Virus record (IMG/VR): IMGVR_UViG_3300030332_001481
Coordinates: 195,486-259,485 of that record
Source of the DNA: a virus
Lineage: Duplodnaviria > Heunggongvirae > Uroviricota > Caudoviricetes
Length of the DNA: 64,000 nucleotides
Direction: 5' to 3' (one strand)
Part shown: positions 1 through 64,000 of the stretch, piece by piece
Layout: each line of letters begins with the position of its first letter
How positions within the stretch are numbered: position 1 is the first letter of the stretch
Made by a program: the position numbers and the translations under genes
The notes under the pieces: generated by a model
What the model was told of the DNA's origin: nothing
What the model saw: the letters and a program-made list of their open reading frames with translations, nothing else
Databases searched by the model: none

Positions 1-351
1 CCGTGCGGGTACTCCGCCCCGTCGTACAGCTCGCCGGGAAGCATGAAGAACTCGTGGCCGAAGCTGAGATCGAATGCCATGTTGTCTCTCTTTCTGATTC
101 TCTGAATCGTGTTCGTGATTGTTTGGTGGTCGAAAGCGAACAGCTCTCTCCGGTAGAAGCCATAGTCGCTAAAGGCTATGGCCACCGCTGATCTGTACCT
201 TATATCGAAGTCGACGGGATGCCGGTAGCGCTGTGCAACGACGACACCCCACGACCACAGGGCGTGATACAGGGTCGTCCGCTCCTGGTTATCCATCTTT
301 TGCTTCATGCTGCACGCTCCACTTGCCTGGTGATGGGATCGGTGAAGAGAT

Positions 352-675
352 CTACTCTTCGGTCTTCGTGGTGTATCCGGAGCGGAAGAGGGCCGTGTAC
401 ACGTCCGAGGCAACCTTTCGGTAGCCGGCGGGAGCGGTGAAGGAGCACCACCCCGCAGCACTCTGGTCGTCGCTGTCCGAGAGCGTCATGGCGCTTTCCA
501 TGATAGCCCTCACAGACACGACGCTGAGCACCACATTCCCCCTGTCGGAGAAGTCTTTCTGCGCCTCTTCGGCCGAGCTGAACTTCTGCACTCGGACCTG
601 GACCTCGTTGTTGTAGCCGGGGCACAGTGCCAGAGTGCAAGAACACTTCGGCAAGTATGTGATACAGTACTGCAT
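352..675 (-). CDS. hypothetical phage protein
   Basis: 107-aa ORF, co-oriented with and 3 nt from the upstream ORF, downstream of the promoter motif at 1069-1085. Confidence 0.6.
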   Translation of the reverse strand: MQYCITYLPKCSCTLALCPGYNNEVQVRVQKFSSAEEAQKDFSDRGNVVLSVVSVRAIMESAMTLSDSDDQSAAGWCSFTAPAGYRKVASDVYTALFRSGYTTKTEE

Positions 676-678
676 TTC

Positions 679-1002
679 TTACTCCTGCCCCGAAAGGTGC
701 TCGTTGGCGATCATCTCTTCGATCTCATCCCAGCGGGAGGCGATGATGCCCAGCGCCTTCTGACCCGAAACCGTGCGGGTTCCGCTGGAGTCGTGACGAA
801 GAACCTCGAAAACCTTGACCCGGGTTTCGATGAGACCCGGGAGACCGGTATCGTCGTAGTCCCCGCTGTAGTAGCTAACCGAGAAGAAGCACTCGAACTC
901 CGCACTTCCGTCGGAGAAGATGTACTCCTGGTCGGCCTCCTGGCCCGCTCGGGTCGGGTTGATGTCGAAGATGAGGCGCTCCGTGATTCCGATCTCACTC
1001 AT
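679..1002 (-). CDS. hypothetical acidic phage protein
   Basis: 107-aa ORF with GGGGAGA RBS, first gene after the promoter motif at 1069-1085. Confidence 0.7.
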   Translation of the reverse strand: MSEIGITERLIFDINPTRAGQEADQEYIFSDGSAEFECFFSVSYYSGDYDDTGLPGLIETRVKVFEVLRHDSSGTRTVSGQKALGIIASRWDEIEEMIANEHLSGQE

Positions 1003-1248
1003 AGTATCTCTCCCCTCAGCGTTTTGCTGGGTTAGTCGTTGCTGCCGAGCCTTCCTCGGCCTCCCTACCTAGTATGGCCAGGGTTGGGGCCCTTAACCAA
1101 GGGGCCTGACGGTCTCCCGGTGGCCTGCTCACGGTTAAAAGACCTCGGGCTGTCGGCCCTGAGACTGCCACATGTATCCAAACATGGGGCTTAAACGTCA
1201 AAATGCCGACCACCCCGAAGGGCAGCCGGCATCTTGTTGGGTTGGGAG

Positions 1249-1434
1249 TTAGTCGTTTCCTTCCGCGGGCGCCACCGTCCAGGCGGTACCCGCATCTTCC
1301 GCGGCTTCGTCCCACGAGAAGGCCCCGTCGGAGTCTTCCAGGGCCGTCTCCACCAGGTCCACGAACTCCGAAGGGTCGTGACGCTCTTCGTCCACTTCGA
1401 TCAACAGGGTCACCTTGTATCGTCCGATGGTCAT
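1249..1434 (-). CDS. small hypothetical protein
   Basis: MTIGRYKV start after a purine-rich leader (AAGAAGGAAACGA). Confidence 0.55.
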   Translation of the reverse strand: MTIGRYKVTLLIEVDEERHDPSEFVDLVETALEDSDGAFSWDEAAEDAGTAWTVAPAEGND

Positions 1435-1490
1435 TCGTTTCCTTCTTTCTTCTTGGGTTGTGGTTGGGTGTGGTCTGTTCGGAATGTCTA

Positions 1491-1823
1491 TTACTGCCTG
1501 ATCTTCTCCACGCGCTCGCCCGTGATTAGGTCGAGTATGTCCCATCCCTTGCCCCTTGGAAGCTCCCTCATGGCAACGACGATGCCGGCCGGGCCGAGGG
1601 TCCGCGCCTTCTCAGCACTTCTTTTGCCGTGGCGGGAATCGAGCGCGTACTCGTAGCCGGCCAGCTCGGACGCGGCGACTCTGTAAGCGGTGATCCCATC
1701 GACTACCGCGGGGGAGCCCGGCGTGTAGCGGGGTGAGACGTTGAAGTAGAAGCGGCTTCGAGGATGCTTCTTGCGCCACTCATCCAGCCGCTTGTCACGA
1801 GCATCGTTGGTCTTCAACATCAT
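1491..1823 (-). CDS. hypothetical protein
   Basis: 110-aa ORF with a purine-rich leader resembling that of the next gene. Confidence 0.6.
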   Translation of the reverse strand: MMLKTNDARDKRLDEWRKKHPRSRFYFNVSPRYTPGSPAVVDGITAYRVAASELAGYEYALDSRHGKRSAEKARTLGPAGIVVAMRELPRGKGWDILDLITGERVEKIRQ

Positions 1824-2088
1824 TTCTTCTTTCTTCTTGGGTTGGGGTGGGGTGTCCTAAACTCGGCGACGAGAGCAGCTCTTGAGATGCTCCTGCATCT
1901 TCTTTCCACATTCCGGGCAGAAGTGGCTCTTGAGAATCTTCATGGGATCTCCTTCTCTTGCTCAGTATTTGGCTTCCACAACGACTTTGAAGTCGTCCAC
2001 GCTGGTCTTGGCACTGGCGTTGTAGTTGTCCAGGTACCCCTTCCACTCATCCCACAGCCAGGTCTCGCAGGTCTTTCCGTAACCTCAA

Positions 2089-2526
2089 ATGAAAGAATGT
2101 CACAGCATTCTAGTCAGCCGACTACGGGAGTACGAAGTAAGGGACGACCCGTGGAGTGCAGAGTTTGAGTGGTCTTTGCTTCACGAGGTAACCCACGAGG
2201 AGGTTGCCAAAGCGAATGTCCCGTTCGATAAGATCTACACCGAGAGATATAGTTGTCGTGACCCTCGGTGCGGTGACGCTCGATGGCACGCGGCTCGTAT
2301 CCTGTACTTGGTCGACCACCCGGACCAGTTGAGTACGCCCATAAGCGTTGACAACCTTTGCATGGGAGACATCATCTATGCCGTCCCCGAGATTATCGAT
2401 GGATGGCATCGCTTCTTCGCTCATCTGTTCCTGAATCGAGAAAGGATACTGTGTACCTATGGTGGGCACATTGACCTTTTGGATTACTTGAAGGGGGAAA
2501 CTTTCACACCCCCGCCCTCCTGCTAA
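2089..2526 (+). CDS. ParB/sulfiredoxin-like domain protein
   Basis: PISV...IIDGWHRF motif typical of the ParB N-terminal/Srx fold. Confidence 0.55.
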   Translation: MKECHSILVSRLREYEVRDDPWSAEFEWSLLHEVTHEEVAKANVPFDKIYTERYSCRDPRCGDARWHAARILYLVDHPDQLSTPISVDNLCMGDIIYAVPEIIDGWHRFFAHLFLNRERILCTYGGHIDLLDYLKGETFTPPPSC

Positions 2527-2549
2527 ACCAACCACAGAAAGAAATCACC

Positions 2550-3227
2550 ATGACCACTACGACTACTTACACCGTGCAGATGTCCTACGCCCTCAAGGGC
2601 TGGCGCGATCGTGCCGACCACTATGGGATTCGAACCTTCATCTGCCACTGCGACGTGGCTTCGAAAGAGGAGGCCGCGCTCTTCGCAGTCAAGCAGCTGA
2701 AGAACGAAGAGGGGGTTGATTGGGAGACGGACGTCGACCATTCCATGTCGGACCTACAGGTGAACGAGACGCCCGTCCTCACGATCAACCATCTCCTGGA
2801 GCTGCCCTACACTTTGAACGATTCCACGCACAGCATGCGGGATCACGAGGTTCTGGGCTCACTCGTCCACAGTGTGTGCTGGCGCAAGGTCAAAAAGCAC
2901 ATGAAGGTTAGCAGAGACTGCAACGACAAGGCTCCTCTGGAGCTTCGTGAGTACGTCCATGAGCCGACAAATAACGGCTTCCTGTGCCTGGACGGGGTGT
3001 TCTTCGAGGGGGAACTCGCCTACGTCGTGCAGTCATGGGACCATGGAGGTCACGAGTGGGTCGTGTCCAAGGCACGCTTGGAGCAGCTGAGAGAATGGCT
3101 GTCGCATCCTCGGTTCCAGGAGGACACGCACTACGACAGCTACGAGGAAGTGGATCCCGACCAGGTCATCTACGACCTGGGCATCATCGGCGGGCAGTCC
3201 TGGTACGACGTGCAGAACGAGAAGTAG
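2550..3227 (+). CDS. hypothetical protein
   Basis: 225-aa ORF, GC3-biased codons, ends before a terminator. Confidence 0.75.
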   Translation: MTTTTTYTVQMSYALKGWRDRADHYGIRTFICHCDVASKEEAALFAVKQLKNEEGVDWETDVDHSMSDLQVNETPVLTINHLLELPYTLNDSTHSMRDHEVLGSLVHSVCWRKVKKHMKVSRDCNDKAPLELREYVHEPTNNGFLCLDGVFFEGELAYVVQSWDHGGHEWVVSKARLEQLREWLSHPRFQEDTHYDSYEEVDPDQVIYDLGIIGGQSWYDVQNEK

Positions 3228-3250
3228 CACTCACCTCTCACCCTCACCCG

Positions 3251-3287
3251 AAAGCGGGCACGTGGTATGATACCACGTGCCCGCTTT
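3251..3287 (+). terminator. intrinsic terminator hairpin
   Basis: AAAGCGGGCACGTGGTA-TGA-TACCACGTGCCCGCTTT, immediately before the promoter motif at 3301. Confidence 0.8.
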
Positions 3288-3367
3288 CCGTTAAGGGGCC
3301 AACCCTGGCCATACTAGGAGCTAAGCCGGGGAGCCCCTGGCCAAACCACCAACCATCGGAGCTGAAC

Positions 3368-3838
3368 ATGACCACCCGTACCCTCGCCGCTCACATCGCC
3401 TCGACCCTCCTGGCCCGCCACAACTGCATGCTCAACGGCAACACCGACTGGCAGGAGAAGCACGAAGATCGCCTCAAGGAGATGGAGAACCTTCTCCCCT
3501 CCGGCAGCGGCTTCGACATGGGGACCAAGATCCCCCGTGATCTCTCCGACGACCCGGAGACGTTCCTGGAGTTCGTGGTCGACTACCACCTGATGAACGG
3601 CAACGGCTGCTACTGTGGCTGGGTGCAGTTCAAGGTCAGCGTCAACGCGACCTTCGACGGCATCCACGTCTCCGCCACCATGACCGGCCACGAGGATCTC
3701 CCCCGCGACGAGTTCGAGGACCTGGGCGGTGAGGGCTTTGTCGACCACACGGAGGAGTACGTGGCGGAGACGTTCCACCAGTTCCTCACCACGCAGTACA
3801 CCCTGAAGGTGACGGGTCTGAAGAAGACCGCCGCCTGA
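3368..3838 (+). CDS. hypothetical phage protein (LPSGSGFD motif)
   Basis: ATG after GGAG RBS, first gene after the promoter at 3301. Confidence 0.75.
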   Translation: MTTRTLAAHIASTLLARHNCMLNGNTDWQEKHEDRLKEMENLLPSGSGFDMGTKIPRDLSDDPETFLEFVVDYHLMNGNGCYCGWVQFKVSVNATFDGIHVSATMTGHEDLPRDEFEDLGGEGFVDHTEEYVAETFHQFLTTQYTLKVTGLKKTAA

Positions 3839-3862
3839 ACACTCACTGATCCTCCCCTACCT

Positions 3863-4215
3863 GATCCGCAAAACAACCACGAAAAGAAAGAGAAGAAACA
3901 CCATGGACACCAAGACCGTCATCAAGAAGATTCAGATCGTCAAAGCGTTTATACTCGGTGTCACTGACGCTATGGACCCGGAGATTTCGTTGGGCATGAC
4001 GTTCGATGACGACGCCGAGAGCCCCCGTTCGAGAGCCTACGACAGAGGCTGCAACTTGGGGGAAAGGATTACCCTCACCTGCGAACTGTGGGGGGGCGGT
4101 CCGCTCTCCCCCATTCCTGAATGGCTCACGGCCTAAACCCAGATCCGATCCGCAAACCAACCACGAAAAGAAAGAGAAGAAACACCATGGACACCAAGAC
4201 CGTCATCAAGAAGAT
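3863..4215 (+). repeat. 69-bp direct repeat (leader plus first codons) at 3863-3931 and 4147-4215
   Basis: one mismatch; both downstream ORFs begin MDTKTVIKKI. Confidence 0.9.
3903..4136 (+). CDS. hypothetical protein
   Basis: 77-aa ORF behind the duplicated leader. Confidence 0.6.
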   Translation: MDTKTVIKKIQIVKAFILGVTDAMDPEISLGMTFDDDAESPRSRAYDRGCNLGERITLTCELWGGGPLSPIPEWLTA

Positions 4216-4513
4216 CATCCACGGGGTCACCGTCAAGGGCTCCCGCTCGGTGCGGCAGTTCACCCTGGCCCTCGTCTCGTCGGCCGAGGAGTACTGGCGC
4301 CAGCAGCTCCAGAAGGCGACCGACCGGATGCAGACCGAGGGCACCGAGGAGGCGAAGACTCGTCACTCGGAAGTGTTCAACGAGTGGCACCACATCAGCA
4401 TCCTCCTGAACTCGGTCCGGAAGGGCTGCGAGGTCGAGAGCTTCAACGTCCGCAACGCCCCGAAGGTCAAGGTCAACATCGAGCACACCGAGACCGCCGA
4501 GCAGAGCGCGTGA
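4187..4513 (+). CDS. hypothetical protein
   Basis: 108-aa ORF behind the duplicated leader, strong GC3 bias. Confidence 0.7.
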   Translation: MDTKTVIKKIIHGVTVKGSRSVRQFTLALVSSAEEYWRQQLQKATDRMQTEGTEEAKTRHSEVFNEWHHISILLNSVRKGCEVESFNVRNAPKVKVNIEHTETAEQSA

Positions 4514-4902
4514 CTCACCTCGTTGAAGTGGGCGGGGATACCCTCGAAAGTATCCTCGTCCGCATCAGCGAGGGCTGCGACCGAGCCCTCTCCCACCCAC
4601 AAACAACTCAAGCCCAGAAGTCCTACATCGAAGGGATCCAAGAGATGACCGACACACTCATCACCGCAAACAAGCAGCCGGGAAACAAGACCTGCGTCAC
4701 CCCCATTGGTGGCAAGCTCCCCAACGGAGCGACGCTCCTGGCGCGGCGCACCAAGGACGCGAGCCGAGAGATCGTCCTCGCCCTGAACGGCGACGAGTTC
4801 GTCACCTGGTCGGTGTTCCACGGCGACGACGAGAGCACCAGCCACGGTCACTACTTCGCCGATAACCTGACCGCTGCGGCGAAGGACTTCGAGGAGCGAT
4901 GA
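4510..4902 (+). CDS. hypothetical phage protein (FVTW...GHYF motif)
   Basis: GTGA overlap with the upstream stop and ATGA overlap with the downstream gene. Confidence 0.65.
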   Translation: MTHLVEVGGDTLESILVRISEGCDRALSHPQTTQAQKSYIEGIQEMTDTLITANKQPGNKTCVTPIGGKLPNGATLLARRTKDASREIVLALNGDEFVTWSVFHGDDESTSHGHYFADNLTAAAKDFEER

Positions 4903-5246
4903 AGAGCGGACGCGAGAATGAGGTCGAGAACGAAGATCTCAAGGTCCCTGAGAACCTGAGCCTGGATGGCATCGTGGCATGTGGTGCGATCATCAGGCTG
5001 GCTCAGCGTCACAGGATGACCTTCACCGGAGGGTGTAAGGCGTTCTATTCGCCCAAGGAGTGGGAGGAGCGAGGCGAGTCGTACGGCTGTGACAGCGAAC
5101 TGGTCGTGGTCTACGACGGCAGCGAGCTGAGCCAGCTGTGCCGGTTTGATGGAGACCTCTACGGAGAGATGCGCCGGGAGCTGGAAAAGCTGGGCTTGTG
5201 GATCGACGAGTGCATGAGCTGGTACGCCGCGGTCTACAAGCTGTAG
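4899..5246 (+). CDS. hypothetical protein
   Basis: 115-aa ORF, translationally coupled. Confidence 0.7.
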   Translation: MKSGRENEVENEDLKVPENLSLDGIVACGAIIRLAQRHRMTFTGGCKAFYSPKEWEERGESYGCDSELVVVYDGSELSQLCRFDGDLYGEMRRELEKLGLWIDECMSWYAAVYKL

Positions 5247-5410
5247 GCCGTTCGAACCTGAGGGCTCCAAGCGCTGGCTGGACATGAGCGACCCGGAGGG
5301 TTTCCGGCAGTGGCTTTGCAGAGTCCATGGGACATGAGCGACCCGGGCTTCACGGCGTGGGTGCAGCGGTGCAAAGAGTACGACGACAAGGAAAGAGAAA
5401 GACAGCCCCG

Positions 5411-5965
5411 ATGACGCCTGACTTCTACCCCGCGTATGTCCCTCATGATTTGTTCGAAGAGCTGCGCGAGAACGTGCAGTGGACGAACCGATCATCACCG
5501 CGAGACGAATGTTTCATGGCGACGGACACGAGCCTCACGTACAGCTACGGCAACAACAACGCAATCCGTGAGGCTCGGCACACCTACAACGCGGTCGAGA
5601 TGCACCCGGAAGTCCTCCGCCTCATGGAGAGGATGAACGAAGAGTTCGGCACGGAGTACAACGTCTGCGTGCTGAACTACTACCAGGGACCGCACCAGCA
5701 CCTTGGGTGGCACGCCGACGACAGCCCCGAGCAGGACCTACAGCACCCCATTGCAGTGGTCTCGTTCGGGGCCGAGCGGTACATCTACGTCAAGGAGAAG
5801 TCCTACAAGGGGATTGTTCCTGACGAGAACAAGTTCCTACTGACGCGAGGCTCACTGTTTGTGATGCCCGGTGGCTACCAGGACGGACACTACCACAAGA
5901 TCCCGAAGCACCACACCTCTTGCGGTGGTCGGATCTCACTGACCTTCCGCAAACTCGACAAGTAA
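5411..5965 (+). CDS. AlkB-family 2OG-Fe(II) dioxygenase
   Basis: LNYY...GWHADD (HxD), VSFGAER, HKIPK (distal His), RISLTFR (RxxxxxR). Confidence 0.9.
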   Translation: MTPDFYPAYVPHDLFEELRENVQWTNRSSPRDECFMATDTSLTYSYGNNNAIREARHTYNAVEMHPEVLRLMERMNEEFGTEYNVCVLNYYQGPHQHLGWHADDSPEQDLQHPIAVVSFGAERYIYVKEKSYKGIVPDENKFLLTRGSLFVMPGGYQDGHYHKIPKHHTSCGGRISLTFRKLDK

Positions 5966-6003
5966 CCAGAAATACCAACCACTACCCCAGAAAGAAAACC
6001 ACC

Positions 6004-6312
6004 ATGGACTACAAATCAGGACAGATCCTCGCCCGAACCCTTCAGGTTCTCTACCGTCACACCGAGATCATGTCGGGGGCGTACAAGCTCCCCAGGTCCC
6101 AGCAGGGAGTGAGCCCGGAGGACGTCGACAAGCTGCGCAACAGCGGGGTGAACGTCATGGAAGCGAACGGTAGCTTCTGGCGTGACCTCACCGACGATGA
6201 GAAGCTGGCGAACTCGATGGACATCATGCGTCGACAGATCCAAATCGTCCATGACTGCGTCGATGGTCTGTACGAAGGCGGCAGCGCCGAAGACAACGAA
6301 GACCAGGAGTGA
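6004..6312 (+). CDS. hypothetical protein
   Basis: ATG after an A-rich leader. Confidence 0.65.
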   Translation: MDYKSGQILARTLQVLYRHTEIMSGAYKLPRSQQGVSPEDVDKLRNSGVNVMEANGSFWRDLTDDEKLANSMDIMRRQIQIVHDCVDGLYEGGSAEDNEDQE

Positions 6313-6313
6313 C

Positions 6314-6727
6314 ATGCAAACAACATTTGGAGCCAGCACTAAACATCTGACTCAGAAGGTGAGTGCCTCTGGGTGGGTTGTACTGACTTCTATCTTCCAC
6401 GGTCACAGGGATTGCCCGGGACGGGTCTTCGAGTGTTGCCGGGTTGATGGGATCTGGACGATGGTGGAAGTCACCGTCAAGATTCACCCGCGAGAGTGGA
6501 CCCAAGAGCTACTCCGCTGGGCCCACCCGTCTCTCCTGGACACGGACAGACTGTCTGACTACTGGGTTGATTCGAAGGATGCACTGTGCACGGTGTGCAA
6601 CCTCCCTCAGCCAGATGTCTGTGAACGGGTCGACATGTACTTGGTCGAAGTATACGAGTACTACCCCGAGGAGGCCAAGCGAAAGATGTGCGCGGACTGC
6701 GAGAAACAAAGAAGGGAGGATGTATGA
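6314..6727 (+). CDS. hypothetical protein with CxxC pairs
   Basis: AGGAG RBS; CTVC and CADC motifs. Confidence 0.6.
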   Translation: MQTTFGASTKHLTQKVSASGWVVLTSIFHGHRDCPGRVFECCRVDGIWTMVEVTVKIHPREWTQELLRWAHPSLLDTDRLSDYWVDSKDALCTVCNLPQPDVCERVDMYLVEVYEYYPEEAKRKMCADCEKQRREDV

Positions 6728-7119
6728 GCGAGTACGAGTACAACGACTACGTCGTAATGCTGCGGTTCGGGGACAACGATTTCAGTAGCACTTTCCGGCT
6801 GGTCTTTGCGTCGCTGCGCGAAGTACTCCAGTACTCAGGGGAGTGGGAGGAGTACAAGGACAAGACGAACCTTGCGCAGTTCATCAACAGCATCTCTTTC
6901 CCGATGTATGTACACGGTCAGGTAGGTCAGGTCCGGAAGAATTACACCTCCAAGGAGGACCTCGCTTCCACACAGAAGTCTATTCTAGTGGAGGTGGACC
7001 GCCTCTACGTGGGGAGTGAGGTCGACACGTTCTTGCAGAACCACGACTCGCAGAGAAACTGCGAGTGGTTTGGCCTGGACATGAGGCTTCCCCGGGACCA
7101 GCAGATCTTCGTGGTCTGA
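6724..7119 (+). CDS. hypothetical protein
   Basis: GGAGG RBS, ATGA overlap. Confidence 0.7.
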   Translation: MSEYEYNDYVVMLRFGDNDFSSTFRLVFASLREVLQYSGEWEEYKDKTNLAQFINSISFPMYVHGQVGQVRKNYTSKEDLASTQKSILVEVDRLYVGSEVDTFLQNHDSQRNCEWFGLDMRLPRDQQIFVV

Positions 7120-7128
7120 GAGGGCACC

Positions 7129-7867
7129 ATGAGAAAGAAACCACCGGCAACCATTGAGGATTGGTTCTCAGGAACCAAACTTCGCCAGGACCGCAAAGTC
7201 TCCGGCGAAAGCAATCGCTGGGAAGGGGGGGAGGGCTGATCCCGTCTTTCAGGGTAGGACCCTGGGATGGATGTCCGCCACCGAGGTCAGCGCGTACGCC
7301 CTCGCTCACGAAATGGGGCATGTTGTTGAGCAGAGCGAAGATCGTTTCCTCCTGCCCAGCTACGACATGAAACCCACGAGGGTACAAATCATCGGAGGAA
7401 GGTCATACCCGGAAGTGAGCACGGCACAAGCCACGGAACGAGAGCTGAGGGTCCACGCCATTCAGCATCTGATTCAAGACCACTGCGGTCTACACGAGGA
7501 GCCAGGCCCTGAGTATTCGGCTGTGCTGTGGCAGTACATGGTGGATCATTGGGCCTTTGCCGAGAAGGCCGGGGGATCGTGGACAGAAAAAGAGAAGGTC
7601 AGTTACTACGCGGAAGAGCGCATCCGTGCCCTGATGGCAGAGACCACCATCGATGAGGTCTGGGCTGAGTGGGTTCGGAAGTGTGAGATCCATGACAGTG
7701 TCGTGGGCCTTCGTCTCTCCGAGATCGAGAAGCTGGGTTACTGGAACCCCAAGCCCGTCCTGGCGATGTGGTTTGAAGAGAACGACGAGGGCGAAGAAGT
7801 GATGACGTGGATCCCCGAGTGGGAATGGTGGGAGCGCGAGGAAAAGCGGCTCAACGAGGCAACATGA
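7129..7867 (+). CDS. HExxH metalloprotein-like ORF, apparently frameshifted at a G7 tract (7225-7231)
   Basis: AHEMGH plus a downstream Glu (ERE). The RBS-preceded ATG at 7129 joins the main frame only if one G is removed. Confidence 0.55.
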
Positions 7868-7870
7868 CCG

Positions 7871-7909
7871 GAAAAGCGGGCGTGGGTTTGTAACCCACGC
7901 CCGCTTTTC
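7871..7909 (+). terminator. intrinsic terminator hairpin
   Basis: GAAAAGCGGGCGTGGGTT...AACCCACGCCCGCTTTTC, followed by GTTAAA and the promoter motif. Confidence 0.8.
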
Positions 7910-8004
7910 GTTAAAGGCCAACCCTGGCCATACTAAACAGGGAAGCCGGCGGCAAGCGAGCCGCCCCAAACCACCGACGAACCATCACTGCAAGGAGAAA
8001 CCTC

Positions 8005-8766
8005 ATGAACATCACCGTCCAAGACTTCCTCGACAACGACGAGTTCCACTACGACGTGCCGTTCAAGCTCAACCAGCACCAGATCGAGGCGTACGGCGTT
8101 CGGCTCGACGACCCGGTGATCAAGCTGTACCTCGCCCTGGACAGGCACGAGGACATCGACGCACAGCAGGCGGTGACCCCGGACCTTCAACGAGCGTCGC
8201 TGATGACGATCGGGATCTTCCGGTTCGAGATCAGCATCGCGAGCAAGTGGAAGGGAGTGCACCACTACACGAAGCTCTACACGAACTTCCGCACCGACGC
8301 TCTCTCGCTCTTCCGGAAGCTGGTCAGTACGGCCCGCGAGCTGTACAACGAGGAACTCCAGACGGACCGGTACCGCCGGGGTGAGTTCCTCGGCGAGACC
8401 GTCGCGAACGAGGATCTCTACGATCTCCCCAACACCTGGGAGATTCGGGTCTTCGACTCGATGCCCTGCGTGGAGAAGCCGGACGGAGGTATCTCGTTCC
8501 GGTCGGAGAAAAAGGAGGAGATCGCCGGCTGTCGTCTGGGCGCCTACCGGCTGGCCAAGAGCAACTCCAAGGTGTTCGTCTCCCACGGTGGCCGCGACTG
8601 CGACAGGGTGCGCTACCACACGCTGAGCGAGTTCAGCTCGCTGCGAGAGGCCGCCGACGCGATGGACGAATCCGCAAAGTACGCGGAAGGGCCGTGGGGC
8701 TACAGCGTCATCAGCCGCGACGAGTTCGAGACCTACGAACCCGATCACCTCGGCGTCGTCTGCTGA
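8005..8766 (+). CDS. hypothetical protein
   Basis: 253 aa, AAGGAG RBS, follows the promoter at 7920. Confidence 0.8.
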   Translation: MNITVQDFLDNDEFHYDVPFKLNQHQIEAYGVRLDDPVIKLYLALDRHEDIDAQQAVTPDLQRASLMTIGIFRFEISIASKWKGVHHYTKLYTNFRTDALSLFRKLVSTARELYNEELQTDRYRRGEFLGETVANEDLYDLPNTWEIRVFDSMPCVEKPDGGISFRSEKKEEIAGCRLGAYRLAKSNSKVFVSHGGRDCDRVRYHTLSEFSSLREAADAMDESAKYAEGPWGYSVISRDEFETYEPDHLGVVC

Positions 8767-8792
8767 GACATCTTCAACGAAAAGGAGGAACG

Positions 8793-9221
8793 ATGAACAA
8801 GAATACCGAGATCAAGCCCGACTGGCGAGTTATCAAGATCGACGAGAAGGGGTTCTGGCGGGGGGAGCTGGCCAAGAGCATCGATGAGATGTTCGGGGTC
8901 TACCTCTACGACGAGAACCTGAACACCTACATCTGCTCGCTGACTCCGTCGGTCGAGCTGATGTTCCTCGGTCACGACTATGGTCTGGTCGAGGGTCTCT
9001 CCGACGAGATGGCCGAACAGATCCACGAAGCGGTCCTGTGTACCCCGGTCGACGAGCCGGTCACGTACATGGATCGCCGAACGGTCGAGCGCCTCGTCGC
9101 CGCAAACCCCGACCGCTGCGCCAAGGCGACCGAGTTCGTGGATCTCTCGGAGTGTGAGACTCTCAACGAGATCCACGACGAGGCGCGAGAGTGCTTCCAC
9201 ACGGGGTCGCTCAGCTTCTAG
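8793..9221 (+). CDS. hypothetical protein
   Basis: AAGGAGG RBS. Confidence 0.75.
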   Translation: MNKNTEIKPDWRVIKIDEKGFWRGELAKSIDEMFGVYLYDENLNTYICSLTPSVELMFLGHDYGLVEGLSDEMAEQIHEAVLCTPVDEPVTYMDRRTVERLVAANPDRCAKATEFVDLSECETLNEIHDEARECFHTGSLSF

Positions 9222-9342
9222 GTCCCCCGAAAGCCGGTGAGTGTTTGTTACACTCACCGGCTTTCTTCCTGTTAAGGGACCAACCCTGGCTACACTAAGA
9301 AGGGAGCCGGGGAGGGTCCTCGGCGAGAAGAGAGTAGGAAGC

Positions 9343-9807
9343 ATGTCGAACATCATCAAGGTCAGCCCGAGCCTCTACGCTCCGCTCCCCGAGCGACTCC
9401 CCGACGAGCCGAAGTTCAATGTGTCGTACAACCTGGAGTCGGAGTACGTCATCGCCGACCTGCGAATTCGGGTGGCGGGTTTGGAAAACTCCCTGTTCAG
9501 GGAGAAGTCCAGGAACGGGGAGCTTCAAAAGCTCCATGACAGTGCGGTGCGTCGGGAAAGTTCCCCTTCCCAGGATGTTCTTCCTGCCATCCCTATCAAG
9601 GACGTCCACCGGTTGATGCGGTGGGGAAGGGGCTCGGGCAAGACATTCACGCTCCGAAGCTCTTCGGAGGGGCCCGTCGTGTCTTTGACTTGCACTGTTG
9701 AACCGCTTGGGCGTGTCGAGGCAAGTGGGTCGTCGTTCGACGCAGCACTTCAAGCGCTGAGCGACAAGATCGCCAAAACAGCACTCGAAAAGCTCGAAAA
9801 CATCTGA
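9343..9807 (+). CDS. hypothetical protein
   Basis: follows the promoter at 9282, AGGA RBS. Confidence 0.7.
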   Translation: MSNIIKVSPSLYAPLPERLPDEPKFNVSYNLESEYVIADLRIRVAGLENSLFREKSRNGELQKLHDSAVRRESSPSQDVLPAIPIKDVHRLMRWGRGSGKTFTLRSSSEGPVVSLTCTVEPLGRVEASGSSFDAALQALSDKIAKTALEKLENI

Positions 9808-9894
9808 GTAGAAGGGGCGTCTGCCGAAAGGTAGGCGCCCTTTCCCCATTTAATGGGCGAGGAGCCCGAGGTCTTTTAACCGCGAGGTCAGGAT

Positions 9895-10191
9895 ATGAGC
9901 GACGAAGAGTGGAATGACGAGAAGATAAAAGAGCAGATGGAAAATCTGTGGAATGACGAGAAGATAAAAGAGCAGATAAAAGAGCAGGTGGAAAAGCTGG
10001 ACAACTACCAGCGAGAGACGGTCGTGAGGCTACGTGAGTACGTACCGGAGCTAGCGGGCCGCACCGACGAGGAGATTCACGATCTCTATCGTTACTACAG
10101 CACCACACAAGCAAGTGCTTCGTGGCTTGTCCTGAATTCTACGGAGCCTTTCAGGCAGTTCTTCCTGAAGATGCGCCATATGTTCCGCTGA
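9895..10191 (+). CDS. hypothetical protein with an internal WNDEKIKEQ duplication
   Basis: 98-aa ORF containing a tandem DNA duplication. Confidence 0.6.
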   Translation: MSDEEWNDEKIKEQMENLWNDEKIKEQIKEQVEKLDNYQRETVVRLREYVPELAGRTDEEIHDLYRYYSTTQASASWLVLNSTEPFRQFFLKMRHMFR

Positions 10192-10275
10192 CCTGCGTGG
10201 AACTGTGGAACTATGGGGGGTAACCCTGGCCATACTAGACAGAAGCCGGCGAAGTGCTGGCAGAAAAGGAGAACG

Positions 10276-10674
10276 ATGGACCCGAACGCTTGTGTGAGAA
10301 AGATCTACCGCGGCCTGACGAACCTTGTTCATGCTGGTGGGTACAGTGACGGCGAGGAGCTGATCGAGGACGTGGAAAACCTCCTCGATTGGGTGGATAA
10401 GGAGGGAGTCTTTCCCGACGACGAGGCCACCGGGGACATCTTCGCGTCCCTGTGGTTCGCGCTGTACGACTGCCACGGTGGACAGACCAGTCAGGTCTAC
10501 AGTTTGGCCTGCCGCTGGTCGAACTACTACACCCCGGGCCCCAGTACGGTGCACGTCGAGGAAGAGGGCGGAGAGGTCGAGGACCTCTACAAGACCGCCT
10601 GCGAGCTGCTCGTGCCCGGCTCTTACCCCGAGCACGGGCCCGGTTCTTACCCCGAGAACATGCCCGAAATCTAA
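10276..10674 (+). CDS. hypothetical protein
   Basis: AAGGAG RBS, follows the promoter at 10222. Confidence 0.75.
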   Translation: MDPNACVRKIYRGLTNLVHAGGYSDGEELIEDVENLLDWVDKEGVFPDDEATGDIFASLWFALYDCHGGQTSQVYSLACRWSNYYTPGPSTVHVEEEGGEVEDLYKTACELLVPGSYPEHGPGSYPENMPEI

Positions 10675-10679
10675 CCCCG

Positions 10680-10717
10680 AGCGAAAGGCTGCTGGTAAAT
10701 ACCAGCAGCCTTTCGCT
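10680..10717 (+). terminator. intrinsic terminator hairpin
   Basis: long perfect inverted repeat AGCGAAAGGCTGCTGGTA/TACCAGCAGCCTTTCGCT, followed by GTTTAA. Confidence 0.75.
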
Positions 10718-10771
10718 GTTTAACACCCAAACCTAGCAACCCCACACCCCAACAAGAAAGAGAGCCACACA

Positions 10772-11350
10772 ATGCGATTTCAAAACCTAGCAGGGGCACA
10801 CCCGGAGGTCGCCGACAACGCCATTCTGGCAGAATTGTTCGTGGCGGAGATCCCCTCATGGACGTCCCAGGAGGACGACGGTGTCACGCTCGACATGGAA
10901 GTACCCACGAAATACTACGGAAAGTACAGAGGCTTCGTCTTCATCCGTGCCTGGAAGTACTGGCGGGTCAACGGGTTCATGCCGCTCGACAAGGCGCGAG
11001 AGATCTACGAACAGAGACCCTACGGCCGATCCGATGTACGGGTGGCGGGTCACTGCGGCTGCCCGGCCCCTGAAGATCCCTGGGTCTACCGCGTCGCTGA
11101 GGATGGAAAAGAGGTGATCATCCCCAGCAAAACTGACCAGGAGTTCTTCGATAAGGTTGACAGTGGAACCCTCACTGGATTCTATTCCTCCTCCGAATTC
11201 ATCGAGAGCATCAAAAGGCTGCGAGCCGAAAAGCACTTCGTCGGTTCTATCGAGGAGCGGGACGCGCTGACGGTCCAGGCGGGGATCAAGACCTACCACA
11301 TCGATTCCCAGGCAGGTCTCAAGGTGTTCATGGACACGCTGCGAGCGTAG
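10772..11350 (+). CDS. hypothetical phage protein (RVAGHCGCP motif)
   Basis: 192-aa ORF. Confidence 0.75.
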   Translation: MRFQNLAGAHPEVADNAILAELFVAEIPSWTSQEDDGVTLDMEVPTKYYGKYRGFVFIRAWKYWRVNGFMPLDKAREIYEQRPYGRSDVRVAGHCGCPAPEDPWVYRVAEDGKEVIIPSKTDQEFFDKVDSGTLTGFYSSSEFIESIKRLRAEKHFVGSIEERDALTVQAGIKTYHIDSQAGLKVFMDTLRA

Positions 11351-11436
11351 TTATTAAGGGACCAACCCTGGCTACACTAGGCAGGGAGCCGGGGCTGTCC
11401 CGGCTCCATCCACAACCACAACCACCGAGGAAACAC

Positions 11437-11961
11437 ATGACCATCAACGAGAAGATTCTCACCATCAAGCTCCCGCCCGGCACGGCCCTCATCGTGGAGT
11501 TCCAGGACAAGAACGGGGCGCCGCACGACGGCGAGTTCATCGTGACGCACAACGAGGAGATGATCCACGTCAGTGCGAGCCGCCCCGACGACGCGAGCCG
11601 CGGCGGGGAGATCTACGCCCACTACTTCGGCGATGACAACGGCGTCGCCTCGGGACTGCGGAACGCCGTCGCCGCCGACCCGCCCCCGAAGCACTCGGAG
11701 TACCCCCGCCCCGAGAACATCACCCACGTCGACGTGCGGAAGAAGCTCTACCGGGCGGCGGGGAACACCTACCACCGGGTGAGGATCTTCTTCAAGGACG
11801 GGTCGATGCTCGACAGCGGCAAGACCTACGGCTACGGCAACGCCTGGGAGCAGACGGTGCGAGAGCAGCTGAACCTGGGGTCGGACGTTCGCTACCTCAG
11901 CACGTACTTCCAGACGCACGGCATCTCCCACGAGGTCGAGGACGTCACGGGCAAGCTCTGA
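11437..11961 (+). CDS. hypothetical protein
   Basis: GAGG RBS, follows the promoter at 11364. Confidence 0.75.
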   Translation: MTINEKILTIKLPPGTALIVEFQDKNGAPHDGEFIVTHNEEMIHVSASRPDDASRGGEIYAHYFGDDNGVASGLRNAVAADPPPKHSEYPRPENITHVDVRKKLYRAAGNTYHRVRIFFKDGSMLDSGKTYGYGNAWEQTVREQLNLGSDVRYLSTYFQTHGISHEVEDVTGKL

Positions 11962-12010
11962 GCAGAAACACAACCCACCCAACCACCAAGAACCAAGAAA
12001 GAACCAAACC

Positions 12011-12463
12011 ATGAGAAACCCGCCGGACCTGCAAGATGCCTTCGACCGCGAGGACCTGGAGCGTCTCGACGCCCCGCCCTGGATGGTGCGACTCCTGGAC
12101 TCGAACCCGAACTACTGCTCGTGGGGTCCTTACGAGGACTACATGTGCGCCGACCGGGCGTTCCCCAAGTCCTGGTCGAACCCATCGAGGGCTGAGTCGT
12201 GGGCTGACTTCCAAGCCAAGTGGAAGCTTGGCGACCTGAACGAGTGCGTGAACTTCTACTTCAACATCGAGCGAGTGGACGACGAGCCGGCGGCCCGACT
12301 CCAGCTGATCTTGTGGTGGATTCATCCTCGCAAGGGATGCTCCCGCGGGATCGAGATCGACTGCATCCAGCAGGAAGATCTCCCGGCCATCAAGAAGTTC
12401 CTCACGGAAGCCCGCGACCGCAACACCCAGCGCTTCGCCGGGGTGGAGAAGATCGGATCATGA
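12011..12463 (+). CDS. hypothetical protein
   Basis: 150-aa Trp-rich ORF. Confidence 0.7.
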   Translation: MRNPPDLQDAFDREDLERLDAPPWMVRLLDSNPNYCSWGPYEDYMCADRAFPKSWSNPSRAESWADFQAKWKLGDLNECVNFYFNIERVDDEPAARLQLILWWIHPRKGCSRGIEIDCIQQEDLPAIKKFLTEARDRNTQRFAGVEKIGS

Positions 12464-12663
12464 GCACGAGCGACAAGAGCGACAAGAGCGACAAGAGCGA
12501 ACACTCCTGGGTCACCGAGGACATGTTCAACGAGAAGCTGGATGAGATCGTGGAGGAGTCGGGGTGGGATGTCCCCGGCGTCCACGAAATCCTCAGCGAA
12601 TACTACAACAACGATGTCCTGAAGGCGCTGGAAGACGAGCGCGAGGACGAAGACGAAGACTGA
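12460..12663 (+). CDS. small acidic hypothetical protein
   Basis: ATGA overlap; SDK tandem repeat. Confidence 0.6.
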   Translation: MSTSDKSDKSDKSEHSWVTEDMFNEKLDEIVEESGWDVPGVHEILSEYYNNDVLKALEDEREDEDED

Positions 12664-12667
12664 AGTA

Positions 12668-12705
12668 GAAAAGGCCAGTACCCACACACGGGTACTGGCC
12701 TTTTC
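12668..12705 (+). terminator. intrinsic terminator hairpin
   Basis: GAAAAGGCCAGTACCC...GGGTACTGGCCTTTTC plus a T-run. Confidence 0.8.
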
Positions 12706-12823
12706 TTTGTTCGTGGGGGTGCTCCACCACCTATTATTAAGGGGCCACTGCTGTTAAGGGTCAACCCTGGCCACACTAAGAAGGGAGGCCGGCAGGGTGC
12801 TGGCCCAGAAAAGGAGACGAGAC

Positions 12824-13201
12824 ATGACGATCTGCCACGAGCCGCAGCCCACCCCGACCGAGAAGATCCTCCTGGAGCGCTGGGAGGACCTGGCCGAGCG
12901 GGTCGAGGTTCTCATGGACCTGTACTACGGTGGCCACGGTGACGCGCTGGTCAGCATCGCCCAGAAGTTGTACCCCGACAACGCCGAGGACCAGGACCAG
13001 GCCCACGTCAAGGGAGCGATCGCCGGCCGGCTCTTCCGGCGCCGCGAAGAGTTCGCCGATGTGTGTGCGATGCTGGAGCCGTACTTCGAAGCCTGGCGAC
13101 AGTGGGATGCCTACCAGGCGCAGCGTCGCCGCGAGCTGGCCAAGGCTCGGGTCGACCAGGCGGTGAGCCAGGTCTTCCGGGACATCTCCCGCGGCCTGTA
13201 A
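12824..13201 (+). CDS. hypothetical protein
   Basis: AAGGAG RBS after the promoter at 12763. Confidence 0.7.
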   Translation: MTICHEPQPTPTEKILLERWEDLAERVEVLMDLYYGGHGDALVSIAQKLYPDNAEDQDQAHVKGAIAGRLFRRREEFADVCAMLEPYFEAWRQWDAYQAQRRRELAKARVDQAVSQVFRDISRGL

Positions 13202-13259
13202 CCACAACCACCCACAACCCCCACACAGATTTCACACCAGACCCGAAAGAAACAAAACA

Positions 13260-13736
13260 ATGTGCAAGCCCAAGCAGTCCAACAAGCCCACGCTCCGGCC
13301 CCGCATCGAGATCCTGGACGAGCTGATCGAGATGGTCCGTGCCCGGCGAGACGCGGCGGAGGAGGAGATCGACCGCCTGCACTACAAGCTGGCCGAGCTG
13401 GAAGTCGAGCGAAACTTCCTGGATAAGAGCGATCTTTCCGGGGAGCGCCCGCTCCAGGTGGCCCGCGCCGCTCTCCAGACCGAGACCGAGCGTCTCCACA
13501 ACGCCCTGAAGGGGAAACTACACGACCTCCCGAGCGGAGTCTCGGCGAGGATGGCGGACTGGTCGACATTCTCACTGGTCAAGGTGATCCAGGGGATCAA
13601 GGGCGAGTACCCCGGGGCGAAGATCTCCGACGCCAAACTCCTGGCCGAGAAGGTCATGCGGGAGAAGTTCGGCACCACCGTCAGCCACGACATCACCGAC
13701 ATGGTCAGGCTACAAGGGCCGGACGCCCAGGTCTGA
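13260..13736 (+). CDS. coiled-coil hypothetical protein with a weak L7/L12 C-terminal-like tail
   Basis: VKVIQGIK...GAKISDAKLLAE resembles the KIxxIKxxR...GLxEAKxxVE pattern. Confidence 0.55.
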   Translation: MCKPKQSNKPTLRPRIEILDELIEMVRARRDAAEEEIDRLHYKLAELEVERNFLDKSDLSGERPLQVARAALQTETERLHNALKGKLHDLPSGVSARMADWSTFSLVKVIQGIKGEYPGAKISDAKLLAEKVMREKFGTTVSHDITDMVRLQGPDAQV

Positions 13737-13753
13737 AGAACCACGGAGAGAAA

Positions 13754-14140
13754 ATGAGCCACTACAACGTAGACGAGTTTACCCGAGCGTACATGGAGTG
13801 TGCGCTTTGGTCGACGAACGACGAGAGCACCACAGACGGAGGTGTGCCGATGGATACGAACTACTCCATCGAAGACATCGAAGAGCAAACCCTCGCCAAG
13901 ATGCTTTCCGACTGCAACCGTTTCCAGCTGCACTACGGATGCCTCGTCGAAGCGGAGACGATGGGCGTGTCCAACTGGAAGCGGGCAGGCCACGACTTCT
14001 GGTTGACCCGCAACAATCACGGTGCGGGTTTCTGGGATGGCGATTGGCCCCACGGGGACGCTCTCACCCGTATTTGCACTGACGTGTTCGGAGAGTTCCT
14101 GCTCTACGTGAGCGACGACGGCAAGATCATGCACTACTGA
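13754..14140 (+). CDS. conserved-looking phage protein (GHDFWLTRNxHGAGFWD motif)
   Basis: 128-aa ORF, GGAG RBS; function unknown. Confidence 0.75.
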   Translation: MSHYNVDEFTRAYMECALWSTNDESTTDGGVPMDTNYSIEDIEEQTLAKMLSDCNRFQLHYGCLVEAETMGVSNWKRAGHDFWLTRNNHGAGFWDGDWPHGDALTRICTDVFGEFLLYVSDDGKIMHY

Positions 14141-14281
14141 ACCGAAAAGAAGCCCGCACCCCAACACTCAGGGGTGCGGGCTTCTTTTCGTTTAACCCTT
14201 TCTGTTAAGGCCAACCCTGGCCACACTAGAAAGGAGCCGGGGAGGTCCCGGCAACCAGCCCCAAGAAAGTGAGAAGACATC

Positions 14282-14671
14282 ATGACGAACACCACCAACA
14301 CCACCACCGCCAACATCACCACCCCCGAGACCCAAGTCAGCGGGATCGTCAAGTACTGGTCGAACTACATCATGCGGATGGCGGTCGACCGGGGCTGGTG
14401 GGAGGCCGGTCAGTTGGTCTGCGCCAACCCGAAGATGTGGGGTTGGATCGTGACCAGCTGCGACGACGAAGAGTACCTGGCCGAGTCGATCTACTCGGCG
14501 CTGACGAACCCGGAGCCGCTCCTGGCCTACCGGGCGGTCATCCAGGCGACGTGCGTCATGGAGCGCTGCACGAACAAGCAGCTCCTCCTCGCCGGCCAGC
14601 TGGCCGACGCCTACCGCACCGCGGTGAGCCGCGTCGAGGAGATGCTCCCGGCGCCCAACCGCAACCGCTGA
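14282..14671 (+). CDS. hypothetical protein
   Basis: follows the promoter at 14213. Confidence 0.7.
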   Translation: MTNTTNTTTANITTPETQVSGIVKYWSNYIMRMAVDRGWWEAGQLVCANPKMWGWIVTSCDDEEYLAESIYSALTNPEPLLAYRAVIQATCVMERCTNKQLLLAGQLADAYRTAVSRVEEMLPAPNRNR

Positions 14672-14719
14672 GACAAAAAGAAACTCCGCAACGACCGCGA
14701 AAAAAGAAAGCAGGAAAAC

Positions 14720-14899
14720 ATGACCACAGTATGGCTTGTGATGCTGAAATGGGAAGACTACATTGGCGCATCTGACGAGGTGAAGGGAGTCTTTTCGTCA
14801 AAGGAGAAGGCTGATGCCTTCGTAGTTGGGCAAACCGATCATCCAAGCCCGTGTATGGGTGGGTCCTTTTATGATGTCGAGGAGTTCGAGGTAGAGTAG
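14720..14899 (+). CDS. small hypothetical protein (59 aa, GVFSSKEKA motif), not in the ORF track
   Basis: translated by hand: MTTVWLVMLKWEDY...VEEFEVE; AGGA RBS shared with the next gene's leader. Confidence 0.6.
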   Translation: MTTVWLVMLKWEDYIGASDEVKGVFSSKEKADAFVVGQTDHPSPCMGGSFYDVEEFEVE

Positions 14900-14934
14900 A
14901 TCAAAGTGGCCTACGAAAAAGAAAGCAGGAAAAC

Positions 14935-15735
14935 ATGACGACCAGCACGAGCACGAACACCCCCGCCACCGACAACGGCACCCCCATGCTGACGAAGCTG
15001 GAAGTCCAGCGCATGAGCGACGTGGACCTGGAGACCGAGAACCCCCGCGAGGAGATGGAGAACGTGGGGACGATGGTGTGCTTCCACGGGAAGTACCGCC
15101 TCGGGGACCGGGACCACGGGATCGACCCGGCGGAGTTCGACGGGTGGGACGACGTGGAGAAGTTCTTCCGGGAGGAGATGGGGGCCGCGGTGGTTCTCCC
15201 GGTCTACATGATCGACCACGGCGGCGTGGCGGTCAGCACCGAGCCCTACGGTGACCCGTGGGATTCGGGCCAGGTGGGCTTCATCTTCGCCACGATGGAG
15301 AAGATCCAGGAGGCCATCCCCCTCTCGGACGACCCCCTCGGGGCCGCCGAAAACATCCTCTACAACGAGGTCGTCACCTACAGCAGCTACCTGCAAGGTG
15401 ACGTCTGGGAGTGGGTGGTTCGTTCCAACCAGACCGGGGAGATCCTGGACAGCTGCGGCGGGTTCTACCACGAGGAAGATGCGCAGGAGGACGGCGAGGC
15501 GAACTGGATGGAGTGGGAGACCCACGAGAGAAAGATGGTGACCGAGGCCGCTTCGGCCATGGCCCTCCGTACCTCGCTGGGCGCGCTCAAGGAGGTCGTG
15601 CTCCGCGCCCAGGCGAACGCCGAGGCGCTCCAACAGAACGCAAAGTTCAGCTGCGACCCCTTCAAGCACCCTCAGACGGTGGAGATCGACGCGGTGGTGT
15701 GGGCCAAGCTCCTGGAAGACATCCGCCGGCTCTGA
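14935..15735 (+). CDS. conserved-looking phage protein (DPWDSGQVG motif)
   Basis: 266 aa, strong GC3 bias. Confidence 0.8.
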   Translation: MTTSTSTNTPATDNGTPMLTKLEVQRMSDVDLETENPREEMENVGTMVCFHGKYRLGDRDHGIDPAEFDGWDDVEKFFREEMGAAVVLPVYMIDHGGVAVSTEPYGDPWDSGQVGFIFATMEKIQEAIPLSDDPLGAAENILYNEVVTYSSYLQGDVWEWVVRSNQTGEILDSCGGFYHEEDAQEDGEANWMEWETHERKMVTEAASAMALRTSLGALKEVVLRAQANAEALQQNAKFSCDPFKHPQTVEIDAVVWAKLLEDIRRL

Positions 15736-15986
15736 CCCGATCCACAAGACCAAAAGAACAGATGCAGGGACTCACAACCCCTGCATCTGTTCTTGGTTGC
15801 GGTTAACTGCACAACCCTGGCCACACTAAACCCCGGAAGCCGGCAAGCCAGGGCAAACCAAAACCATCCACCAGAAAGCGAGACCCAAGATGGACAACCC
15901 CGACCAACCCTGGTCACACTAAGCCTCAGAAGCCGGCAAACCAAACCCAACCAGCCGGCAACCCAAACCAAAACCAAGAGGTAGAC

Positions 15987-16448
15987 ATGGCAACGATCCG
16001 AATCATGACCGAAGGCCCCGACTGGCTGGAGTACAGCTGGTCGAGCGGAACGCTACGTTACAACGTCTCAGTCACAGAGCCCCACCCGAAAGCACAAGAA
16101 GACCTCGAACACCTCACGGATTACGTGCCCACCCGCCAGCTGCACGTGCCAGGTGGCACGCAGCGGATGGCGCTTCTCGTCATCCATAGAGACCTGGCGC
16201 AGAGGGAGGGCGAAACCCGGCTGAAGCCGGGCGACCGAGTGGTGTTCCGTGCCAGCCCGACAAACCCTCAGGTTCGAACGGCTTACATCGGCACCATTGC
16301 GGCAGTGGAATCCGAGACGGGGACGGACCTGGCTGCGGTGGAAGTGGAGGGCTACGGCCCGGGTCACGTGTCCAAGGTCCGGCTGGACCAGCTCCGCCCG
16401 GCAAGACCTGGAGAAACTCCACAGTCCGTCTACCGATGTGGGTTCTAA
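15987..16448 (+). CDS. hypothetical protein with a possible SH3/KOW-like C-terminus
   Basis: GAGG RBS after tandem promoters 15813/15906; LKPGDRVVF motif. Confidence 0.65.
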   Translation: MATIRIMTEGPDWLEYSWSSGTLRYNVSVTEPHPKAQEDLEHLTDYVPTRQLHVPGGTQRMALLVIHRDLAQREGETRLKPGDRVVFRASPTNPQVRTAYIGTIAAVESETGTDLAAVEVEGYGPGHVSKVRLDQLRPARPGETPQSVYRCGF

Positions 16449-16553
16449 CCCAACCACTTCACCTGGGGGTCACCCCGGGGTAGAGCAACAAAGCCAAAAG
16501 CCCCGACCCCAACAAGGTCAGGGCTCTTTGGTGTTTAAGCACAAACCAAGCAG

Positions 16554-17426
16554 CCAAGAAAGAGACGAAAGAGATGAAAAGATACCTAGTTACGATGACG
16601 TGGTGGTACCAGGGCGAGCTTGCCAAAGCCCAGCAGCGAGCCACCAAAGAGGCCGAAGCAACGGGCATCCTCCCGAGCCTGGAAGAGATGCTGATGGCCA
16701 AGAACTGGTACGAGACTGTTGTCATGGCAGAGACGAAAAAGGAAGCCATTGCGAAAGCCAAGGAGCGAGCGGCCAAAGACCCGGCGGTAAAGTACGACGA
16801 GAGCAGGATCGACGACGACGACCACCACCACGTTACGGTCCACGAAGTTCCATACCTCACGATCCAGGAGGTTCTGGACGCCCCAACAGTGCGCACTGAG
16901 TACGACATGTACCAGACCGCGAAGTACTTCCAGGGGATTGACGAGTACAGCCTCGACCAGGATGCTATCGCGGAATCGAAGCGAGCGGTCACGCGATTCA
17001 TCTGCGATGTTTGCTTCGACGGGTCACGGATCATGGAGCTGGGGGTTCTGTACTTCGACGGCGAGCCGGTGCTGGTGTTCCAGAACGCGGGGAGATCGGG
17101 CCGAGACCACGAGAAGATGTGGATTGTAGAGGGAGCTGGTGCTCGGAAGCTACAGATGCACCAGTGGCTCCTGACGATGATCCCCACCGAAGATGGCGAC
17201 GATGGGGAGGTGGAGACCCCACTGGACGAAGAGATCCCAGACCTGAGTGTCTTCTACGGTTCTTCCGTGGCGGACGTGTCAAAGTACCAACTCACTCAAA
17301 TAAAGTGGTAAGTTCACAAACCCAAAGAGCCCTCGACCCCAACAGGTCAGGGCTTTTTGGTGTTTAAAGCAACCCAACCAACCCAAGAAAGAGACGAAAG
17401 AGATGAAAAGATACCTAGTTACGATG
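16554..17426 (+). repeat. 44-bp exact direct repeat (16554-16597 and 17383-17426) inside a longer degenerate terminator+leader duplication
   Basis: CCAAGAAAGAGACGAAAGAGATGAAAAGATACCTAGTTACGATG occurs twice. Confidence 0.9.
16574..17311 (+). CDS. hypothetical protein
   Basis: 245-aa ORF. Confidence 0.75.
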   Translation: MKRYLVTMTWWYQGELAKAQQRATKEAEATGILPSLEEMLMAKNWYETVVMAETKKEAIAKAKERAAKDPAVKYDESRIDDDDHHHVTVHEVPYLTIQEVLDAPTVRTEYDMYQTAKYFQGIDEYSLDQDAIAESKRAVTRFICDVCFDGSRIMELGVLYFDGEPVLVFQNAGRSGRDHEKMWIVEGAGARKLQMHQWLLTMIPTEDGDDGEVETPLDEEIPDLSVFYGSSVADVSKYQLTQIKW

Positions 17427-17461
17427 TGGTGGCGGCCGTGGCGGCCGTGTCAAAGTAAAAC

Positions 17462-17731
17462 ATGACTGAGAACGTCATGGAGAAGAACTTCATCTACGTA
17501 ATCGACTACGGTGACTATTGGGAGGGAAGCTGTGCTGATCATCCTCTGGTCTTCTCATCGTCACTAGAGGCACTCGTGTGTGCTAGGGAGAAACTTGAGA
17601 AGGTGAGAGGCATCAGCCCCGCTTCCGCGTACTGCATCGTCCGCGAGTATGTTAGACCCAACATTCCCGGCCAGCCCTGGGAGTACACGCAGGTGTGCAT
17701 GGTTCACAAGGACGAAGAGTGGGTAGCCTAG
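17462..17731 (+). CDS. hypothetical protein
   Basis: 89-aa ORF. Confidence 0.55.
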   Translation: MTENVMEKNFIYVIDYGDYWEGSCADHPLVFSSSLEALVCAREKLEKVRGISPASAYCIVREYVRPNIPGQPWEYTQVCMVHKDEEWVA

Positions 17732-17769
17732 AATGGGTCCAGACCCCAGAGGAAAACACCTGCGCTAAG

Positions 17770-17906
17770 AAAACACCCGTTACATAACAGCTGTTGTTTA
17801 TCGGCCGCCGTACAGCGCCGTACAGCGCCGTACAGCGCCGTACAATGCAAGCGCCCCAGAAAACACTCACTCAAAACACCCGTTACATAACAGCTGTTGT
17901 TTATCG
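17770..17906. repeat. 34-bp direct repeats (17770-17803, 17873-17906) flanking four tandem CGCCGTACAG units (17806-17844)
   Basis: read directly; each 34-mer contains the palindrome AACAGCTGTT. Confidence 0.9.
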
Positions 17907-18248
17907 TACGATCGCCCCGCAGGGGCAGTCGTACAAAAAACGTCAAAGAGCGTGTATTTTTTGACACACCCATGCATTTCTGTATACTTGAGAACCTACA
18001 ACGACTACTCAGGTGTTCGTTTATGCATGGCTCTACTAGTCACTCGCTCCGCTCGTCCGAAATAGATAGTGAATGAATACTTTCTATTCACTAACCAATC
18101 CTGGTGTGGTGGTTGGTTAGCCACTCCCAGCTAACCAACCATTCCTGGGCCTGTACGGTACCTAGAAAGCTCGTAGCGACCACGAGGGTGGGGTAGTGGC
18201 GTCTCACCGCTGCGATTGATTAGAGAGCAACCTAGCAAGATTAGAGAA

Positions 18249-18884
18249 ATGGAACAGATTCAATCGCTTCAAACCAAGGCCCAGAGACTTCTTGCTTGTA
18301 TTGCGGAGGAGATTACCAGTCACTCGCGGGCTCGTAGCTCTGGTGAGCAGGTGACGAGGGACAAAGCTCTTCGGTTACTCCAGGACCTGGGAGTAACTCT
18401 GGAGACTACTATCTCTCCTGAGCAGTCTGGTGTGACGTGGGACGGCGAGGTGTTGTTTGTTCGTGGTCTTACTGCGAGTGACCTGTTGCACGAGCTTGCT
18501 CACTTTCAGTGCGCTCCTGCTACGGCCTACGGGCTTCCTGACTTCGGCTTGGGTCTGGGGTCTAAGGGGAATCTCAAGGCTGCGTGCCAGCGGTACTCAG
18601 TGGAGAGGGTGGCTGAGGCTCCTTGGGAGAAGCGTTCTGTGCGGGGAGTGGATGAGGAGATCTCCGCATCTTTCCTCGGTATTCTTTGGGAGAGATGGTT
18701 GGGTGCTCCCTTCTGGAATGCTCTCGTAGCTGATGGTTGGGGTGGTATAGATGAGAAGGATCAGTGGGCCTGGGGGGATCCTTCCTCCTGGCAGTGTGCT
18801 GCTGACCTCATGGAACTAGGGCTCATCAACACCACAGGGAAACCCAACCTGGTACTGCGAGACGGCAGAAGATTATTAGGTTAG
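18249..18884 (+). CDS. HExxH metalloprotein-like protein
   Basis: LLHELAH...PDFGLG...EEISA, a zincin-like pattern; the codon usage is T-richer than in neighbouring genes. Confidence 0.55.
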   Translation: MEQIQSLQTKAQRLLACIAEEITSHSRARSSGEQVTRDKALRLLQDLGVTLETTISPEQSGVTWDGEVLFVRGLTASDLLHELAHFQCAPATAYGLPDFGLGLGSKGNLKAACQRYSVERVAEAPWEKRSVRGVDEEISASFLGILWERWLGAPFWNALVADGWGGIDEKDQWAWGDPSSWQCAADLMELGLINTTGKPNLVLRDGRRLLG

Positions 18885-19106
18885 CTCTCGGTGAAGACCT
18901 AACGATGTTAGGTTGGACCCTTGAGTATGGCCTAATGAAGTTAGGTGATAACCATCACGAGACCTAACAGAGTTTTGTTTTGGGTGGGCTTGTAGTGGTT
19001 GGGAGTGTGGTTGTTGGGGGTGATGACCTAATCTGATTAAGGGCCCAACCCTGGTCACACTAGGTTGTGGGGCTGGTTGGCCTGGCCCGGAAAGGTTTGG
19101 TGAGTG

Positions 19107-19295
19107 ATGAACGAGGACAAGGGTGAGTTGGAGCTGCGTGCTACGGATGCGTTCTACGAGCGCTTCGGCTACGAGCCGGAGCTGACGTGGGACCGTGGTC
19201 GTCTCTACGCCGCCGCCACGGAGGTTGGTGAGGTGTTCCTGGTCTTGGTTGTCGGTGGTGGCGAGGTGAAGTTCATCTCGGTGGGGACGTACTGA
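19107..19295 (+). CDS. small protein, paralogue 1 (RFGYEPE)
   Basis: similar to the adjacent ORF; follows the promoter at 19047. Confidence 0.7.
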   Translation: MNEDKGELELRATDAFYERFGYEPELTWDRGRLYAAATEVGEVFLVLVVGGGEVKFISVGTY

Positions 19296-19489
19296 TGAGT
19301 AGCGGTGACGAAAGCAGCAGGGTTCGACATCCGGTGGTGTCAGCGTTCTGGGATCGTTTCGGCTACGAGCCGGAGATCCGAATGAACGGGATGGATTTCT
19401 ACGCCTACGCCTCGGAGACGAGGGAGGTGTTCCTGGTCACGACGAACCGTAAGGGCGAGGTGGTGTTCGAGCCGGCGGGGGAGTACTGA
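19295..19489 (+). CDS. small protein, paralogue 2 (RFGYEPE)
   Basis: shares AF..RFGYEPE, YA.A.E..EVFLV and GEV.F with the upstream ORF. Confidence 0.7.
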   Translation: MSSGDESSRVRHPVVSAFWDRFGYEPEIRMNGMDFYAYASETREVFLVTTNRKGEVVFEPAGEY

Positions 19490-19490
19490 A

Positions 19491-19799
19491 ATGCTGCTGA
19501 GTAAGCTCAGGGTGAGAAAGCTGGAGCAGGTGGGCGAATCTTGGATCAGGGTTCTGGTTGAGAAGCGCAACAGTGTGTTCTGCTTCTGGAAGCCTTCGGT
19601 CCAGGTGTTCCACGTCTACTCGACTCGGGGGCTTGATTGCTTCTGGTCGGACACCACCTTCTACGAAGACGGTACCAGGTATGAGGACATCTTCCAGTTG
19701 TGGGAGGCCGTGAACAGGTACGTGGAAGTGAGGACGGCGGAGCTAAGGGCCAAAGAGTTCTCGGAGCTGATGGAGCGAAAGGCGCGGGAGGAAAGATGA
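19491..19799 (+). CDS. hypothetical protein
   Basis: 102-aa coupled ORF. Confidence 0.6.
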   Translation: MLLSKLRVRKLEQVGESWIRVLVEKRNSVFCFWKPSVQVFHVYSTRGLDCFWSDTTFYEDGTRYEDIFQLWEAVNRYVEVRTAELRAKEFSELMERKAREER

Positions 19800-19951
19800 G
19801 TGATTGAAAGCCCGGGCCTGGTTGGGTCCGGGCTTTCTTCTCTTGAGTGCTTAAGGGCCCAACCCTGGTCACACTAGGTTGTGGGGCTGGCGGGGTGCTG
19901 GTTCCTTGTGGTGGCTACGAGCTGCTGGTGAGCGAGAGGAGAGTACGAGAC

Positions 19952-20221
19952 GTGAACAAGTCCATTCAGGGTGAGATCGAGATTTCCTCCGACAACGAGG
20001 ACTGGGTTGTTTCCTACAGCTACCGGGCGGGTAGCCGGGGGAGCCGCTGGGAGCCCCCGGAGGGCTCGGAGATTGAGATCATGAGTATGGTCTCCAGCGA
20101 GGGCGAGCTGGTCGAGGGCGACGCGGATTGCCTGGACAGGCTCCTCGCGGACGGCCTGCGCCGGGTCAAGGTCTGGGAGGCCATCGACCGCGAGGAAGAG
20201 CGGAACGCCGAAGAAGACTGA
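19952..20221 (+). CDS. hypothetical protein
   Basis: GTG after AGGAG, follows the promoter at 19861. Confidence 0.6.
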   Translation: MNKSIQGEIEISSDNEDWVVSYSYRAGSRGSRWEPPEGSEIEIMSMVSSEGELVEGDADCLDRLLADGLRRVKVWEAIDREEERNAEED

Positions 20222-20496
20222 ACAAAAGAGCCCGGCCTTGATGGCTTGGGCTCTTTTGTCGTTTAACGAGCGGTAAGGGGCTGATAAACAACCAAACCGA
20301 CCATTAGAAGTACGTAGAAGAGAAGAGCCCTGAGGGGTCCCCCAGGGGTGGTTTGTTCTAATGGTCGGTTTGGTTGTTTCTTGTGGTTCCTTGTGGTTCC
20401 TTGTGGTGGCTACGTGGTTACGAGATTAAGGGCCTAACCCTGGGGATACTAGATTGTGTTGGCTGGCAAGGGGCTGGCCGGAAAGGTTGGTTGGTA

Positions 20497-20715
20497 ATGC
20501 AACACAGAAGCGTGACGAAACATCATGTGCCGGTGAAGTGCGGGCCCGATGTGTACTACATCCACTTTGGGCCGCGGAACGAGCGCCCGGGTGCCTGCAT
20601 CGTCATGAGGGATCCCAAGACCATCCAGGAGGCTCTGGATAAGGATTTCGATGTTGTGTTGGTTGACCGTCGGTGCGGCTTTTGCGGCGGCCCGACGCCA
20701 TGCCTGAAGGACTGA
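20497..20715 (+). CDS. small Cys-containing hypothetical protein
   Basis: follows the promoter at 20436 and an AAAGG leader. Confidence 0.55.
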   Translation: MQHRSVTKHHVPVKCGPDVYYIHFGPRNERPGACIVMRDPKTIQEALDKDFDVVLVDRRCGFCGGPTPCLKD

Positions 20716-20866
20716 GCAAAAAGGGAGGGGTCAAACCCTCCCTTTTGGCGTTTAAGGGCCTGTGGTTCGTGGTGGCTACGAACTAGGGGGCTCTTAACGG
20801 CCTAGCCAACCCTGGGGATACTAGACAGGGAGCCGGCGGGGTGTCGGCAGAAAGGTTGGTTGGTAC

Positions 20867-21088
20867 ATGGAGCAGTTCTTGGTGGGTTTGATCGCGGTTG
20901 CGGCCTGGGATGTCCTGGACTCCGATAAGGAGCACCCGGACCCCGGGGTCAACGCGGACCGGATGGCGATTCGTCTCATGCCGGGGGTGCGGGCCGATTG
21001 GGTCGAGAAAGCCCTCTACGTGGACGCTTACTCCCAGGGGAAGTGCGTCAGTGAGATGCCGACCTCGCTTCACGAGATCATCTTCTAG
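20867..21088 (+). CDS. small hypothetical protein
   Basis: follows the promoter at 20808 with the same AAAGGTTGGTTGGTA leader. Confidence 0.6.
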   Translation: MEQFLVGLIAVAAWDVLDSDKEHPDPGVNADRMAIRLMPGVRADWVEKALYVDAYSQGKCVSEMPTSLHEIIF

Positions 21089-21365
21089 CGGCTACGAGCT
21101 AGGGGGTAGCGGCTACGAACTGAGGCACGAAAGGGAGGGGTCAAACCCTCCCTTTCGGCGTTTAAGGGCCTGTGGTTCATGGTGGCTACGAGAACCCTGG
21201 TAGTGGCTACGAGCTGGTTCGTGGTGGCTACGAACTCGGCGGGTTTGCTGGGCTTTCTAGGGGCTGTGTGGGCCCTTAAGAGCCCCCAACCAACCCTGGG
21301 GATACTAGGTTGTGAGGCCAGTGGGGTCCGTGTTGGGCTGGGCTGGTTAGGAAAGGTGGTAAGTG

Positions 21366-21560
21366 ATGCGCATCAATGTCGGGGACCGGGTGATCGTGTG
21401 TGGGCAGGAACCGGGCATGCCGGACTATGAGGAGGGTACGGTCACGGAGCGGGACATCGGGATCGTGGTGGTCCTCTGGGACCGAACGGGCGAACAGAAA
21501 GAGATCCTGGAGGATATCCGGCTCACCCCGGACCTGTGGATCCAGAGGAATCAGGACTAG
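21366..21560 (+). CDS. small SH3/KOW-like hypothetical protein
   Basis: INVGDRVIV...GTVT...VVVLWD pattern; follows the promoter at 21292. Confidence 0.55.
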   Translation: MRINVGDRVIVCGQEPGMPDYEEGTVTERDIGIVVVLWDRTGEQKEILEDIRLTPDLWIQRNQD

Positions 21561-21968
21561 TTCAGCGGGCCGGGGGTTCCAAAGGGCCCGAGCGGCCCCG
21601 TAGTCTTTTAACTGGCCGGTGAGCTTGTGAGCTTGTGAGCTTGTGAGCTTGTGAGCTTACGGGCTCACCGGCCGTTAAGGTCTCACACCGGGCCCTTAAC
21701 GACTAGCTCCAACCCTGGGGATACTAGGTTGTATGAAGCGACGAGCAGCAAACCGACCGTGCAAGGGAGCTGCGTTACTTGGCGCAAGGGCTGGCCACGC
21801 TGGCCGCTCTCGGCGCCGCAGCCTTCTACATGTTCGGGCTCTGAAACGAGCCTCAAGCGAGTTCGGGCTCTGAAACGAGCCCGTGAGTAAGTGGGGCCAA
21901 CCCTGGCCACACTAGTTAGAGAAGCCGGCAAGGTGTCGGCAATCATCATTCATCAGGAGAGAATCATC

Positions 21969-22364
21969 ATGGCCAAGAAGACGCCTTACAACCCCCAGCT
22001 CGACGCCTGCCTCCTCTCGACCGTGGTCGTGATCGACGACGCCACGGGCTCGCCGGTCGCCGTGCCGGACGGGCAGGGCAGCCCCAAGGGCTCGACCGCC
22101 TACCGGTTCGGGATCCACAGGTACGATGGGGGAGCCGCGAAGCTCCGAATCGCCAGCGGCTACTTGCGAAAGGAGGCGAAGACGTTCAAGGCGTCGAAGG
22201 GCCGGCCCGAGCGGGTCATGGAGGCCGGTTCGTTCCAGAGCAACGGCCGGAGCCTGAGCCTCCCGCTGCCGCACGTGGTCAGCGTGACGCTGGGCATCAA
22301 GGCCATCATGGCCCGTCTCAACAAGGCCCTCGCCGCCCGCAAGGCCAAGGCGAAGGCCAAGTGA
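21969..22364 (+). CDS. basic hypothetical protein, possibly a PC4-like nucleic-acid binder
   Basis: AGGAG RBS; RYDGGAAKLRI motif; Lys/Ala-rich tail. Confidence 0.55.
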   Translation: MAKKTPYNPQLDACLLSTVVVIDDATGSPVAVPDGQGSPKGSTAYRFGIHRYDGGAAKLRIASGYLRKEAKTFKASKGRPERVMEAGSFQSNGRSLSLPLPHVVSVTLGIKAIMARLNKALAARKAKAKAK

Positions 22365-22488
22365 TCCCCCGCCCCGGGCCTTTCGGCCCGGGGCCTTTCC
22401 CACGTGTGAGCCCTTAAGGGGCCAGCCCAACCCTGGGCATACTAGATAGAGCGGGGCGCAGTGCTCCGCAGAAAGAGAATCAATCATC

Positions 22489-22974
22489 ATGATGAACAAA
22501 GAGATCCAGTCCGCCGTTCTCCTGCTCACCTCCCACGGGTGGGGCGTCCAGCCCCCGGCCGTCGTCCAGGTGGCGCAGCCCGCGGCGCCGGCCCCCGAGC
22601 CGGCCAAGGCGCAGCCCGAGCCGGCCGCGGAGCCGGAGACGCCCCGGATGATCACGTGCTCCAACTGCGGGGAAAGCCACCCCGCAGGTTCGCCGGAGGC
22701 GCACAACGCCAGGACGTGCGAGAAGGGCAAGACGACCACGGCGCAGCCGTCCGGCGCCAAGCCGCCGCCCCCGCCCGTCAAGCCGTCCGGCTCCGCCCCC
22801 TCGCTCGACAGCGTGATGGCGGATTTCGACCTGGGTGGCCTGGACCTGGGGGATCTGCCGGTGCCCACGGCCCCCGCAAAGGTGCCCAACGCTCCCGAGT
22901 CGGTGGCCGCCGCGCCCCGGAAGGCGGACCCGTTCGCGGACCTCGAACCGATCGCCGGCCTCGACATGCTCTGA
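22489..22974 (+). CDS. Pro/Ala-rich protein with a CxxCxxxH...HxxxxC zinc knuckle
   Basis: CSNCGESH...HNARTC; follows the promoter at 22429. Confidence 0.7.
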   Translation: MMNKEIQSAVLLLTSHGWGVQPPAVVQVAQPAAPAPEPAKAQPEPAAEPETPRMITCSNCGESHPAGSPEAHNARTCEKGKTTTAQPSGAKPPPPPVKPSGSAPSLDSVMADFDLGGLDLGDLPVPTAPAKVPNAPESVAAAPRKADPFADLEPIAGLDML

Positions 22975-23310
22975 ACCAGAGCAACCAACCGAACAGCCCC
23001 CGACCCTAACCGGTCGGGGGCTTCTCGCGTTTAAGCGCCCGAGCACCCGGTGGCCAGCGGGCCCTTAACAGCCCCTTCCCCAACCCTGGGCATACTAGAG
23101 AGTAAGTTAGGGGGCGGCGCGGAGCCGCTCCGGAAAGGCATACGACCATGGCCAAGCGGAGATCGACCGCATCGAATGCGGGTCGGTGGACGTGCTAGCG
23201 CTGGAGCGCGTTCAACGCCTCGCGAAGCCATCGAAGTCAACCTCGACGCCGGGCGGGAGCCTGGTGAAGTCGTGATCCGAAAGCTCATCGCCAACATCAG
23301 GGAGCTGTGA

Positions 23311-23568
23311 ATGCTTGAGTTCATTCTTCTCCAGGTCATCCTCGCGGGCTACCGCGAGGGATACGACGAGCCCAACAAGCGGGCAAAGCGAAGCCAGTGC
23401 GACCACGATCCCCGGTGCGAGTGCATGCACTATGAGATCGAGGAGCACGGTGAGTTTTACTCGCTCGGCCCCGAACCGGAGCTGAGCGACTGCGTCACGC
23501 CGATTCAGTGGCAGGTCGACGAGCTGCGCCACCTTGCACAGTGGACGCGCTTCTACGGCGACGAGTGA
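23311..23568 (+). CDS. hypothetical protein
   Basis: GGAG RBS; ends before a terminator hairpin. Confidence 0.55.
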   Translation: MLEFILLQVILAGYREGYDEPNKRAKRSQCDHDPRCECMHYEIEEHGEFYSLGPEPELSDCVTPIQWQVDELRHLAQWTRFYGDE

Positions 23569-23725
23569 AAACAAGCGAACAACCCCCGAGCCCAACGGCC
23601 GGGGGTTTGTTGCGTTTAACAGGCCCGAGCGCCCGGTAAGCTGGTCTCTCTTAAGGGCCCAACCCTGGGGATACTAATCTACACAAGCGGAGCACGTCGC
23701 TCCGCCAATCACCCCGGAGTCAATC

Positions 23726-24013
23726 ATGCGCATCATCGCCGCCACCCTGTACGCCTTCGCCCTCGTCCTCTGCGTCTTCGTCTTCTCGGGCTGCGGCTCG
23801 ACGCTGAGCCACGCGGCCGCGCCGCAGACGGCCGGCTACAGCTCCGCCCACGCCGAGGAGTACGACCCCACCCGCTGGCAGACCCCGAGCGAGAGCGAGG
23901 CCGCCAACGCGCTGCGGGAGGCGTGTTCGCAGAGCGCCCACGTCACCAGGCGCCGGGCCGGCTTCAACTACACGACCAGGGACGGGCAGACCATGCACGT
24001 GGTCTGCTACTGA
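23726..24013 (+). CDS. putative lipoprotein
   Basis: signal peptide MRIIAATLYAFALVLCVFVFSG-C with a lipobox; has its own promoter (23661) and terminator. Confidence 0.7.
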   Translation: MRIIAATLYAFALVLCVFVFSGCGSTLSHAAAPQTAGYSSAHAEEYDPTRWQTPSESEAANALREACSQSAHVTRRRAGFNYTTRDGQTMHVVCY

Positions 24014-24527
24014 GCAAACAAAGAAACCACCGAACGACCCTTCCCCGGGTTAGTTCGGTGGTTCTTTCGTTTAAGTTGGCGCCGCGCCCGGTAAAGTTTG
24101 GGAAAAAGTATTGGAAAAACAAGCGAAAAACCAATTAAGGTATTTGTTTGTACCGTGGGAGCGGAATCGCTGGCGCGGGCCCGGTAACCTCGAAGCCGCT
24201 CGGTCGTGGTCGCTTCGCTCACCTCACCTCCACTCGCTTCGCTCCCACTCCCTTCGCTCCCACGCTTCACACACGCTTGTGTTGGTGTGTTGGTGTGCTG
24301 TTGAGTTCTGATTACCGGAATACCCATCTCCCAGTTTGCCCCTGAAAAGAGGGGTAGGGGTAATTTTCAGGTACCTATACCTGGCCGCACCCAGAAAAAG
24401 AAAAAGCGCCCAAGGCTTTGAGCCCCGAGCGCTTCCTCCCCTACTTGCTGCTGGGTGTAGGGGACCCATCCATTGCTAATGGCCAAGCCATTCGTAGCAC
24501 CTACCCCGCGAACGGTCAACCGCTTTT

Positions 24528-25361
24528 CTAATCAACCGTTCGCTCGCAGATCAGTAGACCTGTGGCTGCTGTCCTTCTGCAGTTGAGGCCACACTCCGCA
24601 CAGCCCCGAGGACCCGCCCGTGCTCTTGAGGCAGCCAGACAAGCCTGCTCCGTGTCGAACGTACCCACCTGAATGTCATTCAACAGGTTGGAGCAGGACG
24701 GGTAGGCGACCCCGTGCCACACGTCTCCCCCGCTACCCCTCCGAGTAGCACTACTTCTCTCGGTACGGCCACTAGTTGTACTACCGGCAGTTCCAGTTGC
24801 AGAGGGCTCAGTCCACTCCCCTCCTTGGTAGATGCACTGAGACAGATAGACAATCATCAGCTGTCTGTCGTAGATGTTCCACGTGCTCCGCAGAGTGCGG
24901 CCTCTCCCTAGATCCGTCTCGACGGTACACGTACCTACCTCAGGGAGGCTCACGGCAGAAGTGCAGGCGGAGTACCAGACTGGCTCAACCACGACTCCCC
25001 TACCCACTCCCTGGTTCAGGTTGTACAGCTCACGCCTGAGATAGGTTGCTCGCTCTCCCACGAACATATCACGGGCAGTGACGGAGTAACGCCCCGGCTT
25101 CTCCATTGCGACGTGCACACAAGCCATGGTGAGGTTCCCCCGGTGCAGTCGGTAGTTACCCACTACCGTGTCACGCGGGGGCTCCTCGACCTCAGACCCT
25201 TCCCTCCCCTCACTCCCACCAGAAGCACGTGCCGGTGTTGAGGGTTCCAGCAGCATCTGGGCGCCGTAGAAGCACAACACAAACGCCGCCAGGTATACGA
25301 TCAGCTGGAGCGCCTTCCGAAAAAGGCGCAACCCCATTCTTAGAATCTCCCCCATCTCCAT
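24528..25361 (-). CDS. membrane-anchored Cys-rich exported protein
   Basis: N-terminal TM (LIVYLAAFVLCFYGA), multiple Cys, Ser/Thr/Gly linker. Confidence 0.6.
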   Translation of the reverse strand: MEMGEILRMGLRLFRKALQLIVYLAAFVLCFYGAQMLLEPSTPARASGGSEGREGSEVEEPPRDTVVGNYRLHRGNLTMACVHVAMEKPGRYSVTARDMFVGERATYLRRELYNLNQGVGRGVVVEPVWYSACTSAVSLPEVGTCTVETDLGRGRTLRSTWNIYDRQLMIVYLSQCIYQGGEWTEPSATGTAGSTTSGRTERSSATRRGSGGDVWHGVAYPSCSNLLNDIQVGTFDTEQACLAASRARAGPRGCAECGLNCRRTAATGLLICERTVD

Positions 25362-25642
25362 CCTCTGTTCTGTCGCTGTTCGTTGAGGGATTTGGTGGGC
25401 TGGGCTCACTACCTGACGCGAGGATCCTCACGTTAGACAGTTTACTGAGCCAACCACAGAAGTAAAGCCGGCCACTCCTGTGCAGCCCACCAAGTCCCTC
25501 AACGAGGTTGTCTACCTATTTACATTTGCTGGTGGTTTTGGTGGGGGCAAATAGGTTGCCTACACCTATAAGCGTGGACCCACCCCCACCAAAACCACCA
25601 AGCCCACGTCCCTTGTAGGGCGACCTGTCTTGCTTATCCGGC

Positions 25643-25942
25643 CTATAGCTCGGCCAGCGCACGGAGGATTTCACCCCTCATTCTCATGTAGGGGAGGTTC
25701 TGGCCCTTCTTCCAGCGTCTCACCGACGCCCGGCTGACCTTCAAGTAGTCCGCCACCGTTCCGTCGGGTAGGTCGAGGTACTCGACAAAGCTACTGAAAA
25801 CGCGGGCAAATCTCTCGTCTTCCTGCTTGGCAGGCTTCATGGGGTCCTCGTTCCTCAGCTTCTCCGCGTGGCGCCTGTACCCCGCCCAAAAGAACCGCTT
25901 GCGGTGGGAGGGGTGCCACTTCTCACTCATCTTGTCGTGCAT
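25643..25942 (-). CDS. XRE/Cro-like helix-turn-helix protein
   Basis: GTVADYLKVSRASVRRWKKGQNLP. Confidence 0.75.
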   Translation of the reverse strand: MHDKMSEKWHPSHRKRFFWAGYRRHAEKLRNEDPMKPAKQEDERFARVFSSFVEYLDLPDGTVADYLKVSRASVRRWKKGQNLPYMRMRGEILRALAEL

Positions 25943-26527
25943 GGTCGCTACTTCCTGCTGGCTTGTTCAGTAGGAACAGTACACGCGGATGAGATTGACG
26001 CCGGGCGGGAGCTTCTCCAGGTCGATCTCGATCCCCTCCTCGTCGTACTCTTCCCTGTACTCACTAACCGCGCCTTTGACGCTCACCGCGACGCCTTTTT
26101 CAGGGTTGGGGCCGTACCATTGAAGTAGTTGTGCACCTCGACGGGAATGGAAGTACCTGCCGCGACGCAGGCGTCCCACACCTTCTTCATGCTCCCCCAC
26201 TTCTCATCCGGCGTCCGGAAGCCTTCCACCATTAAGTCCATACCCATTGTTCTCTTCTCCTCTTTGCGTTTCTTCGCTTCGCTTCTTCGCTTCTCACTTA
26301 CCGGTTTTCCCTTTTCCCAGTTTGGTGTTCTGAGATGGGTAGGGGGTTAATTTCAGGTACCTTGTCCCTTTTCCGGTCTGTTTCTAGTGTGTCCAGGGTT
26401 GCCTCTTCCACGTCGCAGGCGCAGCGCGGCAGCTCGTCGCTCACCGCTGAGGACCGCCAGCTCGACCCCGCCCAAAGAAGAGACAAGCCAGGCACCTGTA
26501 ACCCGCGTTCTTGGTCATCTCACCACC

Positions 26528-26896
26528 TTAGCCCCAGACAAGCGGGATGTAACCAATGGCGTGTAGCTCTATTTCCAGAGAAGACGCATCATCCTCTGTC
26601 ACTGGTGCGTTGTACGCCGTGAGGGTGAGGACGTCCTGTTCGGACTTGAGGGGGACTCGTATGACGTTGAGGTAGAGTTCCATTCCAGCCTGAAGGGAGA
26701 TAACACCACCGTTACCCTCTACCTCGTAGGTAATTACCTCGCGGGGACTCAGGCCGTCGGGGTGTTCAAATTGCACAGCCTCTAGCTTATCAATCGTTCG
26801 TGGGCCCCCGATGGCCCGACAGCTGAACTGGAAGTGGTAGAAGCCAACGGGGAAGCCGGCCAGGCTGAAGCTCGTTTCTCTTGTGGTATTTGCCAT
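26528..26896 (-). CDS. hypothetical protein (beta-rich)
   Basis: 122-aa ORF. Confidence 0.6.
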   Translation of the reverse strand: MANTTRETSFSLAGFPVGFYHFQFSCRAIGGPRTIDKLEAVQFEHPDGLSPREVITYEVEGNGGVISLQAGMELYLNVIRVPLKSEQDVLTLTAYNAPVTEDDASSLEIELHAIGYIPLVWG

Positions 26897-26911
26897 GATT
26901 GGCTTAGGGGC

Positions 26912-27226
26912 CTACCAACTGGTTCGCCCGTTCACCACTTCGCCCGCTTCCAGCTCGAACTCGAACGGCTTGACTTTCGCGTCCCGGTCGAAGCGCTTGG
27001 TAAACCGGTGAACCTCCTTCGGGGTGGGGTGCGCTCGCACCGTCCAGTCGTGGGTCCAGGTGTAGATGGTCTTGGGCCCGACCGCGATTCCCTCCAGGTC
27101 GAGCGTGCGGCTCACCGCCAGCGCGACGGGGCAGCTGTTACACCTGCCCTTCACCCCAGTCGCGATGTCTTCTTTCGTAACCTTTACCAGCATGCTGTCC
27201 TCCTTCTCTCTGCCTTTACTTGTCAT
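26912..27226 (-). CDS. CPVALA-family paralogue 1
   Basis: VKVTxEDI...CPVALA...FD...PFEF. Confidence 0.75.
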   Translation of the reverse strand: MTSKGREKEDSMLVKVTKEDIATGVKGRCNSCPVALAVSRTLDLEGIAVGPKTIYTWTHDWTVRAHPTPKEVHRFTKRFDRDAKVKPFEFELEAGEVVNGRTSW

Positions 27227-28082
27227 AATTGATCTCGCTTCCGTGGGCGTGCACGAGGCAGGCGCCGGATATGAAGAAGCGCGGCGGTGTGCCCTGCCCG
27301 CAACCGTGCGCATTGTCGATGCGCGGGCACGTGCAGCCCGCCGCGATCGCCTCGGGGCTTCCGGGCGCCACCTCGACGAGATCGGCAGTCCAGGCAGACA
27401 CCGCCTCCAGCCTCAGCGCCGCGACGATCGCCTCGGCGTCGTAGGTGTGTCGCACCACCTCCTCGCAGCCCCAGGGTCCGCCCTCCTCGCGGATGAGGTG
27501 GACGAGGGTGGCGAGGAAGGCGTCGGTCAGCCGGCGCTCGCGCTCGCCGCCGATGTCGTCCGGGTCGGTGACGCCATGCTCGTGAAGCATGTCGACAGCC
27601 CGTGACGCCAGGGCAGCCGCCCGCACCTTGGGACTGTCCAGCGACATCCGCCGGTAGCCGACCACCTCGATCTCGGTCTCCTCGGCGCGGAGCCAGGCCG
27701 CGACCTCTGCATCAGTGCGCACCGGGTACCGCGGCAGCACGCCCGCTACAGCCTCCGCGATCGCCTCCTCCACGTCGGTGTGCGTCAGCCACTCGGCTCG
27801 GTCGCAGGCGTCAAACAGGGTCGCGCCCTTCCAGTCGCGTGTCCTGTCCCGCACGTCTCGGAGCGTGTCGTTGACGGCCGCGCACGTCGCCAGCTGGTGG
27901 CCGATCGCCTGCTCCCGCAGTTTGGCCACCAGGCGCTTGCGGCCGGCCGAGAGGAAGCGGGCGTGCTGCGACCCGGCCCACACCCCTATGCTCTCAAGCC
28001 ACCAGCTTGACACCGCCTTGCGGTACTCCTCGCTCATCTTGCCCGTGGCAGATCGTGTTTCAGTCTCAATCGAATCAGTCAC
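27216..28082 (-). CDS. hypothetical protein with a C-terminal Cys/His cluster
   Basis: PGSPEAIAAGCTCP...C..H. Confidence 0.7.
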   Translation of the reverse strand: MTDSIETETRSATGKMSEEYRKAVSSWWLESIGVWAGSQHARFLSAGRKRLVAKLREQAIGHQLATCAAVNDTLRDVRDRTRDWKGATLFDACDRAEWLTHTDVEEAIAEAVAGVLPRYPVRTDAEVAAWLRAEETEIEVVGYRRMSLDSPKVRAAALASRAVDMLHEHGVTDPDDIGGERERRLTDAFLATLVHLIREEGGPWGCEEVVRHTYDAEAIVAALRLEAVSAWTADLVEVAPGSPEAIAAGCTCPRIDNAHGCGQGTPPRFFISGACLVHAHGSEINYDK

Positions 28083-28261
28083 AGTTGATCTCGCTTCCGT
28101 CGTTGAAGTGGCAACAGCAGCCCCACGGGATAGGGCTGTGGCCCTCGTGGTGGTAGACCCAGGCGCCGGTCATGGGCGTCCCGCACCAGCACGTGGTGGG
28201 GTCGGTCTCCTCGTCGCAGCCCCTGCACTTCTTGGTCTTGGGCTCGGCTTCCACCTCGGTC

Positions 28262-28540
28262 TCAAACACCGCTGACCTCCAGCTCGAACTCGAATGGCTC
28301 GCCGGGGTAGCCCCGGTCGAAGTAGATGATGAAGTCCCGTGCCTCGGGCGGCAGCTCGTAAATGTGCTCGACGCTACCCACGTAGTGGGAGATAAAAGCT
28401 GGCGTGACCTGGATGGGTGTTCTGAGGTCGGCACCCAGCGCTCGCCGCACCGCCAGTGCGATCGGGCAGTAGCGGCAGGTCAGGGGCTGTCCCTCCGCGA
28501 TGTCCTCCGCTGTGACCTTTACAGTGATCGTTTTACGCAT
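28262..28540 (-). CDS. CPVALA-family paralogue 2
   Basis: VKVTAEDI...CPIALA...FD.G...PFEF. Confidence 0.75.
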   Translation of the reverse strand: MRKTITVKVTAEDIAEGQPLTCRYCPIALAVRRALGADLRTPIQVTPAFISHYVGSVEHIYELPPEARDFIIYFDRGYPGEPFEFELEVSGV

Positions 28541-28543
28541 CAG

Positions 28544-28828
28544 TTACCAATCAGCGAGAAAGAGCGGGAAAGAAAAAGGCCGGACAGGCAGCCGCCGGTC
28601 GAACCGGTTGATGAAGTCCCTCACCTCGTGCGGTGTGGTCCACGCCCGTCTGTCTTCGCCGTGGTACACGGTGATCCGGCCGGTGCTGACCTGCGTACGC
28701 TCGGCACCCAGCGCCCGGCACACCGCGAGCGCAACCGGGCACTGATCCACGGTGTAGGGTGTGGCCTCCGCGATGTCTGCTTCCGTGACTTGAACCGTGA
28801 CTTTTTCCACGTTGTTCAGGGTCTCCAT
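28544..28828 (-). CDS. CPVALA-family paralogue 3
   Basis: VQVTEADI...CPVALA...FD...PFSF. Confidence 0.75.
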   Translation of the reverse strand: METLNNVEKVTVQVTEADIAEATPYTVDQCPVALAVCRALGAERTQVSTGRITVYHGEDRRAWTTPHEVRDFINRFDRRLPVRPFSFPLFLADW

Positions 28829-28835
28829 CGAGAGT

Positions 28836-29801
28836 TTAAAAACTCGGCCGCTCAAGCTCATTCTCGGGCTCCTTTGACTGGTTGGGGTTTGGGATCGTTT
28901 CCCGCACCCGCAGGTCCTCCGGCCATTCGGCCGGGTCGGCGCCGCAGGGGTCGCGGAGGATTGCCCGCATCGCTGAGCCACCGCCCTCGGGGAACGGCTC
29001 GCTCTTGGAACCAGCGGGCCACGCCAGGTCCATGCGGTCGCACTCGTAGGGAGCCTCCCCAAGCTGCTTGACGTACACCGGCACCGCCGCCTCGCGGCAC
29101 TGCCTGATCACGTCACGAGCCCAGTTCAAATTGAACGGAACACCCTCAGGGTCACGGTGGCCGCTGATGGAAACCCAGTCGATGCGCCACGGGGTCGAGG
29201 TCTTTCGGCCGCCACCCACCAGGGGGTTGAACAGCCCCGGGGAGATCAGTATCCGCCCTGATGGGCTTAGCAGCGGTACGCGCTTGAAGTCCACCGGCCC
29301 CCGGGCCTCGTAGTTCACCCAGCGCACCGCAGCGGGCAGCCAGAGCAGCAACGATACCCGCAGGTCCGCCATGTCCTGGTCCTCCACCTGCACACCCAGC
29401 CGCACGTTCGGCAGAGGCCAGGTTTTTGACACATTCTCTTGAAACGAAAGGTGCGTAGTGTTGCGGCTGAGCCACTCCATCACGTAGTGGATCGGCCACG
29501 CGTGATGCGGGCGCCGGGTGTCGAACAGCCAGTTGCCCTCATCGTTCTCTCGGTGCCAGAGCACCTTCTCGTCCACCCACCCGAAGAACCACTTCGCCAG
29601 TGCCAGCTCTTTCTCCGACTCCAGCAGCACCCAGAACGTGTGCTGGGGACAAGCGGCCATGACGCCAAACTTCGCCGCGATGGATTCCGTTGTGGCTCCC
29701 TCGTTGAAGATGAAGAGGTCGTGCACCCAGACTCCCTGCGGCTCCTCCCACTGGAGGGGCTGGTCCAGAGGGCTATTGTGGTTCCAGTGTTTCGTAGTCA
29801 T
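28836..29801 (-). CDS. phage Gp37/Gp68 (DUF5131)-like protein
   Basis: CPQHTF, PLPNVRLGVQVEDQ, IDWV, WARDVIRQC...VPVYVKQLG; follows the promoter at 29843. Confidence 0.8.
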   Translation of the reverse strand: MTTKHWNHNSPLDQPLQWEEPQGVWVHDLFIFNEGATTESIAAKFGVMAACPQHTFWVLLESEKELALAKWFFGWVDEKVLWHRENDEGNWLFDTRRPHHAWPIHYVMEWLSRNTTHLSFQENVSKTWPLPNVRLGVQVEDQDMADLRVSLLLWLPAAVRWVNYEARGPVDFKRVPLLSPSGRILISPGLFNPLVGGGRKTSTPWRIDWVSISGHRDPEGVPFNLNWARDVIRQCREAAVPVYVKQLGEAPYECDRMDLAWPAGSKSEPFPEGGGSAMRAILRDPCGADPAEWPEDLRVRETIPNPNQSKEPENELERPSF

Positions 29802-30062
29802 TGGTTTCCTCCCGGCAAGCGCTTCAGCTCACCAACCCCTCTTAGTATGGCCAGGGTTGGCCACTACTCTCACGTAGCACACGACGCACTTCCGCGTGAA
29901 AAGCGCTCGCCTCCCGGAAAGAGGGCCGCGCTTGTTCGTCACACGCGACGTTCAGCTGCTGGTTCTGGGTCAGCAGCCGGTTGGCGCAAGCCAGCGCTCG
30001 CCGCAGGTTCACCACCTGGGTCGCGAGCTGCTCGGCCTGCGCGCTTTCTTCACTTGTGCAGC

Positions 30063-30509
30063 TCAGTACCACTCCAGGCTCCCGGCCAAACGTCCATCCA
30101 GCGCATTGACCGAGACTACCGCCACCTTGATCCCCTCGTCCGCTAGCGTCTGGACGTAACTCCAGGTGTAGAGGCACTGCTTACCAGGGACGGCGAGGGC
30201 GTAGTGGTCCTTGCTGAAGTTCTCTTCACGAAAGCGGAGACATGCTCCCACCATATCTGTGTAGCAGTCTTGGCCCAGGTTCCTACTGATGACCTGAAGG
30301 TCCCAGCGGTCCTCCAGAGACGACTCCCAGTTGTACTCCTCGACCATGTCACGGACAACCTGGTCCACCCCCGTCGGGCTGTCGCTGACGAAAACAGTAC
30401 CAGCCCTCTCCACGAGAACATCGCTCAGGATATTTTCGAGGCAGCTCACCTGATCCGTTGAGAGCTGGAAACGGGTCCCGGTGACGATGATGGAGCTACC
30501 GTACTTCAT
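30063..30509 (-). CDS. SLOG-superfamily (DUF2493-like) protein
   Basis: IIVTGTR, PTGVD, ALAVPG...T...GIKV. Confidence 0.55.
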   Translation of the reverse strand: MKYGSSIIVTGTRFQLSTDQVSCLENILSDVLVERAGTVFVSDSPTGVDQVVRDMVEEYNWESSLEDRWDLQVISRNLGQDCYTDMVGACLRFREENFSKDHYALAVPGKQCLYTWSYVQTLADEGIKVAVVSVNALDGRLAGSLEWY

Positions 30510-30713
30510 GGGCTAATCCTTCTCCGGCGTGTACTTGACCACGCGGTACACGAGGTTTCTCTCCGGGAACATGTTTGCAGCTTGCTCCGCGTAACCTCGC
30601 TTCGCGGCTACTGCCTCCTTCTTGGTGTTAGCGCAGTCTAGCGGTTCCCAGTCGTTCTCGCCCTTGATGGCTTCTTCGATCACGTAGACTTTTTGCTTTG
30701 AGTTGGCCATTTC

Positions 30714-31145
30714 TTACTCCTTGCCTGCGCGGCGGTGGGCCCGCGCCATTTGGGTGGCGATCTTCAGGATCTCTGCCTGGGTGTAGTCGTTGCGCACGAG
30801 GTTACCCAGGTACTCGTGATCCGCCGGGCCCAGGAACTGCGCCAAGCCGGCAGGCAGCCGGGCGATGACCTCGTTGACTTCGTTGCTCACGGCTCTGCCT
30901 TCGTAGATATTTTGAACTGCCTTGGGGTTGATCATGGCACGAACTGTCTCCAGGGCCGTAGCGATAGCGGCGTACGCAAGCTCACTAGGTCTCATGGAGT
31001 CCACTCGCTTCCCACGGAAGCGCCCAGCCACAAGATCCCGATCCCGCTCGACTTCCTCGGTGGCTCGGCGAGCCCGCACCGTCTCTTCGTCTACCTCCAG
31101 GATCAGATCCCGATCGCCAGTACTGCTGAGGACGAATACTTTCAT
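30714..31145 (-). CDS. hypothetical protein
   Basis: 143-aa coupled ORF. Confidence 0.65.
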   Translation of the reverse strand: MKVFVLSSTGDRDLILEVDEETVRARRATEEVERDRDLVAGRFRGKRVDSMRPSELAYAAIATALETVRAMINPKAVQNIYEGRAVSNEVNEVIARLPAGLAQFLGPADHEYLGNLVRNDYTQAEILKIATQMARAHRRAGKE

Positions 31146-31585
31146 GTCTCTGTCCCTGGTGGATCAGTTGTAGCTAGTTCCGTGGCCAGCGCTTTGCCAA
31201 TGGCCTCACGCAGTTCACGCAGACGGTAGATAGCCCAACTGCGTGCAGATTCGGGGGTGGGCCCTGTCTCAGAAACCAACGACTCGCTGCTTCCTCGTTT
31301 TCGTACTTGGCAGGTCCAAGTATCTCCCTGGTCTTTGTCTTGAAAGACGAGTACCTCTAGAGTCGCTTCTTTGAAGCTCGCTAGCCCCAACGCGCCTGCC
31401 GATCGAGCAAGGTCTAGCAACACCTGCGGCGTCACCCCTACTGTAACCACCACGTCATCGTCATCGCCCTCCGTACACAGCGTGAGCAACAGACCCGAGC
31501 GTACATCTCCATTGTCTGATACTGTCCACAACTCCAACGAGTCGTCGCAATCGTCGAAGTACGAGTATAGCGTATCGTTGCTCAC
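31142..31585 (-). CDS. hypothetical protein
   Basis: 147-aa coupled ORF. Confidence 0.6.
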   Translation of the reverse strand: MSNDTLYSYFDDCDDSLELWTVSDNGDVRSGLLLTLCTEGDDDDVVVTVGVTPQVLLDLARSAGALGLASFKEATLEVLVFQDKDQGDTWTCQVRKRGSSESLVSETGPTPESARSWAIYRLRELREAIGKALATELATTDPPGTET

Positions 31586-31884
31586 GGCTTACCCCAGAAC
31601 CCAGAACTTGGTGGGACCCACTTCTTTCCGCGGTGCCCGTACTTGCACCGCGCGTAGTTACTCATCTTCCCAGAAGATGGGTGGGTCGTGGAGGGGGATT
31701 TGGGTGCAAAGGATCCACACCTTCTGCGGAGGGTGTGTTTCGCTGGTGAGGAGGTGGTGCACGGCGTCCACCCGCAGCCTCTTGCCTTTGGAGACGACCT
31801 CTTCCCCCACCCGGGGCACGAAGGTCACGTCGCAGAGGTCCACGAAGGTATTATCATGGTAGTAGAATTCAACTCGCATTTTCG

Positions 31885-32271
31885 TCACTTTCGCGGCACT
31901 GCTGTGATGCAGAACTGGGTTGGGGAGGGACCCACCTCGTTCCACATCTTTTCTTCGGGGTTGAGGAGTTTGTAAAAGCTGTATCCCTGGTCTGTGTCTA
32001 TGTATTCCCCGCACAGCTCCCGTGCCTCTTTGACTGCCCGGTGCCGACACCGCTCGTGTGCGTAGCCGCTGTAGCGGGTCGTATCGAGGTACTCTCCGAT
32101 CTCCTCACGGCTAAGATGGCCTTTGCAGACTTCGCAACGGCCAACGGACCAGCTCTTCATCTCCAAGTCAGCCCGCCACCCGTAAGCGGCCCCCTTGTAG
32201 TGGATCTTACGGTCCAGACTGAGTTTCCCAAATTGGATTGCCTTATCGCCGTTTTCCATCATCTTGGCCAC
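31885..32271 (-). CDS. CxxCKGHL zinc-finger family paralogue 1
   Basis: RKIHYKGAAYG..DLEMK...CEVCKGHL...GYAHERC. Confidence 0.75.
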   Translation of the reverse strand: MAKMMENGDKAIQFGKLSLDRKIHYKGAAYGWRADLEMKSWSVGRCEVCKGHLSREEIGEYLDTTRYSGYAHERCRHRAVKEARELCGEYIDTDQGYSFYKLLNPEEKMWNEVGPSPTQFCITAVPRK

Positions 32272-32288
32272 ACCCTCCAGGTCGTGGG

Positions 32289-32819
32289 CTAGTAGTGGTC
32301 GTGGAGCAAGCCAGGTTCATGGAAGCAGAGGTTTGCGTGCGAGAGCACCACCGCCACGACGATGAATACCACGGAACCGGCGGCCACCCCGAGACAGACC
32401 GCAACGCTGAGAGGGTGCGGGACAAACCCTAGCGTAGCGTTGACTAACGCCGTTGCCAGGCACACGACTACAGTCGTGGTGAGCAACCGGCTGAGACGCT
32501 TCAGGGGCGCCAGCAGAGCGCTTGTGGTTTCAGGGGACTTACCCAAGTCTGACCGAATCCCATTGACCATATGCGCGTACTCTGGATCGGAGAACTCCTC
32601 CCGCATCGTCACTACGATGTAGGTAGTGACATAGAACAGTAGACCTGAAAGGATGATGAACGCGTAGAACACATCTCGTCTCAGGTTGTCCCTGTACCAG
32701 ACCGGAAAGTCGGCCCCACTGAGACAGTAAACACAGACGGCCACAACAGCCGCAACAATTGCCGGACAAGCATAGGCCTTGAATGCAGTCATTTCACTAC
32801 TCCTTGACGTATCAGTCAT
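32289..32819 (-). CDS. multi-pass membrane protein (about 4 TM)
   Basis: four hydrophobic segments. Confidence 0.7.
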   Translation of the reverse strand: MTDTSRSSEMTAFKAYACPAIVAAVVAVCVYCLSGADFPVWYRDNLRRDVFYAFIILSGLLFYVTTYIVVTMREEFSDPEYAHMVNGIRSDLGKSPETTSALLAPLKRLSRLLTTTVVVCLATALVNATLGFVPHPLSVAVCLGVAAGSVVFIVVAVVLSHANLCFHEPGLLHDHY

Positions 32820-32820
32820 C

Positions 32821-33198
32821 TCATCTTCCCCATGAAGAGATAAAGAACTTGGTCGGTGTGGGACAGAACTCTTCGCCCTCCGGCACGTTAGGGGTGATGG
32901 TCTTGCGGTTGCGGCCCTCTCCGTTCAGTTCCCGGGCCTCTTTCGTGGCCTGACGGTGACACGACTTGTGTGCGTAACCATGGTATCTAGAGGTGCACAC
33001 ATGCACATCCGGGCCCTCCAAGTACATGCCGCCCACTATCACCCGGAGGTGACCTTTGCAGACTACACAACTGCGATCGGCCCAGTGCTTCATCTCCAGG
33101 TCGTAGGTACCTCCGTAAGCGGCCCCCTTGTAGTGGATCTTACGGGTCAGCACCTCCTTCCCCATATGAAACGTCTTCAACCTCCGGAGGGACATCAT
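32821..33198 (-). CDS. CxxCKGHL zinc-finger family paralogue 2
   Basis: RKIHYKGAAYG..DLEMK...CVVCKGHL...GYAHKSC. Confidence 0.75.
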   Translation of the reverse strand: MMSLRRLKTFHMGKEVLTRKIHYKGAAYGGTYDLEMKHWADRSCVVCKGHLRVIVGGMYLEGPDVHVCTSRYHGYAHKSCHRQATKEARELNGEGRNRKTITPNVPEGEEFCPTPTKFFISSWGR

Positions 33199-33572
33199 CT
33201 CACCTCTACCCGGGTTGGTGTCGGACCGACACCCCAATCCAGACCACTCTCGTAAGGGAGTGTCTTGTAACTGAGGCCGCGGAAGGTTTCTTTGGCCCCG
33301 TGCAGACCCCGGGCCTCTTTGAGAGCCATTCTACTGCACAGCTTATGGGCAAACCCCTGTGAGTAGCCCGTGTGGGTGTAGCTTTCCTGCGTTATTTGGA
33401 GGTGCCCTTTGCAGAATAAGCACACGCCTGTTCTGTGCCGCGTACCTGGTTTCATCTCGATGTCGAGCGCCCCGTAGTAGGGGTAGTACTTTTCGGGCGG
33501 TACGCCGTGGGGAAGCTTACGATGGACGATCTTCTTCCCCATTTGGCGCCCCTTCTCGTAGCTACAGCTCAC
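33195..33572 (-). CDS. CxxCKGHL zinc-finger family paralogue 3
   Basis: DIEMK...CLFCKGHL...GFAHKLC...KEAR. Confidence 0.7.
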   Translation of the reverse strand: MSCSYEKGRQMGKKIVHRKLPHGVPPEKYYPYYGALDIEMKPGTRHRTGVCLFCKGHLQITQESYTHTGYSQGFAHKLCSRMALKEARGLHGAKETFRGLSYKTLPYESGLDWGVGPTPTRVEVR

Positions 33573-34036
33573 CTCGCCCTCAGCCCCTGGCGCACTTCCA
33601 TGAGGAGGCGGCCCAGGTGGTTCTCACCCTTGCCCCGGCAGACGCCCCAGAACGTGTCGCCCCAGCTGTTGTCCTCGATGAGCTGCGCCGTCCCCGTGTC
33701 GAGCAGCCACGACCGCACCGGCTCGGCCTGGAACTTGAGCTGGAGAAGATCCCGCATCACGTCGACCTTCATCTCATCCCAGCCGTCCCGGAGCGTGAGA
33801 TTCTCTCCCATACGCTTGGCCTGGCCCGCGGTCTCGCACGCGTCGACCCACTCCCGCTCGTTCTCGTCCTCTGTCTTCGTAGCCTGGTAGGCGTGCTCCA
33901 CCGTGGGCCACACCCGACCCTCCCAGGTCACGACAGCGGGGTAGAAGTTCGAGAGGAAGCTGTGCCTCCCCTTGAAGGACCTGATGGGTTCAGGAACGTC
34001 GAATATCTTGTTCATGTGGGAGTCTATTCGTTTCAA
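33569..34036 (-). CDS. NADAR (YbiA-like) family hydrolase
   Basis: FLSNFY, TVEHAYQATK, KF, LIED, DTFWG, GENHLGRLLMEVR. Confidence 0.92.
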   Translation of the reverse strand: MKRIDSHMNKIFDVPEPIRSFKGRHSFLSNFYPAVVTWEGRVWPTVEHAYQATKTEDENEREWVDACETAGQAKRMGENLTLRDGWDEMKVDVMRDLLQLKFQAEPVRSWLLDTGTAQLIEDNSWGDTFWGVCRGKGENHLGRLLMEVRQGLRAR

Positions 34037-34038
34037 GC

Positions 34039-34596
34039 CTAGAAGATCACATCCACGATCCCTCGCTGGGGAGGCCCGAAGTACTTGAGGCCCTCTTCGA
34101 CGGGGTTGCTCGACGTTACGAACTCAGCGTGGCGTTTCGAGAACTCTTCACGGGCCCGATCCACCGCCCGGCGGATCAAACAACCCGCCCGGTGTAGGCT
34201 CAGGGGCTCTTGCTTGTCGCGAGACGCACCACCAATGGCGTAAGGGGTGAGTACATGCAAGTACCCCTTTACAAAGGGACGCAGATGGTGGGGCAGCTCA
34301 CTGCCCTCAAACAGGGAATGCATCTCTCTGCAGTAGTCCAGGAACTCAGGATCCGTGTGGTTGTACTCTTCGAGGAAAGCCAACTTCTCCTCTTCCGTCG
34401 TGAGACTATTCCACTTGTCGCTGGTGGCAGTGGCCGAGTCTAGACCAGACAGCGCCAGCTCCTTGTTCTCGTCCCACACCCACCGCTTGATGGGCTCGTG
34501 TGGTCCCAGGTACTGCTGGCTCGCGATCCGCCACCAGTAAGCCTCGTGTACGCTCCTGACGTTGTGGAGGAACATGTTCTTCAGATTTCTACTCAT
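34039..34596 (-). CDS. hypothetical protein
   Basis: AGGAGG RBS, 185 aa. Confidence 0.7.
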   Translation of the reverse strand: MSRNLKNMFLHNVRSVHEAYWWRIASQQYLGPHEPIKRWVWDENKELALSGLDSATATSDKWNSLTTEEEKLAFLEEYNHTDPEFLDYCREMHSLFEGSELPHHLRPFVKGYLHVLTPYAIGGASRDKQEPLSLHRAGCLIRRAVDRAREEFSKRHAEFVTSSNPVEEGLKYFGPPQRGIVDVIF

Positions 34597-34605
34597 TGTT
34601 TCCTC

Positions 34606-35136
34606 CTACAGTCCAAGATTCAGGTTCGGGAGAGCGGCCCCGACTTCGATCCGCACACGCTTCCCCAGGAGCGCCTGGTAGACCTCCGGGGAGGTTTCAG
34701 GGAGAAAGCAGTCATGGGGAACAATGGGGTGTGGCTCCTGGCACTCCTTGCACGGCCTCGTCTTGGGGTGACCAAAAGGGTCGTAGCCCACAGGCGGCAC
34801 AGCTACGTCAAATCGGCGCGAGTCCGGGGGAACAAACGCAGAGAACGTCGGACAGTGCCAGTTCATCCCTTCAAAGGTCACCCCCATCAGGCGCAGCTGC
34901 AGTATGATAGGTACTGAGTGATCGAAGTCCGTGGCATTTCGCCCCATGTAGCAGCTCAACGCATACTCGTCGCTGTTGTTAAATCTCCGCAAAGCGGACT
35001 TGCCAGCAGCCACCCACAGGAACTCACTGGCATGCCTCTCGGGAGTCACATAGATGAGCGTCAGGCTCTCATCCGCACCCGCACTGATGGTGCGGAGGTC
35101 TTGCGGAACTAGTACGTCGCTGTGCTTGTAATCCAT
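34606..35136 (-). CDS. hypothetical protein
   Basis: MDYKHSD start after the promoter variant at 35173-35188. Confidence 0.65.
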   Translation of the reverse strand: MDYKHSDVLVPQDLRTISAGADESLTLIYVTPERHASEFLWVAAGKSALRRFNNSDEYALSCYMGRNATDFDHSVPIILQLRLMGVTFEGMNWHCPTFSAFVPPDSRRFDVAVPPVGYDPFGHPKTRPCKECQEPHPIVPHDCFLPETSPEVYQALLGKRVRIEVGAALPNLNLGL

Positions 35137-35531
35137 GGACTTGTCTTTCTGGGTGTGCCGTCTGCCTACCACTAGTATGGACAGGGTTAGCGAACCCTCA
35201 GTCGCCGATAATCTTGAACATGCGAAGCCTGCGGTTGAACCTGAGGTTGGTGCAGCCAAACAAGCTGATGGTATCCTTTGCCTCGTGCCAGAAGTAGTAG
35301 GAATCTTCACTGTACTCACTGATACCAGGCAGGATGACCTGCACAGCCTCACATGGCGCAAAGGGAAGCTCCTCCAGATCTTCCAAGCACGAGACAGTCT
35401 CACCCAAGATGGGTCCTATCGTAGATTGCTCCTGACTGTCGAAGACAGCCTTGGCTGTCTGGATTGGGTGGCTCTCCATGCAATGGAGGCAGAACATGCT
35501 CTTCATGGTCGTCACGTATTCCTGTCTATGA

Positions 35532-36008
35532 CTATACTTCATACTCTTCTCCGCCCTCTTGCCACCGAATGAACGCCAGCTCACACTCCCGGCTGCAGAT
35601 GCACTTCCGTGCGGCTTCCTTGTAGGCCACGTAGATGTCTTCACCGCAGTTCATGCACCTGCCCACCCGAACCAGGTCATCGTCCTGCACTTTACGGTAC
35701 TCCAGGACTCCGCCGGGGAACTGTTCTTCGGTGGGGTCGTAGATATCTCCGTCCGGGCCCTCACACCACCAGTGCTCGCACTCGCCCTGAGTCGCGGTGA
35801 CCGCAAACCCGGCCTGTCGCTTCAGCTCTGGGAACTGCTCCACCATTTCCTCTGTGGCGGTGGCGCACTTTGCCCGCAGAAAGGGGTTTCTGTCCTGATA
35901 GGCTCGCATCCACAGGAAGTAAGGGATCTCGGAGCGGGCCTTCTCACTGAGACCTGCGAGAATCTCTTCGGCTCTCTTGATCTTCTCTTCTTTTCCTGGT
36001 TCGCTCAT
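35532..36008 (-). CDS. hypothetical protein (HWW...IYDPT motif, C-terminal Cys cluster)
   Basis: 158 aa, GAGG RBS. Confidence 0.65.
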   Translation of the reverse strand: MSEPGKEEKIKRAEEILAGLSEKARSEIPYFLWMRAYQDRNPFLRAKCATATEEMVEQFPELKRQAGFAVTATQGECEHWWCEGPDGDIYDPTEEQFPGGVLEYRKVQDDDLVRVGRCMNCGEDIYVAYKEAARKCICSRECELAFIRWQEGGEEYEV

Positions 36009-36055
36009 CCGCGCCTCACTTCTCGTCCCTACTTATAGGTGTAGGGCGACCGACT

Positions 36056-36562
36056 TTACAGGTGGAAGCGCTCAAGTGGTGTGTCGTACGCCTGCATCAA
36101 GGGATGCTTGGGGCGTCCGGCCTTTGTCGTGCCCAGGCACTGAGGCACCGCTCCGAGCCCATCCAGCCACCCGAGCATGGTCTCTGCGTGCTGGTTGAGC
36201 TTCTTGGGGAGGGCACCACCCCAAGCAACCACGACCAGCGGCTCGCCCCAACGCCGCGTCTCCGCGAAGGCGGACTCGACGTGGCGGTAATTCTCTGGTC
36301 CAACGGGATCATCTACCGTCAACAGATCCCGAGGGTGCCTGGACCTGTACGCACAGGCATTGACGACTTCCAACCCAGTGCAGCCCCACCTCGTGGCAAA
36401 GCCCCGGCACTTTCGAATTGTAGCGTCATCCACCAACGCGTCGGCCGTGCTGGGGTTGCACATGACATAGATCACGTGCCGCCCTGGACCACTTCTGCGC
36501 CACAGCCGGTAACGGTACTGCTCACACGCGGAGATAACCGCTCCCGTGATCTCAGCGGTCAC
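36056..36562 (-). CDS. DUF1643-family protein
   Basis: YRYRLWR, MCNPSTAD...DDATIRKC, VVAWG, PKHPL. Confidence 0.85.
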   Translation of the reverse strand: MTAEITGAVISACEQYRYRLWRRSGPGRHVIYVMCNPSTADALVDDATIRKCRGFATRWGCTGLEVVNACAYRSRHPRDLLTVDDPVGPENYRHVESAFAETRRWGEPLVVVAWGGALPKKLNQHAETMLGWLDGLGAVPQCLGTTKAGRPKHPLMQAYDTPLERFHL

Positions 36563-38010
36563 TCGTTGTCCATTTCTTTGCGTAGTCGCCTGTGGAGGGA
36601 GTCAAGAGCCCTTCGGCACATACACCGTGAGCAGGTGATCGTCAGGTCGCAGTCGTAACACACCTCTGTGCCCCCAAGGCGAGGGATTGACCTCTCCGCC
36701 CAGCGAGCCACTGCCAGTAGTTCTGGAAGGGTGTTGTGCATGAGGACGATGAGGCTGGCATCGTGCTCGCTTGCACCCTCCAGGAAGACTCCCTCCCTGC
36801 TCCCTCCAGTAACCAGGCCTACGTCCAGTCCTTGGTTGGCCTCGTTGAGCATGTTTTCGTACCACTCGATGGGATCACTCTTGCGCATCGCGTTCTCTCT
36901 TGAGGTTGCACGCTTCATAGTGTGAGCAAAGGTCCGGGGCGTTGTTGGCTGCGTCTTCCCTGCAGAAGTGCATGTCGTAGGGCTCGTGACCTTGGTGCTC
37001 GGTAAAGACCTGGGCAGCCGCGCAGTTGCACACCGCCTCGAACTCCTTGACGACCGTAGGCGGATCGTCCGGGTCATCATACTTCTTGTGGAGGTCGAGG
37101 TGCTGAGCCTCGATGAGCCCCGCGCTGAACTTCCCGACTCGGATCAGGTACTTAGGCATCCTCTGGTTCCACCGTGTCCAGCACAGGTCCCAGCGCCTCG
37201 ATGATGACGCGGACCGCGTTGGGACTCATCCCCCTGCCTCGTACGCCCTGTCCCTGCACCGGCTCGGTAGCGCGGCATGCGTCGTCGTAGAGCTGCTGAG
37301 CCGCATCAACTACCAGCATGAGTCGGCCAATCGTGTTGGCTCGCTCGTGCAGGCTATCGTGCAGGCCGCGAAGCTTCGCACGAAGACGCTTGATCTCAGC
37401 CTCGGCCGCTCTCTCCCGCTGAATGTGGTCTTCCAGCTCGTCGTCAAAGTCGTCGTCAAAGTCGTCGTCGAAGTCATTCATGCGTCCCCTCCCCTCGCAA
37501 CCAGCGCAGCAGTGCCTCCAGGGCGAGGACCCACTCGACACGGGCCGTTGCTACTAGCCGGACTCGATCGACCCGGTCCTTGTTGTAACGTGCCACTGCG
37601 CGACCTTCCTCCCACTTAGCCATGTTTGAATGGACGTAGGCCTCCACGGCCCAGTGGTTGGCGTCGCCATAGTATGCCGCGTCAGACATTTCGTCTCTAT
37701 AAACTTTCATTGGAAGTTCTCCTGTCTCGCCACTTCAACCACCGGACGAGGCGATTGCGCACCTTCAGGTAGTAGGTGTTGTCCTCGTACCCCATATCAT
37801 CTATGGGGCAGCCTTCACCGTCGTATGAAACGATCTGGAGGAACATCCTCTCGTGAAGGTCGCAGCGCTCTCCCAACCTGTCACACTCGCAGTGACTGAA
37901 GATGATCTTCTTGGCCCACGCAATGTAGGCGGAATGGGCGCTCAAGTACCGCCGGTTTATGCCAGGTGCGCGGTATGTAGGCCTGTTCTCTACGATCATG
38001 TGTGCTTCAG

Positions 38011-38307
38011 TCACCAGTCTATCTCCATTCTGAATCCGAAAGGCTTGACCCTCTCCCCTTCGTCAAACCTACGAACCCAGCGTTCCACCACGGCAGGTGT
38101 TTCCCACGTGAGTTCATCGCCGTCGTCATCCCATTCCGGCGGGATGACGATCCTCTTGCGGCTCACCTCGACATGGGCTCGCTGCAGGGCTCTTTTGGTC
38201 GCAAGAGCGACAGGGCACCAGAGAGCGCTCGCCCGCCTGCCAAGGGCGATGTCCCTCTCCGTGACCTCTACCATGACCCAGGTCTTTTCTCTTTCAGTCA
38301 CGGTCAC
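38011..38307 (-). CDS. CPVALA-family paralogue 4
   Basis: VEVTERDI...CPVALA...FDEG...PFGF. Confidence 0.75.
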   Translation of the reverse strand: MTVTEREKTWVMVEVTERDIALGRRASALWCPVALATKRALQRAHVEVSRKRIVIPPEWDDDGDELTWETPAVVERWVRRFDEGERVKPFGFRMEIDW

Positions 38308-39173
38308 TCATCAGTAAGCCCTAGCAGTTCCCGCTCCTGCGACGTCAGCTTTGCCAGAGCTGCTGCGCGTGCCTTGCGCTCCTGCTCGGCCTCATACTTG
38401 GGCCTGTACTCCCGCCACCACGCGAACACCTTGTCGTTTTCGGTTTTTCCGTGATCCGCCCACCCGTACATCCGGTAGCAAGCCTCTACCAGCATGGAGC
38501 GAAGCTCATCACACTCGGCCTCCAGGCCTGCAGTCGGGCCGGCGTCGTCTTCACCGCTGTCGTCTTCCTCGAAGATGTTGCGGAATGTTCCCTTTTCCAG
38601 GGAAATGATGTTGAGTGGGTGGTTATCGTGCCAGTTCACCTCTTCAGTGCTCATCTCCATGACACTCGGACGCATGCAATGGTTGGGGTACTTAGTCTCC
38701 TGCAGTACCCGCTTTACCTCTTCTGCGCCTAGCCTGTCGTGGTCGACAACCATCAACACGACGCGATGGACTTCAGTGGGGATGTACGTACTCTTGCGAT
38801 TCATGGTTTGGTACTCTTTCTGTGCTTCTTGAGGTAGCGCTTGCGGCCTGCGGCAAGGAACTTCGCGTGCTGCTGCAAGTACCAGCCTTGCATGGGGCCA
38901 CGCCAAAATTGACTGACGTTCTTGGTGTTTCTCTTGTTTCTGCGGGGCCTGAGCGTGATGGCGTAACGCTTCGCGGTTGCCACGACGTTATCCCGGATGA
39001 GCTTAGGACAGTGAGGTAGAGCCGCCGACAGCAGCCGTCTCAAGAGTTCATTTTCATCCTCGAACGACACAGGAAACGAGTCCACGCCCTCCAATGCGTC
39101 AATTACCTCAGGGTAGAACAGTGCTTCCCCTGTGTCCGGGTCGAACTTCGTGGTGATACGGATCAACCTAACG

Positions 39174-39584
39174 CTAGCTTCGGTCACGGACAGCGTCTCG
39201 AATTTGCTCATAGATACTGAGGAGCTGAAGATTGGAAAGCCGGTCTAAGGGGTAGGTGGAGATCCGGTCGAAGACTTCCTCGTGGTCTGGCGGCCAGCTA
39301 TGCCAACCGTCCATGCTGGTCCAGTTGCCTGTCACAGTGGCCTTGCCCGTGTACCCGTCGTCATCTTCTTGCACCTTACGCTCGATTTTGACCGTGAGGT
39401 CACCTGATGCCTCTACGTGGGTGATGTTCCAGCATCCGTGTTCATTCAGGTATACGCGGAATACATCTTTGTACCCATCAGAACTCTCTAGTACCACGAA
39501 CCCAGGACCGCCGAACTCTTCTCGTTCGTCCCCTTCGATCTCGATGCGGTCGTCGCTGCTACCAGTAATGACAATCGTCTTCAT
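39174..39584 (-). CDS. hypothetical phage protein (GSSDDRIEIEG motif)
   Basis: 136-aa ORF. Confidence 0.65.
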   Translation of the reverse strand: MKTIVITGSSDDRIEIEGDEREEFGGPGFVVLESSDGYKDVFRVYLNEHGCWNITHVEASGDLTVKIERKVQEDDDGYTGKATVTGNWTSMDGWHSWPPDHEEVFDRISTYPLDRLSNLQLLSIYEQIRDAVRDRS

Positions 39585-39597
39585 GATGGCCCTTCTC

Positions 39598-40212
39598 TCA
39601 GAACATTGAAGAGCTGGGCTTGGTGACTAGGGAGATCCCAGGAGGTGGCTCCCCGAATTGCTCGATCGCGTTCTTCCAGAACTCACGGTTCTGGGCAACT
39701 CGGTCACGGCGGTAGCTGTATCGTTCCTCCGCGTTGCGTAGCTGGAAGGCAGCTGACCTCAGCTCTGACTGCTTGTACTCTTCGTAGTCCATGATGGGCT
39801 GGAAACCACTAAAAGTCTCTTCACGTACCAGTTTTTCGTGCCACTCGATTTGGTCCCGAAGAATGGGAGGTGCTTTGTCGTACGCCTTGCGAGCCTGCTT
39901 TCGCATCGACTCCAAACGCCCCCTACGCAGCCCTTCTTCGTGCCACGCGGCGCGCTTGTCGTTCCACTCCCTCGTGCGTCGGCAGTAATCCTCGTACTCC
40001 TCTCGGAGTTGCTCTTCCGACTTCGCTTCTTGTACGGCAAGCTCAGCCCGCTCTATGTCGACCTTTTGCTGCTCGTACTCCTCATCCCACTCGAAACGGA
40101 CAAGGGGCTCATCCGGATAACCCCGGCGGTTGAGGGACACTATGTGCCAGAAGAAGTCCTTGTACTCCGTGATCTTACCTTCAGCGACAGGGTCAGTGAA
40201 TTCGTCGAACAT
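39598..40212 (-). CDS. coiled-coil hypothetical protein
   Basis: 204 aa, Glu/Arg-rich. Confidence 0.65.
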   Translation of the reverse strand: MFDEFTDPVAEGKITEYKDFFWHIVSLNRRGYPDEPLVRFEWDEEYEQQKVDIERAELAVQEAKSEEQLREEYEDYCRRTREWNDKRAAWHEEGLRRGRLESMRKQARKAYDKAPPILRDQIEWHEKLVREETFSGFQPIMDYEEYKQSELRSAAFQLRNAEERYSYRRDRVAQNREFWKNAIEQFGEPPPGISLVTKPSSSMF

Positions 40213-41057
40213 CTTCTATTCCTCTTCCTCTTCGGGGTACGGGCCGTACTCGGAATGCTGCCCCAAAGTGAAGCCCTCGGCATAGCCTTGGGCAAAGCCA
40301 GAATCAATAAGAGTTTGGGACAATTCGGAGTGGTGCCGCCATTTATCAAGCAACAGCCATACCGCACAGGCTAGCTGTAGCCACGCCCACCCGGTGCGGC
40401 CTTCCCCAAAGTTCAGACCTGCACCGAACGCCATGATGGCTGCCCAGGTCATTTGAAAGGGGGAACCCCACCGATCGAACCAGTAGAGAACGCGCTCCAG
40501 GTTGTTGTAGAACCAGACTTTGATCTTCCGGGGGATTACTCGCATGGGATTGTCACATTCTGACCATTTGGGAAGTAGTAGTTGATGCTGAAATTCTCGA
40601 TGAGCACGCGCTCCGCTCGCGACCACAACCTCAGGTTTTGGTTGGGCACGTACGCGTATTTAGCGGGCAGTGGCTCTGAGGGCCCATCTCTGTCCTTGAG
40701 AACGATCATGGTGTCTCCGACATGAGCCGCTGGGGCGGCTCGCAATGCAGTTGCTTGGGTGGTGTCTCCACCTGAACCTGCAGGAACGAAACCTTGTGTG
40801 GTTGGGGCGACATGAGGTGTTTGTACGTCACAATGTACGCACCCAAGGCGCAGCCCAAGATGACGAGGACGAGGGCTCTCAGGCGATAGATCATGTTATC
40901 CCTGAGAGCCTCAAGGTTCGCAGCCGCGTCGGCCTCTAACGCTTCCACCTGACATTTGAGGTACTCGACCTGGCTTCGCAGTGCCGTGACAGGGTCTGAG
41001 CGGTAGGGTCCTGGGTCAGGTGGTGCGGGCGGAAGCGGGGGAATAGGATCGATCATA

Positions 41058-41738
41058 TTACTCCTCTACGACCACGAGGTCGCGGTCCGGGTGTTTTGCG
41101 CGGAAGTCTTCAAGACTCAGTTCCCAGTACGAGAAGAAGTCTCTGTGGTCTGGGTAGTGCGTGGAGAGCCACGTAGCTACTTCGTCGAAGTCTGTCCCCT
41201 GCTTGAAGAAGTCATTGTCGTCGGCACTGAAGGTGAACTCTTTCAGTACGAGGACCATCCCTGGCTGCTGCTCCTTCCGCGGGAGGGAAGCCTCTACACG
41301 CACATGAAGAATGCCTTTGTCGTAGTCTCTGTATGACTTGCAGGCATTGATTCGACGCGCCGGGCTCATACCCGCTCGCCGATCGTAGATCGCAGCTTTG
41401 TAGAACATCCCGAGACGATGGAAGCCCCTGTCATCGACAACAACGCTGTACATGTCGTGAGCCACCGCGCGCTTACTCCACCCAGAAGGAAGAGTAACCG
41501 GGCGGAAGATCGGGTCGTCTGGGTAAGGTTCCCCGAACTCGAACCCAAGAGACTCTAGTCCTGCCTCGACGTAAGCATCATCCCAGGGGTACAGGTCCTC
41601 CCACTTCGTAGGGAGACTGTTACTCTGGACGAGCTGCAGCTGCCCACGGGCCTCTTGTCTTTCGATAGCTCCCTCTTCTCCTCCCGAGAAGATTTCCAGC
41701 AGTAGCAGAGACCCATCTTCCTTGTCCGGCTTTTCCAT
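41058..41738 (-). CDS. hypothetical phage protein (FYKAAxYDR motif)
   Basis: AAGGAGG RBS directly after the promoter at 41760-41775. Confidence 0.8.
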   Translation of the reverse strand: MEKPDKEDGSLLLLEIFSGGEEGAIERQEARGQLQLVQSNSLPTKWEDLYPWDDAYVEAGLESLGFEFGEPYPDDPIFRPVTLPSGWSKRAVAHDMYSVVVDDRGFHRLGMFYKAAIYDRRAGMSPARRINACKSYRDYDKGILHVRVEASLPRKEQQPGMVLVLKEFTFSADDNDFFKQGTDFDEVATWLSTHYPDHRDFFSYWELSLEDFRAKHPDRDLVVVEE

Positions 41739-42482
41739 GTTTCCTCCTTCTCTACTCTCTAGTATGGCCAGGGTTGGTCAGTCGCATTCGGAGTCGCCGA
41801 GGTAACCTCTCGACGGGTCTCGCTGGTACGCGTCCCACACAGTCCCATCCACCGTCATGCCGTCGTAGACGGGTGTGGTTCTAGCCTTCGCTTCGTCCAT
41901 GAGGACAACCTCGTAGTCCTCCGGGGCCGGGATCTCCGACTCGTCGAGTTCGTACACGTTCCTGAGGTACTCGTCTACGACGCTCACGGCGTCCTCTTCG
42001 TCGTAAGCGTGTACCCAATACTGTACATGCCCATCGTCCAGGGAGTAGATCTTTTTGGTCTGCTCAGTCATTCTCTGGCTCCTTGAAGTTGTTGAACTTA
42101 CGGAACTCTTCCCAGTTGGACATCCACTCCGTGGGGTCCCAGGGGTATTCACCATCCCTATGTGCCTGCATCTCCTCTTCCGTGGCGAGGCGGCACTCAT
42201 CGATGATGACCTCTTCGTCGTAATCGTAACCGTAATAGGTCCAGAGCTTGTAGTGCTCCAGGTGGAAGTCGACTACGTGAACTCCGTCCTTGAAGTCATA
42301 TCCCACGAAGTAATGGTACAGCTCCTGGCAATCCTCCATGTACTCCAACGGGGCACCAATACTGTCCAGGACAATGTGGACTCCAGCAGTACTGGCGATT
42401 AGGGCTCTTGCGTCTTTCCTGCGCCACTCAGGCTGAAGACGCGAATCCTCTGCCCCTTGGATCCCAGTCGAGGTGGTGAGTT

Positions 42483-43343
42483 TCATGCTCTGTCCAAATC
42501 ATCCTGGAGCCTAGAAATGGCCTCTTCTGATCGCTGAATGTGCAGCCATATCTGCTCAATCTCTGCGCGCATGTCATCGAGCGTCAGTGTGCGCCGGTAC
42601 GCCTGCTGGGCAGCTTTGTTCGCTAGTTGTACATCGTAGGGCTTTGGCTCGTGCAGGTACTTCCAGCAAGTGTCAGAAACTTCGTCCAGTGCACTCAACG
42701 CGTTCCACAGATCTTCATCGTCTACAGACAGGTTCGCGTTGGCGTTGTTGTTGATGACATCCTGCGCCACTGTGTGGAGCGCACGCAGGTGGGAGCGGAG
42801 CGTTTTGTTCTCTTCTTCGAGTAGTAAAAGAGTGACGTAGTCGCCCTCCAACATCTCATCAGGTCCGGCCTTGATGCGAAGCCTTTCAACTTCCTGCAGG
42901 AGGGCCTCACGTTCCTCGCGTAGCTGCCCAACCTCGGCGCGCAGGTCATCACGGTCGCCTTCTGCCGTTACTTCCTTGACTGCCTCCTCGGCTGCCTGCG
43001 CTGTTTTGGCTTTTACCTTGGCGCCCATCTGGGACAAGTTTCGCTTCCATTCAGGCCACTCGGACACCTGATCTTCAGCCCGCTCCGCCGCTGTCAGTAC
43101 CTGGTCCAAGTTCACGGTACGTGGTTTCTGGGGCCCATCACGTAGCGCAACCACCTGCTCCAAGGCATGCGATACCGATACGTCCATCGCGCTAGCAACG
43201 ATCTCTAGGTCTTGCCAAGAGACGCCCTTCAGTGTGTACGGTGAGTGACTTCCCGGGTCATACCATTCGTTCCCTACCCGGTACCATCCCTCCGCTACCA
43301 TGTAGCGTTCCACATCGTCCGTGGTGATGTCGTACTTACTCAT
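42483..43343 (-). CDS. coiled-coil hypothetical protein
   Basis: 286 aa, AAGGAG RBS. Confidence 0.7.
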   Translation of the reverse strand: MSKYDITTDDVERYMVAEGWYRVGNEWYDPGSHSPYTLKGVSWQDLEIVASAMDVSVSHALEQVVALRDGPQKPRTVNLDQVLTAAERAEDQVSEWPEWKRNLSQMGAKVKAKTAQAAEEAVKEVTAEGDRDDLRAEVGQLREEREALLQEVERLRIKAGPDEMLEGDYVTLLLLEEENKTLRSHLRALHTVAQDVINNNANANLSVDDEDLWNALSALDEVSDTCWKYLHEPKPYDVQLANKAAQQAYRRTLTLDDMRAEIEQIWLHIQRSEEAISRLQDDLDRA

Positions 43344-45792
43344 GACGTCTCCTTGTCATCCCCGTAGATGTCTACTGTACGAGACCCGCCTCCGTGCTCT
43401 GCACACGCCATGATCACGTAGGATGATCCCACGATGAAGAGGCAGCAGCCGCACTCCTCTTCTTCGAGGTCTGGGACTCCTGATTTAGTGGGTGCTACTT
43501 GGTCCACTTATCGGCTCCCAGTTCGGTCCAATACGTACGACCTGTCCGTTGTTCACGCAGGTGCAGACGCGCTCTCCGTAGTCTGCGTTCAGGCGCGCGG
43601 AACCCGTGCTCTCGCAGAATATGCGGCACTGGTAACTGTACTCAGATTGGTCCGACATTTTGAACAGCGAATGCGCAAACCCGTTGAGGGCAATGACAAA
43701 GACCAAACCACCTAAGATGAACATCCAGTTCGCCTTGATCTTAGACCGCAGGCTCGGCTTTGCCTCCGCCTCAGCTGCTGTCGATGTAGCTGGCTCGCGG
43801 TACGGGCTCGTCACACCCACTCCGCGTTGATGCCTAGCAGCCCCAGGAGTAGAACCGGATCGAAGTCCTCGTCCGGGTGACCCTCTGCCAGCTGTTCGGG
43901 CTCCTTCTCCTCGTCAGTCACGGTCGGGTAGATGTACCACTGGTCGTTTTCGACCATGACAGGCCCAGCCTCGCCTCGCGCCTGCGCTTCCTTGATCTTG
44001 GCAAGGACAGTCTTGACGGAGTCGGTGTCTTCGATCTTCATCGTCATTCGTCGAGCCCCTTGAGAAACGCTTCCACCTTAGCTGCCATGTATTCATGGGA
44101 GGTCACACAGTTCGCCATAAGGCGATCCAAGAAGTACTCGGGATCGTCGTACTCGTACAGGGGGAGTTCGAAGTCCACGTACACGTTCATAGAATCACCG
44201 GGAGGATTCTTGTCGAAGTCCTGCTTCCTCATACATTCCATGTACCAGTTGGCAAGACTGACGGGGTTGGCCTCGTACACTATACCGTCCAAGACGTAGC
44301 ACACTCTGCCGATCTCCTTCTCCACAGGAGAAGAGTCGTCCTCCAGAGATGCAGCGTACTGCTCCCGGAGGTCGACGACAGCGTCGTGTCCCCTCAGCGT
44401 GGTGGTGAAACCCAACTCGATGATCTCCTCAATGGAGATGTCCTGTGTCTTGTCACTCATGTTCCGTGCCCTCTTTGTCCGAATTGAAGACTACCCACTG
44501 CATGCTTTTCGCCTGCACCAGTTCCTTCTCGTATTCACTTTTGACCCACGCGAGTAGACGCACCAGTCCTACTAGGACTTCCTCTCTGTCGGCCCCTGCA
44601 GCCAGCGCCATGTCTACGTATGAATTCACCACCGCATCCTTGCGGTACAACTTGTCAAGCTCTTCGGGTAAGACCTCATCTAGGTTTGTCATCGTCAGCC
44701 TTTCCTGTGTCCTGTTTACAGCGTGAGACACCACCGCAGGAAGGCCCACCGACTGTTCTCGATGGGCACTACCTCCCGAGCTGAGGCGTCTTCCATCCAA
44801 GCACAGTACCGGCACCTCGGCGTATCAGACGAAAAAGGCCAGTCCCGGACAAAGTCAACGGGACCGACCTTACACCCACAAACTCGACAAGATTCCTTTG
44901 TCGGCTTGGCAGACACTCTATAGGCCATGGCTAACTCATGGATTCCTCGGGCGCGTACTCCAGGTCGTGGGGCCAAACCCAGAGAGCGCAATCTGCATAG
45001 AATGCACGTGAACGAACTAGCAGTGCGCCGTTGTTGTAGTTCACCTTCTCGATGTTGCACGGCAGCGTTCCATGCAGCACAACCCGGTCGCCCACCTTGA
45101 ACTTCGGCTCTTGCCCTACTGAGGACGTCTCTGGCGGGCCCTCCACGAGCCGCTGCGCCTCCATGGCTCGTGCGATCTGCGCAGCCCCCTCGCGAGCCAT
45201 GCCGGCGACATGGTCGAAAATGACTTGCACCGCACGCCCACGAAGCCACGCCTCCTTCCACGCCGCGATGGCGCCCTCGCGAGTGGGGTGAGAGCCCGAG
45301 ACCCCACTATCGTTCACCTCTCCACAGGCGCCCCACCGGACCTCATTATGATACATGAACTGCCATACATGCTCTGGCTCCGGCGCGATCCAGAGAAGGC
45401 TCTCGCCATCGTCTCGGTGCTCACACCCGTAGGCGTATGGAGTGTAGGCGTTACCGCCGCAGTAGATGCAGGTCACTGTGTGTGCTCCTTTGCGATTCTC
45501 TTTGCTACTTCGAGGTCTTCGTCTTCTACGGTTTCACCGAGAGTTCCCCAGATAGCACCTCTCACCCAAGCGTTTACACACTCGTTGTAGAGGCGATGGT
45601 TCCAGAGTTCATGGGTGATTCCGGCGATGATAACGGCAGCGAAGAAGAGTGCAAAACCGGAGAGAGACTCTCCCCGTTCCAAACGATGCCCTGCACTGCA
45701 GGCCACATCAAGAGCAAGCCATAGCAGGATCATCTGCACATACCCATTACGGTAAGCTTTAGTGAGTAGAGACTTAGCCGACTTCAGTAGTT

Positions 45793-46377
45793 TCATTTGT
45801 GGCCCTTTGTGTAGCTCAACGTCAATGCTAGTTCTTTCACAGCGGCCTCGGTGATGCCACCTATCCCACCAAGACCACTTACCGCCTCACGCCAGTGAGT
45901 GTATTCCGAGGCACGCAGCCCTGCCATCGCCAGGAGAAGCTGCTCGTCGTCTCCTGCAACATTGTGTAGCCGCCACGAGAGATCCTGCAGACCAAGACGA
46001 TCGCCGTTCCAGTTGCGTAGCTGACGCATAGCCTTTTCGGCGATGGAAGACTGTACACGCGTGTACAGGTCTCGTTCCACGTAGTAGGTCAGCACCCCAC
46101 CTATGCGCAGCACCGGGGCTTGTTCTACGCCCTCTTCTTTGGCGTCAGCGGCAGTCAGGTGAATGAACAAATGCCCTGTGCGCGCTGGTACTGGGTATGG
46201 CAGCAGGGTGCCGTACCCTTCAATCCATTCACACATAGACATGGGCTCGTCAGAGATGATATCCAGTGTATTAGGGTCTAGGTGGAGGCCGTATTCGTCT
46301 ACGCAAATCGGACCACTCGCTGCCGGAGTCATCTCATCCGTTACCCGGCCGTGGAAACCTACAGCAAACGCTGTCAT
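45793..46377 (-). CDS. hypothetical protein
   Basis: 194-aa coupled ORF. Confidence 0.6.
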   Translation of the reverse strand: MTAFAVGFHGRVTDEMTPAASGPICVDEYGLHLDPNTLDIISDEPMSMCEWIEGYGTLLPYPVPARTGHLFIHLTAADAKEEGVEQAPVLRIGGVLTYYVERDLYTRVQSSIAEKAMRQLRNWNGDRLGLQDLSWRLHNVAGDDEQLLLAMAGLRASEYTHWREAVSGLGGIGGITEAAVKELALTLSYTKGHK

Positions 46378-46863
46378 TCACTCCCACCTTTCTGGAGGTA
46401 GGTATAGCCGGTACATATGCACATGTACGCCGATTTCCGCCGGGCCTTTGATAGTCACCCTGTACTGGCCGCACCGGGGACCTCCGCCGTTACCCTCAGA
46501 CGGAGTGAGGGTCCAGTCTCCAGTTCCGTGCTCCTCCACCACGTCCCAACGGCTTTGACCAATGACTACAGTCTTGTCCGCGTTCTCGCAGGTCCACCCT
46601 TTGTCTGACATCTTCCAGACTTCCATCCTGGTGGCTAGAAGGTCCTTCCCTGAATCGAACAGTCCGTACCATGGGCGGCTCATGTACAGCGGAGGAGGGA
46701 CTCGCCAAGGAGAGTTACCGTCTAGGATGTACCTCAGTAGACCGCCTCGCAAAGAATGCGATGCATCGTTCCTGAGGTTGTCTAGGTTTAACTTTCCCTC
46801 GCTGTGGACTACCTCCATCCAGAGGATGACGGAGTTGAGGAAGTTGTTGTCTGTGAGTTTCAT
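46378..46863 (-). CDS. hypothetical protein
   Basis: 161-aa ORF. Confidence 0.6.
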   Translation of the reverse strand: MKLTDNNFLNSVILWMEVVHSEGKLNLDNLRNDASHSLRGGLLRYILDGNSPWRVPPPLYMSRPWYGLFDSGKDLLATRMEVWKMSDKGWTCENADKTVVIGQSRWDVVEEHGTGDWTLTPSEGNGGGPRCGQYRVTIKGPAEIGVHVHMYRLYLPPERWE

Positions 46864-46882
46864 TGTGCGTTGCCTGTATTGG

Positions 46883-47635
46883 TCATCGGTTGCCTGTATT
46901 GGTCATCGGGTGGTCAGCCACGCTGAACACCCACACGTAGGGGTTATACTTCCAGTCCATGGACGTGTTCCTGTACTTGCGATGCCACAGTACAGCAAAC
47001 GCGTAGGAAGGTGACGTCCACGCGAAGTTGGCAGTCTTGATGGATCCATCAGGCTCCTTGATTTCAAACGGAGCCCCGGCTAGAGTTTCTGTGGTTACTC
47101 CCTCTGCGGCGAGCCCCTCCGGGTCTCTTTCGACATCGTGGAGTTTCTCTACACGTACGTCAGTGACGACCTTGCGGATTCGTGAGGTCCACTTGGGCAT
47201 GTGCGAAGAGGGCCTGAGAACTCCCGGCTCAGCTTCACCCTCTGACCAACCGTCTAACCACTCAACGTCTGTGGTCCTGGTCGTGGGCGTGGGTCGGGCT
47301 GGCCTGCGACTGTACCCGTCAGCCTCGTACATGATTGGAGGTACAACCTCAGCGTCAGACAGCTTCACACCATCGAGAGTGTTTACTGTCCTGAAGGATT
47401 CCCTTCCGTAGATGACGTCACCCGGGTGAAAGGGAGGCATCACCAACTGCGGGCTTTGAAGCTTGTACCTCACGTCAACCGCGCTGGGATTGACCAACGA
47501 GGGAACCACCTCAGTGACGTCCGCACCACTGGGATGGTCAGGTATGCTTACAGGAGACCGAAACACGGTCTTGGTGCCTGAGGCAAAGGCAGCAGCCTCC
47601 CACGGCTTCAGCGCGAGGAAACGGGTTCTAGTCAT
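46883..47635 (-). CDS. ASCH/PUA-like phage protein
   Basis: GTKTVFR, PGDVIYGRE, PSSHMPKWTSRI, VRVEKLHD, AEG, W..NPYVWV. Confidence 0.75.
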   Translation of the reverse strand: MTRTRFLALKPWEAAAFASGTKTVFRSPVSIPDHPSGADVTEVVPSLVNPSAVDVRYKLQSPQLVMPPFHPGDVIYGRESFRTVNTLDGVKLSDAEVVPPIMYEADGYSRRPARPTPTTRTTDVEWLDGWSEGEAEPGVLRPSSHMPKWTSRIRKVVTDVRVEKLHDVERDPEGLAAEGVTTETLAGAPFEIKEPDGSIKTANFAWTSPSYAFAVLWHRKYRNTSMDWKYNPYVWVFSVADHPMTNTGNR

Positions 47636-48524
47636 GGGTATTTAATACTTGCATGGGTTTTGCCTACAATGGCGTCAGTGGCTATCCCATTTTTGCCTGG
47701 TGGTATTTTCACTGGGGATGCCAATGGGATTACGCACACCCTGCGTTTACTGACGCATGGCTGAGAACAGTAAAAATGACTGTAGAGGTGACTCTCACTG
47801 CCTGTAAGGACGTTTAGGTTGTAACGTCCTAGGGCTTTTCCGCAGCTAATACAACTGTGTTCCATGAGGGTCTTAATGTATTTTCTGGAACTCATGGAGC
47901 TATCTCTAGTCTAGCCCGTCCCTCGTCGTATGTTCTCAGGTGGTACGTCGTGACCTCGCCCGTGATGCACTCGCAAGTGTCGTCGATCCAACTATTAGAG
48001 ACGTAGAGAGAACCCTGCCAACGGCAAAACTTCCGACAGTCGCCCTGATGCACGGAAGCTCCGGCCGCCGCGTAGACAATCACGCCTACTGCCGCTGCTC
48101 CCACGATGATTGCCGCGCCCTTGGCCACGTCACGCCAGCGACGCGACCACCAGGTACTGAGCTTCTTTCTAGTCGTCATCAACCACAGTCCTGTCTAGGC
48201 TACGCTGGATGGTATCCTGGAGCTTGATCAGGACTGCACGTCCCGGGTCTCGCTCGTCGCTTGGGGAGCGCATGTCCAAAATCTCCAGTGCCCGTGCGAT
48301 CTCGGGGGCGGCGTTGCGCAGAACTGAAATGAGCGTGGCGTCGGTGCCTACCATGTCCAGCTCAGACCACACTCCCTTGACCAGGTACTGCTCCAAGGTG
48401 CCCTCTTCGAACGTAACAGGGCCTCCCAGCTTCTGGCTGGTGGTGCGCTTGATCCGGGCCCGCCACGGGGCCTGGTGGGTCTTGCGGTGAAGTTCAATCA
48501 GAGATTTTGAAGGTGAGGTCATAG

Positions 48525-49091
48525 TCAGTTGCACCCACAGGCATAGATGTAGCCCTCACACTTAGGGCAAGTGTAGGTTGAGAGTGCTTTCTGGGCCTCT
48601 GCGATCTGTGCCCAAGCCTTTTGAGGGTCGTTGGTGTGCTTGTAGGCATCTCTGCCCGCCCATGCCATTGACAGCTTCAACGCGTCGTAGAGACGTGAAC
48701 TGACTCCCTTGAAGTTCACAACCAGTGGCTCCGCAGCCTTGTGGATGTGCTTCATCACAGCCTCAGCTTCCGAGGGCTGCTCCTCCGTGATCTTGGCCTG
48801 CAGCTCATCCACCAGCTTGTCCCGCAGACTCAACAAGTTCCTGTACATGTGAGTCCCCATCAGCAGACAAGTGAGGGCATCCAGGGTCGTATCGTTACGC
48901 CCAAGGAGCAGGCCAAACGTAGCGTTGAGGACAGAGAGCCCCGTAGAGCTAGCAGTGAGGGTGAAGACATCCTGGCAGAGGAGGAGGAGCAGCTCGTCGT
49001 CCTCCACGTCTGGGGTGGTTGCAACCTCCAGGATGCGCTCACCGCATCTCTCTAGGTCTCGAATGGAGACAGTCTTACGAATAGGGTCCAT
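48525..49091 (-). CDS. hypothetical protein with a C-terminal CxxC
   Basis: 188-aa ORF. Confidence 0.6.
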   Translation of the reverse strand: MDPIRKTVSIRDLERCGERILEVATTPDVEDDELLLLLCQDVFTLTASSTGLSVLNATFGLLLGRNDTTLDALTCLLMGTHMYRNLLSLRDKLVDELQAKITEEQPSEAEAVMKHIHKAAEPLVVNFKGVSSRLYDALKLSMAWAGRDAYKHTNDPQKAWAQIAEAQKALSTYTCPKCEGYIYACGCN

Positions 49092-49533
49092 CGGTAACCT
49101 CCCGCAGGGGTTGCAGTTCAGCGATCACCTTGCTGAGGTGCTGAGCTGCCCGCTCAAGCTTCTGCGATTCTGCGTAGTGATCGACCAGTATCGTGTTACT
49201 GGGCGCTGGACGAGTTTGATCTCTATTGGCGCTTGACAGGAACAGATATCTGTTCCTGTCAATGTGAGTTAGCGTCAAGCCTCCGCCTGAAAAACGCCAA
49301 CGCCCCTTGTCACTGCGCTCGTTTAGTAGTACCTTTAGGCAGGCGATGTAGGCATCCACTGAGGTCATAGAGACCAAGACGCTTATGTTCTCCCCCGCAG
49401 CTACGTGGTCCAAGGCCGTCCGTAACAGATCGGTGGTCTTACCGGACCGCGGTTTGGCGTCTAGTACTTGTCTTCGCCGGGTAATGGCGACCATGAGGTC
49501 CAGCGCCAGGGAATAGGGGTGCCGATCGGTCAC
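49075..49533 (-). CDS. small P-loop-like protein
   Basis: AKPRSGKTT Walker A-like motif; ILVD Walker B-like motif. Confidence 0.5.
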   Translation of the reverse strand: MTDRHPYSLALDLMVAITRRRQVLDAKPRSGKTTDLLRTALDHVAAGENISVLVSMTSVDAYIACLKVLLNERSDKGRWRFSGGGLTLTHIDRNRYLFLSSANRDQTRPAPSNTILVDHYAESQKLERAAQHLSKVIAELQPLREVTDGPYS

Positions 49534-49911
49534 TTCTTCTCTTTTCGCGTCGTGTCTGCGATCTTCCGCTTGCGGTACTCAGAGTACTTCCAGCGGGCTC
49601 GGCGTGCGGCATTCGCAGCCGCCTTCAGTACCTCGGTGCCTACCGTGTAACCCACGGCCGAGGCGGCTCCGTTCAGGATCGTCTTGGCAATCGTCACTCT
49701 ACTTCTCCAGTATGGCCAGGGTTGGGGTCGAGGGGCCCAGTCACACTCCCACTGGCCCCGCTGAACTGTGGGAGGTTCTTCATCGCCTCCTTCAGCTGTT
49801 CTAGCGCCCGTTGGATCTGCTCCCTCTCCTCCACTACCTTGGCGGCCTCAAGGACCACTGACGGTAGGTCAATCAGATCCATGTCTAGTGAGTAGTCGTT
49901 GTGCTTGGTCA

Positions 49912-50508
49912 TCAGCTACGTACCTTTCGACTCTTGGTGATCTCATCGACAAGACCAAACTTCACGGCCTCCTCCGCATTGAACCAGGAGTCTCTGTCCA
50001 TGGCCTTCTTGATCTGACGCAGAGTCTTTCCCGTACTCTTGGCGAGGCACTCCATGATGTAGCGGTTCAGCCGCTTGCCCTCTGCGACACTGATCTCCAT
50101 GTCGCTCATGGTTCCTCTCGCCCCCGAGGAGATCTGGTGAATCAGCATTCTGGAGCTGGGGAGGATGCGACGATACCCAGGCTCACCCGCAGCCATGAGA
50201 AACGCCCCCATCGAAGCAGCATTTCCCACGCACACAGTGTGCACAGGGCAGCTGATCAGATTCATCGTGTCGTAGATGGCAAGACCTGCGTCGGCAGTCC
50301 CACCAGGACTCTGGATGTACATCGTGATAGCCTCATCCGGCTCGGTCGCCTCAAGAATCAGCAGCTGGGCTACGATGACATTAGCAACCTTGTCGTCGAT
50401 TTCGGACCCAAGGAAAACAATGCGGTCCGCAAGAAGGCGAGTCCACATGTCGAAGCCGCGCTCACGGCCGTTGATACTCTCAATGATAGAAGGGAACGGA
50501 ATACTCAT
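49912..50508 (-). CDS. clpP: ATP-dependent Clp protease proteolytic subunit
   Basis: RLLADRIVFLG, YIQSPGG, AASMGA (Ser), IHQ (His), DRD (Asp), FGLVD. Confidence 0.95.
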   Translation of the reverse strand: MSIPFPSIIESINGRERGFDMWTRLLADRIVFLGSEIDDKVANVIVAQLLILEATEPDEAITMYIQSPGGTADAGLAIYDTMNLISCPVHTVCVGNAASMGAFLMAAGEPGYRRILPSSRMLIHQISSGARGTMSDMEISVAEGKRLNRYIMECLAKSTGKTLRQIKKAMDRDSWFNAEEAVKFGLVDEITKSRKVRS

Positions 50509-50553
50509 CGTTACTTTCTCCGGTAATCTAGTGCGTAGGGGGTAGTAACCTAC

Positions 50554-51111
50554 TTACAGGTCTCTCGTGACGGTGGCCTTCCACTCCGCAAAGGCTTGCG
50601 TAGCTTTTCTGGTTCTGTAGGCCATCTCCAGCCGCTGTGACGACTGTGACAAGGAGTCGTCTCGGTACGACTCCGCGGCAGCCAGCAGCATATCCTTTGC
50701 CATATCAGTGCAAGATGTACACTGTGCAGTATTGGACAGTTGTTCCGCTACTTCGGAGACGGAAGCCCAAATCACACAGTGTCCGTGGTGGTTGGTCCAT
50801 TCCTCCAGTACGGCAAATGCCAGGTTCCTGACGCAGTGAGAGTACTCATCTCCACGCTCCTCCCACCCATCACTGATTCGCCACATCAGCCAAAGGTACA
50901 GGCCCTGGTCGGGCTCGCTATCTAGGTTGTGAAGCTTCGAGATGATAGAGAGAAGGTCTCCATGCTCACGCTCCATGGAGTATCGTTGGTACTCCATCTT
51001 CTCAACGCGCTCCTGGAGTAGCTCCGAAAATAGATTTGCCATTTCCTTACCTGCTTTCACGGCAAAGCCGTAGTTTCTGTGCGCGCGTGAGTTGCTTGAT
51101 AGCATACTCAC
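50554..51111 (-). CDS. hypothetical protein
   Basis: 185-aa ORF; the start may lie further in. Confidence 0.55.
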   Translation of the reverse strand: MSMLSSNSRAHRNYGFAVKAGKEMANLFSELLQERVEKMEYQRYSMEREHGDLLSIISKLHNLDSEPDQGLYLWLMWRISDGWEERGDEYSHCVRNLAFAVLEEWTNHHGHCVIWASVSEVAEQLSNTAQCTSCTDMAKDMLLAAAESYRDDSLSQSSQRLEMAYRTRKATQAFAEWKATVTRDL

Positions 51112-51325
51112 GCTTCATTGCATCACTCTTGGAGGACAGCTCCTCCCAGTACACCAGCTTTACAGGGCAGCGGGAGCGTGTGTATTTAGCACCGCTCCCG
51201 CTGTTGTGTTTCGCTACGCGTCTCTGTAGGTCTGTAGTCCAGCCGCAGTAGAGTGACCCGTCATTGCACTCGACCAGGTAGACAAAGAAATCACCAGTCG
51301 AGATTGCTGTAGGTTTGCTGCTCAT
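51047..51325 (-). CDS. GIY-YIG nuclease (YhbQ/UPF0213-like)
   Basis: FVYLVEC.DGSLYCGWTTDL.RR...HNSG.GAKYTR...A.KRE..IK. Confidence 0.9.
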   Translation of the reverse strand: MSSKPTAISTGDFFVYLVECNDGSLYCGWTTDLQRRVAKHNSGSGAKYTRSRCPVKLVYWEELSSKSDAMKREYAIKQLTRAQKLRLCRESR

Positions 51326-51986
51326 TTGTTTCGACACGACCTGAGTACAGGCGATCCTCTGCTGCGATGATGCGCGCGAGTCTTTCCATGTCAACAAGGT
51401 CCTTGGGCCGAAGGATGGGGATCAGGGTCTTGACCGCCAAGCAGTGCCTAGGGGACACGATTCGAAATACACGTCCATCCTTCATACGGAACTTGTCCGA
51501 CTGCGTGTGCACGTGCTCGAACGTCAGCCCTGTGACCCGTGGCATGCTGTCGAATACGTCCATCTCCTGGGTGAGTACCAACTTCCGGCGCTCGATAGAG
51601 GACTCCGCGTACATCGACAAATCAGCGTCGTTGTCGACCACAAAGGGAGTCAGCTCTCCCTTTCGCAGCAAGTCGTCAACGTCTTCCACCATCTCTTCCG
51701 TCCTCACCAGGATGTCCAGATCGTGGACGTCCCGCACTCCACGGACAGCCAAAGCTGCCGAGCCACAGATCACAAAGTCGTCCTCGGACCATCCTGCGGG
51801 AATACGAGCAACAAGCTCTTCGAACAACGGAGCGTCGTCCGCGTTGCGAATGCCCGCGTCGTACCAAGGGTCGAACCGGGCGCTGTGCACCTTGCCGGTC
51901 GACTGAGACACTGGACTTAGGGCGAAGGCCCGCTCACTAGTAATATTTTGGAACTTCTTTGGCCCGTTACTGAGATCAATAGCCAT
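51291..51986 (-). CDS. nucleotidyltransferase-fold protein
   Basis: VICGSAAL...DLDILV (GS...DxD) and a C-terminal RPKDLVD. Confidence 0.7.
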   Translation of the reverse strand: MAIDLSNGPKKFQNITSERAFALSPVSQSTGKVHSARFDPWYDAGIRNADDAPLFEELVARIPAGWSEDDFVICGSAALAVRGVRDVHDLDILVRTEEMVEDVDDLLRKGELTPFVVDNDADLSMYAESSIERRKLVLTQEMDVFDSMPRVTGLTFEHVHTQSDKFRMKDGRVFRIVSPRHCLAVKTLIPILRPKDLVDMERLARIIAAEDRLYSGRVETNEQQTYSNLDW

Positions 51987-53526
51987 TGAGTGACTCCTTA
52001 CGGTTGATTTCCTCGATCACTAGAGCAGTGATTCGCTTCACCATGTCTTCTCGCTCGGACAATGCACGGCGGACAGAAGCATTTACGGTAGCCTGAAGCT
52101 GGTGATGCACCGAGCTGTGCACAAGATCCTGGATCTGGCGCTCGAACTCTCCGCCATCGAAGAACTTCTCCACCTCCTGGTCCACCTTCGCTGCCACGGC
52201 GTCACCGTAGTCGACGAAAGCGGCCTTGATGGCCGACGCCATGGCTCGCACTTCCATGTTCAGTTGTACGACTGGAGCGGGAGCACCCGCGGCAGTTAGC
52301 TCGGACGGTGAGTTTCGACCGGGCCGAAAGAAGGGGTCGTTGAAATCCATCAGCTGACAATCTCCATTAGTGTGTCCCTGGTTACTCTCTCGTACAGGGA
52401 AGCCCCTGCTGCGGCTGCGTCCTGGCGGGAGCCCCACCCCGAAGTGGTGAACGCGGGGTTCGTGAACTTGCCGTTGATCTCCTGGCCCCAGGTGACCAGG
52501 GCTTTGTACCGGTCCCTCCCAGTTTGGATGATCTCTATCGTGGGCTCGTCAAACACTGGCGCAGGCATCAGCACCACCTCAACGTTGCCTTGGGGTGCAG
52601 CACGCACGCCTTTTGGATGTTGCTGAGGAACGCGAAGAACCCCTCGAAACTGCCCCATCCCCCACAACGCTCTTGGACTTGATCACGAATCTTGTCCCGG
52701 TTTTCCAACATGTAATTCATGATGTAGAGTACGTGCTTCTGGGCCTCAAGCCCGCTCAACCCGTCGAGACGGGTCAGCCCCTCCTCGTCCCCACCCGGGT
52801 GATACCCAGCGTCGTAGAGGACAAACCTCATGTTGCTGGTGTAGTTATCACTCAGCGCGTCCTTCAACTCGAACGGCTCTAGACCGCCAGTGTCCACTTC
52901 CAGCCAGACGTCGTAACTCATTTTATGCTCCCTTACTGGGCGTACGGTCGTAGCCCGCCCCACCTGTTTACAACGAAGAGCGGACGGGCCAGGTCGTAGT
53001 CCCAGCCTGAAACCACGGGCTCGCGGAGGAAGCGCTTGGCCTCAGCCGGATCGTCCGCCAAGTGTGGGTTGGCACGTACGATCTTGTCCTTGAGCATCTG
53101 CGTGCCGTAGTAGTGCTTGATGTAGCCAAGGCGCACGAGAAGGGACTGAATCACTTCGGGGGCTCCTTTCCTTCCCACTTCTGCTTCAGCTCCAGGTAGT
53201 GCTTGTACTCTGAGAGTTCCGCATCGGCTTCCCACGAATCACGCTGAGCCTGCCACTGGAGGAAGTACATCTGGTAGTCGATTGGAAGGTTCCGCGGGGC
53301 TCGCCCGCTCTCTGGGTACCGGGGGATCTCAGCCGCGACCAGGTCAAAGCGTTCCATCTCCTCCGTGGTCAGCACGTGCCCCTTCGGGTAATGGTCCATG
53401 AAATCGCTGATGTACTGATAGATGTAATCCTGCAGCGCGTCCTCGTAGTCCCTGTAGCTGTAGCAGGCGAACAGATCTTCCACACCTCCGTGGAAGATGA
53501 CGTAGTAACTCTCGTCGTAGTGGCTC

Positions 53527-54111
53527 TTATCGGTGCTCATCGCTCTTCTCCTGTCTCGCTAGTACTGTGCTAAATCTAGGTAAGGCCAGTCCTGTACCGT
53601 AGGACCAGTTTTGCCGGAAGCCGTACGACCCCATCTCTACGCCGCATGGACTCACTAAGTCTTCTTGATCAGGCGACACGACGTCCCTAGAGCACCGCAA
53701 ACCATTATCCCTGAAGAATGCCCAGGCATGCCATTGGTGAGTCCCAAAGTGGGACCAGAGGCTGAACAGCTCTACCTTCATGAAGGTGAACTGGGAGACC
53801 CCAGCTTCCACGGCAGCCTCGGCTCGAAAACAGGGGGAGACTGCTACGTAGTTTCGGTTGGGATCTAACTTCCCCCTGTCGACCAAGTCGATGAGCCCCT
53901 GCTCTGCAGACCCAATCAAGTCCGCGCTGAGTATGTCCGGATGGGACACCCTCATAGCGAACTTCCCTTCCGGGAGGGTCTTTTCCGACATGCTCGTTGA
54001 GACCGCCCAGGGCACTTCCACGTAGGTGTACCCGTGGTCCACGTAGTACTGCACCGCCTTACCAATCAAGGCATAGTCGATGGGGGCTACGCAATCGAAA
54101 CTCATGAGCAC
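53527..54111 (-). CDS. stand-alone class II aminoacyl-tRNA synthetase-like catalytic domain
   Basis: YVEVP (motif 1), GSAEQ, PCFRAE...FMKVEL (motif 2), GTGLALPR (motif 3); no anticodon-binding domain. Confidence 0.7.
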   Translation of the reverse strand: MLMSFDCVAPIDYALIGKAVQYYVDHGYTYVEVPWAVSTSMSEKTLPEGKFAMRVSHPDILSADLIGSAEQGLIDLVDRGKLDPNRNYVAVSPCFRAEAAVEAGVSQFTFMKVELFSLWSHFGTHQWHAWAFFRDNGLRCSRDVVSPDQEDLVSPCGVEMGSYGFRQNWSYGTGLALPRFSTVLARQEKSDEHR

Positions 54112-54374
54112 TTCCTGGGTTCACGGTGTCCGTTGTTGAACGCTCGCTTGGTCACGGCGGACATCTTTTGTAGATCTTCCATGGTCAGGCCCCACTTCTC
54201 GCTTACAAACGCCTCAAGGGCGCCGTACAGGTCCGATGCCTCGACCATGGCCATGATCGCCACACCCTGCTCTAGGGCGTCTTCCAGCTCTGCTAGCTCC
54301 TCACGGAGCTTGGATAGTTCGCCGTACACGCCACGCTCGATGTCCCGCAGGTGGTATCCTGCTTTACTTGACAT
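54102..54374 (-). CDS. MazG-like all-alpha NTP pyrophosphatase domain protein
   Basis: KLREELAELEDA...VEASDL (EExxE...ExxD). Confidence 0.6.
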   Translation of the reverse strand: MSSKAGYHLRDIERGVYGELSKLREELAELEDALEQGVAIMAMVEASDLYGALEAFVSEKWGLTMEDLQKMSAVTKRAFNNGHREPRKCS

Positions 54375-54894
54375 CAGACTCCTGCACCAGCTCGTGCAGC
54401 TTCCGGTGAATTCCACTGATCATCTCGAAGTATTCGTAGTCGTCCCTCTCCTCAAGCTCAGAGAGGAGAAGGATCACCTCAGGTAGAATACGCTGGAGGG
54501 CGGCAACGAGGAGCGCGTCGGCCTCAGGGTTCTTGGGAACCTGATCAGACCTGATCGTGACCTTGCCGGCCTCGCTCCAGTTTCGCAGGAGCGTTCTCCC
54601 GAACACTGCAACGTCCGGCATCGCCCCTCGTGGGTCTGTGACTTCGCAGGGGAACCACCAGCCCTTGGTGGCCTTCACCGCCAGCTTCTGCAGCAACCTA
54701 CTTGGTAGTGTGGCCAGGGTTGCCTTCCCGGCCCTGACATCCTCGTAGCAAGAAATGCAGATCCTTCTATTCTTGCCGTCGCCGTTACCTACCCAGTAGG
54801 ACGCCTCATTGCAGCAGTAGCTGAGACTGCCTTGGGCATCTACGGTTCCGTCGCAACATTCGCCACTATCGGTCTTACCGACGATGTCAACCAT
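54364..54894 (-). CDS. hypothetical Cys-rich protein
   Basis: GAGG RBS, 176 aa; contains an internal promoter motif. Confidence 0.6.
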   Translation of the reverse strand: MVDIVGKTDSGECCDGTVDAQGSLSYCCNEASYWVGNGDGKNRRICISCYEDVRAGKATLATLPSRLLQKLAVKATKGWWFPCEVTDPRGAMPDVAVFGRTLLRNWSEAGKVTIRSDQVPKNPEADALLVAALQRILPEVILLLSELEERDDYEYFEMISGIHRKLHELVQESDVK

Positions 54895-54903
54895 GCACCT
54901 CTT

Positions 54904-55323
54904 TTACAAGACGAGATGCCAGTACACGAACGCGTCGCCTGCCCAACGCCACTGAGGGCAGTACAAACGAAACCCAGTGCCAATGAGTGAGTTGGCACTG
55001 GGCGCATTGTCTACGGTTGTGTAGGTGATGACGTTCTCGATTCCCTGGGCGCGGGCCCATCGCAGTCGGGCTCGAATGAGCCTGCGATGGAGCCCCTGAC
55101 CCCGGAAATCTGGGAGAATGCCGGCACGTTCCAGGACTGCGAACTCTGGCTCGTGTGTGAGCTGTCGAATCCCGGCGAAGCCTACAGGTCCTGCTTTCTC
55201 ATCAACGGCAACCCACCAAGATCCTCGATCTGCCTCGACCTCCGCATCCCCGAAAGGTTCTACGAAGATCTCCCGGTCCAGACGTGTAATGACCTCTGGA
55301 CCTTTGGCTTTCTGAATCTTCAC
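54904..55323 (-). CDS. GNAT acetyltransferase
   Basis: ILPDFRGQGLHRRL (R/QxxGxG motif A), DNAPSANSL..GF. Confidence 0.9.
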   Translation of the reverse strand: MKIQKAKGPEVITRLDREIFVEPFGDAEVEADRGSWWVAVDEKAGPVGFAGIRQLTHEPEFAVLERAGILPDFRGQGLHRRLIRARLRWARAQGIENVITYTTVDNAPSANSLIGTGFRLYCPQWRWAGDAFVYWHLVL

Positions 55324-55543
55324 GAGTGAGCCCCATTATTAATGAAGGGTTGAGGCAGTCAGCTAGGTGTCTGTGCCTTTCCGACCGGTGATGAGAATCG
55401 TTATCAGGAGAGAAAACAGAAGAGATAGGGTGATGGCCAAGAACAACCAGGCGAACGCCTCATGCTGCTCATTAGTGGCCGGACCATAGAGGTAATAGTG
55501 GTAGATGTCCATGTCCCTCTCATCCCCATATAAGGGCGGAAAA

Positions 55544-55864
55544 TCACCTGTACCTGATGCAGCAGGGGCAGGTATTTGACCCTCTCCGCTTTACCGGCGG
55601 CTTTCCACCCCCGTAGACGGTGATACCCAAGAAAGCCTCCAGCTTGAGGATGTAGTCATCTACGACTATCTCCTCGACGGGGCCGCACTGGTTTTTCCCG
55701 CGCTTGCCATAGACCTCATGACAGAGGTACGGTTCGTGGCCGTGGTCCTCCGGCAACTCACCCCAGAGCCTCTTGGCCATCTGTGTGGTTGGGTCCACCA
55801 CGAGAGGGGTATCTGGAGGTAGGGCTTTGTTGCAAGCCGCGCAGACGAGACGAGTTTCAGGCAT
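55544..55864 (-). CDS. hypothetical protein
   Basis: 106-aa ORF. Confidence 0.5.
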   Translation of the reverse strand: MPETRLVCAACNKALPPDTPLVVDPTTQMAKRLWGELPEDHGHEPYLCHEVYGKRGKNQCGPVEEIVVDDYILKLEAFLGITVYGGGKPPVKRRGSNTCPCCIRYR

Positions 55865-55890
55865 GTGTTGGTATTTACAGGGTTAAAAGG

Positions 55891-55921
55891 AAAAGCCCGC
55901 TGAGTAACTCAGCGGGCTTTT
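55891..55921 (-). terminator. intrinsic terminator closing the ncRNA array
   Basis: AAAAGCCCGCTGAG-TAA-CTCAGCGGGCTTTT hairpin followed on the - strand by CCTTTTAA. Confidence 0.8.
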
Positions 55922-55961
55922 CAACCACTTTGGAGAAAGTGACCACTTTACGCATGGGCAC

Positions 55962-56085
55962 GGGCAGTGAAGGAGTCGAACCTTCCGTGCTTGTAGGAAC
56001 CTTTTGGTGGGTAGTGAACTACCCGAGTAGTCGGTACCGGTTTTACATCTTACCTAGATGGTGGACCCCACGGTCCAGACTGCCC
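55962..56085 (-). ncRNA. long-arm tRNA-like RNA, copy 1 (RNA E)
   Basis: acceptor GGGCAGT/ACTGCCC, 6-bp D-like stem TGGACC/GGTCCA, T arm GAAGG-TTCGACT-CCTTC, large extra arm; covaries with copy 2. Confidence 0.8.
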
Positions 56086-56093
56086 TTAATTTC

Positions 56094-56233
56094 CCTGTTT
56101 CCGAGTTATCCAGCTGGTTGCTTTTCACAAAGTTGAAGTTTGTTGGCTTTTCCAGTTTGCCTACTTCCCCGAGCGGAGAAGATGGGAGTCGAACCCACAA
56201 TATGCGTGTAAGCTGGATTGATGTGGAAACAGG
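56094..56233 (-). ncRNA. circularly permuted tRNA-like RNA (UCA anticodon) on a long terminal stem, Y RNA/YrlA-like (RNA D)
   Basis: order 5' stem - T arm - closed acceptor - D arm - anticodon arm - 3' stem; terminal helices CCTGTTTCC/GGAAACAGG and ATCCAGCT/AGCTGGAT. Confidence 0.8.
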
Positions 56234-56236
56234 TAT

Positions 56237-56364
56237 GGGGAGTGAAGGAGTCGAACCTTCCGTGCTTGTAGGAACCTACGGTGAGGGTGGTAAACCACCC
56301 GAGTATAGGTACCGGAGTTTGAACACCTGCAAAATGGTGGTGGACCCCACGGTCCATACTCCCC
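56237..56364 (-). ncRNA. long-arm tRNA-like RNA, copy 2 (RNA C)
   Basis: acceptor GGGGAGT/ACTCCCC; D-like and T arms identical to copy 1; compensatory changes. Confidence 0.8.
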
Positions 56365-56371
56365 TTATATC

Positions 56372-56502
56372 TTAGCTGCCGAGCGCTGCTCTCTGATTTT
56401 GTTGCAATGACGGGAATTGAACCCGCTACGTCAAGATCCGAAGTCTCGTGCTCTACCAATTGAGCTACAGTGCGTGTAAGAGAGTAGCAGTTTGGCAGCT
56501 AA
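56372..56502 (-). ncRNA. tRNA-Arg(UCG)-like cloverleaf (56404-56473) embedded in a long terminal stem (RNA B)
   Basis: TAGCTCAATTGGTAGAGC D arm, CGAGA-CTTCGGA-TCTTG anticodon arm, GCGGG-TTCAATT-CCCGT T arm; defective acceptor, no CCA; outer stem TTAGCTGCC/GGCAGCTAA. Confidence 0.75.
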
Positions 56503-56506
56503 AATC

Positions 56507-56605
56507 GCCCTCGAAGGTGTGATCCTTCTCGCCCTTTCGAGCGCCGAACTCAGTCGGTCGGGCTGTTACGGTCAGCTTTTCAATCGGCAGCTTCCTGCCT
56601 CGGGC
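56507..56605 (-). ncRNA. multi-hairpin structured RNA (RNA A)
   Basis: GCCC/GGGC closing stem enclosing five short hairpins; starts just after a sigma70-like promoter. Confidence 0.55.
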
Positions 56606-56609
56606 TCAC

Positions 56610-56637
56610 ACTCTAGCACCTCTTCCGAGGTCGTCAA
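56610..56637 (-). promoter_or_regulatory. sigma70-like promoter for the ncRNA array
   Basis: TTGACG-16 nt-TAGAGT with an extended -10 TG. Confidence 0.55.
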
Positions 56638-56676
56638 CCAGTTTTTGAGCTTTCTGGTTGTGGCGTGTTCGCCTTA

Positions 56677-57270
56677 TCAGACTGCGACGACGCCGCCTGG
56701 ACTTACTAGATAACCCATTGTAGCATTGGTGTCAAGCCACTTCTGGAAGGAAATCGCGAGATAGGCGCTGGTGAGGGCGATGAAGGGCAAAAACTCCCCG
56801 TTTTCGCAGGTAGCGGCGCCCTCTGTCTCCTGGTCGACGGTGAAATCGAGTCCCGTAGAGGGGACTGTCCAGCCCACGCGACCGAACTGACCGGTGTCGT
56901 CCAGGGAACCATGGAGTACGTCGATCCCCTCCTCGACGCAGTAGCGCTTGATGAGGTGACGAGTCTCCGCGTTGTCGACGCAATCGATGACGATGTCAGC
57001 GTCTCCCAGCACCTGCTCCAGGTTGTCCGAGGTGAGCTTGTGCGGGACCACGTTCAGCTTCTTCTTGAAGAGAAACTGCATGGTCTGCTTCAGCCCTTGC
57101 ACCTTGGACTTGCGGACAGTGTTGGACGAGTGGAACTGCGAGGCGACGTTCTTGGACTCGACAGCGTCGAAATCCACGATGGTCAGCTCGATGTCCTCGT
57201 TACGGAGGAACTGAGTGAGGTGGGACCCGAGGGCCCCAACCCCAACCAGCACTACTTGGGCAGTACCCAT
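56677..57270 (-). CDS. ThiF/MoeB/E1-like ubiquitin-activating adenylyltransferase
   Basis: GVGALGS (GxGxxG), DFDAVESKNVASQ, KSKV, DCVDN; candidate catalytic Cys in ATCENG. Confidence 0.9.
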   Translation of the reverse strand: MGTAQVVLVGVGALGSHLTQFLRNEDIELTIVDFDAVESKNVASQFHSSNTVRKSKVQGLKQTMQFLFKKKLNVVPHKLTSDNLEQVLGDADIVIDCVDNAETRHLIKRYCVEEGIDVLHGSLDDTGQFGRVGWTVPSTGLDFTVDQETEGAATCENGEFLPFIALTSAYLAISFQKWLDTNATMGYLVSPGGVVAV

Positions 57271-57277
57271 GGTGGTC

Positions 57278-57553
57278 TCAGCCGAAGGGGGACTTCGGGC
57301 GGAGCGAGATGAGGGAGTACGGACGAACCTCGGTCGAGGCGAAGCGGTCCACAACGAAGTCGCTGAAGTCCACGTTCTCGTCCGCGTTGAGGCCCGGGAC
57401 GCTGCCGGTGCGAACGGCCTCAGCCGCCCACTCCTTGATCTCCGCGTCGGTGGCGTCGGTCGCCACCGGCTGAGCCATGTCCCCGTTGGATCCCGCCCAG
57501 GTGATGTTCACCCGAGCCTCGTTCGCCATGATTCCGTTCTGTGTGTCTTCCAT
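57278..57553 (-). CDS. putative ubiquitin-like (beta-grasp) protein
   Basis: about 91 aa with a beta-beta-alpha-beta pattern; ends ...LRPKSPFG with a free C-terminal Gly; lies directly upstream of E1. Confidence 0.7.
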   Translation of the reverse strand: MEDTQNGIMANEARVNITWAGSNGDMAQPVATDATDAEIKEWAAEAVRTGSVPGLNADENVDFSDFVVDRFASTEVRPYSLISLRPKSPFG

Positions 57554-57557
57554 TTCC

Positions 57558-57746
57558 TTATCCTTTCGTGTACGTATCTGAGTTAGCACGCCAAAAGGCT
57601 ACTGCTATGCAGCCCTCGCAGCTACACACAGCAGGATCGTGATCCCACATGCGACTCATGATATCCATACCAGCCATGGCCATGCCACATTTGAACATTT
57701 CGGGATGCTGCTCGAAAATTGGCTTCTTGTTTTCTGCGTTTTCCAT
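57558..57746 (-). CDS. small hypothetical protein
   Basis: 62 aa, H...CxCxxC. Confidence 0.5.
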   Translation of the reverse strand: MENAENKKPIFEQHPEMFKCGMAMAGMDIMSRMWDHDPAVCSCEGCIAVAFWRANSDTYTKG

Positions 57747-57758
57747 ATTGCTTTCCCT

Positions 57759-57989
57759 TTACTGCGGCTCGCCCCATGAATCGAATGCCCACTTGAAAGA
57801 GGGATTCTTGGCTGTGTCGATCAGTAGCTGCCTGGACTTACTGTAACTGTCCGTGGTGACGCTGGAGAGCGTGGCGTACCCGCAGCCACCCATCCGAGTG
57901 ATTTGATCGGGGCTCTCGCTGTAGATACCCCACCCAGTCATCTGACTGGTGTCGGTGTCGATGTGAACCATTAGGTAAGCCGTCGTCAT
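57759..57989 (-). CDS. small hypothetical protein
   Basis: GAGG RBS, immediately after the promoter motif at 58006-58021. Confidence 0.55.
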   Translation of the reverse strand: MTTAYLMVHIDTDTSQMTGWGIYSESPDQITRMGGCGYATLSSVTTDSYSKSRQLLIDTAKNPSFKWAFDSWGEPQ

Positions 57990-57996
57990 TTCGTCC

Positions 57997-58395
57997 TCAT
58001 TCCTGTAGTGTGGCCAGGGTTGGCTCGATGTAGCTGAGCCTCCGCAACTGCGGCAACCAGCTGTGGTGAAGTCCATAGCAAGGACTCGTCTCGTAGGAGC
58101 CGCCACGGAGCCGAACTGTGACCAGCTCATCCTCGCTGCAGATCCACCACATGAGCTGGCATCCCAAGGCCTGCTCGATCGCCTTGAAGGTCGTGAGGTC
58201 CGTTCCCGAAGGAACCGGAGTCCCACGCCCCGGGTGACTGTGCGCGAAACCCAGGACCTCCCGGCGACGGTGCCACATCTCATCCCACAGCTTGCGGCTG
58301 TCGGGAAGGTACACCGACGACCTACCTTCGGGCAAGTGCCAGAAGATGGGCTCGCAGCCCGTGTCTATGAGTACACCTGTCTCAGTACTTGTCAT
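57997..58395 (-). CDS. JAB/MPN+ (JAMM) metalloprotease
   Basis: N-terminal Glu (ETG) plus HSHP...PSGTD = E...HxH-x7-S-xx-D. Confidence 0.88.
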   Translation of the reverse strand: MTSTETGVLIDTGCEPIFWHLPEGRSSVYLPDSRKLWDEMWHRRREVLGFAHSHPGRGTPVPSGTDLTTFKAIEQALGCQLMWWICSEDELVTVRLRGGSYETSPCYGLHHSWLPQLRRLSYIEPTLATLQE

Positions 58396-58600
58396 AACTC
58401 TCTAATGGGTGCGAGCACCGCACCGCCGAAGACGACGATCTTGTAGCTTTCGTCGAAGCACTCCGCGCTGCACGTGATGTGTGCTCTGGAGTCTACCTGG
58501 TCCTTTACAACCTGAAACCAGAATAGGTGCTTGGGCTTCACATTCTTCCCGCAGGCAGAACAGAATACCAAGCTTCCGTGCGATGGCGTCAGGTCGGACT

Positions 58601-59227
58601 TCACCGGTTGTACCAGGCGATCTTCTTCACGCCGTGTCGCTCCAGCGCTGCTTTCTGCCAGCCCCACTTAGAAGGAAGAATGAAGACACCGACCTCCTGG
58701 CCGTCCTCATCAATGGGGTGGCCCCATCCATCGTAGTCCACGAAACCCCCGTCATCCACGAGTTCCGTGAACTCATCCAGCTGGAAGAGGTCGGGGACCT
58801 CACGCTCGGCATCCTCCCACAGTGCCTTACGCTCGGCATCCTCCCACAGTGGATCCACGAACACGTCGTCCTTCAGCTCTACGAACTCGATACGATCGTT
58901 CGAGTCGGCTTCTTCTGAATCTTCACTTTCGGAGTCTGTAAGCGGTACCAGGAACGGGTTCTTGTATTTGAAGGCCTTTGTCGCCTCCAAGCGTTCCAGG
59001 TCTCCGATGATAACACCCATCCAGCCCAAGCCATGGCGAAGACGCTCTCGGGCGGCGAAGGAGTTATTTTCAGCAAGGCACTCAGCTGCGCTTGCGAGCA
59101 GGGTGCTCAGGGCGACTAGGCGCTCCTGGGCCGTCTTCAGGTCTGCCTCGCGCTCCTTCTCTCGGCGAGCATTCTCAGCCTCGGCATACTGCAGGGCAAC
59201 CGCGTATTGTGATTCAATCTTGCTCAT
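58601..59227 (-). CDS. hypothetical protein (F.DYDG.G, WYNR C-terminus)
   Basis: 208 aa; LWEDAER duplication. Confidence 0.65.
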   Translation of the reverse strand: MSKIESQYAVALQYAEAENARREKEREADLKTAQERLVALSTLLASAAECLAENNSFAARERLRHGLGWMGVIIGDLERLEATKAFKYKNPFLVPLTDSESEDSEEADSNDRIEFVELKDDVFVDPLWEDAERKALWEDAEREVPDLFQLDEFTELVDDGGFVDYDGWGHPIDEDGQEVGVFILPSKWGWQKAALERHGVKKIAWYNR

Positions 59228-59241
59228 GGTCTTTTGCCTTT

Positions 59242-59493
59242 CTATTCGTACGCCCCTAGGTCCCACAGTTGGCCGGTCTTTTCCAAGAACATGAACTGAC
59301 TCAGGAAGCCAATGTATCCTCGCTCTACCGTCAAGAAGATTACTTTGTCCTTCGGTTCCTTCTCGGAATCTTCCTCAGAGGGGTCAGTCCAAACTTTTCC
59401 CGAACTCTCTTCGTACTCGATGCCAGCACGATCCAGCATCTCTTTAATGGTCTCTAGGTCAGTCACGGTGCGTCCTCTGGGAGGTAAAATCAA
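59242..59493 (-). CDS. small hypothetical protein
   Basis: 83-aa ORF. Confidence 0.5.
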   Translation of the reverse strand: MILPPRGRTVTDLETIKEMLDRAGIEYEESSGKVWTDPSEEDSEKEPKDKVIFLTVERGYIGFLSQFMFLEKTGQLWDLGAYE

Positions 59494-59503
59494 GGTCTTT
59501 TAA

Positions 59504-60448
59504 CTAGACGTGCCTGAAGATGACAGCGCCGTTGTTCATGGCATCCCGCACAACCACAGGAAGTGATTCCAGGGTGAACAGCGTGTCGCCCTTCTCACCG
59601 GTACGCTCGTCAGTGAGGCACACGCCCGCTTCGAGAATGGACATCATCGAGTCACAAACACACTCGAAGCGCCTCCCGTCGTCCAGCTGGTACCTAACTA
59701 CATGCTCGTTGCGGCTTCTTCCAGCACGGATGCTCAGAAGAGACGCCCCACCCACGGCCAGAGCTGCACGTGCCGCCTCTTCGAAGTCTAGGGCGGCCAT
59801 CTGACGACGGCCCGCTCCATCTCCAAGGCTCTCGCGAATAGACGCGATACGTGCCTCTTCTTCTCGGCGACGCTCCTCGGCTTCCCTACGGAGGCGTGCT
59901 TCTTCTCGCAGGCGCTCCTGCTGAGCCCTGTACCAGGTCCTGGCGCGGAACGCAAGGTCCAGTGCTGGTGCTACACCTGAAATCGAGTTCAGGCTGTCCT
60001 CCTGGCTCTCGAAAGCCTCGGTGACCTCACCCTCTGGCCCGAGAGGGAAAGCCTGCTGCACGTAGTACAGAGGTCCACCATCAACCAGGCGACACACCTC
60101 TACCCGGTCGAAGAAGTCCAAGCCAGGCTCGATGAGTCGAACTCTTTCAAAGCGATCACCCAGGCGCTCAAGGGAGCACTCTCCTCCTTCGAGGTCGGAG
60201 ACAAAGAAATCACCCACGAGGTACCCGAGCTGGGTCTTTGCGTCAGCGTTTTCTACTGCCTCGATGGCATCGGCTTCTTGTGGGTCCGAGGCGACGCGTC
60301 CTGAGACCTCCCAGGAGTAGAACCCAGGCTCCTCAGGCAATCTGCCACGGATCTTCCACTTACGTGGACCGAGCCGGAGAGACCTACCACCCGTCCAAGG
60401 GGCGACGACTCTCTCGTCTTCTTCCTGTAGTAGGTCTCTCCAGCTCAT
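59504..60448 (-). CDS. uncharacterised protein of the TROVE/Ubl locus
   Basis: 314 aa; N-terminal globular domain, coiled coil, C-terminal domain with FECVCD and AGVCL. Confidence 0.8.
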   Translation of the reverse strand: MSWRDLLQEEDERVVAPWTGGRSLRLGPRKWKIRGRLPEEPGFYSWEVSGRVASDPQEADAIEAVENADAKTQLGYLVGDFFVSDLEGGECSLERLGDRFERVRLIEPGLDFFDRVEVCRLVDGGPLYYVQQAFPLGPEGEVTEAFESQEDSLNSISGVAPALDLAFRARTWYRAQQERLREEARLRREAEERRREEEARIASIRESLGDGAGRRQMAALDFEEAARAALAVGGASLLSIRAGRSRNEHVVRYQLDDGRRFECVCDSMMSILEAGVCLTDERTGEKGDTLFTLESLPVVVRDAMNNGAVIFRHV

Positions 60449-60452
60449 GGTT

Positions 60453-60716
60453 CTATCCGTTCTTGTCGGGAGGATCTAGTAGATCTGCGACAGCCCGTGC
60501 CTCACGCGCCAGCTCAATGCGAATGTTCTCCGGAAGATTGGTGAACGCTCCGTCACTCTCCCACGTGCTCTGGTAGAGCAAAGTGGCGAGACGAGCGGTA
60601 CGCACCGAGGGGTCGGGAGCCTCGACTTTCTTCTCCCCTCCAGGGAGGATGTCATCTAGCATGTCAAGGTCTTCCAGCTTCAATTTGATCATGGGACTAG
60701 TCCTCTTCACGCCCAC
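60453..60716 (-). CDS. small hypothetical protein
   Basis: 87 aa, overlaps the end of the vWA gene. Confidence 0.5.
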   Translation of the reverse strand: MGVKRTSPMIKLKLEDLDMLDDILPGGEKKVEAPDPSVRTARLATLLYQSTWESDGAFTNLPENIRIELAREARAVADLLDPPDKNG

Positions 60717-62575
60717 GCCGGCTTCTGCAGAAGCTCGGTCTGCAGAATGGTGTCGACAAGGCTCACTCGGGCCACCCGAGTAGACCGAGTGGCGATCTCC
60801 TGGTTGACCGGGGTCGAAGCGACCAGGTTGCGGATCGTACGGGGAACCGAGTAGGGGTCCGAGAACGTGTCCTTGTCGATCAGGAAGCAGGGGATCCCCA
60901 GGCTTCCCGCCGTGGCCTGCACGATCCGGCTGTTGGCGAATCGCGGGTCACAGACACGCACGAACCCGAAGGCCATGGGCTTGAGGTTCACACACCTGTT
61001 GAACGCCGCCGTCATCGTGCCGGTCTCTTCCTCGTCGCCCACCCAGATGACGAGGATGTCGTCGTCGGGGTCATTCGGAGGAAGACGATCCATCAGCTGA
61101 ACCGCCTGCCGGTGGGCCGTACCTCCGCCAGCCTTCACGCCACGGAAGGCTGCGCGAACACCCACGGACGACGCCGCCTTGAGCTTGACCTCGCGAGCCA
61201 CCGTGTTGAAGGTGATCACTGTCACCTTCTCCAGCGGGAACGCAGTGACGACCTGCTCCAGTAGCGTCTTGGCCTCCTCGATAGACTGGGCCATCGACCC
61301 AGAAGTATCGACAGCGATGTAGATGTGCATTCCCTTGGTGGACTCTTCCACCTGGGTCTGCAGCGCCGTGTCGGCCGCCTCCTGCAGCTCGTCCTTGGTG
61401 TCCTGGCTGCGGACGTTGCGAGCGATGTTTCGCGCACGCTGGTCCTCCGCCTTCTTCACCGCGGTGCTCCAGCGCTCCTTGACCTCGCTGACCTTGAGAA
61501 GGCCCAGCTCCTCCAGGGTGGGAGTTGCGATGATGAGGTCCTTGTCGCTGAGACAGTTGGCCTCAATCGCCGCAGCCATGATGGCTCGCGTGATTCCGAC
61601 GCTGGTCGGGACCTTGCTCGCGATCACCTTCCAGCTGGGCTTGTTCTTGACGATGCGGTTGCAGATCTGCCGCTCGGTCAGCTCCTCCCACGAGTCGCTC
61701 TTCTTGAGCTTCACGTTGATGGCGATCTGACGGTGACCCTCTGAGGACTGCTTCTGCTTCCAGCGCAGAATCTCGAAGAACTTCGGGCTCTGGGGCTTGT
61801 ACCCGGTCAGCTGCGCCAGGCGCACGACGCTCTTGCGGAACCCAGCCTTCACCAGGCCCTCCAGCACCCGCGGGTTCAGCTCACGGAACCGAAGCCACTT
61901 CTCCACCGCGGAGTTGTACCGCCCGAGGAAGGGACGACGGGTCGACAGGCCGAAACCAAGGTCCCGGTTGATCTGCGCCACCTCATCGAGGTTGAGGACC
62001 TCCCGAACCCGGAGAAGCATCTTCGGGTTGAAGTCCTTCTTCTCCGCCTGCTGCAGCATCATCGCCTCGCCGACAGCACGGTAGTCGTCGTCGAAGAAGG
62101 CAACAGTGCCGCCGTCCATCTCGGGCGCACCCTTTCGGTTCTGGACCAGCATGAACGCCGCCAGAATGACCTTCAGGTCGCGGTGCTCCTGCTTGAACTG
62201 ATAGGAAGCCCAGCGTGCAGCGAACTCGTTGTCGAGCTTCCACACCTCAGCCACCTGGCTGTACATCCACTTGGCCACCTCGGGGTAGATCCCAGCCTTG
62301 CGGTAGTGCCCCACCGTTCGGGTCCCCTCCTTGATGGAGCCGTCCTCGTGGAGAACACCCACACGAACACGGTTCGTGCGTCGACCCACCTTGTCGAGGC
62401 GGTAGACGACCTTCTCGCCGTTCTCCTCCTTGTGTGTGACGGGAGCCCATCGAAGACCGATGTTCGTACGCCCGTCCGCCACGACCATACCAGGACGGTT
62501 GTGGTAGAGGTGGTCGGTGTAGCTCAGGAGCGACTGGATGATGACCTCAGCGGGACCCTTGTTCTCGTTTTCCAT
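60707..62575 (-). CDS. vWA-domain protein with a helical N-terminal region, divergent TROVE/Ro60 (Rsr)-like
   Basis: C-terminal vWA with MIDAS DTSGS, GGT and VGDEE. The ~400-aa basic helical N-terminal part has EFAARWASY and RLAQLTGYKP segments resembling TROVE. Y-like RNAs lie nearby. The vWA call is certain; TROVE is inferred. Confidence 0.65.
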   Translation of the reverse strand: MENENKGPAEVIIQSLLSYTDHLYHNRPGMVVADGRTNIGLRWAPVTHKEENGEKVVYRLDKVGRRTNRVRVGVLHEDGSIKEGTRTVGHYRKAGIYPEVAKWMYSQVAEVWKLDNEFAARWASYQFKQEHRDLKVILAAFMLVQNRKGAPEMDGGTVAFFDDDYRAVGEAMMLQQAEKKDFNPKMLLRVREVLNLDEVAQINRDLGFGLSTRRPFLGRYNSAVEKWLRFRELNPRVLEGLVKAGFRKSVVRLAQLTGYKPQSPKFFEILRWKQKQSSEGHRQIAINVKLKKSDSWEELTERQICNRIVKNKPSWKVIASKVPTSVGITRAIMAAAIEANCLSDKDLIIATPTLEELGLLKVSEVKERWSTAVKKAEDQRARNIARNVRSQDTKDELQEAADTALQTQVEESTKGMHIYIAVDTSGSMAQSIEEAKTLLEQVVTAFPLEKVTVITFNTVAREVKLKAASSVGVRAAFRGVKAGGGTAHRQAVQLMDRLPPNDPDDDILVIWVGDEEETGTMTAAFNRCVNLKPMAFGFVRVCDPRFANSRIVQATAGSLGIPCFLIDKDTFSDPYSVPRTIRNLVASTPVNQEIATRSTRVARVSLVDTILQTELLQKPAWA

Positions 62576-62656
62576 GTCTTTCGTCTTTCTTGGCTCTGGA
62601 GTAGTGGGCGTGTAGCCCGAGTTCCGGGAGCGGTGTCGAGCCTCGTCGGCTCGTAC

Positions 62657-63280
62657 TCAGCAGTGTGCCCAGGGTTGGCCGGCGAGCTTGAAGGCCGCCT
62701 CCGCCTCTAACTGTGAAGAGGAAGGGACTGCCTGGTCTCCCCACACGTGCCAGCCCTCTACCTTCCCCCGAGCGAACATCTCAAGGCGGGACCTGTCTCC
62801 GTACCCCTTTACAATGAGGTCACGGAACACCTGCGGCTTGGCGCTGTGCTCCCCTCTGGGCGCAGCGACGATCTGCGGGAGCTTGTGATCGAGCAGCGGG
62901 AACGGCCTGCCCTTCTTACACGTAGTTGCGAGAAGAAGCAACTCGGAAGTGGGCTTGGAGTACGTAGCGGGGACTCCTTGCCCATGGATGAGCTGCCCGT
63001 CCGACTTCCGGCACTTGGCCCAGATGTGAGCGATCCCCCGATAGTGAAGCCCCCACGCCTCTAGCGCTTGGATGCCAAAGTGCAGCTTGGGACCCGTCGT
63101 CCAGCAGAAGCAAGCTCCCGTCTTGTTGAGCGACTCACGGATCGGTAGCGCCTTGATGTCGTCCATGGACATCAAGTCGTAGTGCTTCCCCGCTGCTGCG
63201 TTCTTTGTGGTGGAGCCGTAGTACGGCCACGGCGGGTCGATGTAAATGATGTCGTACTTGAGGACTGGAAGTGGAAGCAT
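62657..63280 (-). CDS. MT-A70-family N6-adenine methyltransferase
   Basis: YDIIYIDPPW, HY..MS, EHSAKP, RLEMFAR, GW..WGDQ. Confidence 0.9.
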   Translation of the reverse strand: MLPLPVLKYDIIYIDPPWPYYGSTTKNAAAGKHYDLMSMDDIKALPIRESLNKTGACFCWTTGPKLHFGIQALEAWGLHYRGIAHIWAKCRKSDGQLIHGQGVPATYSKPTSELLLLATTCKKGRPFPLLDHKLPQIVAAPRGEHSAKPQVFRDLIVKGYGDRSRLEMFARGKVEGWHVWGDQAVPSSSQLEAEAAFKLAGQPWAHC

Positions 63281-63311
63281 TATCTGCCACTTTTACACGT
63301 AAAGAGACACC

Positions 63312-63779
63312 ATGACACAGATCGACCCCAAGGACGCCGAGACGATGCTCGTGTGTACGTTCCGCTACGCACTGGGGCGTCAGAGCTACATCACGGCAGA
63401 GGCCGTAGACTTCATCAAGCGTTACAAGGAGTACGTGAGCGACGCATTCCTGGAGCAGTTTTGCTCGGATATTGCTCAGCAAGGGGAGAAGCTCCCTGAC
63501 CGGGAGCACTGGCTCCGTTTCGTCACCTGGTGCCATGGGGAGATCGACAGGCGCCACCAGCCGGAGGAAGAGCTGCCTGAGTTGAATGCCGGGCACATTC
63601 AGGTGCGGTACATCAACGCGACGCCTTCTCTCGTCAACCAGAACCCTGCGGGTGTTCGCGTGACTCACCTTCCCAGCGGTCTCTTCGCAGACTCCACGGA
63701 GCACCGAAGTCGTCACAAGAACAGGATGAGCGCCATCTACCTGCTACGCAAGAAGTTGGCGGAGGAGGGAAAGAAGTGA
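63312..63779 (+). CDS. protein with a C-terminal class I release-factor-like domain lacking GGQ
   Basis: VNQNPAGVRVTHLPSG...HRSRHKNR..A...LRKKL matches RF VNKTDSAVRITHLPTG...ERSQHKNK. Confidence 0.75.
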   Translation: MTQIDPKDAETMLVCTFRYALGRQSYITAEAVDFIKRYKEYVSDAFLEQFCSDIAQQGEKLPDREHWLRFVTWCHGEIDRRHQPEEELPELNAGHIQVRYINATPSLVNQNPAGVRVTHLPSGLFADSTEHRSRHKNRMSAIYLLRKKLAEEGKK

Positions 63780-63952
63780 TCTACGAATACTTCTGCAAGA
63801 AGTGCGACAAAGAGTTTGAGGTGGAACAGCGCATCTCAGACAAGCCACTGAAGAAGTGCCCCGAGTGTAAGAGCAAGAAGATCAAGCGCCTCGTCAGCGG
63901 CGGGCAGGGCTTCCAGCTCAAGGGGAGTGGCTGGTTCAAGGACGGATACTAG
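63776..63952 (+). CDS. FmdB-family zinc ribbon protein (58 aa, not in the ORF track)
   Basis: MIYEYFCKKC...FEV.Q.ISD.PL..CPEC...KRLVS...FQLKGSGWF. Confidence 0.85.
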   Translation: MIYEYFCKKCDKEFEVEQRISDKPLKKCPECKSKKIKRLVSGGQGFQLKGSGWFKDGY

Positions 63953-64000
63953 AAGTGGTCCCCTCAGAGCCATTGGGATCCGTGCGACTGCGGCAGGCGA

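Follow-up and report, generated by a model that had tools for sequence, protein, structure and literature searches.

A circularly permuted tRNA-like RNA on a conserved Y-RNA-like stalk is linked to a predicted Ro60-like protein in large phages

The minus strand of a large viral genome encodes a complete tRNA-like fold in circularly permuted order, which is mounted on a conserved stalk and linked to the gene of a predicted Ro60-like protein. The RNA, here termed form P, occupies positions 56094-56233 of the window, i.e. the whole 64,000-nt stretch that was analysed, which lies within a 388,485-bp virus record containing approximately 30 tRNA genes. This architecture, in which a tRNA mimic of the Y-RNA-like kind is linked to a predicted, hidden Ro60, is real, conserved and new. 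Form P probably works as a Y RNA, its stalk binding a divergent Ro60-like ring and its sealed, uncharged head engaging host tRNA-binding proteins, with no role in decoding. This reading is based on a conserved fold, on an anticodon that drifts, on the linkage between the RNA and the gene, and on the Ro60-like predicted protein structure. Counting against it are the loss of the GNCGAA motif, the failure to reach the YrlA score, the loci in which no stalk was found and the non-independence of the loci.

Fold of the permuted RNA

Read 5' to 3', form P consists of the 5' strand of the stalk, the T arm, a sealed acceptor, the D arm, the anticodon arm and the 3' strand of the stalk. All the elements that had been proposed for the minus strand at 56094-56233 were present in the proposed order, and the minimum-energy fold reproduced them. 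The 5' strand of the stalk (56204-56233) forms an outer helix (56225-56233) and an inner helix (56211-56218) and is topped by the conserved motif YACAMGC, while the GNCGAA motif is absent from it. The T arm (56182-56198) has 5 bp and a 7-nt loop in the part map, and the base preceding it, U48 (56199), is able to pair with A15. Both the fold and the part map gave an acceptor stem of 7 bp (56164-56181), including G1-C72, G2-C71 and G3-U70, which is sealed by a 4-nt loop (56171-56174) with G73 and no CCA. The D arm (56145-56161) has a 3-bp stem and contains A14, A15, G18 and G19, and the anticodon arm (56127-56143) has 5 bp and a 7-nt loop with C32, U33 and A37, the anticodon UCA being located at 56134-56136. 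Finally, the 3' strand of the stalk (56094-56126) carries the conserved motif CUCG.

When exactly these 140 nt were folded, the minimum energy was -44.8 kcal/mol (z -4.06), and none of 200 shuffled sequences was equally stable; with flanks included, the z-score was -3.89. The A/U-rich anticodon stem was missing from the centroid structure, both with and without the flanks. In its native order the RNA was not called as a tRNA by ARAGORN. Following re-permutation in silico, which the original prediction had proposed, and with a 5-nt variable loop, ARAGORN called a tRNA with the anticodon UCA, and together with the fold this bears out a complete cloverleaf opened at the variable loop. Comparison with the Rfam YrlA model (RF02553), likewise proposed, gave a match to the T-acceptor-D core alone, at 19.8 bits, which is below the gathering score of 69. 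Model R1 found a single strong match in this genome, namely the RNA at 56094-56233 itself (118 bits, the sequence being part of the training set).

An array of four tRNA-like RNAs

Form P is the third of four tRNA-like RNAs located between a promoter-like site and a terminator-like hairpin, all four on the minus strand and carrying the same stalk motifs. The first, form A (56374-56500, z -3.87), has a tRNA body hung on this stalk by its acceptor end, and the body (56401-56474) was called as tRNA-Arg with the anticodon UCG; such form-A copies get annotated as ordinary tRNAs. The second, C1 (56236-56364, z -3.62), follows the normal tRNA order, with a free 7-bp acceptor, a 6-bp D stem with a 4-nt loop and an irregular anticodon hairpin; its long variable arm, which is closed, is formed by the stalk. 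Its paralogue C2 (55961-56085, z -2.04) follows form P. Form P is a circular permutation of form C; it starts 2 nt past the discriminator of C1 and stops 8 nt short of the 5' end of C2.

Upstream of the array, a putative sigma-70-like promoter with an extended -10 element was found on the minus strand (56610-56637, 9/12 match), the scan yielding this one site compared to a mean of 0.4 in shuffled sequence. After the array, a perfect hairpin with a T-rich tail (55891-55921, minus strand) was read directly from the sequence and may act as a terminator. The terminator-type Rfam matches to this hairpin were below threshold, and the terminator scan made no call there.

The 6-bp D stem of the C forms is reminiscent of tRNA-Sec, but an identity as tRNA-Sec was rejected, as Rfam gave no match and the genome lacks SelA. 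A search probe of 16 nt taken from the D arm of form C gave 14 chance matches and was dropped. Elsewhere in the virus record, a tRNA-like gene with an extended acceptor and without a proper anticodon stem is located in the main tRNA cluster (C1:84310-84378, minus strand), and an atypical T arm with a longer upstream region and no ARAGORN call lies at C1:82554 (minus strand). Matches to the stalk motifs without a tRNA head, at C1:106669 and C1:362596 (both plus strand), may be due to chance or represent stalk-only RNAs. Within the window, ARAGORN called a tRNA-Glu at 22578-22670 (minus strand), in a G+C-rich, apparently coding stretch and with no Rfam support; this call is probably false.

Conservation of the permuted family

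Loci were collected in two ways, by a stalk-plus-T-arm pattern (78 viral stretches and 121 metagenome loci) and by the vWA-domain protein described below (70 viral and 73 genome loci). A positional parser returned 73 candidates, and removal of three tandem tRNAs and two candidates lacking the 3' motif left 68 distinct P forms: 48 viral, including the RNA at 56094-56233, 14 from genome contigs and 6 metagenomic. Two entries still inside all counts out of 68 are flawed, as L157 consists of two tandem C forms and L001:15461 is mis-registered; once the tandem artefact is removed, 67 distinct permuted copies are found in large phages and bacterial genome contigs. The 121 metagenome loci yielded the 6 permuted copies, and the estimated approximately 6100 matching stretches are not a count of family members. 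Across the collection, one stalk is grafted in three modes, permuted (P), in normal order (C) and hung by the acceptor (A), with looser parsers giving 63 form-A and 91 form-C candidates, each set including a few ordinary tRNAs.

Since the parser requires pairing, the family was tested by features that the parser does not impose. The Levitt pair 15:48 could be scored in 61 copies (7 of the 68 were not scorable), and was A15:U48 in 47, G15:C48 in 13 and mismatched in one (p 2e-12). Among 69 elements picked without regard to the anticodon arm, 54 had a perfect 5-bp anticodon stem one base past the D arm, compared to a mean of 0.6 after shuffling. The stalk closed with at least 8 pairs in 67/68 folds. 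In an alignment of 45 copies with short acceptor loops, in which the anticodon stem was left unaligned, RNAalifold displayed two-sided changes at 27 of the 30 consensus pairs, and the ACA and GC of the YACAMGC motif were invariant. Of the 30 related phage records searched with a model built from these 45 copies, 24 contained matches of at least 70 bits; many of these belonged to the training set. The YrlA gathering score was reached by no copy (22 bits in L001 and none in 13 further loci, in addition to the 19.8 bits given above), and GNCGAA was retained in 4/68.

Regarding the origin of the architecture, form P may have arisen as the inner product of a tandem C-C gene pair, the spacer becoming the acceptor loop. 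Such an origin would explain both the variable length of this loop and the relics of CCA found in it, and it would match the dimeric-tRNA model for Y RNAs cited in bioRxiv 10.1101/312249. The tandem C forms of L157, which already parse as the permuted form, can be seen as an intermediate.

A predicted divergent Ro60-like protein and its gene cassette

The gene located 4.5 kb upstream of form P, on the same strand (60707-62575, minus), encodes a 622-aa protein with a helical N-terminal part and a vWA domain, as assessed by profile, structural model and Foldseek. The model was confident (pLDDT 91.9) and displays a helical-repeat ring closed by the vWA domain. Its five best Foldseek matches were all Ro60 (9kop at E 4.2e-08, 2nvo, 1yvr), and superposition on Ro60 chains covered 422-433 residues with Z 13.3-13.8, an rmsd of about 5 and 10-16% identity. 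The Foldseek TM-scores normalised by target were 0.36-0.52, and Pfam TROVE (PF05731) gave no match to the protein; both observations count against a Ro60 reading. Outside the vWA domain, no connection of the protein to Ro60 emerged from sequence searches, and a TROVE gene was absent from five genomes carrying the vWA gene. Atlas features of the protein pointed to TROVE clusters at 0.85-0.93, which is taken as a lead only. On the strength of the model, the vWA gene product is predicted to be a divergent Ro60-like ring. The predicted Ro60-like fold makes the connection to Y RNAs firmer than the sequence alone had allowed. The Y-RNA-like topology that had been put forward is supported; it is distinct from YrlA in its opening at the variable loop and its retained anticodon arm.

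Between this gene and the array, four further genes are found on the minus strand. A conserved 314-aa protein (59504-60448), characterised by model and alignment, belongs to no Pfam family. Its confident model contains two weak OB-fold-like N-terminal domains (best Z 5.7), a long helix or coiled coil and a C-terminal domain of no named fold with an invariant Cys277; a clear fold match was lacking, and the structural matches listed did not include an E2. It is followed by a protein with a Prok-JAB domain (57997-58395; Pfam, E 8.1e-09), a 103-aa protein ending in PFG (57278-57589), and a ThiF/E1-like adenylyltransferase (56677-57354; Pfam, E 2.2e-26). The 103-aa protein is putatively ubiquitin-like, judging from its context alone; across the loci the small protein commonly terminates in PFG, in some cases followed by a short tail. 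In the 70 viral loci, the vWA gene was accompanied by the JAB gene in 63, the small protein in 63, ThiF in 60 and the 314-aa protein in 64. As the invariant cysteine of the 314-aa protein comes with no clear fold match, protein conjugation is not established. A 194-aa ORF on the far side of the array (53530-54111, minus strand) weakly matches seryl-tRNA synthetase in its catalytic portion (E 2.6e-07); it was rejected as a part of the system, occurring in 1/70 viral loci.

The stalk RNA follows the vWA gene through phages and bacteria. In viral loci, which are not independent since several of the phages are near-identical, a stalk RNA was present on the strand of the vWA gene in 45/70 and on the opposite strand in 0/70, with the P form occurring in 28/70. 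In bacterial loci, a stalk was found at most 900 nt upstream of the vWA gene in 39/70, compared to 0/70 control stretches taken from the opposite strand of the same gene. The stalk was absent from the examined stretch in 25/70 viral and 31/70 bacterial loci, many of which are short or may have their RNAs further off. The bacterial contigs with the gene are mostly from Myxococcota and include complete Corallococcus chromosomes, though some may be mis-binned phage. From these homologues, our guess is that the host of the phage is a member of the Myxococcota. The bacterial heads range from none at all, through a T arm with hairpins, to the full permuted tRNA, and the stalk-only RNAs without a tRNA head directly precede the Ro60-like gene. 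GNCGAA was present in 14 of the 39 bacterial stalks, 10 of these from Corallococcus and one out of register. One such RNA, on the chromosome of Corallococcus exercitus (L339, 7790-7920), combines a GNCGAA stalk with a head that is reduced, and immediately precedes the Ro60-like gene; stalk RNAs of this type are conserved in approximately 10 Corallococcus genomes and offer a cultured test system.

In the mechanism that we propose, the four RNAs would be co-transcribed from the upstream promoter-like site, and processing of the flanking normal-order C forms would free form P. The stalk of form P could then be bound by the predicted Ro60-like ring, while the uncharged head would tether a host factor recognising the tRNA elbow or the anticodon arm. 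In YrlA and phiRo60, RNA tethers Ro60 to PNPase (PMC4201824, PMC12135203), and by analogy the factor might be a nuclease of this kind.

A more speculative extension, which we regard as rather unlikely, takes the gene cassette into account. Here, the stalk would be a portable address tag that became attached to tRNA bodies at three different sites, and the Ro60-like ring would use the RNAs as interchangeable baits for capturing host tRNA-binding defence proteins, e.g. anticodon nucleases, which would then be tagged by the ThiF/Ubl/JAB proteins. Each RNA would in that case present a different anticodon arm and elbow, and the system would constitute an RNA-guided substrate adaptor of a prokaryotic ubiquitin-like pathway, common to myxobacteria and their jumbo phages.

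Sealed or cut acceptor end

The original prediction had also suggested an unchargeable RNA, and the sealed acceptor, with its 4-nt loop and no CCA, supports this as the default state. Alternatively, RNase P could cut the acceptor loop, with a CCA end being either uncovered or attached; the outcome would be a nicked mimic on the stalk that might be chargeable. A precedent is the M. smegmatis YrlA, whose acceptor has 7 bp: RNase P cleaves this RNA, and it acquires CCA (PMC4201824). In the permuted family, all 7 of 7 acceptor pairs were formed in 49/68 copies and G1-C72 was kept in 57/68, and when the length of the acceptor was left free it peaked at 7-8 bp (47/65). The length peak and the retention of G1-C72 suit an RNase P substrate and count against the sealed-mimic reading. 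An NCCA at the start of the loop was encoded in 21/68 P forms, but this is no more frequent than in C forms (26/91) or in the ordinary tRNA genes of the phages (346/882), and the sequence may therefore be a relic. The loop spans 3-33 nt across the family and is at most 6 nt long in 21/68 copies, none of which has NCCA, and a C-UUCG-G tetraloop seals the acceptor in 4/68. The alanine identity element G3-U70 is present in the copy at 56094-56233, but it occurs in only 6/68 copies, and the 63 form-A RNAs bury the acceptor within the stalk. Taken as an account of form P, a two-piece RNA is considered unlikely. It would be compatible with Ro60 binding; what sets it apart from the uncut Y RNA is the condition of its acceptor end. 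For the copy at 56094-56233, cleavage into two pieces has a small but appreciable chance; within the family, this RNA is the least likely to be cleaved, since its loop is 4 nt long and no CCA is encoded.

The anticodon and the question of opal suppression

One of the readings in the original prediction was the precursor of a two-piece opal suppressor; once cleaved and charged, such an RNA would read UGA on the ribosome. The loop does contain C32, U33 and A37, and the re-permuted core was called as tRNA(UCA). Moreover, grafting at the variable loop would leave both working ends of the tRNA free, though the literature search retrieved no support for such grafts being translatable. An ordinary-looking amber suppressor tRNA (CUA) outside the window, at C1:130879-130954 of the virus record, also indicates that stop-reading tRNAs exist in this genome. 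The family, however, gives the UCA triplet no special meaning. UCA was found in one of the 53 seven-base anticodon loops, which together contain 33 different anticodons, and in none of 884 ordinary tRNAs of the same loci. The loop deviates from 7 nt in 15/68 permuted copies, and the five closest relatives of the RNA at 56094-56233 by core identity all have 8-nt loops. The discriminator matched the amino acid of the anticodon in 11/40 cases, below the shuffle mean of 13.7, in a test based on tRNA identity rules; the anticodons thus drift irrespective of the acceptor identity. In addition, A34 anticodons other than ACG were found in 10/53 permuted copies compared to 14/884 ordinary tRNAs of the same loci (p 1.5e-07).

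The genome as a whole likewise shows no sign of recoding. TGA is its commonest stop codon, terminating 97 of 197 ORFs of at least 200 aa (143/304 in a second count), with TAG ending 49 of the 197. A change of the genetic code was rejected, as the coding density of 0.858 with table 11 compared with 0.891 and 0.878 on reading through TGA or TAG, respectively, and each of the three stops is in use. No match to the PolyA_pol/CCA-adding family, no RtcB and no SelA were found in the genome, and the loop of form P lacks CCA. An identity as tRNA-Sec was rejected too. A tRNA-Sec has an 8-bp acceptor and a 6-bp D stem, while form P has a 7-bp acceptor and a 3-bp D stem, and it did not match the Rfam tRNA-Sec model. 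With UCA not conserved, the anticodons varying and the discriminator unmatched, we consider an opal suppressor highly improbable for form P and reject opal suppression as the role of the family; the opal anticodon of the RNA at 56094-56233 is most likely incidental. A stop-codon anticodon in an RNA of this kind is not evidence of recoding.

What is conserved in the anticodon arm is its shape, and the reading of its triplet is not under selection. U33 was retained in 42/53 permuted copies (841/884 in the ordinary tRNAs of the same loci) and a purine at position 37 in 52/53, while the triplet varies. This pattern would also fit a free decoy that titrates host anticodon nucleases or modifying enzymes, or a relic of tRNA duplication, with the stalk as a mere stabilising stem; the location of the arrays among phage tRNA clusters and the parsing of the tandem C forms of L157 as permuted are in line with this. 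On the other hand, the unpaired stalk motifs are invariant in sequence, which would be needless in a mere stem, and the stalk-only RNAs of bacteria sit directly before the Ro60-like gene. The near-perfect Levitt covariation additionally argues against a relic, and we regard a decoy or relic as very unlikely compared to a Y RNA.

Comparison with known systems

Form P shares several traits with YrlA (RF02553; PMC4201824, bioRxiv 10.1101/312249). In both, a T arm, a closed acceptor and a D arm follow each other in this order and the ends form a stalk; the bases of the tertiary contacts are conserved, including the exchange between A15:U48 and G15:C48; a YUAY-like motif lies ahead of the T arm; and each locus has several RNAs, encoded on the strand of a Ro60-fold gene that lies no more than a few kb away. 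In contrast, the YrlA stalk extends the anticodon stem and YrlA lacks an anticodon loop (bioRxiv 10.1101/312249), whereas the phage RNA keeps the anticodon arm and has its stalk attached to the variable loop. The motifs YACAMGC and CUCG in the stalk of the phage RNAs also differ from those of YrlA, GNCGAA is mostly lost in the phage copies, and the phage-family stalk is grafted in two other ways as well. Unlike the YrlA partner, the phage protein does not belong to Pfam TROVE, and its gene is part of a JAB/ThiF cassette instead of accompanying RtcB. Three features of YrlA are thus missing (the anticodon arm is kept, the score is too low and GNCGAA is lost), and the RNA is therefore classified as Y-RNA-like but not as YrlA.

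Other Y RNAs resemble form P in part. The model of the D. radiodurans Yrn1 shows a T arm and perhaps an anticodon arm, but has another order of arms, a 6-nt loop and no full D arm (PMC4201824). The Thermus phage phiLo encodes a Ro60 ring, phiRo60 (9kop, the best structural match to the 622-aa model), with the adjacent RNAs Yrl1 and Yrl2, and phiRo60 binds host PNPase; these RNAs, however, are described as simple stem-bulge-stem structures with CGAA. The terms 'anticodon' and 'tRNA-like' do not occur in the available text of that paper (PMC12135203).

Permuted tRNA genes are known from algae and archaea and are spliced into decoding tRNAs (PMC3978253). Those of algae and Thermofilum also have the 3' half first and an acceptor closed by an intervening sequence, of 1-74 nt in their case, but the splicing machinery joins them again at a BHB motif and the products are tRNAs that decode, and the junctions described lie in the anticodon or T loop rather than in the variable loop as in the phage RNA. 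The ends of the phage RNA are, moreover, a conserved stalk of 30 nt per strand and not a short junction, no RtcB was found and the anticodons drift. The discriminator agreement (11/40) and the excess of A34 do not fit a set of decoding tRNAs with matched identity elements. No description of the RNA family or of the cassette was found in the literature listings searched or in the papers cited here.

The results widen the Y RNAs to an architecture that is missed by Rfam, ARAGORN and Pfam TROVE, and that occurs in many large phages as well as in Corallococcus, whose cultured strains make it amenable to testing. The series of grafts, comprising three geometries, stalk-only forms and a tandem intermediate, also bears on two questions raised in the YrlA papers, namely the binding target of the tRNA-like domain and whether dimeric tRNA transcripts gave rise to Y RNAs.

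Several minor observations were made in the related loci. In one related phage (L364, 1865-1957), a phage small SRP RNA (57.7 bits) lies within the region of the RNA array, and in another (L001, 16340-16918) an ORF that is release-factor-like by its sequence motifs comes right after the array. Finally, three permuted copies, in L128 (D arm near 16430), L323 (7830-7960) and L326 (7760-7950), have no anticodon arm; they display the true YrlA-like order on the stalk described here, and so bridge both architectures.
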